Shown here one piece after another: positions 1 through 20,000 of a stretch of 20,000 nt of DNA; the stretch's first letter is position 1, and every line of letters starts with the position of its first letter. Both the position numbers and the translations under genes were made by a program. The notes beneath the pieces were generated by a model. The model was not told where the DNA came from and made no database searches. It was given only the letters and a program-made list of their open reading frames with translations. The DNA comes from Psammoneis japonica (lineage: Eukaryota), in contig QPGO01000147.1 of assembly GCA_008632985.1 (NCBI GenBank), positions 182,707-202,706 on the forward strand, read 5' to 3'.

Positions 1-1484
1 TTCACTTGGTACCCTAGGGATCCAGCTCCATTACAGTAATTGGCTTTCCTGGCAAAGAAGCCGCTGATTCAGATTCCGCACTCTGGACAGGGACTCAAGG
101 CTTGAAAAGCATGGCGGTGCAAGCTGACTCAATTTAGGAATAAGCGCGGGTGGCGGACTCGTAATGCTTGAGCGCAAGATAAGGCTACAAACAAAGGCCG
201 TCACACAAAGCGCCCAAAGAGGAAAACTCGTTCTTCATCTTTTTCTTGAGCTGTGTACCGCTTTGCGTTCCTGCTGATAGGCGCGTAACGTGATCGCCTG
301 GCATCCCCTGCATGGTATAAGGAGGTGAGTGCATAATGCCTCCATAATAGCCTCAAAAGATAAAAGAGTGTAGGCAAATTCACCTTGTAATAAACAGCAG
401 GGGGATGCTGTATAGGTGGGCGCCAAGCAGCAGGGTGGAGAGCCTCTCTCGAAACGGCGGCTGGAGGAAAGAATAGAGATGCGTGATTTCCGACACGAAC
501 TCAAAATCTTGCTTGACGAGATTGCATTTTAATTGCCGTTCCACCGACGTTTCGATTGCACTTGTAGTAGCAGAAGTAGTCTTCTGTTTATCTCGCGAGA
601 CTTACAACCTTGCGTAAATCGACGTGATGTGGATCCCAATGTCCGCAGTACATCATGCCGTGGTTTGCTTTGTCTTGAGGCGATGCATCCACTGCATGTT
701 CAGGATCCGATTTCTCCCCCGGAGGCTCTAGAGTGGTGGATCCTTTTTCCTTGCCACGCCCTCGTGCTTTTGTTCTGAGGCGGTATTCAGTATGGTGGCG
801 ACAGATCATCCTCAACCTGCTTTCAATTGTCACTTGCCGTTGTTAGTTGCGTTGATTGGAAGCAGCCGCATCGCCCATCGCCGCCATCGCCGCAACATAA
901 TACCGCGGTATGAATATGACGTTGAGGGAGGAGCGTAAAAACCCGGATGTGTGTAGAAAAAGTCTGTCCATCGAGAGAATCTTTGGTTTACGACTCAGAT
1001 AGAGTCTAGTAGCTACTTAGCTAGCTAGAACCGTTCCGTGTCGACATGGGAACAGCTTGGTCAAGCTCTATACTCACTTAAAAGCGCGGTGAGAATTTGG
1101 GTTGGTCCACTTCGTTTAGTGCAAATGGAAAGGAATCGTTCAATGTGGGTCAAGTCGGAAGTCTATTGAATGGCAAATTACAACGTTTGGATGAATTGAA
1201 TGCTTTGAAACGAAACAGTGAGGGTGATGACAATACGGAGGAGCAGAGAAGGATGGTGATATAGTGCCGAGTAGTTGCGAGAATCTAGAGTGTCGTTCGT
1301 CTAACGCGTTTTAACGTTACGAAGTATATAGACAACGACGCCCGACGCACATGTTGTTGCTTTTGTATTTGGAAGTCTCTGTCAATCTCATTGGAGAGTC
1401 ATTCATAAAGTTGTCGTTGGCAGAGACACTGATGTTTTCTATTGCCTTGGCGTGTGAAGATTTTGTCTTTTGTCATCGGTAGTA

Positions 1485-2354
1485 CTACATTCCAAACGGA
1501 TCAATCTTGTTTTTCTTATCGCCTCGCGCCGTCTTTTTCTTTCCCGTCATTAAATCCCATACACTTGGCAATTCCAATTCTTGTTTTGTGTTTGTTGGAG
1601 CCGGCTTGACAATTGGCGTGGGATCCAATTCACCCGTCAAGACTCCATACAAGACACGCACGCCCAAGAAGAAAATACCAACTCCAGTCACACCAAAGAA
1701 TCCCGCCGCCAGACTCACCAATCCCATAACGACATTGCGAAATACACCCGACAATCTTAATACAAAGTACGACGTACTCTCGGGATTCATGGGGTGCATG
1801 GCAAAGAATTCGCCCAATCCATTGGTAAAGGTCCACAGCACAGCCGCCATGCCGAGAGCAAAGAGCGATCCGCCCAGTGCCACCCACGGATTGACCCCAT
1901 TCAAATCACGAACCTGCGCCAATCGCTCTTCTTGTTGCTTTTCCAACAAGGCTTGTTGTTCTTCCGACAGTAATTTCTCTTTTCCGAGTCCCAACTTTTT
2001 CCCCACGCTGGATCGAGCGCCGTACTTTTCTTGTTGCGTGACTTGTTCCAATTCTTCCAACAAACGTTGATTTACCGTGTTTGTGGCTGCAACCTGCTTT
2101 TCTTCTTCTTCGTCATCTTCTTCTTGCAATAGGGACGAGAAGAAAGCTCATTGGGCTGTTGCTTTTCGGGAGTGTCGTTGCTACTCGATAAAAGGCGTCG
2201 AGTAATACCGTCTCTATGACTAATCGAGGAGAACGATGGACGCATCGTGTCTTGCAAACATGGGACGTGGCGTTGTGAAACTTGTGCATCCCTCAAAAAA
2301 TAGAGCCGTAGTCAGAAGAGATAGCAAGAGACCTTTTCGTCTACAAGAGTCCAT
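1485..2354 (-). CDS. DUF3082-like membrane protein, probably plastid-targeted; 5' part interrupted (compensating frameshifts or an intron)
   Basis: ORF 1485-2129 has two hydrophobic helices (NPWVALGGSLFALGMAAVLWTFT...VFRNVVMGLVSLAAGFFGVTGVGIFFLGV), a pattern I recognise from cyanobacterial/plant DUF3082 proteins. An in-frame upstream ATG at 2354 gives MDSCRRKGLLLSLLTTALFFEGCTSFTTPRP, a signal peptide with an ASAFAP-like S-F junction. Stops lie between 2222 and ~2148 in this frame. Confidence 0.75.
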
Positions 2355-2522
2355 TGTGGATATGAGCACCAATAATTCGAAATGATGCTTGCCCATTGCA
2401 ATTGCGTTTGCTATGTATGCAATTGTTCTTTCGCGGATTGCAAGTGTTGCGAAAAAACACCAAAACTGATGCCGCCGACATGTTCAATGACAATGTGTGT
2501 GGTGGAAATCGCTTCCGGGCGA

Positions 2523-2638
2523 GGGACGTACCGACAGTATGTACATACGTACGTACGTACGTACGCTCCGACACGGTCCGTACGTCCCCCGAAACTCCCT
2601 CCGACACGGTCGGTGTGTTCCGAAACTCCCTCCGACAC
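2523..2638. repeat. Palindrome and direct-repeat cluster upstream of the DUF3082-like gene
   Basis: Inverted arms gggacgtaccgac (2523-2535) and gtccgtacgtccc (2576-2588); palindrome gtatgtacatac (2537-2548); (tacg)5 at 2546-2565; ccgaaactccctccgacac at 2589-2607 and 2620-2638; ctccgacac three times. Confidence 0.9.
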
Positions 2639-2904
2639 AACATTGAACAACATGACACATGTAATAGCTCGCCGCAGAACAACGAACGACGATGACGCGT
2701 CGACAACTGTTGCGGCAGAATCATTAAAAAGGGCTCTTCCAGACAAGGTGTTGAGCAGAGATGAAGCTGCGCCGAGTGGAGAGAGTCAGATGCAATGTGC
2801 ACTGACAATCAAATCGCAACGATCATCCGCTGTACTCGGCGCACAAGAAAAAATACCTGATTCATAATATGTTTCGTGCAGCCATATGCGTTCCTCGAAA
2901 TGGC

Positions 2905-3147
2905 TGTGATTTTCTCTTTTAATCGACACAACGAGATGACGAGAAAAGGCAAAAGGTTCATGCGTCTCGCTCGAAGGCAACAACAACACTGGCGCATCTC
3001 ATCGGCACTCGTGCGGTGGAGAATCCAGCCGCAGTTCTTTAGATTCGCTCGATCCAGATTCGGTTGACGATGCGCAATCAACGTCGCATTTGTCACATTT
3101 AAGAACATTGGGAAAGACACACAACTTCGTCGTTCGGCCCGTGAACT
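2905..3147 (+). repeat. Dispersed direct repeat, copy 1 (possible degenerate coding segment)
   Basis: Shares long matches with 6955-7291, e.g. atgcgtctcgctcgaagg, tgcggtggagaatccagcc, cagattcggttgacgatgcgcaatcaacgtcgc and aacttcgtcgttcggcc. Confidence 0.9.
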
Positions 3148-3345
3148 GGGTCCAAAGGACAGGGTGGTCCCAAACATATATCGGTACAGATAAGCTCACA
3201 TTGCCGCCCGTTGTGGAGCTTTGAGAAATATTGAATCAAAATGGGGGTCATTGGTTTGGCGGTCTTTATACAATTATCAAAGCTCGAAAAACTCATGAAC
3301 TTGACCAGTGAAGCTTATTTTGATCATTCATTGGAGTGAGTTCCA

Positions 3346-3744
3346 GTGAAAGCAAAGAGACAGTGTCCGTCTCTTCATCAACACCGGTTCAGTGTGTGTA
3401 TGTGTACAATCAAGCAAATCGGCCGCCCTACTCCCAACGTGTCGGATGGGAAATGCTTGCAGATCCCGAAATACGCAGTTTTGGCTCATTTCTTTTGGTT
3501 TGGAGATGACCCCGAGGCGGTCGAAGTGGACGAGTTTCGTGATGAAGTTTTGTTGGGAGCTGAATCGGCCGTCATGTACAACCTAATAATTACCTTTCCC
3601 AAAGACGATCTCTGCTATGCTATGGTGGCCATTCGTGGTGCCAGCTATGATGGGTGGGATAGATACTCGAATGGATGCCCAGAGTCTTTCAAGGTGTGTG
3701 CATATGTTGAGACTTTTTGTGTATGTATTGTATGTCTTGTGTAA
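3346..3744 (+). CDS. Possible short hypothetical protein or exon fragment
   Basis: 132-codon ORF with globular-looking composition (KYAVLAHFFWFGDDPEAVEVDEF...). No family recognised, and its 3' end runs into a local repeat. Confidence 0.3.
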   Translation: MKAKRQCPSLHQHRFSVCMCTIKQIGRPTPNVSDGKCLQIPKYAVLAHFFWFGDDPEAVEVDEFRDEVLLGAESAVMYNLIITFPKDDLCYAMVAIRGASYDGWDRYSNGCPESFKVCAYVETFCVCIVCLV

Positions 3745-3966
3745 GAGCTCGTTCTTCCGAGACTTGCTATATTTGCCCTATCCTACTTTAAATATATCTG
3801 TTCAAGGGCGTGGAAGAAACAGAGATACTCTTGTAAAAGGAATGGGGAACCATTTGTTTACCGGGTCGGAACGTGTTGGAAGGGCATGTATTGTATGTCT
3901 TGTGTAAGAGCTCGTTCTTCCGACACTTCCTATTTTCCCTATCCTTGATTAAATATCTGTTCAAGG
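3723..3966 (+). repeat. Local direct repeat of ~83 bp (3723-3807 and 3886-3966)
   Basis: The first 38 bp are identical (atgtattgtatgtcttgtgtaagagctcgttcttccga) and both copies end in atctgttcaagg; 78 bp spacer. Confidence 0.95.
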
Positions 3967-4567
3967 TGTGGCCCTGAAAGTGGTGAAGAATAGAAATCCT
4001 TGACCACTCGGCAGATGCATCTTGAACGACCTTTACGCTCTTTCGGACTGACTATCGGTAACACCATTTTCCGCTCTTTTGGCCACCCGCCGCATGCTAC
4101 CACCGCCGGCACTGGTTTACTTGACAGTTTAGAATCCTGGTTAAGCGCGAAGAGACATTCACCGGCACTGGTGTACTTGATAGCTTCGAATCCTAGTTTT
4201 CAAAAGCGTAAAGAGAGATATTCTAATTCATAATTTTTTGTTTTGTTTTCATAATTTTGATCTGTAGGCCTAATACTCTACAGTGCACTAAACAATCCCT
4301 CTTGAGCCCCAGTAACCCATACCTCACACCCGCGATATTGAATCCAACAATCCGTGAGCTTCTACCTTGCACGCGAAAAGTCTGTCCAATGTTTGTTTCT
4401 CGTTTTCTCATTCTCAGCATGACACCTGCTTACGGAAAGCAAGCTGGCATCTGAAATGACCATTATGTCCATACGACAATGCAGGTCTGGACGAAAAATA
4501 AGATACAATCATGGACAAACTTTTCCACCCGCAATAGCAAAAAACCCAGACCCAGTCAGAACACTCG

Positions 4568-6294
4568 TTACAAATCCGGATCGGGATCCTCCTCCAAGTA
4601 GGAATCAATCGTCTGTCTCTCGCTCCCATCCACACATTGAATGTCGTAGTACGCCACGAGATCATCATCAAAGTAGACATTTACAACTTTGGCCATTACA
4701 CGAGTGTTGTTGCGGCAGTAAAGCACGTCCTGGCCCTTCGTGTACGTTGAAATAGGAGTTTTCGGCGCAGGAGTGAGATGTGAATCGACGGCCTCTCTCT
4801 CTTCCCCATCAGGCATACGGACAGCATAGGTCGGGTAGAAGTCCTCGTGGGTGATAATTCTAACGACGACGGCAGGAGTGGCCTCTTGCCAACTTCGAGC
4901 CTTGTGAATCACTTTGTCACCCACCGAAAACTTTGGAGGAATCTCCAAGAAAACAAGCTCTCCTCCAGGTTCTTGCACTGGATTGGCATAATTCACTGAG
5001 CAAGGGGGGTAGCAGACAGAGTAGTGCCGAACTGTGTTGCCGTCATAGATGATTTCGTCGATTTCAGCTGGAATGGTTTTGTCGAAGAACCGATACTTGA
5101 ACGTCACCTTGTCCCCTACCGAATATAACTTTGGCTGGAGCACCTCGGAACAAGGCCCCATGACAGGGTCTTCTTTACATTTTGGATTCAAAAGCTCCGT
5201 GTCTCCTTCAGATGCTACCGAATACAACTTTGGCTGGGGCGCCTCGAAACAAGCTTCCTCGACAGTGTCTTCTTCTTCCTTTGGATTACACGGCTCGGTG
5301 TCTCCTTCAAATACCGCCGAATGCAACTTTGGGTGGGGCACCTCAAAAGGCTCCGCGTCTCCTTCAGATACTGCCGACTGTAACTTTGGCTGGGGCACGT
5401 TGTCTTTTTCTGCTTCCGATTCGACCGACGGTGGAGAGTTGTTCGTTGGAACCGGCTCGTGAAAGGCGCCACCATCGCAACCAGCATCGTTAACAGGGGT
5501 GAACCGATACTTCCTAGGGATTGACGTGGGCGGCGGAACTTCGATCGGCGGAACTTCGATCGGCGGAACTTTGATGTTGTTGAGTTTTTTTGTCCTCCAT
5601 TTGACCGACAGTGGAGAGTCCTTGTAGATAGGAACCGGATCGCGAGAGTCGCTACTGTTGCAACCAATGTCGTGAGTAGAGCTGAACTGGCACTTTGGAG
5701 CACTCGGCTTGGGAGGCAAAGCTTTGAAGATGTCTTTTTCTGATTTCATTTCGACCGCCGGTGGGGGTTTGTACATTTGAACTGGTTCGCGAATTGTGCT
5801 ACTGTTGCAACCAACACCGCGAGCAGGGCTGAGCTGGTGCTTCAGAGGGCTCGGCTTGGGAGGCAAAAGGTTGATCTTTTCTTTTTCTGACACCGGCTCA
5901 AGAAAAGCAATACTGTGCAATCAATGCCGTGAATAGGGCTGAAAGCAGGAAAAGGAACAGAAGGAATGCGACGTGAGAAACAAATGTTGTCGAACAGGCA
6001 GTACAAACAACGAGCGCAATAGAGAACTTACTGCAGAAATGGCTCATTGTCTTCAAAGGTCGAATCTGTAGTCCAACCCTCGTCGTCATAATGCGCCTGA
6101 GCCCGCTCCTCAAAGACAAGGTAGAGATAGATAAGACATACAGCCGCGAATAACCAGACGTTGACTGTCCTCAAAAAGAGAAACACGAGGAACCAGCAAA
6201 CCGCGACAAATGGGCTGAACTGATCAGGATCCATGATTCGGTCATAGGTACCAAAGAGAAACAAGGCGTTCAAGAAGAGGAAAGTGTACAACAT
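4568..6294 (-). CDS. Two-exon protein: N-terminal hydrophobic helices, Pro-rich internal repeats and three C-terminal Tudor/SH3-like beta-barrel modules
   Basis: Exon 6294-6032 (MLYTFLFLNALFLFG...) joins exon 5912-4568 in frame through a phase-2 intron at 6031-5913 (GTAAGT...TTGCACAG). Three modules start YSVGDKVTF, FSVGDKVIH and YTKGQDVLY; the last two contain YAVRMPDGEERE and YYDIQCVDGSERQT. The true start may lie further upstream. Confidence 0.8.
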
Positions 6295-6954
6295 GGTGAT
6301 ATTGTCGATGCGATACTTTACTTTCTTGCCAGAACTGCGATTGTGAGCCGAAGAAAGAGCGTGGGAAAGTGCGTGCTTGCATATTTCGGATTTTCGCGTG
6401 TAGGCAATCGTGTCCGCGAAGTGCAGAGTTGGTTTTGACACAATTTAAACGGTACTGGGTTTGATCCAAGTAATCATCTCGAATCCAAACTCGGAATACC
6501 GCTACAATCTTCAGCGCCATGGCCACAGCCTTTTTCATTTCCTCGTTTGCTTCTGACGACTGACGACTTCGCCAAAAGTCTCTGTGATGCAATAAATCTT
6601 ATTCGTGCTTTCCGTTGACACGCACATGACTGTTAATTATATATTTATTGGGGCTGTTGATTAGCTTCAAGCTGCGGCTGTGACGATCGCTGATGTTATT
6701 CGCCATCACCATCACACATACACCATGAGCGAATGCGCGACACTTTGCGGCTCCGATCCGAACTCTCTTTATGTCTGTATTTTCTGAGATAGCCTACATC
6801 AATCCTGCAAGTGACTCGTGGAAGTTCCATGCCGATACCAGGAACTCGTGCGCTTGATACATTGGTTTCGAGTATGCAAGAGGCTCCAGAACCATCCCGA
6901 TCAGGTGGAGATCAGCTTCCAGTCGAAAGAATGATCAAGTCTGCAGCAGACCCC

Positions 6955-7291
6955 GTCATTTTTCTCTTTTTATCGATACAACGAGACGATGGGCAACTGC
7001 TTCGGTTTGTCCATGAGCCGTTGTTTTCGTGCAAGCAATTGATTGCAGTCATTTGGTTGGTGGAAACAAGTCTATGATGCGGAGAAAATGCAATAGGTTT
7101 ATGCGTCTCGCTCGAAGGTGACAAGAATAACACTGGCGTATCCCAACGGTATTCCTGCGGTGGAGAATCCAGCCATAGTCCCTTAGATGCGCTCGATGCA
7201 GATTCGGTTGACGATGCGCAATCAACGTCGCGTTTGTCACATCTAAGAACATTGAGGGAAAAGAGATAACTTCGTCGTTCGGCCGGTGAAC
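6955..7291 (+). repeat. Dispersed direct repeat, copy 2, with an internal insertion relative to copy 1
   Basis: 6955-6993 matches ~2905-2943 (ttttctcttttxatcgayacaacgaga) and ~7080-7291 matches ~2940-3147. Confidence 0.9.
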
Positions 7292-8212
7292 CGACATGGA
7301 ATCTGCTCGACTTTGTCTCTCACCTTGCATCGTACCTCTTTCAAAAGTTAACTTCTACGAGAGCCAATATAAAACTATTCGCTAAAAGATCGGGATAGAA
7401 GTTCAAGCACGATCTCTCGCCTACCGGGATTTTACAGGAAGAAACAATTTCCGCCTCATTTCTGGCATGAGTATGTGAAATGCATCGATCAGCGGCCGAC
7501 TAGTTTTCTGGATATTTGTACTGGAAACTTCAGTCAGAATGCCTCATAGGAGAAGCATCGCTCTGCTACTGCGGGAATAGATGGATGTATCACGCCGGGT
7601 AAGGTCTTATTTGGAACGTGTGTCGCTCACGGTTCTCTCGCCGCTCACCTCGTCTGCGATTCCATTCTTTTCGAGCCCCACTGGTTGCGAGAAGCTGATG
7701 ATCCAAGGAATACATAGTTCCGCTTGGCTCTCGGAAACGAGACAGAGGCTCAGCTTGGCAATCTGACTGGCAACGCAATGAGCCTTACCGTGGTTTGTGA
7801 CGCTTTGTTGGCCGCAATCTCGTGCAGGTATCCCAGGCAAGCAGCTACGTAAGTACTGTAGGGCCCTATACTCTCGAATCAAAACTTAAAGGTAGGTACA
7901 AGAAGTTCATTTTAGAGAATACCTCCTTCTTGGGCGGGTTCGAGAAGTACTCTTCTTGGATAAGAAGTGGTTGCCATGCAAGAAGTTCGTTGTAGCGGGT
8001 TCTGTTGCTGAGTTTGTAGCATGTAACTTTAGATAGGATAGGCAAAGATTCTATTGTTGAAGTTGGTCCATGCACATACACTCTGCGATACTAAATAGTT
8101 CCAAAGTTCCAAAAACACACACTATAGTATTTCTCTGCTGTGCTATTGCATGCAATAAATACAAAACGTAACAATCAAGCCTTAGAAACCATACGGATTC
8201 CCATGTACCGGC

Positions 8213-8272
8213 GTGCAAAGACCCAAACTGACTAGAGCCCATGTGCAAAGACCCAAATTGACTAGAGCCCAT
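8213..8272. repeat. 30 bp tandem duplication in the 3' flank of the 8288-9539 gene
   Basis: gtgcaaagacccaaa(c/t)tgactagagcccat occurs twice with one mismatch. Confidence 0.95.
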
Positions 8273-8287
8273 CAGACGGTATCTAAT

Positions 8288-9539
8288 TCACGGTATTGAG
8301 GTGAGGATCGGCTCCAAATCTATCTCTTCACCCTCATCGTCGTCCTCCACATCGGGAGGAGTGTCTTGCTGTGGGTTTCTGTGGATGGTGCGTTAGCGGT
8401 TAAAAAAGTGTGAGCAAGAAGCTGTGTATCATACCTAAAATAAATGAAAAGACTTACCGCATCATCTCTCTCAACAACGCCATGGCATTGTTGCGCTCTC
8501 CCGCCCAAGTTTGCATGCAGCGCTCCTGACAAGCGCGATCTTTCCTTGCACTGCTCGCCAGCTCTGACAGGGTTTTAATTGCAAGCATGCGCTCCTCCAT
8601 GGTATTATTATGCTCTCCCGCCCAAGTTTGGATGGAGCGCTCCTGACTTCCTGCCCAATCTTGAAAAGAGCGCTCCTGACTATCTAGCCATTCGCTAAAG
8701 GAGCGCTGTTGAGCATCTTGCCAATCACGAAAGGAGCGCTCCTGATGAGCGCGGTCAAGAACCATACGATCGATAAGATTATGAACACTCTGCCGGCCAC
8801 GAGGGTCGTGACGTGGCGTCCCAAACCTTCCCTCAAAAGCTGACTTGTGAAACTTGTCGATAAGAAAGTCGTTGGAAGGCAAGTAAATGCCGCGACCATC
8901 TTGCTTCCCCCTGAAGAAGCGTTCCACCAATATCTTGAGGAAATTCTTGCCCGATTTGTAGTCAGACTTCAAATCGGAGTTATCGACTAAGATTGTCTGT
9001 GCGTTGTTCGCAAGCAAATAAAGGTAGACATCCGCAAAGCGGGAGGCGGGGCAGAGGATGTAGTCAGCTTCGTATTGCTGGCCTGAGTGCCTGTACATTA
9101 AGATACGAGGGTCGTTAGTCTTGACGTGAAAGGCCACATAGTCTGAGTTGGTGTCCGTGAACACACTGAGCTTGGGTAAAACTTTGTGTCGAAAAGAATA
9201 GCACCAAGCCTTTCGGGCCTCTGCACTGCCAGTGTTCATGTGCTCGTCATACATGGTCGCGTTGTCATTCCACCAATACCCCTTGAGAATGTCCGTCTTA
9301 TCATAATCATCCTTTGGTAAGAGAGTATACTTATCCGTTTGGGGGATGGCGTTGGTCAAATGACAATAAAACTCGTCGGACAAAAGATAGCGTCGATCGG
9401 CTGGAGCGAGGCTTTCAACGGCACGGTTCAGGTCTTGTCTCATTGTCTCGAGAGCCTTGTCGCCCCAAACAAGGCCCATACGTTCAAGGCGACTCCAGAG
9501 TCGAGGATCCAACACAGATTGGGAGGGATTCGAACTCAT
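8288..9539 (-). CDS. Two-exon hypothetical protein (~390 aa) with C-terminal 11-aa QERSF..W repeats and an acidic tail
   Basis: Long ORF from ATG 9539. Intron 8457-8379 has a GTAAGT donor, GCTAAC branch site and CCACAG acceptor, and continues in frame into RNPQQDTPPDVEDDDEGEEIDLEPILTSIP* ending at 8288. Confidence 0.85.
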
Positions 9540-9809
9540 AGTATCGAGTAAACAACAACAGCAAAAATGAGCACGGCGAGAACGGCGGTGCCTTTTTTGT
9601 GTGAATGAAATGCAACCTCCGCGCCAGCCGCCAGCGCGCGGTGCGTGACAGCGCCTTTTTGCAAAAAGTATCCACGACTCGGTAGGGCGGAGTCACCGTA
9701 GAAATCACGTAGTAAGGGGGCTAAATTCTTCGCAAAATTCTGTGAGTCTATTCGTCGACCGTTTTCGCTCTAGCGGTCGCAGGTCTCCACGGTCATCCAA
9801 AAATCTCAA

Positions 9810-11760
9810 GACCAGCACCTGCTGTGCTGGTTGGCACTGGCATGAGCAAAACACAAGGCAGTTTTGGACAACAAGTTTCAGAGGAAAAAATGTAGCTTGC
9901 ACATTAAAGATGAGGGGGTGCACATGATGACAGAACTCATCAGACAATCTTGAGGCAAAAAGAAGGGCAGCTGACCTCATGATGAATTTCAGATGTGCCA
10001 GCCACAGTGCCTCAAGTTCACGACAATGGCATTTTTCACATGCAAGAAGCAATGTGAAGGGTTGCTTCCCATCACTTGACTGACCTCATCACAGGAGCAA
10101 GTGCAGTCAACAACCCTGGATCAAGAGGCACAGAAGCGTGCTGACTGCTGCGCTGAAAGTGCAAGACACTGAAAGTGTGGTTCCTTGAAAGCCTGCAGTT
10201 GGCCACAGAAGTTCCACACAAGTGTGTCATGACCCAGCTGGCTGGGTGGCACAAACGCTGGTGAGCAGCACCACAAAGAATGTGGCCATTGTTGTGCAGA
10301 GGCTCAAGCATTGCACGCTTCAATGTCTTGTGCCAGCACAAGCTGTGCACAAAATGGTCTCACAATTTTGACAAGACAGGGCTTGTTTGTCACCACCCAA
10401 GTGCCCAGACATTGTTTCTGCATGAATCAGTTGGTGGCACAGCTGTCCACTCCTCAGCCAGAACTTTCTTTAAAGCCTTGTGCCCCCGAAGTGGGTGCCT
10501 GTGCAAGCTGCTTGCTCTCCTGTGGGCTTCCTGTCTGAAACTCAACGAGTCTTTGGACTTGGCCCCCCAGCTGCTGCTTTCTCAATGTGGCGCAAGCCTT
10601 GTGTTCATGTGCCACCCTCCACTCTCTCCTCACACAGCTCTTGTTGGCTTGGCCCCACTCATCTTCTTTGAAAAGAGTGCCCTCCTGTTCATTGCATGGG
10701 CAATGCCTTGCTTCAACCTGGGCTTCTCCTTCTTGGCAAACATTGCTTCTCTCAGAGCTTTGACATGCACATGGACCATGGTGCTGTCTTGTGCACAACT
10801 TCTTGCCACTCGGCACTGCTTCTCTCAGCATTTTTCACCAGAGCTTTGATGTGCTGCTGCTGCCACTCACAAAAGAGCATGCTTGTGAGCAGATTGCTGC
10901 TGCAAATTGTGCTGGAAGAGTTTGCTTTGCAGTGAACTGGCAAACTCAGCTTTTGCAGCAAAAAGAGCTGGGCTTGCAACAACCTCCTGCTCAAGCTGGG
11001 CAAGCTGGGCTTGCAAAGACAAAGAACATCTGCTCTGGCTTTTTCAAAAGTGCTTTGACTCCTTGTGTTGGAAACTTTCAAGAGTGCAGGGGAGGCTGGA
11101 TGACAGTGCTGGTTGTTTTTAGCCCGCTTCTGCCCACACTTCAATTGCCAACAGGTGAAGCTGTCTGAGCTTGCTGGCTTTGCCAGAGCTGCAACACAGC
11201 ATGAGTGTGGGGTCATCTGGCTGGGTGCTGGACAACTGGACAAGTTGATTGTCATCTGTGAAGCCCAGCCAGCTCAGATTGGCTGGGCTGCTTGTGCGTC
11301 ACTTTGAAAAAGACAGCTGCAGCCTTTGCGTCTGTGCAGCTGCAGCACCTTCAATCTGTGGAGGAGAGCCAGCCCCTGACAGCCTCAGCTGCCTCCCAAA
11401 ACTTGCCAGCACATCAGGAAAACTCTTTGGCAACCATGGTGGTGTGGAGCCACACCGGCCCCAGCTAAAATGAGACATTTCAAATTTGGGAGTGTTGAAA
11501 GAGCCACCTGGCAACTCGGAAATCACAGCGCCACAGTTTCTCAAGCACAGGGGCTCAAGCTTTGCACCGGTGTGGCGAGAAAAAAACTCTGAGAGGCAGA
11601 CATTTTCCAGCTTTTCACAACCATCCAAACTCCAGTCCCTCAAGCTTGTCAATTGTCCAATCTCTTGTGTCAGGATGACTGCACCGTGGCCACTCCCTTG
11701 CGTGCTGAAAGGTGCAAGAAGCTCGCCGGACACCATTGTTTTTGTCCCATCTCTGGTGCG
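9810..11760 (-). pseudogene. Hypermutated LRR-protein gene relic, copy 1 (left arm of inverted repeat)
   Basis: ORF 11299-11781 reads ILTQEIGQLTSLRDWSLDGCEKLENVCL...KLEPLCLRNC...ISELPG, matching an LRR consensus. Many stops and frameshifts downstream, near-absence of CpG and TpA, and colinear homology with the reverse complement of 14790-16740. Confidence 0.75.
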
Positions 11761-12041
11761 TGCCCCAATCAACTGCCACACACCTCACACCGCCGTCGCG
11801 TCGTACCGGTGCCACACCAGGCATCTACAGTACGTACAGCATTTATCCGTGCGTGCTCTCCGTTTGACATTTCGGGAAGTGTCGAACCTACTTGCTTGTG
11901 AGGTAGGTTCGCACCAATGGACAGCGGATAAAATTTACTTAAGATCTTTCCTTAATTGACATGACATACTAGTGAATGACTTATGGTGTCCATCACGGGA
12001 AGTGACCACAATTTCGGTCACAGTGCGCCAAAAACAAGAAC

Positions 12042-12980
12042 ATGACAGGCACTAACACCAATTCACAAGTCTCATTATTTTCACCCAAACAAGCCACAAG
12101 GTTAGAAAAAGCCGTCATGAGGGCTTTCGACGCTCTCCTGCTGTTTCTGGTTTTTATATGTTTAATCGACCTGATCAAGGCAGAGCAATTTCGTACGCTT
12201 AGACGAAAAGCAAGAGATGGTGCTGGCAAACAAAAGGCAGATTATCGATTTGGTGTCGTTGTTGAAAAAGTGGCATTTGAAGAATACTATGCTAGTAGTA
12301 CAGACGTCTCGGAGAGTGATGAGGAGGAGGACGAGGAGCCTCTCAAGGTTGTCTATGTTGAACTAAATCAAGAACGGTTGACTTGCATGGAACGATCTAT
12401 TGCCGAAAACATGCCACGCATTGCCGAAGCATATCTACTCCAAGATTACGTAACAAGTCAATCCAATCAAGTTGTTGATAAACATCGAAATGCTTGGGGT
12501 GAAGTGCGAAAAGTAATTTACAAACCAAAGCTAAGGAATGGGGCGGGTTTACCTTTTGAGTACGGTGTGTCAGAGGCGAAATACGAAAACAAGAAAATTG
12601 ACGATTTATCCAATGACAAAACCATCCTTGTTCAACAAGACACTCTAGGGGTGGTCAAAAGGAAAAGAGACCATAATGGAAACAGAATACGTGCCCTTGG
12701 GAGCAAAAAGGCCCGTGATGGAACTGGTCAAGCACCGCAACTCGATCAAGTCGACGTGGAATCTACCCCATCGATACCACCAAAACGAAAACTAAGGAGA
12801 AGACGAAGAAAAAGGAGACTTGTCGTGCAACGTTGGAAGGGCTTTTTTCGAATCAAGGCAGCCTGTCACTTATGTAATCCCGATGACCTCGACAGAAGAC
12901 TACTCAAACAGGATGCTACTCTATCGTCAGGAAGCGGAACGTTCCGCCGTCCCTCAAACCTTTCAACAGTGGATGAATGA
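12042..12980 (+). CDS. Hypothetical protein (312 aa) with one N-terminal hydrophobic segment, an acidic patch and a basic NLS-like tract
   Basis: Uninterrupted ATG-started ORF with normal dinucleotide content: AFDALLLFLVFICLIDLI, ESDEEEDEE, PPKRKLRRRRRKRR. No family recognised. Confidence 0.7.
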   Translation: MTGTNTNSQVSLFSPKQATRLEKAVMRAFDALLLFLVFICLIDLIKAEQFRTLRRKARDGAGKQKADYRFGVVVEKVAFEEYYASSTDVSESDEEEDEEPLKVVYVELNQERLTCMERSIAENMPRIAEAYLLQDYVTSQSNQVVDKHRNAWGEVRKVIYKPKLRNGAGLPFEYGVSEAKYENKKIDDLSNDKTILVQQDTLGVVKRKRDHNGNRIRALGSKKARDGTGQAPQLDQVDVESTPSIPPKRKLRRRRRKRRLVVQRWKGFFRIKAACHLCNPDDLDRRLLKQDATLSSGSGTFRRPSNLSTVDE

Positions 12981-13223
12981 GTTTTTGGCCGAGCAAATGA
13001 TTATCGATTGCAACGAGTATGATACTAAAAAGACCATGTTTTGGTTTGTAAAGTAAGCGTCGGTAATAATGAAATACGGGTTAATAGAGTGCAAACCAAT
13101 AGTACCTCTAGCACTTTGTTCTGTATATACTAGTAGTAGAACTTTTCATTGGTAATGCTAGCTAGTAGTAGAGCCATGCCGGTTCATAATTTTTTAATCT
13201 ACTAATAGCTTTCGTTCTACACT

Positions 13224-14484
13224 CTAATCCAACAATTCCACAATGGGTGGCTGGAGCAATCGATTGACTTCCAAGGGTTGCCACGCTAAGCCTTCATTGT
13301 TTTCATTGCGACTCAAAATGGACGTTTGCGATGGATACTGACATTGATCCTCGGATGCGTCACCAAGGACCATGAGTTTTGACCAAAAGGAAAAGCTTTG
13401 CGACAGCTCATCGTCGTCCTCCTCCACTTCTTTGCTCATGTACCAAAGAATTGTCTAACGGGAAAATATTAGAAAAGAGTGAGATGACACTCGACGAGAG
13501 AGCGGTTGATTTACAAGACATGTTGTTGCTCCAATGTCACAACTCACTTCATTTGAAAATCTTTTTGCAATTATACACTGCAACAGCCGTCCGAATGCTT
13601 GCCGATTTGTGGAAGAAGCTTCAACGTTATTGGTAGTATGATCCTCTTGAGTAGTAGTAGTAGTATCTGCAGTATACCGTTGTGGCGGCATGCGTGGCTT
13701 GGTAAAGACAAATCCATTCCCATTGGTTCCCGTACAATAATAAATTCCATTGTATTCCTCATCCCCGGCATGCGTCACCAAGACGCGTCGTCTCAAACCC
13801 AACATGGGTACAGGCACAACCGCCGTTGTTGTTGGTTGTACTGTTTGCGCAGTCGTTATAATAGTTCCTTCCATTTGTTCCTTGGCTCTTAATAGCTGAA
13901 AGACGTTTGTAATTTGTCGGTCTTGTTGTAATTGGTATGTTTGTTGTGTGGCGGACGTTCGTGCCAAGCTATGAAAGCGACTGCACGTTAACCCCACTTG
14001 CATCAAGCACTGACACGACAAGAATTCAAATATCCTCAAAACGACATCGTCGACAATGAGCAAGTGTTGTAAGAAACTGGAACTTTGGGATGCCTTTTTC
14101 GTAACGTCGTTTTGTTGTTGTTGTTGTTGACTATTCAGGAGATCGCAGTGTGCGTTTGCCAGTTGCTCAAAGGGCGCAAACAAAATTCGAATAGGCTGGA
14201 GTCTGCTTCAAGGCAATCACATCGTTGCGTGGTATTTGCATGAGCCAATGACCGAACTTCTCCAACGAATCCGTATCAAACTGAGGAGAAGAGGAACGAC
14301 TTCGTTTCTGTGTATGCAAGGGGACGACTCGAGGATCCGAAGCAGAAGCAACGTCGCCATTCATGTTGTTGTTGTTATTTGTAGCGTGACCTGGCGATGA
14401 TGATGGTTCCTCCATGTGCTCGTCATACACTTCTGCTTCTTCTTCTTGACCTATTATTCGTTCTTGTTCTTGTGCTGCATTCAT
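13224..14484 (-). CDS. F-box domain protein with one intron and one apparent +1 frameshift
   Basis: F-box motif FLQHLLIVDDVVLRIFEFLSCQCLMQVGLTCSRFHSLA. A phase-0 intron at 13547-13455 (GTGAGT...CTAAT...GTTAG) joins in frame to TILWYMSKEVEE...VELLD*. The N-terminal ORF 14167-14484 joins only if one C is removed near 14173 (FVCA-FEQLANAH). Confidence 0.8.
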
Positions 14485-14789
14485 GCTACTCCCGTGCCGT
14501 TGTTGTTGCGGGTGTGTACGGTCCTCACTTTCTCTTTGTTGCAGTCATCTCTGTCACTGTCATCGAGAGATTTCAGATTTGGCCTCCACATCACACATGA
14601 CATTGCGCATGCGTTGAGTTTTTTCTACGCAAGCTCGTACCGGTACATAGCCGTCGTAGAAGACATTTTGTATTCAGTGTCACATTTTCTCTATTCAAAT
14701 AGTCCTAGAGAGTATAGGCGCGAGGTACGGTCGAGGCACACCCAGGTGTTCGTTCAGCGGTGACAACAAGTGGGTTCGAGTTGTCATGC

Positions 14790-16740
14790 TTGAGTCAGTC
14801 TGCGGCAGAGTGACCCTGCCACCAGAGATTGGACAATTGATGTGCTTGAAGGACTTGAGTTTCGATGGCTGTGAGAAAAGCTGGAAAACTGCTGCCTATC
14901 CAAGCTCTTTTTTCTCTCTTCTATGCAAAGCTTTGTGACCCCCTCTTGCATTTCAGAAACTGTGCTGTGATTTCCAAGTTGCCAGGTGGGCTCTTTTAAC
15001 CACCAAATTTGAAATGTGTGAGTTTGGTGTGGAGCAGCTCTGCCACGGCTGTTCTCAGGGGCCGGCTCTCCAGCTTGAGAGTGCTGCAGCTGTGCAGCAG
15101 GCACTCTGGGGCTTTGATGCCCTCTCTTGAAATGGTGCAAGCAGCTCAGCCAATCAGGGCTGGCTGGGCTTGACAGATGACAGTCAACTTGCCCAATTGC
15201 CACACACTGCCTGGAGCCAGATGACCCTGCACTCATGCCACATCACTTGCTGCGGCTCTGACAAAGCCAACAAGCTCAGACAGTCTTGCCTCTCAGCGGT
15301 TGAAGCAAACACAGAAGTGGTCCAAAGAAAAATCAACATTGCCAGCCTGCTCCAACTCCAAGTGAGGATGTGCACAGGCTCGATTCCCATCGCTGGCCCA
15401 TCTCTGCATTTGGCACAACAAACTCTTTCAAAATCATCTTTTTCCCAAATTGAACAAGGGTGAGCACACACAAGTCAGTGTGCCATGCTGCGCAGAGAAT
15501 CAAGCTCTTGTGTGGTGGATTGTGCACCACCTGGGTCTGGAACAGGAGTCAGACACATCCTTGAAGAGGCCAGGGACACTCTTTGTCTCTTTGCTGCTGC
15601 CAGCTTGCTTGGCTTGAGCAGCAGGTTGTTGCAAGCCATGCTCCTTCTGCTGCAAAGCTGGGTTTGCTGGTGCCTGCTGCAAAGCAACCTCTTCCATCAT
15701 CATTGGAGAGTTTTTTTGTGAGTGTGGCAGCAGCGGTGCACCAAAGCTCTGTTGCAAAGTGCTGAGGGGGGGGGGCAGGGTTGGGGTTGGCAACAACTGC
15801 GCACCTGTGGCTGGGGCAGCACCAAGAAGAAAAAAAAGCCCCAGATTGGAGCTGGGCATTGCCCTTGCAATGAGCGGGACACTCACTTTAGCAAATGATG
15901 TGAGCAAGACACCAAGCTGACAAGCTGTGTGAGGAGTGGAGGGCAGCACATTGTCACAAGGCTGCTGTCATTGCTGCTGACATCATGACCACAAAATCCA
16001 ACAATGGGGCTCATGCCATTGAGAAAGCAGCAGCTGGCACTGAGCCATCTGGTGAAGCCAATGCCAAGACAAAGGCCAATCTCAAGGACTCAGAAGGCTT
16101 TTGGACAGGAAGCCTGCAGGAAAGCAAGGGGCTTGCACAGGCACCCAAATTTGAGCACAAGGCTTAAAAGAAAGCTCTGGTTGAGGGGCAGAAAGCTGCA
16201 CTGTCATCATTTGGTGTGTGTGAGAACAGGGTCTGGGCACTTGGGTGGTGACAGACAAGTCCTGTGTTGTGAAAATTGTGCCATTCTTGAGACATGCACC
16301 AGAGCTTGAGGCAGCCCCAGTGCAGCAATGGCCACATTTTTTGTGGCGCTGTGCAGCTTTTGTGACAAGTGGAAGTTGGGTCATGATGGCACATCTGTGG
16401 AACTTCTGCAACTTCAGCATGGGCTTCTGTGCACTTTGCTGCCCCATCCTGGGTTGCCTGCTGCACTTGCTCCTGTGACGAGGTCAGGTGATGGAGAAGC
16501 AAGCCAGAGCATTGCTTCTTGCACATGAAGAATTGCTGTCACAAACTTGAAGCACCATGGCTGGCACATCTGGAGCTTGTTCTGAGATCAGCTGACCTTT
16601 TTGTCTCTCAGAATTTGATGAATTCTGTCATCATGTGTGCGCCCTCATCTCAAATGTGCAAGCCACAATTTTTCTCTGAAACTTGTCATTTAAAACTGCT
16701 CTCTGTTTTGCTTGTGCCAACCCCAAGCACAGCATGCAAT
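14790..16740 (+). pseudogene. Hypermutated LRR-protein gene relic, copy 2 (right arm of inverted repeat)
   Basis: From ~14809 it reads VTLPPEIGQLMCLKDLSFDGCEK (LRR). Shared blocks with copy 1 include ccacctggcaact(c/t)ggaaatcacagc, agccagatgaccc, aagctcagacag, gtctgggcacttgggtggtgaca and ctgcacttgctcctgtga. Confidence 0.75.
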
Positions 16741-17619
16741 GCACACAACAGCTGCCTTTTTCTTTTGTTGTCTCACATTTGTGCCTGGGTGCAGCATTTG
16801 CACAATCCCCTGGCTCATTTGCAAACCAAGTGGTCTGCAGGAGCCCATTCTGAGTCATTGGGTGGCCCTTTTCTCACAGAGCCAGTTGACTTCATTGCAC
16901 ACCCACTTCTCACGGCAGGCTTTTTCGTTCCACATGCTGAGCCTTTTTTCCAAACAGCATCTCTTGCTCGAGCAAAGGCATGCACAGCTGCTCTTGACAA
17001 TTTCTGCACGCTGCTTGCACCCACATTTGAGCACCAGCAAATCTTCTGTGGGAACATTTAGCCCCAGAAAAACTTTGTGAAATGTTGTGAGAGCTGCAGA
17101 GCCAATGCTTTGCATCAGAACATCAGTGCTGTTGGCTCTTTTTGCAGCTCAACAGCCTGTCCAGGAGCATCATGCAAGCGCACACAAAGCAATGTCAAAA
17201 ATGCACCAGCAACAGCATCCTGGACCTTTTCAGGTGACCTTTTTTGTCCAACCTTTTTTGGCACATGCCCAAGCTTCTGCCACAAAGACCTCTCTGCAGC
17301 CAATCATGAAACACAGCATCTGCAACCATTTGTGTCAAACAGGTGCAATCTTGGAAATCTTGTCATCTTGGCACCTGTGCTGACATGCACAATGGGTGCA
17401 CCACACTCAATGAGAAGTGGCAATTTTGAAAAATGCTTGTGCCCACTCTCAACTGGTGCATGAGCAACATTTTTGCAATTTCTGCTCTCTGCTGTCTGCT
17501 CCCCTGTTGGCTGAACAGCCACAGAGAGCAGGCAGAGCAACATTCTGTGGTGGCAGCCAGCTGGGCTGGCATTTTTGCACTTGAGGTGGCAGTGTTGCAG
17601 CAAAACTGTGCAGGAATGG

Positions 17620-17870
17620 GGGGGTCCAAGCACTCAGGCAGCAACAGATGAGTCTGGTGTTGCAGAGATTGTGAGAAAATTCTGCACACGCAACTTGCAT
17701 GTGCAAGACAGCAAGACACATGGAGCTTGAGTCCCTGTGTGACAATGGCTGCATTTGGCACTGTGCAGTTCTGCGCAGCCGCTGCTTCATGCAAGATGTG
17801 TCAACTGCATGATGGCCAGTTGGGTCATGCCTTGCCTGTGTGGAACTCCCATGGGCAAAAGCTGCTGCAC
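17620..17870 (+). pseudogene. Third, partial and more diverged copy of the same relic
   Basis: gcttgagtccctgtgtgacaatggctgcatt (17725-17755) aligns with gcttgagcctctgcacaacaatggccacatt (copy 1, 10309-10279). ASWVMPCLCGT aligns with ASWVMTHLCGT. Full extent not determined. Confidence 0.7.
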
Positions 17871-18178
17871 AGGTTTGGACCAAATCTGTGGGCAAAGGCT
17901 TGAGCCAAAGTGGCAGTGCTGGCCACAGGCAGGTGGCCCAGAGCAACAAGTCTGTCCATCTTGCACACAAGAGATGTGCTGTGGGACACAGCTGGGGTGC
18001 CACTTGGAAGATTCAAAAGGTCAGCTTCAAATCCCAAACATCATTTGCAGCCTGGGACAAAGACAAATCACTGACCATTTGTCTCACAATTCATCTGTCT
18101 CCTCAGTTGCATCTCTGTCTTTTCCTGTGCTCATCAGCAGAAGAAGGCATGACCAACACCCTTCCAGCAGACAAGATG

Positions 18179-20000
18179 TCACAGTTGATGAGAGATTGCG
18201 ATGCGAGGTTTGTTGTCCAACAAAGTTGTCTGGTCAATTGTTGAGTGTGCCAATGCCATGGGCTTGAGCAAGAGCCACACGCAGCTGCCACAGTTGCTGC
18301 ACGGTGTTGGAAGAAGTTGTGTGAGGCACATGATCCATCCAGTTTCCAGGGCATCTCTTGATGATTGCCTGGACAGGATGTGCAACACAGAAGCTGGCAC
18401 ACTGTCAGAAGCAGAGAAGATGCTCTGCACTTTGCCGCACCTGAACTTTGCCTCTGATCCCATCAGCACACAAATTGTCTCCTCCCTGACAGCACTGACA
18501 TGGAGCGCCGGACTTGCAAATCCTTCTGTTTTCCACTGTCTGCTCTCAAACACATCCACTCGGAGAAGCCCATGCTCCCATGCCAAGGAATCCACCCAGT
18601 CCAAATTGTGAGCATCCAGGACTTTTGGATGGCATGCCACTGGGAGTGTCACTTGGGGTGGGCTGCGGCTTGGCATGCTGTTTGGAGCATGACTGAAGGT
18701 GTGACTGGAACTGGGGCTCGTGCTTGGGAATTTGCTGGGAGCTGGGCTGGTTGGACGGAGCAAACCCTGCACTTGGAGCCATGCTGGGAGAAGTGCTTGG
18801 TGCTGAACTCAAACTGGGAGCTTGAGATGGCATCTTTGCAGGGTTCAAGGCTTGATTTTGTTGTCACTTCCACCATGGTGCCTTGATGGTGCATGCATTG
18901 GCAATGCAAACGTCAATTTCAAATGGAGTCGCTGCATTTGCAACATCACCACCCAACAGCATTGCCTCAATTTGATCCAGAAAACTGGATGTTGTCTCTG
19001 CAAATGGATCATCCCTTGTTAAAATGTGATCAGCTTTGGTGACATTTGCAGAGCTGCTGTGCCAATGTTTTCAATTTCCATGACTGAACCCACCATGTGA
19101 AGGCATTGCTTGGTTTGAGTCGTTGTCAGGATCACCACTCACCATCGCAGCCCTTGAGTGTCAGGCTGCCAAGTTGGTTGTTCAGCATTGGGTTGCAAGC
19201 ATCTGTCACAAACTGCACTTGCTGGTGCACAGAGTCTACATTGGCAGAAATTCAATGAAACAAATGACAACACTTGGGGTGTTGGCTGTTTTAATCTTCT
19301 TGCTGAGACTTTTGGTTTTGTTGAACTTTGCTCCATTTGGTCCAGTGCATGTGACAGGGCACCTGGTGGCATGACATCAGAGAAATCTTGACGTTCACAG
19401 TGTTTGCCTTGAAAATTCACAGCTTCTTGATGCAAAATTGCCACCCGCATTTGAAGGCCAAGTTTGGATGTCACCTTGGCATTCTGGATTGGGTTCTGTT
19501 TTCATCTTGGGCTTCGCATCTCAAATCAACCTGCACAAGCATTAAATGTGAGTTGGCACTGAATGGTTTTCAAAACAAGAGAACAAGAGCCAAAGAAGTC
19601 TGAGTGCACCTTTGTGTTGCAGAACTCTTGTGTGGTTGGTTCTTGACTTGGGGCGTTGCTGGGAACCGGGCTGCTGCTTGGTGATGACAAAGGCGCCGCA
19701 CTCGGCACTGGACTTGCACTCGGAATCAAGGATGGGCTGCTGCCAGGTTCTTGGCTCTTGCCTGTTGTTGCTGATGGCTGGCTGCTTGGAGCAGGGCTGG
19801 CACCAGGTGATCTGCTTGGCACATTGCTCAGAGCTGGACCACCACATGGAGCTGCACTGGGTGAATCACTCGGTGCCGGACTTGAACTTGGAGGCAGCAT
19901 GGTGTGCATTGGCACATTGCTTGGTGCTGGACTTGCACTGGGGGCATCACTGGGCATGGATCTTGGAGCAGAACTTGCACTGGGTGATCCACTTGGTGCA
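18179..20000 (-). pseudogene. Decayed gene for a diatom-type Pro/Ser-rich (PSxxPS) extracellular protein; continues beyond the window end
   Basis: Two blocks of PSxxPS repeats (19526-20000: PSDAPSASPAPSNVP...PSNAPSQEPT; ~18640-18830: PSQAPSLSSAPSTSPSMAPS, then PTSPAPSKFPSTSPS in another frame) are separated by non-repetitive segments with stops and frameshifts. Same CpG/TpA loss. Confidence 0.7.

What the first reader, a model, noticed from the sequence alone, without database searches (positions are those of the whole stretch)
9775..11830. Mutated domain coincides almost exactly with the limits of homology
Seen: the CG/TA-poor character starts at ~9810, where similarity to the other arm ends (tgctgtgct, ~9819 vs ~16735). 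It stops at ~11780-11800, close to where similarity ends on the inner side. The right domain likewise starts at ~14770. The transitions take about 100 bp or less (e.g. ...cacacctcacac|cgccgtcgcgtcgtaccgg). Inference: targeting is homology- or repeat-guided with little spreading, as in RIP. The domain beyond 16740 would then need homologues elsewhere in the genome.
Basis: partly seen in the sequence, partly recalled or inferred. Interest (0 to 1): 0.7.

Follow-up and report, generated by a model that had tools for sequence, protein, structure and literature searches.

The report
Diatom repeat purged of CG and TA
Two old, inverted, decayed copies of a gene in a diatom-like genome have had almost every CG and TA step rewritten to TG or CA inside sharply bounded blocks, which points to a repeat-silencing mutation process with a chemistry not described before.

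Summary
In 9791-11803 and 14783-20000 (window end), CG o/e is 0.12-0.17, TA o/e 0.02-0.05 and TG/CA o/e 1.7-2.0, with G+C unchanged. The rest of the window has CG about 1.0 and TA about 0.62. The blocks switch on and off within 30-110 bp of the ends of a diverged inverted repeat (9820-11690 against 16734-14795, 78% identity, 73 indels).

The repeat unit is a decayed gene with leucine-rich-repeat remnants, not a recognisable transposon.

Aligned TG-versus-CA "flips" number 41, against 4-7 for every other double-transition class. Residual TA is also very low. Together these show that the purge acted in place after the copies split. Simulations suggest much of it was already present when the copy was made, so the coincidence of boundaries is partly inherited.

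The signature is not RIP chemistry: there is no TA gain and no AT drift, and transitions run in both directions. CpG loss fits methyl-cytosine decay. TpA loss is even stronger and has no known mechanism.

Whether targeting is by homology could not be tested, because no genome is held. Short repeats in the window are not purged. Eight literature searches found no description of a joint CG+TA purge. I rate this a new variant of repeat-associated hypermutation; interest is high.

The parts
9791..11803 (.). Left CG/TA-purged block
   Evidence: Change points 9790/9794 and 11788/11791. CG o/e 0.17, TA o/e 0.04, TG 1.85, CA 1.72. A run contig spans 8711-10865, across the outer boundary (record 2).
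9820..11690 (-). Left arm: a truncated, decayed copy of the repeat unit, with sense on the - strand
   Evidence: blastn and global alignment to 16734-14795. 1274 of 1628 aligned columns are identical; 252 transitions, 102 transversions. 73 indels, 23 of them multiples of 3, and no codon phase in the substitutions.
11302..11784 (-). Open frame with leucine-rich-repeat remnants (motif ...EIGQLTSL..L.L.GCEKLE...)
   Evidence: phmmer against 1.84 billion representatives: 7 proteins at E<=0.001, best 4.3e-07, with 3-12 matched stretches each. 5 of the 6 hits scanned carry LRR Pfam families. tblastn places the similarity at 11257-11673 on the - strand. Pfam itself gives no hit on this frame.
11692..11803 (.). 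Tail beyond the homology that is TA-free but CG-normal
   Evidence: 0 TA, 9 CG and 21 TG+CA in 112 bp. Only 0.65% of background windows of that length have 0 TA. No homology to the other arm even when transitions are ignored.
11804..14782 (.). Unique spacer, not purged. Holds ORF 12006-12980 (+) and the F-box ORFs 13455-14207 and 14167-14544 (-)
   Evidence: CG o/e 1.01, TA o/e 0.65. ORFs. F-box-like Pfam hit at E 4.7e-06. A run contig spans 11996-14858, across the right inner boundary (record 4).
14783..20000 (+). Right CG/TA-purged block, which runs off the window end
   Evidence: Change point 14777/14782. CG o/e 0.12-0.16, TA o/e 0.02-0.05. A 716-nt run contig matches 18807-19522 with 0 differences (record 7).
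14795..16734 (+). Right arm, homologous to the left arm in inverted orientation
   Evidence: (I1-I11). The frame from 14762 reads ...LPPEIGQLMCLKDLSFDGCEK....
15346..15545 (.). About 190 bp present in the right arm only. It includes an 88-bp piece (15367-15454) that also occurs in other sequence contexts
   Evidence: Gap block in the arm alignment. Loose ends in 6 contigs on each side at 15367 and 15454 (table 7). The stretch has 3 CG and 0 TA (position lists).
16735..20000 (+). Purged sequence with no partner in the window apart from one short internal copy
   Evidence: Self-blast and purine/pyrimidine-collapsed blast. Diverged run contigs lie on 18617-19241 at about 88% likeness (records 6 and 13).
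17584..17772 (+). Third copy of a roughly 180-bp segment of the arms (matches 16225-16360 and 10278-10448)
   Evidence: Purine/pyrimidine-collapsed blast: 10278-10448 against 17756-17584 at 89%, and 16228-16280 against 17621-17673 at 98%.

Best explanation
The window comes from a pennate-diatom-like nuclear genome. It holds two old, inverted, decayed copies of one unit whose inner end once encoded leucine-rich repeats. One copy is a 1.9-kb fragment (9820-11690, - strand). The other is at least 5.2 kb (14795-20000+, + strand).

Both copies lie in sharply bounded blocks where a local mutation process converts the two self-complementary pyrimidine-purine steps, CpG and TpA, into TpG or CpA, on either strand with equal chance. 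G+C is therefore preserved.

Shown:
- The process acted in place after the copies split.
- It stops within about 30-110 bp of the copies' ends.
- It spares the unique 3.1-kb spacer and all other DNA of the window.

Inferred:
- The blocks are a heritably silenced (methylated or heterochromatic) domain that was seeded on duplicated DNA.
- The CpG half is deamination of 5-methylcytosine. From the steady-state counts, this runs at about 12 times the ordinary transition rate per site.
- The TpA half needs a second activity, at about 50 times the ordinary rate, confined to the same domain. Candidates are enzymatic modification of thymine at TpA (5-hydroxymethyl- or 5-formyluracil mispairing with G, giving T>C) or deamination of adenine at TpA (giving A>G).
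- Much of the purge probably predates the duplication that made the left copy, so part of the boundary coincidence is inherited. The confinement since then is real.
For: 1. Signature and sharp limits.
2. Applying only CG>TG/CA and TA>TG/CA to the window's own background gives TG/CA o/e of 1.93-1.96, against 1.82-1.86 observed, with G+C barely moved.
3. No tri- or tetranucleotide deviates beyond |z| 3.6 once dinucleotides are accounted for, so the rule is a dinucleotide rule.
4. Of 73 adjacent double transitions between the arms, 41 are TG<->CA. The other six observed classes have 4-7 each, and CG<->TA has 0. Independence would give 38 double transitions in all.
5. In simulation, no purge after the split gives 2 flips and about 28 CG plus 28 TA per copy. 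Observed: 41 flips, 17.5 CG and 5.5 TA.
6. Residual CG aligns with TG/CA in the other arm in 15 cases, and residual TA with TG in 4.
7. The copies evolve neutrally: 23 of 73 indels are multiples of 3, and substitutions show no codon phase (P = 0.81).
8. Background DNA, including intergenic stretches, keeps CG at about 1.0 and TA at about 0.62, so this is not the genome's general mutation bias.
9. Run contigs bridge both checked boundaries, and one reproduces 716 nt of the block exactly.
10. Steady-state estimate: 67 CG and 16 TA against about 1630 TG+CA.
11. Context from papers (passages read). Diatoms methylate transposable elements through DNMT5a, and many carry DNMT4, a relative of the fungal RIP enzyme RID, of unknown function (PMC9998398). 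In dinoflagellates 5hmU marks repeats, and 1980s work cited there reported TA and TC contexts (PMC11572971, PMC11071213).
Against: - This is one window only. No genome is held, so it is unknown whether purged blocks are always repeats or whether all long repeats are purged.
- No methylation or base-modification data exist for this DNA.
- The thymine or adenine chemistry is pure inference. The base-resolution 5hmU study found no sequence preference in another dinoflagellate (PMC11071213), and no such modification is known to me in diatoms.
- The simulations fit imperfectly. Observed transitions (252) lie between the pre-purged model (182 +/- 14) and the post-duplication model (303 +/- 15), so the timing is unresolved.
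- CG and TA limits differ at the left inner edge. This may mean two processes with different domains, or a copy end that differs from the homology end.
- The run used as a check may be the sample the window was assembled from, and its library type is not on record.
Confidence: 0.55

Rival explanations
1. A true RIP-like defence. A homology search (for example with a DNMT4/RID-type enzyme during the sexual cycle) detects duplicated DNA above a length threshold and mutates exactly the paired stretch, with CG and TA as target sites instead of CpA.
For: The blocks coincide with duplicated copies within 15-110 bp, and the unique spacer between two linked copies is untouched. Short repeats are not purged (216 bp at 86% identity; tandem units of 99-330 bp), as a length threshold would predict. 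Diverged extra copies of the part beyond 16740 exist in the run. Diatom DNMT4 groups with RID (PMC9998398, passages). A review notes that RIP-type use of methylation may exist outside fungi (PMC9246332, passage).
Against: The arms are 78% identical with an indel about every 25 bp, yet TA is still excluded: 5.5 residual per arm against 28 expected if purging had stopped at the split. The flip count fits a pre-purged ancestor better than purging triggered by this duplication. The TA-free tail runs 110 bp past the homology. A stretch at 6.0-6.9 kb on which up to 12 contigs lie is not purged. Flips show no strand-wise runs (23 runs against 19.5 +/- 2.8). A cytosine enzyme does not explain T>C or A>G at TpA.
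Confidence: 0.22
2. Inherited composition only. The unit acquired its CG/TA-free make-up elsewhere or earlier (for example in a donor locus, or during an RNA or cDNA stage with editing), and the blocks merely mark where such DNA was inserted. Nothing acts at this locus.
For: The boundaries equal the copy ends, the left copy is a truncated version of the longer right one, and the flip count is compatible with an ancestor that was already purged.
Against: Without a continuing local purge, the divergence seen (252 transitions, 102 transversions in 1628 columns) should have produced about 28 CG and 28 TA per arm and only about 2 TG/CA flips. Observed: 17.5 CG, 5.5 TA and 41 flips. There are no retroelement or viral domains: 0 of 63 frames reach a Pfam cut-off. 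The signature is strand-symmetric, unlike APOBEC- or ADAR-type editing of one strand.
Confidence: 0.1
3. Selection rather than mutation. The blocks are functional (for example a long non-coding or hairpin RNA source) and avoid CG and TA (UA) to escape a nuclease, a methylation reader or a restriction-like system.
For: Avoidance is very strict, with up to 1961 bp free of TA, and it applies on both strands.
Against: The copies decay freely: 73 indels, 22% divergence and no conserved frame. No Rfam family matches. The arms pair at only 78%, which is poor for a hairpin. Selection would have to act on every dinucleotide of more than 7 kb of otherwise unconstrained sequence.
Confidence: 0.06
4. Artefact. 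Base-calling, polishing or mis-assembly at modified bases, or a chimeric join with foreign DNA, created the CG/TA-free stretches.
For: Heavily modified DNA can cause systematic base-calling errors (recalled, not tested). Some run contigs differ from the window by a few letters and gaps (records 2-5).
Against: Contigs assembled from a public run reproduce the blocks. One matches 716 nt with 0 differences, and others bridge the boundaries at 9.8 kb and 14.8 kb. The two arms differ by indels and transversions like old paralogues. Both sides of the left block are ordinary diatom-like DNA.
Confidence: 0.04

Closest known systems
Repeat-induced point mutation (RIP) of Neurospora and other Ascomycota
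   Same: It hits duplicated DNA, uses only transitions, turns copies into pseudogenes, ends close to the limits of the duplicated stretch and spares nearby unique DNA. Short repeats escape.
   Different: RIP is C>T only, mostly at CpA, so it creates TpA and drives sequences AT-rich. Here TpA is erased (o/e 0.02-0.05), transitions run in both directions and G+C stays at about 0.5. Here the copies are old and only 78% alike, yet still kept free of TA. The organism is a diatom, not a fungus. A 2022 review lists RIP as fungal (PMC9246332, passages read).
TpCpG hypermutation of repeats in Pucciniomycotina (Horns et al. 2012, PMC3318451, passages read)
   Same: Repeat-associated C>T at CpG, which enriches TG/CA.
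   Different: That process needs a 5' T and has no reported effect on TpA. Here all CpG contexts are depleted. Residual CG is only mildly poorer in 5' T: 16 of 67, against 237 of 723 in the background. TpA is lost as well.
Decay of methylated CpG in silenced repeats (5-methylcytosine deamination). Diatom transposable-element methylation by DNMT5a (PMC9998398, passages read)
   Same: It explains CG o/e of about 0.15 with a TG/CA gain confined to a silenced block with sharp edges. It also explains better survival of CG in G+C-rich contexts.
   Different: It cannot remove TpA, which is depleted more strongly than CpG here. Methylation of these blocks has not been measured.
5-hydroxymethyluracil marking of repeats in dinoflagellates (PMC11572971; PMC11071213, passages read)
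   Same: A thymine modification placed on repeats in another lineage of the same supergroup. Older work cited there reported a preference for TA and TC contexts. This would offer a route to T>C at TpA.
   Different: It has not been reported in diatoms (no paper found). The base-resolution study saw no context preference, and no mutational purge of TpA has been linked to it. This is an analogy only.
APOBEC/ADAR editing of retroelements before integration (PMC4866542, search listing only)
   Same: Clustered transitions confined to an element.
   Different: That editing is strand-asymmetric, is not tied to self-complementary CG/TA steps, and happens before insertion. Here the signature is strand-symmetric, continues in place, and the unit shows no retroelement domain.

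Membership tests
RIP (Ascomycota type) | Only C:G>T:A transitions, preferentially at CpA, giving TpA excess and AT enrichment | tested here: not met
   TA o/e 0.02-0.05 and G+C about 0.5. C/T and A/G differences between the arms are equal (127 and 125).
RIP (Ascomycota type) | Confined to duplicated DNA above a length and identity threshold | tested here: inconclusive
   The blocks match the duplicated copies within 15-110 bp, and short repeats are spared. However, the arms are now only 78% alike, the part beyond 16740 has only run-contig hints of partners, and no genome is held.
RIP (Ascomycota type) | Depends on a RID/DNMT4-type enzyme and acts before meiosis | not testable with these tools
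   No genome for this window. Diatom DNMT4 exists in other species and its function is unknown (PMC9998398).
Pucciniomycotina TpCpG hypermutation | C>T specifically at TpCpG in repeats | tested here: inconclusive
   CG is lost in all contexts. Residual CG has a 5' T in 16 of 67 cases, against 237 of 723 in the background. That is a weak trend, not a specificity.
Methylated-CpG decay of silenced repeats | CG>TG/CA depletion within a methylated block | tested here: met
   CG o/e 0.12-0.17 with a TG/CA gain. The sequence consequence is met.
Methylated-CpG decay of silenced repeats | 5-methylcytosine present on the block | not testable with these tools
   No methylation data are available.
Methylated-CpG decay of silenced repeats | Other dinucleotides are left at background levels | tested here: not met
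   TA falls from o/e 0.62 to 0.02-0.05, so CpG decay alone does not describe the blocks.
Retroelement editing (APOBEC/ADAR) before integration | Strand-asymmetric editing of a retroelement, fixed at insertion | tested here: not met
   TG and CA are equally enriched. 41 flips arose in place. 0 of 63 frames reach a Pfam cut-off.
Leucine-rich-repeat protein gene (origin of the unit) | LRR consensus repeats recognisable in translation | tested here: inconclusive
   phmmer finds 7 hits at E<=0.001 (best 4.3e-07), and 5 of the 6 scanned are LRR proteins. tblastn places the similarity at 11257-11673 on the - strand. But Pfam gives no hit on the frame itself, and no hit falls on the right arm.

The most novel reading that the evidence does not exclude
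Diatoms possess a DNA-level genome defence not described before. Duplicated or silenced DNA is marked and then actively mutated at both self-complementary pyrimidine-purine steps: C>T at CpG, and T>C or A>G at TpA. This needs a second, unknown base-modifying or deaminating activity on thymine or adenine. It destroys coding capacity while keeping base composition neutral. It may be coupled to the RID-like DNMT4 whose function in diatoms is unknown.
Probability: 0.3. Interest if true: 0.9.

Novelty: new variant of a known kind. Interest (0 to 1): 0.76.

Why it matters
Repeat-targeted hypermutation is known only from fungi, and always as cytosine-to-thymine change.

A sharply bounded block in a diatom in which both CpG and TpA are erased would extend mutational genome defence to a major algal lineage. 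It would also imply a mutagenic activity on T or A at TpA that no known pathway provides. It would give the orphan diatom DNMT4 (a RID relative) a testable role.

Practically, such blocks are invisible to G+C-based or RIP-index scans. They also make pseudogenes with long false open frames, because TAA and TAG are absent, which can mislead gene callers.

Tried and rejected
The genome-wide change-point and copy-number test could not be run.
- Pfam on all 63 stop-to-stop frames of 70 aa or more in the blocks: 0 reach a curated cut-off. There were 5 sub-threshold chance-level rows at E 0.004-0.067. Four frames re-scanned at E<=10 gave nothing.
- Word-indexed protein search with the longest frame (18182-18808, - strand, 209 aa): 0 of 370 candidates at E<=0.001. 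By my own estimate, frames of about 200 aa are expected by chance when only TGA can stop translation.
- Rfam (0 matches), tRNA scan (0) and tandem-repeat scan (6 arrays, none in the blocks).
- Extension of homology past the arm ends with transitions ignored: none.
- Strand-wise clustering of flips: none.
- Higher-order word avoidance such as GATC: nothing beyond |z| 3.6.
- Earlier findings of this scan: nothing on this genome or on this sequence. The only dinucleotide notes concern phages with the opposite bias (CA/TG avoided) and do not bear on this case.
- Sequencing runs: no RNA holder is listed. All three runs are contigs from one sample and one study, so depth is not copy number. Run X3 laid nothing. 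X2 gave no cover for 10006-12673, 14675-17342 and some other bins.
- Literature: eight full-text searches found no description of a joint CG+TA purge, or of RIP-like mutation in diatoms. Subscription journals and bioRxiv supplements were not searchable.
- General genome-wide mutation bias, considered and rejected: the background keeps CG at about 1.0.
- GC-biased gene conversion, considered and rejected: AA/TT are not depleted and G+C is barely raised.
- Coding constraint, considered and rejected.
Full report
WHAT IS THERE

Composition. The window has an even G+C of about 0.41-0.55 but two blocks with an extreme dinucleotide make-up. In 200-bp windows, the 36 windows from 9801-11800 and 14801-20000 hold 0-9 CG and 0-3 TA. 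The other 64 windows hold 3-21 CG and 2-27 TA.

Observed/expected values:

| Region | CG | TA | TG | CA |
|---|---|---|---|---|
| Left block, 9811-11790 | 0.17 | 0.04 | 1.85 | 1.72 |
| Right arm, 14790-16740 | 0.12 | 0.05 | 1.79 | 1.79 |
| 16741-20000 | 0.16 | 0.02 | 1.80 | 2.00 |
| Rest of the window | 1.01-1.03 | 0.62-0.65 | 1.1-1.2 | 1.1-1.2 |

The right block runs off the window end. The longest TA-free run is 1961 bp in the right block, against 145 bp in 9.8 kb of background.

As an outside control, I fetched 61 diatom-like metagenome loci around relatives of a flanking gene (329 kb). None of their 2956 windows of 600 bp has (CG+TA)/(all pyrimidine-purine steps) below 0.19. In this window, 64 of 195 windows are below 0.15.

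The repeat. Eleven inverted seed pairs, blastn and a transition-tolerant global alignment define arms at 9820-11690 and 16734-14795.
- 1274 of 1628 aligned columns are identical (78%). There are 252 transitions and 102 transversions.
- There are 73 indels, including about 190 bp present only in the right arm (15346-15545).
- When purines and pyrimidines are collapsed, so that transitions cannot hide homology, no similarity continues past either end. The inner score was 19 against shuffles of 18.9 +/- 3.0. The outer score was 17 against 18.1 +/- 2.6. A control inside the arms scored 75.
- The same collapsed search finds one more copy of a roughly 180-bp arm segment at 17584-17772.

Boundaries. 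Likelihood change points for the CG+TA share:

| Boundary | Change point | 2-lnL support | Homology limit |
|---|---|---|---|
| Left outer | 9790/9794 | 9780-9813 | 9811-9820 |
| Left inner | 11788/11791 | 11680-11794 | about 11690 |
| Right inner | 14777/14782 | 14737-14820 | 14795 |

So two boundaries fit within 15-30 bp. At the left inner edge the two dinucleotides part company. By the CG-only change point (11512/11517), CG has returned about 170 bp inside the arm. TA stays absent for about 110 bp beyond the homology: 0 TA in 11692-11803, seen in only 0.65% of background windows of that length. That tail lies inside the open frame 11302-11784. It may therefore belong to the left copy and simply be missing from the right one.

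WHAT THE UNIT IS

The organism.
- The flanks carry an F-box ORF and a DUF3082 ORF.
- The nearest relatives of the DUF3082 protein are 45-64% identical. The 4 of 120 listed rows that name an organism all name diatoms: Cylindrotheca, Seminavis, Nitzschia and a cut name starting 'Synedro'.
- The atlas search agrees on haptophyte- or diatom-type eukaryotes.

The unit itself.
- None of the 63 frames of 70 aa or more in the blocks reaches a Pfam cut-off.
- The frame 11302-11784 (- strand) reads like leucine-rich repeats (...EIGQLTSL..L.L.GCEKLE...). The right arm reads the same motif on the + strand.
- phmmer against 1.84 billion representatives gives 7 hits at E<=0.001, best 4.3e-07, each with 3-12 matched stretches.
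- 5 of the 6 hits scanned are LRR proteins, of the NB-ARC-LRR, TIR-NB-LRR and Roc-COR-LRR types.
- tblastn with these hits lands on 11257-11673 on the - strand only.

So the unit is a decayed gene with LRR remnants that reads outward from the inner ends, not a recognisable transposon.

It is no longer under coding constraint. 23 of 73 indels are multiples of three, and substitutions show no codon phase (P = 0.81).

IS IT MUTATION, AND WHERE DID IT HAPPEN

The rule.
- Applying only CG>TG/CA and TA>TG/CA to the window's own background gives TG/CA o/e of 1.93-1.96, against 1.82-1.86 observed, and leaves G+C nearly unchanged.
- After dinucleotides are accounted for, no tri- or tetranucleotide is off by more than |z| 3.6. 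The rule is therefore a plain dinucleotide rule.

Evidence between the arms.
- 41 of 73 adjacent double transitions are TG opposite CA. The six other observed classes have 4-7 each, and CG opposite TA has none. A TG/CA flip is what two independent resolutions of one CG or TA site look like.
- Flips are spread evenly and show no strand-wise runs (23 runs against 19.5 +/- 2.8).
- Residual CG sits opposite TG/CA in 15 aligned cases, and residual TA opposite TG in 4.

Three histories simulated at the observed transversion level:

| History | Flips | Transitions | Residual CG / TA per copy |
|---|---|---|---|
| No purge after the split | 2 | 182 | about 28 / about 28 |
| Ancestor already purged, purge continuing | 38 +/- 6 | 182 +/- 14 | 0 / 0 |
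| Background-like ancestor, purged only after the duplication | 94 +/- 7 | 303 +/- 15 | 0 / 0 |
| Observed | 41 | 252 | 17.5 / 5.5 |

Two conclusions follow.
- The purge certainly worked in place after the split.
- The data sit nearer the pre-purged ancestor than the post-duplication model, but fit neither exactly.

The left copy was therefore probably already largely purged when it was made. Part of the boundary coincidence is then inherited rather than evidence for homology guidance.

Rates. From 67 CG and 16 TA against about 1630 TG+CA in the blocks, I estimate steady-state rates. Loss per site is about 12 times the ordinary transition rate for CG and about 50 times for TA. The CG figure is in the range I recall for methylated CpG in vertebrates (recalled, not from a call). 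The TA figure has no counterpart that I know of.

Survivors. Residual TA is mostly in T_TA_A contexts (5' T in 11 of 16, 3' A in 9 of 16). Residual CG is mostly in G+C-rich contexts.

IS IT REAL DNA

Contigs assembled from a public run of one sample give these checks:
- One bridges the left outer boundary (8711-10865).
- One bridges the right inner boundary (11996-14858).
- One reproduces 18807-19522 with 0 differences.

The library type is not on record, and the run may be the sample the window came from. This argues against a base-calling or chimera artefact but is not fully independent.

In the same laying, contigs only about 88% alike cover 18617-19241 (records 6 and 13). Summed contig depth over several bins beyond 16740 is 1.5-4 times the flat value of about 55 in the unique spacer. 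That is a hint, not a copy number, that the part without a partner in the window has diverged copies elsewhere.

Against a simple 'all repeats are hit' rule, several repeats in the window are not purged:
- The stretch at 6.0-6.9 kb, on which up to 12 contigs lie, keeps a normal make-up: CG+TA share 0.43.
- A 216-bp dispersed repeat at 86% identity keeps 19-20 CG per copy.
- Intragenic tandem repeats also keep normal CG and TA.

HOW IT MOST LIKELY WORKS

Shown: a block-limited, strand-symmetric conversion of CG and TA to TG/CA that persisted for a long time and spreads 110 bp or less.

Inferred:
- The blocks are a heritably silenced domain seeded on duplicated DNA.
- CpG loss is methyl-cytosine deamination. 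Diatoms methylate transposable elements via DNMT5a, and many species carry DNMT4, a relative of the RIP enzyme RID with unknown function (PMC9998398, passages read).
- TpA loss needs another activity in the same domain. There are two chemically plausible routes. One is thymine oxidation at TpA, with 5hmU or 5fU mispairing with G (the mispairing is recalled, not from a call). The other is adenine deamination at TpA.
- The only precedent for a thymine mark on repeats is in dinoflagellates. Old work cited there reported TA and TC contexts, but a base-resolution map saw no preference (PMC11572971, PMC11071213, passages read).

None of this chemistry was testable here.

COMPARISON AND NOVELTY

- The outcome resembles RIP: duplicated DNA, transitions only, pseudogenisation and tight limits. 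It fails RIP's defining spectrum, which is C>T at CpA with TpA gain and AT drift.
- It shares CpG targeting with the TpCpG hypermutation of rust and smut fungi (PMC3318451, passages read), but without the 5' T requirement and with TpA loss in addition.
- CpG decay of methylated repeats explains half of the signature.
- A 2022 review lists RIP as fungal and says similar systems 'may well have evolved' elsewhere (PMC9246332, passage read).
- Eight full-text searches found no report of a joint CG+TA purge, or of RIP-like mutation in diatoms.

I file it as a new variant of repeat-associated hypermutation. The TpA half is the truly unexplained part.

VERDICT

- Observation: confirmed.
The action in place and the small spread are shown. 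Guidance by homology and the RIP chemistry are not.
- Confidence in the best explanation: 0.55.
- Interest: 0.76.

Noticed in passing
window 2935-3146 and 7076-7291: A 216-bp dispersed direct repeat (86% identity; 15 transitions, 12 transversions) that keeps 19-20 CG per copy, so it is not purged. Run contigs show joints that skip the 4.2 kb between the copies (2949>7134) and joints that go back (7175>3123, 7239>3176). This suggests a structural variant or a different arrangement in part of the reads.
   Followed up: partly
window 6004-6900: Summed contig depth reaches 1414, against about 55 for single-copy DNA, with up to 12 contigs and many loose ends at 6450 and 6883. This is a short high-copy sequence with a normal CG/TA share (0.43). 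There is a weak LRR-like tblastn hit at 6800-6907 (+), E 0.005.
   Followed up: partly
window 15367-15454: An 88-bp piece inside the right-arm-only segment. Six contigs continue into unrelated sequence on each side, so it is a small repeated module. The flanks of the other copies also look rich in TG/CA (table 7).
   Followed up: no
window 10075 / 16500: One run contig (depth 99, about twice single copy) joins the two arms on opposite strands at homologous positions. This is either a collapse at shared exact words or a sign that the spacer exists in both orientations (table 5).
   Followed up: no
window 4568-5920 (-) and 8454-9692 (-): Two long open frames (450 and 412 aa) with internal repeats: 99-bp and 147-330-bp units in the first, and a 33-bp tandem array at 8634-8745 in the second. 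Neither has a Pfam family.
   Followed up: no
window 9811-11690 and 14795-20000: The few surviving TA steps sit mostly in T_TA_A contexts (5' T in 11 of 16, 3' A in 9 of 16). Surviving CG sits in G+C-rich contexts. Besides CG and TA, the blocks have GC o/e 1.41 and AT o/e 0.74, which the simple conversion model does not predict (1.09 and 0.90).
   Followed up: partly
window 19529-19999 (-) / 18743-19999: Degenerate 42-93-bp repeats give a Ser/Pro/Ala-rich frame on the - strand and a Leu/Gly/Ala-rich frame on the + strand within the purged block. Their origin is unknown.
   Followed up: no

Follow-up and report, generated by a model that had tools for sequence, protein, structure and literature searches.

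How can part of a chromosome lose nearly all of its CpG and TpA steps while its neighbours keep both? The question is raised by a window of 20,000 nucleotides (assembly GCA_008632985.1, contig QPGO01000147.1, positions 182,707 to 202,706 of the forward strand), which comes from the nuclear genome of the pennate diatom Psammoneis japonica. An original prediction, made from the letters of the window, had described the loss of both dinucleotides and ascribed it to CpG decay joined by a second, targeted T:A to C:G process at TpA.

Extent of the CG and TA erasure

The counts behind the prediction were exact for positions 17101–17700, where 38.8 TA and 36.2 CG would be expected on base composition but 0 and 2 were present. 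The reported abundance of TG and CA was also found there (82 CA and 69 TG, against approximately 39 and 36 expected), and the estimate of about five TA in 9810–11780 was right (5 TA, 117.1 expected; 22 CG, 129.2 expected). The sliding-window analysis of observed/expected (o/e) ratios that had been proposed as a check was run on the window. It delimited two sharply bounded domains, A and B, low in CG and TA and high in TG+CA (Table 1). In 500-bp windows within the domains, the o/e ratios were 0.06–0.25 for CG, 0–0.08 for TA and 1.73–2.13 for TG+CA, compared with 0.68–1.44, 0.32–0.86 and 0.95–1.41 in the rest of the window. The neighbouring DNA was normal as claimed, with o/e ratios of 0.9–1.1 for CG and 0.39–0.86 for TA in 500-bp windows of the spacer between the domains.

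Based on the window's own flank rates, domain A should contain 113.6 CG and 87.8 TA but had 22 and 5, and domain B had 50 CG and 11 TA where 297.8 and 230.0 were expected. CG was thereby reduced to 0.17–0.19 and TA to 0.05–0.06 of the flank rate (Poisson p for the deficits, 1e-25 to 1e-82). The longest run free of CG and TA beyond the domains was 64 bp, versus 510 bp within domain B. In six-frame translation, tyrosine made up 0.03% of residues in the domains and 2.56% in the flanks, and the stop codons of the domains were TGA (325), TAA (20) and TAG (8), in agreement with the tyrosine-free, TGA-rich relics that had been described.

Table 1. Features of the window, with positions counted from its first nucleotide
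Feature	Position	Strand	Details
Domain A, CG/TA-erased and TG/CA-saturated repeat copy	9791–11790	.	approximately 2.0 kb; 22 CG and 5 TA; covered by X1 contigs
Domain B, CG/TA-erased and TG/CA-saturated repeat copy	14760–20000	.	>5.2 kb, continues past window end; 50 CG and 11 TA
Longest run free of CG and TA	17179–17689	.	510 bp
Arm of A, homologous (inverted) to B 14795–16757	9811–11700	-	blastn segments of 69–79% identity; MAFFT; edge alignments
Arm of B, homologous to A	14795–16757	+	blastn, MAFFT, edge alignments; 1146 well-aligned columns
Unaffected spacer between A and B	11791–14759	.	approximately 3 kb; normal CG/TA; ordinary genes
Open reading frame in spacer	12042–12980	+	ordinary gene
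F-box open reading frame in spacer	13455–14207	-	F-box-like PF12937, E 4.7e-06
Peptide motif LPPEIGQL..L.DLS.DGCEK in B	14816–14878	+	translation
Counterpart of this motif in A	11611–11673	-	translation
Ser/Pro-rich frame, other phase	18179–18808	-	translation; no homologue found
Ser/Pro-rich frame, other phase	18546–18863	-	translation
Open Ser/Pro-rich frame, 157 aa, runs past window end	19526–19999	-	translation; degenerate 42–135 nt repeats

The erasure of CG and TA in both domains is real. Separately assembled Logan contigs of the public run X1 carried the same CG/TA-free sequence, at a depth of approximately 55 across both domains that was raised over parts of domain B. They comprised 2153 nt over 8711–10865 (11 letters different, 8 gaps), 958 nt over 10838–11791 (4 letters different, 4 gaps) and 716 nt over 18807–19522 (0 differences). 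An artefact of the assembler is thereby excluded. Errors of base calling or polishing, by which modified CG and TA would be written as TG or CA, are very unlikely. That the window and the X1 contigs differed mainly by small gaps (8 in 2153 nt) suggests a long-read assembly, but the separately assembled contigs agree, a support that is not fully independent since X1, whose library type is not on record, is possibly the sample behind the window's assembly. Ordinary substitutions and indels between copies A and B were also numerous.

An outside control covered 55 related stramenopile and diatom metagenome loci (310,650 bp), which gave 2861 windows of 500 bp. None resembled domains A or B, in a set of metagenome contigs that assemble repeats poorly. 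Six windows had a TA o/e below 0.2, and in those six CG o/e was never below 0.5 and TG+CA o/e never above 1.34; the highest TG+CA o/e in the whole set was 1.65. The signature is known here from one locus of one genome, with no second case among the 55 control loci.

Inverted copies, borders and mass balance

Homology between the domains was recovered by blastn as inverted segments. A MAFFT alignment of A and B had 1732 aligned positions with 69.9% identity, and the transversion difference between the copies was 12%. In 1146 well-aligned columns, the copies shared 81 TG and 100 CA, and no CG or TA. TG in one copy opposite CA in the other made up 22 of the 66 double differences, an excess over the next class (AG opposite GA, 5) in which CG-derived and TA-derived sites look alike. 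Residual CG lay opposite CA or TG eight times and residual TA opposite TG three times. Across the full alignment, 31 of the 189 TG of A were opposite CA in B and 15 of the 187 CA of A opposite TG. The excess of TG opposite CA and the lack of shared CG and TA indicate that each copy underwent its own, independent conversion of ancestral CG and TA sites; this conversion is mutational and partly later than the duplication. The numbers of TG and CA were nearly equal (224/221 in A, 641/576 in B), which fits an action at the palindromic CG and TA steps of double-stranded DNA and speaks against a transcription-coupled bias.

The left edge of the depletion in domain A was at 9791, and that of the homology to B at approximately 9811–9830. 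On the left of domain B, the depletion edge was at approximately 14778 and the homology limit at approximately 14795. Depletion and homology edges lay no more than approximately 20–40 bp apart at these two borders, and the spacer was untouched. At the right edge of domain A the CG and TA borders did not coincide exactly (5 CG and 0 TA in 11680–11800). Targeting tracked repeat identity rather than chromosomal neighbourhood, and this suggests homology or small RNA as the guide. Duplication alone is insufficient for the CG/TA-free state, since a 216-bp duplicate in ordinary DNA (2935–3146 and 7076–7291, 86% identity) kept 16 shared CG.

From flanks to domains, strand-symmetrised dinucleotides changed by −46.9 (CG), −41.7 (TA) and +88.8 (TG+CA) per 1000. 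The gain in TG+CA equals the combined loss of CG and TA. An in silico conversion of all flank CG and TA gave TG = CA = 120.8, and conversion of only CG or only TA gave 98.8 and 92.4, respectively; 114.8 was observed. The original interpretation therefore stands insofar as the erasure is domain-restricted and mutational and CG decay alone covers about half of the TG+CA gain; its second process, directed from TA to TG/CA, would follow from this mass balance if the ancestor had a host-like dinucleotide make-up. The simple conversion model left residuals (observed versus simulated: GC 90.3 and 55.2; AT 44.6 and 66.2; AG/CT 73.8 and 60.1) that point to a different ancestral composition or to further processes. 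Assuming equilibrium, TA would be lost at least approximately 100 times faster than it is re-created (2.2 TA versus 229.6 TG+CA per 1000), and CG approximately 23 times faster (9.9 CG per 1000).

We considered whether the element might have come from a foreign source, such as a virus, already poor in TA and perhaps in CG, and then undergone just ordinary CpG decay. The element is without an identifiable family, and the straying of GC, AT and AG/CT from the model hints at a non-host ancestral composition. We nevertheless regard such an arrival as unlikely: the CG-only conversion predicts less TG and CA than observed, the excess of TG opposite CA and the lack of shared CG and TA reflect conversion within the genome after duplication (be it from CG or from TA), and the reading frames of the repeat are broken in all six phases, which makes selection on composition improbable.

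The effect was specific to TpA and not a general shift from AT to GC, since TA fell from 43.9 per 1000 in the flanks to 2.2 in the domains and AA/TT merely from 81.4 to 74.3. This bears on biased repair, in which either a mismatch glycosylase or GC-biased gene conversion among copies would resolve G:T mispairs to G:C and gradually turn TA into CA or TG. In Escherichia coli, the scarcity of CTAG is ascribed to very-short-patch repair acting in a similar way, the age of the copies (12% transversions) would give a weak bias time enough, and GC content was higher in the domains (50.8%) than in the flanks (47.0%). A bias towards G:C should, however, protect CpG, which was erased, and the TpA-specificity also disagrees with it, so that we consider biased repair quite unlikely.

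Still less probable, and the most doubtful of the explanations weighed here, is ADAR-like hyperediting of a double-stranded inverted-repeat transcript that was then fixed by reverse transcription. Domains A and B are inverted, and ADAR prefers a U 5' of the edited A (bioRxiv 10.64898/2026.01.13.699255, Discussion). A six-frame profile search yielded no reverse transcriptase or retroelement signature, and the CG loss would be left unexplained. ADAR is an animal enzyme, and with its 5' neighbour preference of U>A>C>G it edits ApA too; the nearly unchanged AA frequency in the domains fails this expectation.

Known systems and a proposed mechanism

Diatoms methylate transposable elements at CG via DNMT5 (PMC9998398). 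The domains share with methylated-CpG decay in silenced repeats the change from CG to TG/CA within repeats with sharp borders, and they show the corresponding CpG deficit and TG/CA excess, with the residual CG facing CA or TG. Such decay differs in leaving TA untouched. Fungal RIP converts CpA to TpA and hence raises TpA (PMC2621366). As in RIP, transitions were limited to duplicated sequence, the domain edges followed the edges of the repeat and genes were destroyed. In contrast to RIP, TpA was removed, CpA rose and A:T pairs apparently moved towards G:C, without a gain in AT-richness. CpG and UpA are likewise scarce in RNA viruses and cytoplasmic RNAs (PMC3829696), where their suppression is moderate, arises by selection on RNA and leaves genes intact; here the loss was near-total, in nuclear DNA and in broken frames.

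The closest likeness is to the chlorarachniophyte Bigelowiella natans, as described in a 2026 preprint (Mettrop et al., bioRxiv 10.64898/2026.01.13.699255). Two integrated viral regions gained 231 mutations in mutation-accumulation lines, of which 230 were A to G or T to C, all at TpA, at a rate of approximately 6e-7 versus 3.5e-10 elsewhere. Further TpA-poor clusters rich in CpA+TpG occur elsewhere in that genome. In both cases TpA loss is matched by TpG+CpA gain on both strands and restricted to certain stretches of inserted or repeated DNA whose surroundings are normal, which is read there as a DNA-editing genome defence. In B. natans, however, the mutations in NCLDV and virophage DNA were caught arising, in recognisably viral targets of a rhizarian host, whereas the present evidence is the sequence of a diatom repeat without known family. 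The TpA loss there is also mild (rho 0.45 in the NCLDV region), compared with TA at 5% of the flank rate plus the erasure of CG here; CpG does not occur in the accessible text of the preprint. The signature is accordingly less new than had been proposed, since TpA-only T/A to C/G hypermutation of integrated foreign DNA is already described in that text; a TpA process at saturation together with CpG erasure, or in any diatom, was not found in print.

We think it probable that the window holds two old, inverted and diverged copies of a repeated, now non-coding segment, and that inside these copies only, two context-specific transition processes have run close to completion, both ending in TG/CA. 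In the first, CpG would become TpG or CpA, most simply by deamination of 5-methylcytosine in a repeat kept CG-methylated. In the second, TpA would become TpG or CpA through A to G changes on either strand, which we take as the process live in B. natans; its agent would most likely be a deaminase that attacks adenine in DNA at T-A steps. TG/CA would be an absorbing state, in which all transitions from CG or TA end and from which return is slow. The guide may be homology or small RNA, and the inverted arrangement could formerly have yielded a hairpin RNA.

Thymine rather than adenine could be the modified base at TpA, for instance through TET/JBP-type oxidation to 5-hydroxymethyl- or 5-formyluracil, which would mispair with G and give T to C. 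A to G on one strand and T to C on the other are indistinguishable in sequence, and both strands were equally affected. Dinoflagellate DNA contains 5-hydroxymethyluracil with a preference for TpA and TpC, and 5-formyluracil can mispair with G; no such modification is known to us from diatoms. The only experimental precedent favours an ADAT2-like adenine deaminase, arrived at by candidate search alone. Thymine modification thus appears a small but not negligible possibility beside the deamination of adenine.

A further-reaching proposal, which we advance tentatively and hold to be doubtful, is that diatoms possess a sequence-guided DNA-editing defence. Homology or small RNA would direct an editor of duplex DNA, specific for TpA, to repeat copies with an accuracy of tens of bases. 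Together with the decay of methylated CpG, this editor would drive them to a CG/TA-free dead end, and it would amount to a guided adenine base editor of natural origin. The occurrence of the same TpA signature in a rhizarian would make the system ancient and widespread across the SAR supergroup. The 12% transversions between the copies imply that a slow, long-lasting bias would suffice, and a burst or a defence is unnecessary.

Repeat-confined TpA editing as a defence has a single prior report, in the unrelated alga B. natans, and the present case points, by analogy, to an instance in a diatom. If the TpA arm is active and targeted, the range of a very recently reported kind of defence, A:T to G:C editing at TpA, would grow from one chlorarachniophyte to include diatoms, which are major primary producers, and TpA editing would be a general feature rather than a curiosity. 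Its end state would then be visible here as DNA without CG and TA, with doubled TG/CA, no tyrosine codons and TGA-only stops, a simple marker by which algal genomes could be searched for silenced or foreign DNA. Borders sharp to tens of bases would make the guidance of the editor directly testable, and a natural adenine deaminase of chromosomal DNA with a defined step would be of interest to builders of base editors. If slow biased decay acted instead, it would still be a strong local mutation bias relevant to diatom annotation and to models of molecular evolution.

Probable coding relics of the repeat

No viral or transposon family was found for the repeat, which is present in two copies within the window. 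With stops read as X, none of the six frames of domain B matched a Pfam family. The peptide motif present in both copies may be leucine-rich-repeat-like; Pfam LRR profiles gave no match to it at E ≤ 0.1, and no homologue was found with the frame of A that holds its counterpart. The open Ser/Pro-rich frame at the end of the window probably represents what is left of a minus-strand gene for a Ser/Pro-rich protein.

Extent of the CG and TA loss

When every CG and TA in the window was listed, two domains were delimited that had lost most of both dinucleotides: domain A, and domain B, which continues to the window end. Against the rate in the flanks, meaning the rest of the window outside A and B, the CG and TA deficits of both domains had Poisson p values between 1e-25 and 1e-82. 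TG and CA occurred at 1.5–1.7 times the flank rate. The longest run free of CG and TA was 510 bp in the domains vs 64 bp outside them. The dinucleotide counts of the original prediction were reproduced exactly (17101–17700: 0 TA vs 38.8 and 2 CG vs 36.2; 9810–11780: 5 TA vs 117.1; all expectations calculated from base composition). The erasure of CG and TA is real and striking.

Coordinates of the depleted domains and of the X1 contigs that cover them
Feature	Window positions	CG, observed vs expected	TA, observed vs expected	Basis of expectation	Other letters than the window	Gaps
Domain A	9791–11790	22 vs 113.6	5 vs 87.8	window's flank rate		
Domain B	14760–window end	50 vs 297.8	11 vs 230.0	window's flank rate		
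X1 contig, 2153 nt	8711–10865				11	8
X1 contig, 958 nt	10838–11791				4	4
X1 contig, 987 nt	15603–16586				13	9
X1 contig, 716 nt	18807–19522				none	none

In six-frame translation, Tyr made up 0.03% of the domains vs 2.56% of the flanks, and the stops in the domains were TGA (325), TAA (20) and TAG (8). The original prediction had described coding relics lacking Tyr and full of His, Cys and TGA; this composition was described correctly, but the dinucleotide bias would produce it in every reading frame, and it does not by itself indicate coding.

The sequence was supported by contigs from a public run. The public sequencing run X1, with contigs assembled by Logan, contained 82% of sampled words from 9500–19499, and its separately assembled contigs covered both domains at a depth of about 55, equal to that of the flanks. 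These contigs rule out an assembler quirk. They also make a base-calling artefact unlikely; as X1, a run of unrecorded library type, may be the sample from which the window was assembled, they do not amount to an independent confirmation. A second public run, X2, labelled 'DNA?', held transcript-like contigs that covered the flank genes and included a 113-nt skip at 3687–3801 with GT..AG ends. Domain A and most of B had no X2 cover, which is no evidence of silence. Among the runs containing the sequence, none was listed as RNA.

The domains were compared with 55 stramenopile metagenome loci (310,650 bp; 2861 windows of 500 bp), retrieved via the family alignment of DUF3082. The flank gene of this family (1485–2129, minus strand) had its best named relatives in the pennate diatoms Cylindrotheca, Seminavis and Nitzschia (49–55% identity), and unnamed matches of up to 64% identity; the host is accordingly a diatom, one that the protein collection does not include. 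The median observed/expected ratios of the control windows were 0.67 for TA, 0.88 for CG and 1.19 for TG+CA. A TA ratio below 0.2 was found in 6 of the 2861 windows, none of which had a CG ratio below 0.5 or a TG+CA ratio above 1.34, and the maximum TG+CA ratio among all control windows was 1.65. With ratios of at most 0.08 for TA, at most 0.25 for CG and at least 1.73 for TG+CA, the domains lay beyond the entire control distribution, and the 55 loci (310,650 bp) contained no second CG- and TA-erased case. The state of the domains is abnormal; uniqueness is not implied, and repeats assemble poorly in metagenome contigs.

The closest approach, in a 13-kb AT-rich stramenopile metagenome contig (L015), was a mild dip of CG and TA over 630 bp (1480–2110; CG 6 vs 16.2 expected, TA 25 vs 45.9 expected), with raised TG+CA and normal flanks. 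It was too weak to count as a second case and was put down to codon bias, or to chance given the 2861 windows scanned.

Anatomy of the repeated segment

Domain A corresponds to the first 2 kb of B, of which it is a diverged copy in inverted orientation, with blastn segments of 69–79% identity. In the global alignment of the two, the 1732 aligned positions were 69.9% identical and included 314 transitions and 208 transversions. B extends 3.2 kb past the part shared with A, and X1 depth was 2–6 times the baseline over parts of this extension, so the segment has additional copies elsewhere.

Searches for the identity of the segment were negative. Among 20 ORFs, Pfam recognized DUF3082 and F-box only, both in flank genes, and six-frame translations of both domains, with every stop written as X, matched no family at E ≤ 0.1. 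No protein homologues of 11299–11784 (minus strand) were found at E ≤ 0.01, and a phmmer search with 18179–18808 (minus strand) against 1.84 billion representatives gave no matches. The relics had no homologues among IMG/VR loci and no usable match in the ESM Atlas. A Y/R-degenerate DNA pattern built from the block most conserved between A and B had no matches in metagenome contigs, and B contained no terminal or long internal repeats marking a transposon. From 20000 to about 18650, the minus strand translated as a Ser/Pro-rich peptide in shifting phase, and the shared end of A and B carried a short peptide motif that may resemble a leucine-rich repeat. The element is an old repeated segment, which, judged from its translated sequence, probably carries a pseudogene of a Ser/Pro-rich protein; we call it neither a transposon nor a virus.

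One contig resembled 18617–19241 at about 88% and was present in both runs (X2: 3110 nt, depth 234; X1: 3463 nt, depth 62). It had 69 mismatches over about 580 nt, a number close to the roughly 58 CG and TA sites expected in normal DNA of this length, and at its loose end it ran on into CG-containing sequence. This contig may represent a candidate intact, expressed paralogue.

Two other repetitive stretches were observed. Within B, about 90 bp (15367–15454) matched six X1 contigs whose sequence to either side was unrelated and contained CG; the depth of this bin was 323 vs a baseline of about 55, as for a short dispersed motif. In the flank, imperfect tandem repeats of about 99 nt (5116–5890), with related matches of 134–147 nt, lay inside a long ORF (4568–5920, minus strand) without a Pfam family.

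Evidence for conversion in place

Comparison of the copies and the balance of dinucleotides both argue that CG and TA were converted where they stood; their loss very probably came about through mutation to TG/CA inside the repeat copies. In the full alignment, TG in A stood opposite CA in B at 31 of 189 sites, and CA in A opposite TG at 15 of 187. Over the 1146 well-aligned columns, this TG/CA pairing accounted for 22 of the 66 double differences, the next class being AG opposite GA (5). The copies shared 81 TG and 100 CA in these columns, and no CG or TA; residual CG was paired with CA or TG in 8 cases, and residual TA with TG in 3. TG opposite CA is the trace that independent conversion of an ancestral CG or TA on either strand would leave, and part of the conversion therefore postdates the separation of the copies, within this genome. 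The strands were affected nearly equally (TG/CA 224/221 in A and 641/576 in B), and the TG/CA sites gave no signal of strand-coordinated clustering (11 runs vs 9.7 expected, z 0.71).

Per 1000 strand-symmetrised dinucleotides, the change from flank to domain was −46.9 for CG, −41.7 for TA and +88.8 for TG+CA. When all flank CG and TA were converted in silico, TG and CA were each predicted at 120.8 vs 114.8 observed; conversion of CG alone predicted 98.8, and of TA alone 92.4. CpG decay is thus insufficient for the TG/CA excess, and an extra source as large as the TA deficit is needed. The direction from TA to TG/CA would follow from this balance together with an assumed host-like dinucleotide make-up of the ancestor. 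This assumption is imperfect, given the misfits between observed and simulated values (GC 90.3 vs 55.2, AT 44.6 vs 66.2, AG/CT 73.8 vs 60.1). A rule preferring the GC-making product raised simulated GC to 75.3 only and was rejected, the gap to the observed 90.3 being partly closed.

Beyond the loss of CG and TA, the domains had an excess of GC and AG/CT and a deficit of AT and GA/TC. TGC/GCA was the commonest TG context (562 of 1661). None of these biases was explained by simple conversion or the GC-making rule.

Candidate processes and their proposed targeting

We consider it rather probable that two processes, targeted at repeats, were at work. The loss of TA would most likely be due to an adenine deaminase that edits T-A steps in duplex DNA. 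The tRNA adenine deaminases have an invariant U33–A34 context, consistent with a T-A requirement. In mutation-accumulation lines of Bigelowiella natans, as reported in a preprint by Mettrop et al., two viral integrations acquired 231 mutations, of which 230 were A→G or T→C, all at TpA, the rate there being about 6e-7 vs 3.5e-10 elsewhere; TpA-poor clusters rich in CpA+TpG across that genome were described as enriched for transposon and viral domains, and an ADAT2-like adenine deaminase was proposed (bioRxiv 10.64898/2026.01.13.699255). The signature of the domains matches this TpA hypermutation, but they differ by their saturation. If the domains are near equilibrium, their composition implies that loss of TA outpaced its re-creation at least about 100-fold (TA 2.2 vs TG+CA 229.6 per 1000), and loss of CG about 23-fold (CG 9.9 per 1000); this excess for TA is similar in order of magnitude to that in B. 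natans.

Modification of thymine followed by mispairing with G is a possible alternative, which would yield an identical signature. We disfavour a repair bias towards G:C, which ought to leave CpG intact and to act beyond TpA, while AA/TT fell by 9% vs 95% for TA. Fungal RIP creates TpA and is thereby ruled out as the underlying chemistry.

For the CG arm, deamination of 5-methylcytosine would be the economical reading, with methylation of these repeats presumed. Diatom repeats are described as CG-methylated through DNMT5, and DNMT4, a relative of fungal RID, is described as also present in many diatoms (PMC9998398).

In full-text searches, with most subscription journals outside their scope, neither a loss of TpA from diatom repeats nor a combined erasure of CG and TA was found to have been described. 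The sole relevant match was the B. natans preprint, in whose text CpG occurs 0 times. The original prediction had put forward a second, TpA-directed process as a new signature; this inference is largely borne out, and the 2026 preprint reduces its novelty without removing it. New here would be the occurrence of the TpA process in another lineage, one of major ecological importance, its saturation, its coupling to CpG erasure and its limitation to repeat copies.

A direct duplicate of 216 bp in normal DNA (2935–3146 and 7076–7291, 86% identity) retained 16 shared CG, so duplication is not sufficient, at least at 216 bp. Among the 31 substitutions between its copies, 6 were CA in the first and TA in the second, in one direction and on one strand. 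These differences could reflect incipient TpA→CpA editing of the first copy or C→T change at CpA in the second.

In A, depletion set in at 9791, and the part homologous to B started at about 9811–9830; the left edge of B lay at about 14778, and its homology to A ended at about 14795. The 3-kb spacer between the copies had normal CG and TA and held ordinary genes, one encoding an F-box. Because the edges coincide with those of the repeat to a precision of tens of bases, and because the spacer was spared, recognition of the repeat sequence, by pairing or small RNA, would be favoured over spreading chromatin. The inverted arrangement of A and B could once have been a source of hairpin RNA.

At the right edge of A (11680–11800), 5 CG and no TA occurred over about 110 bp, and the first 240 bp of B (14760–15000), a CG-poor zone, kept 3 TA (14897, 14922 and 14997). 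Borders thus differed between CG and TA, a hint that each process has a footprint of its own.
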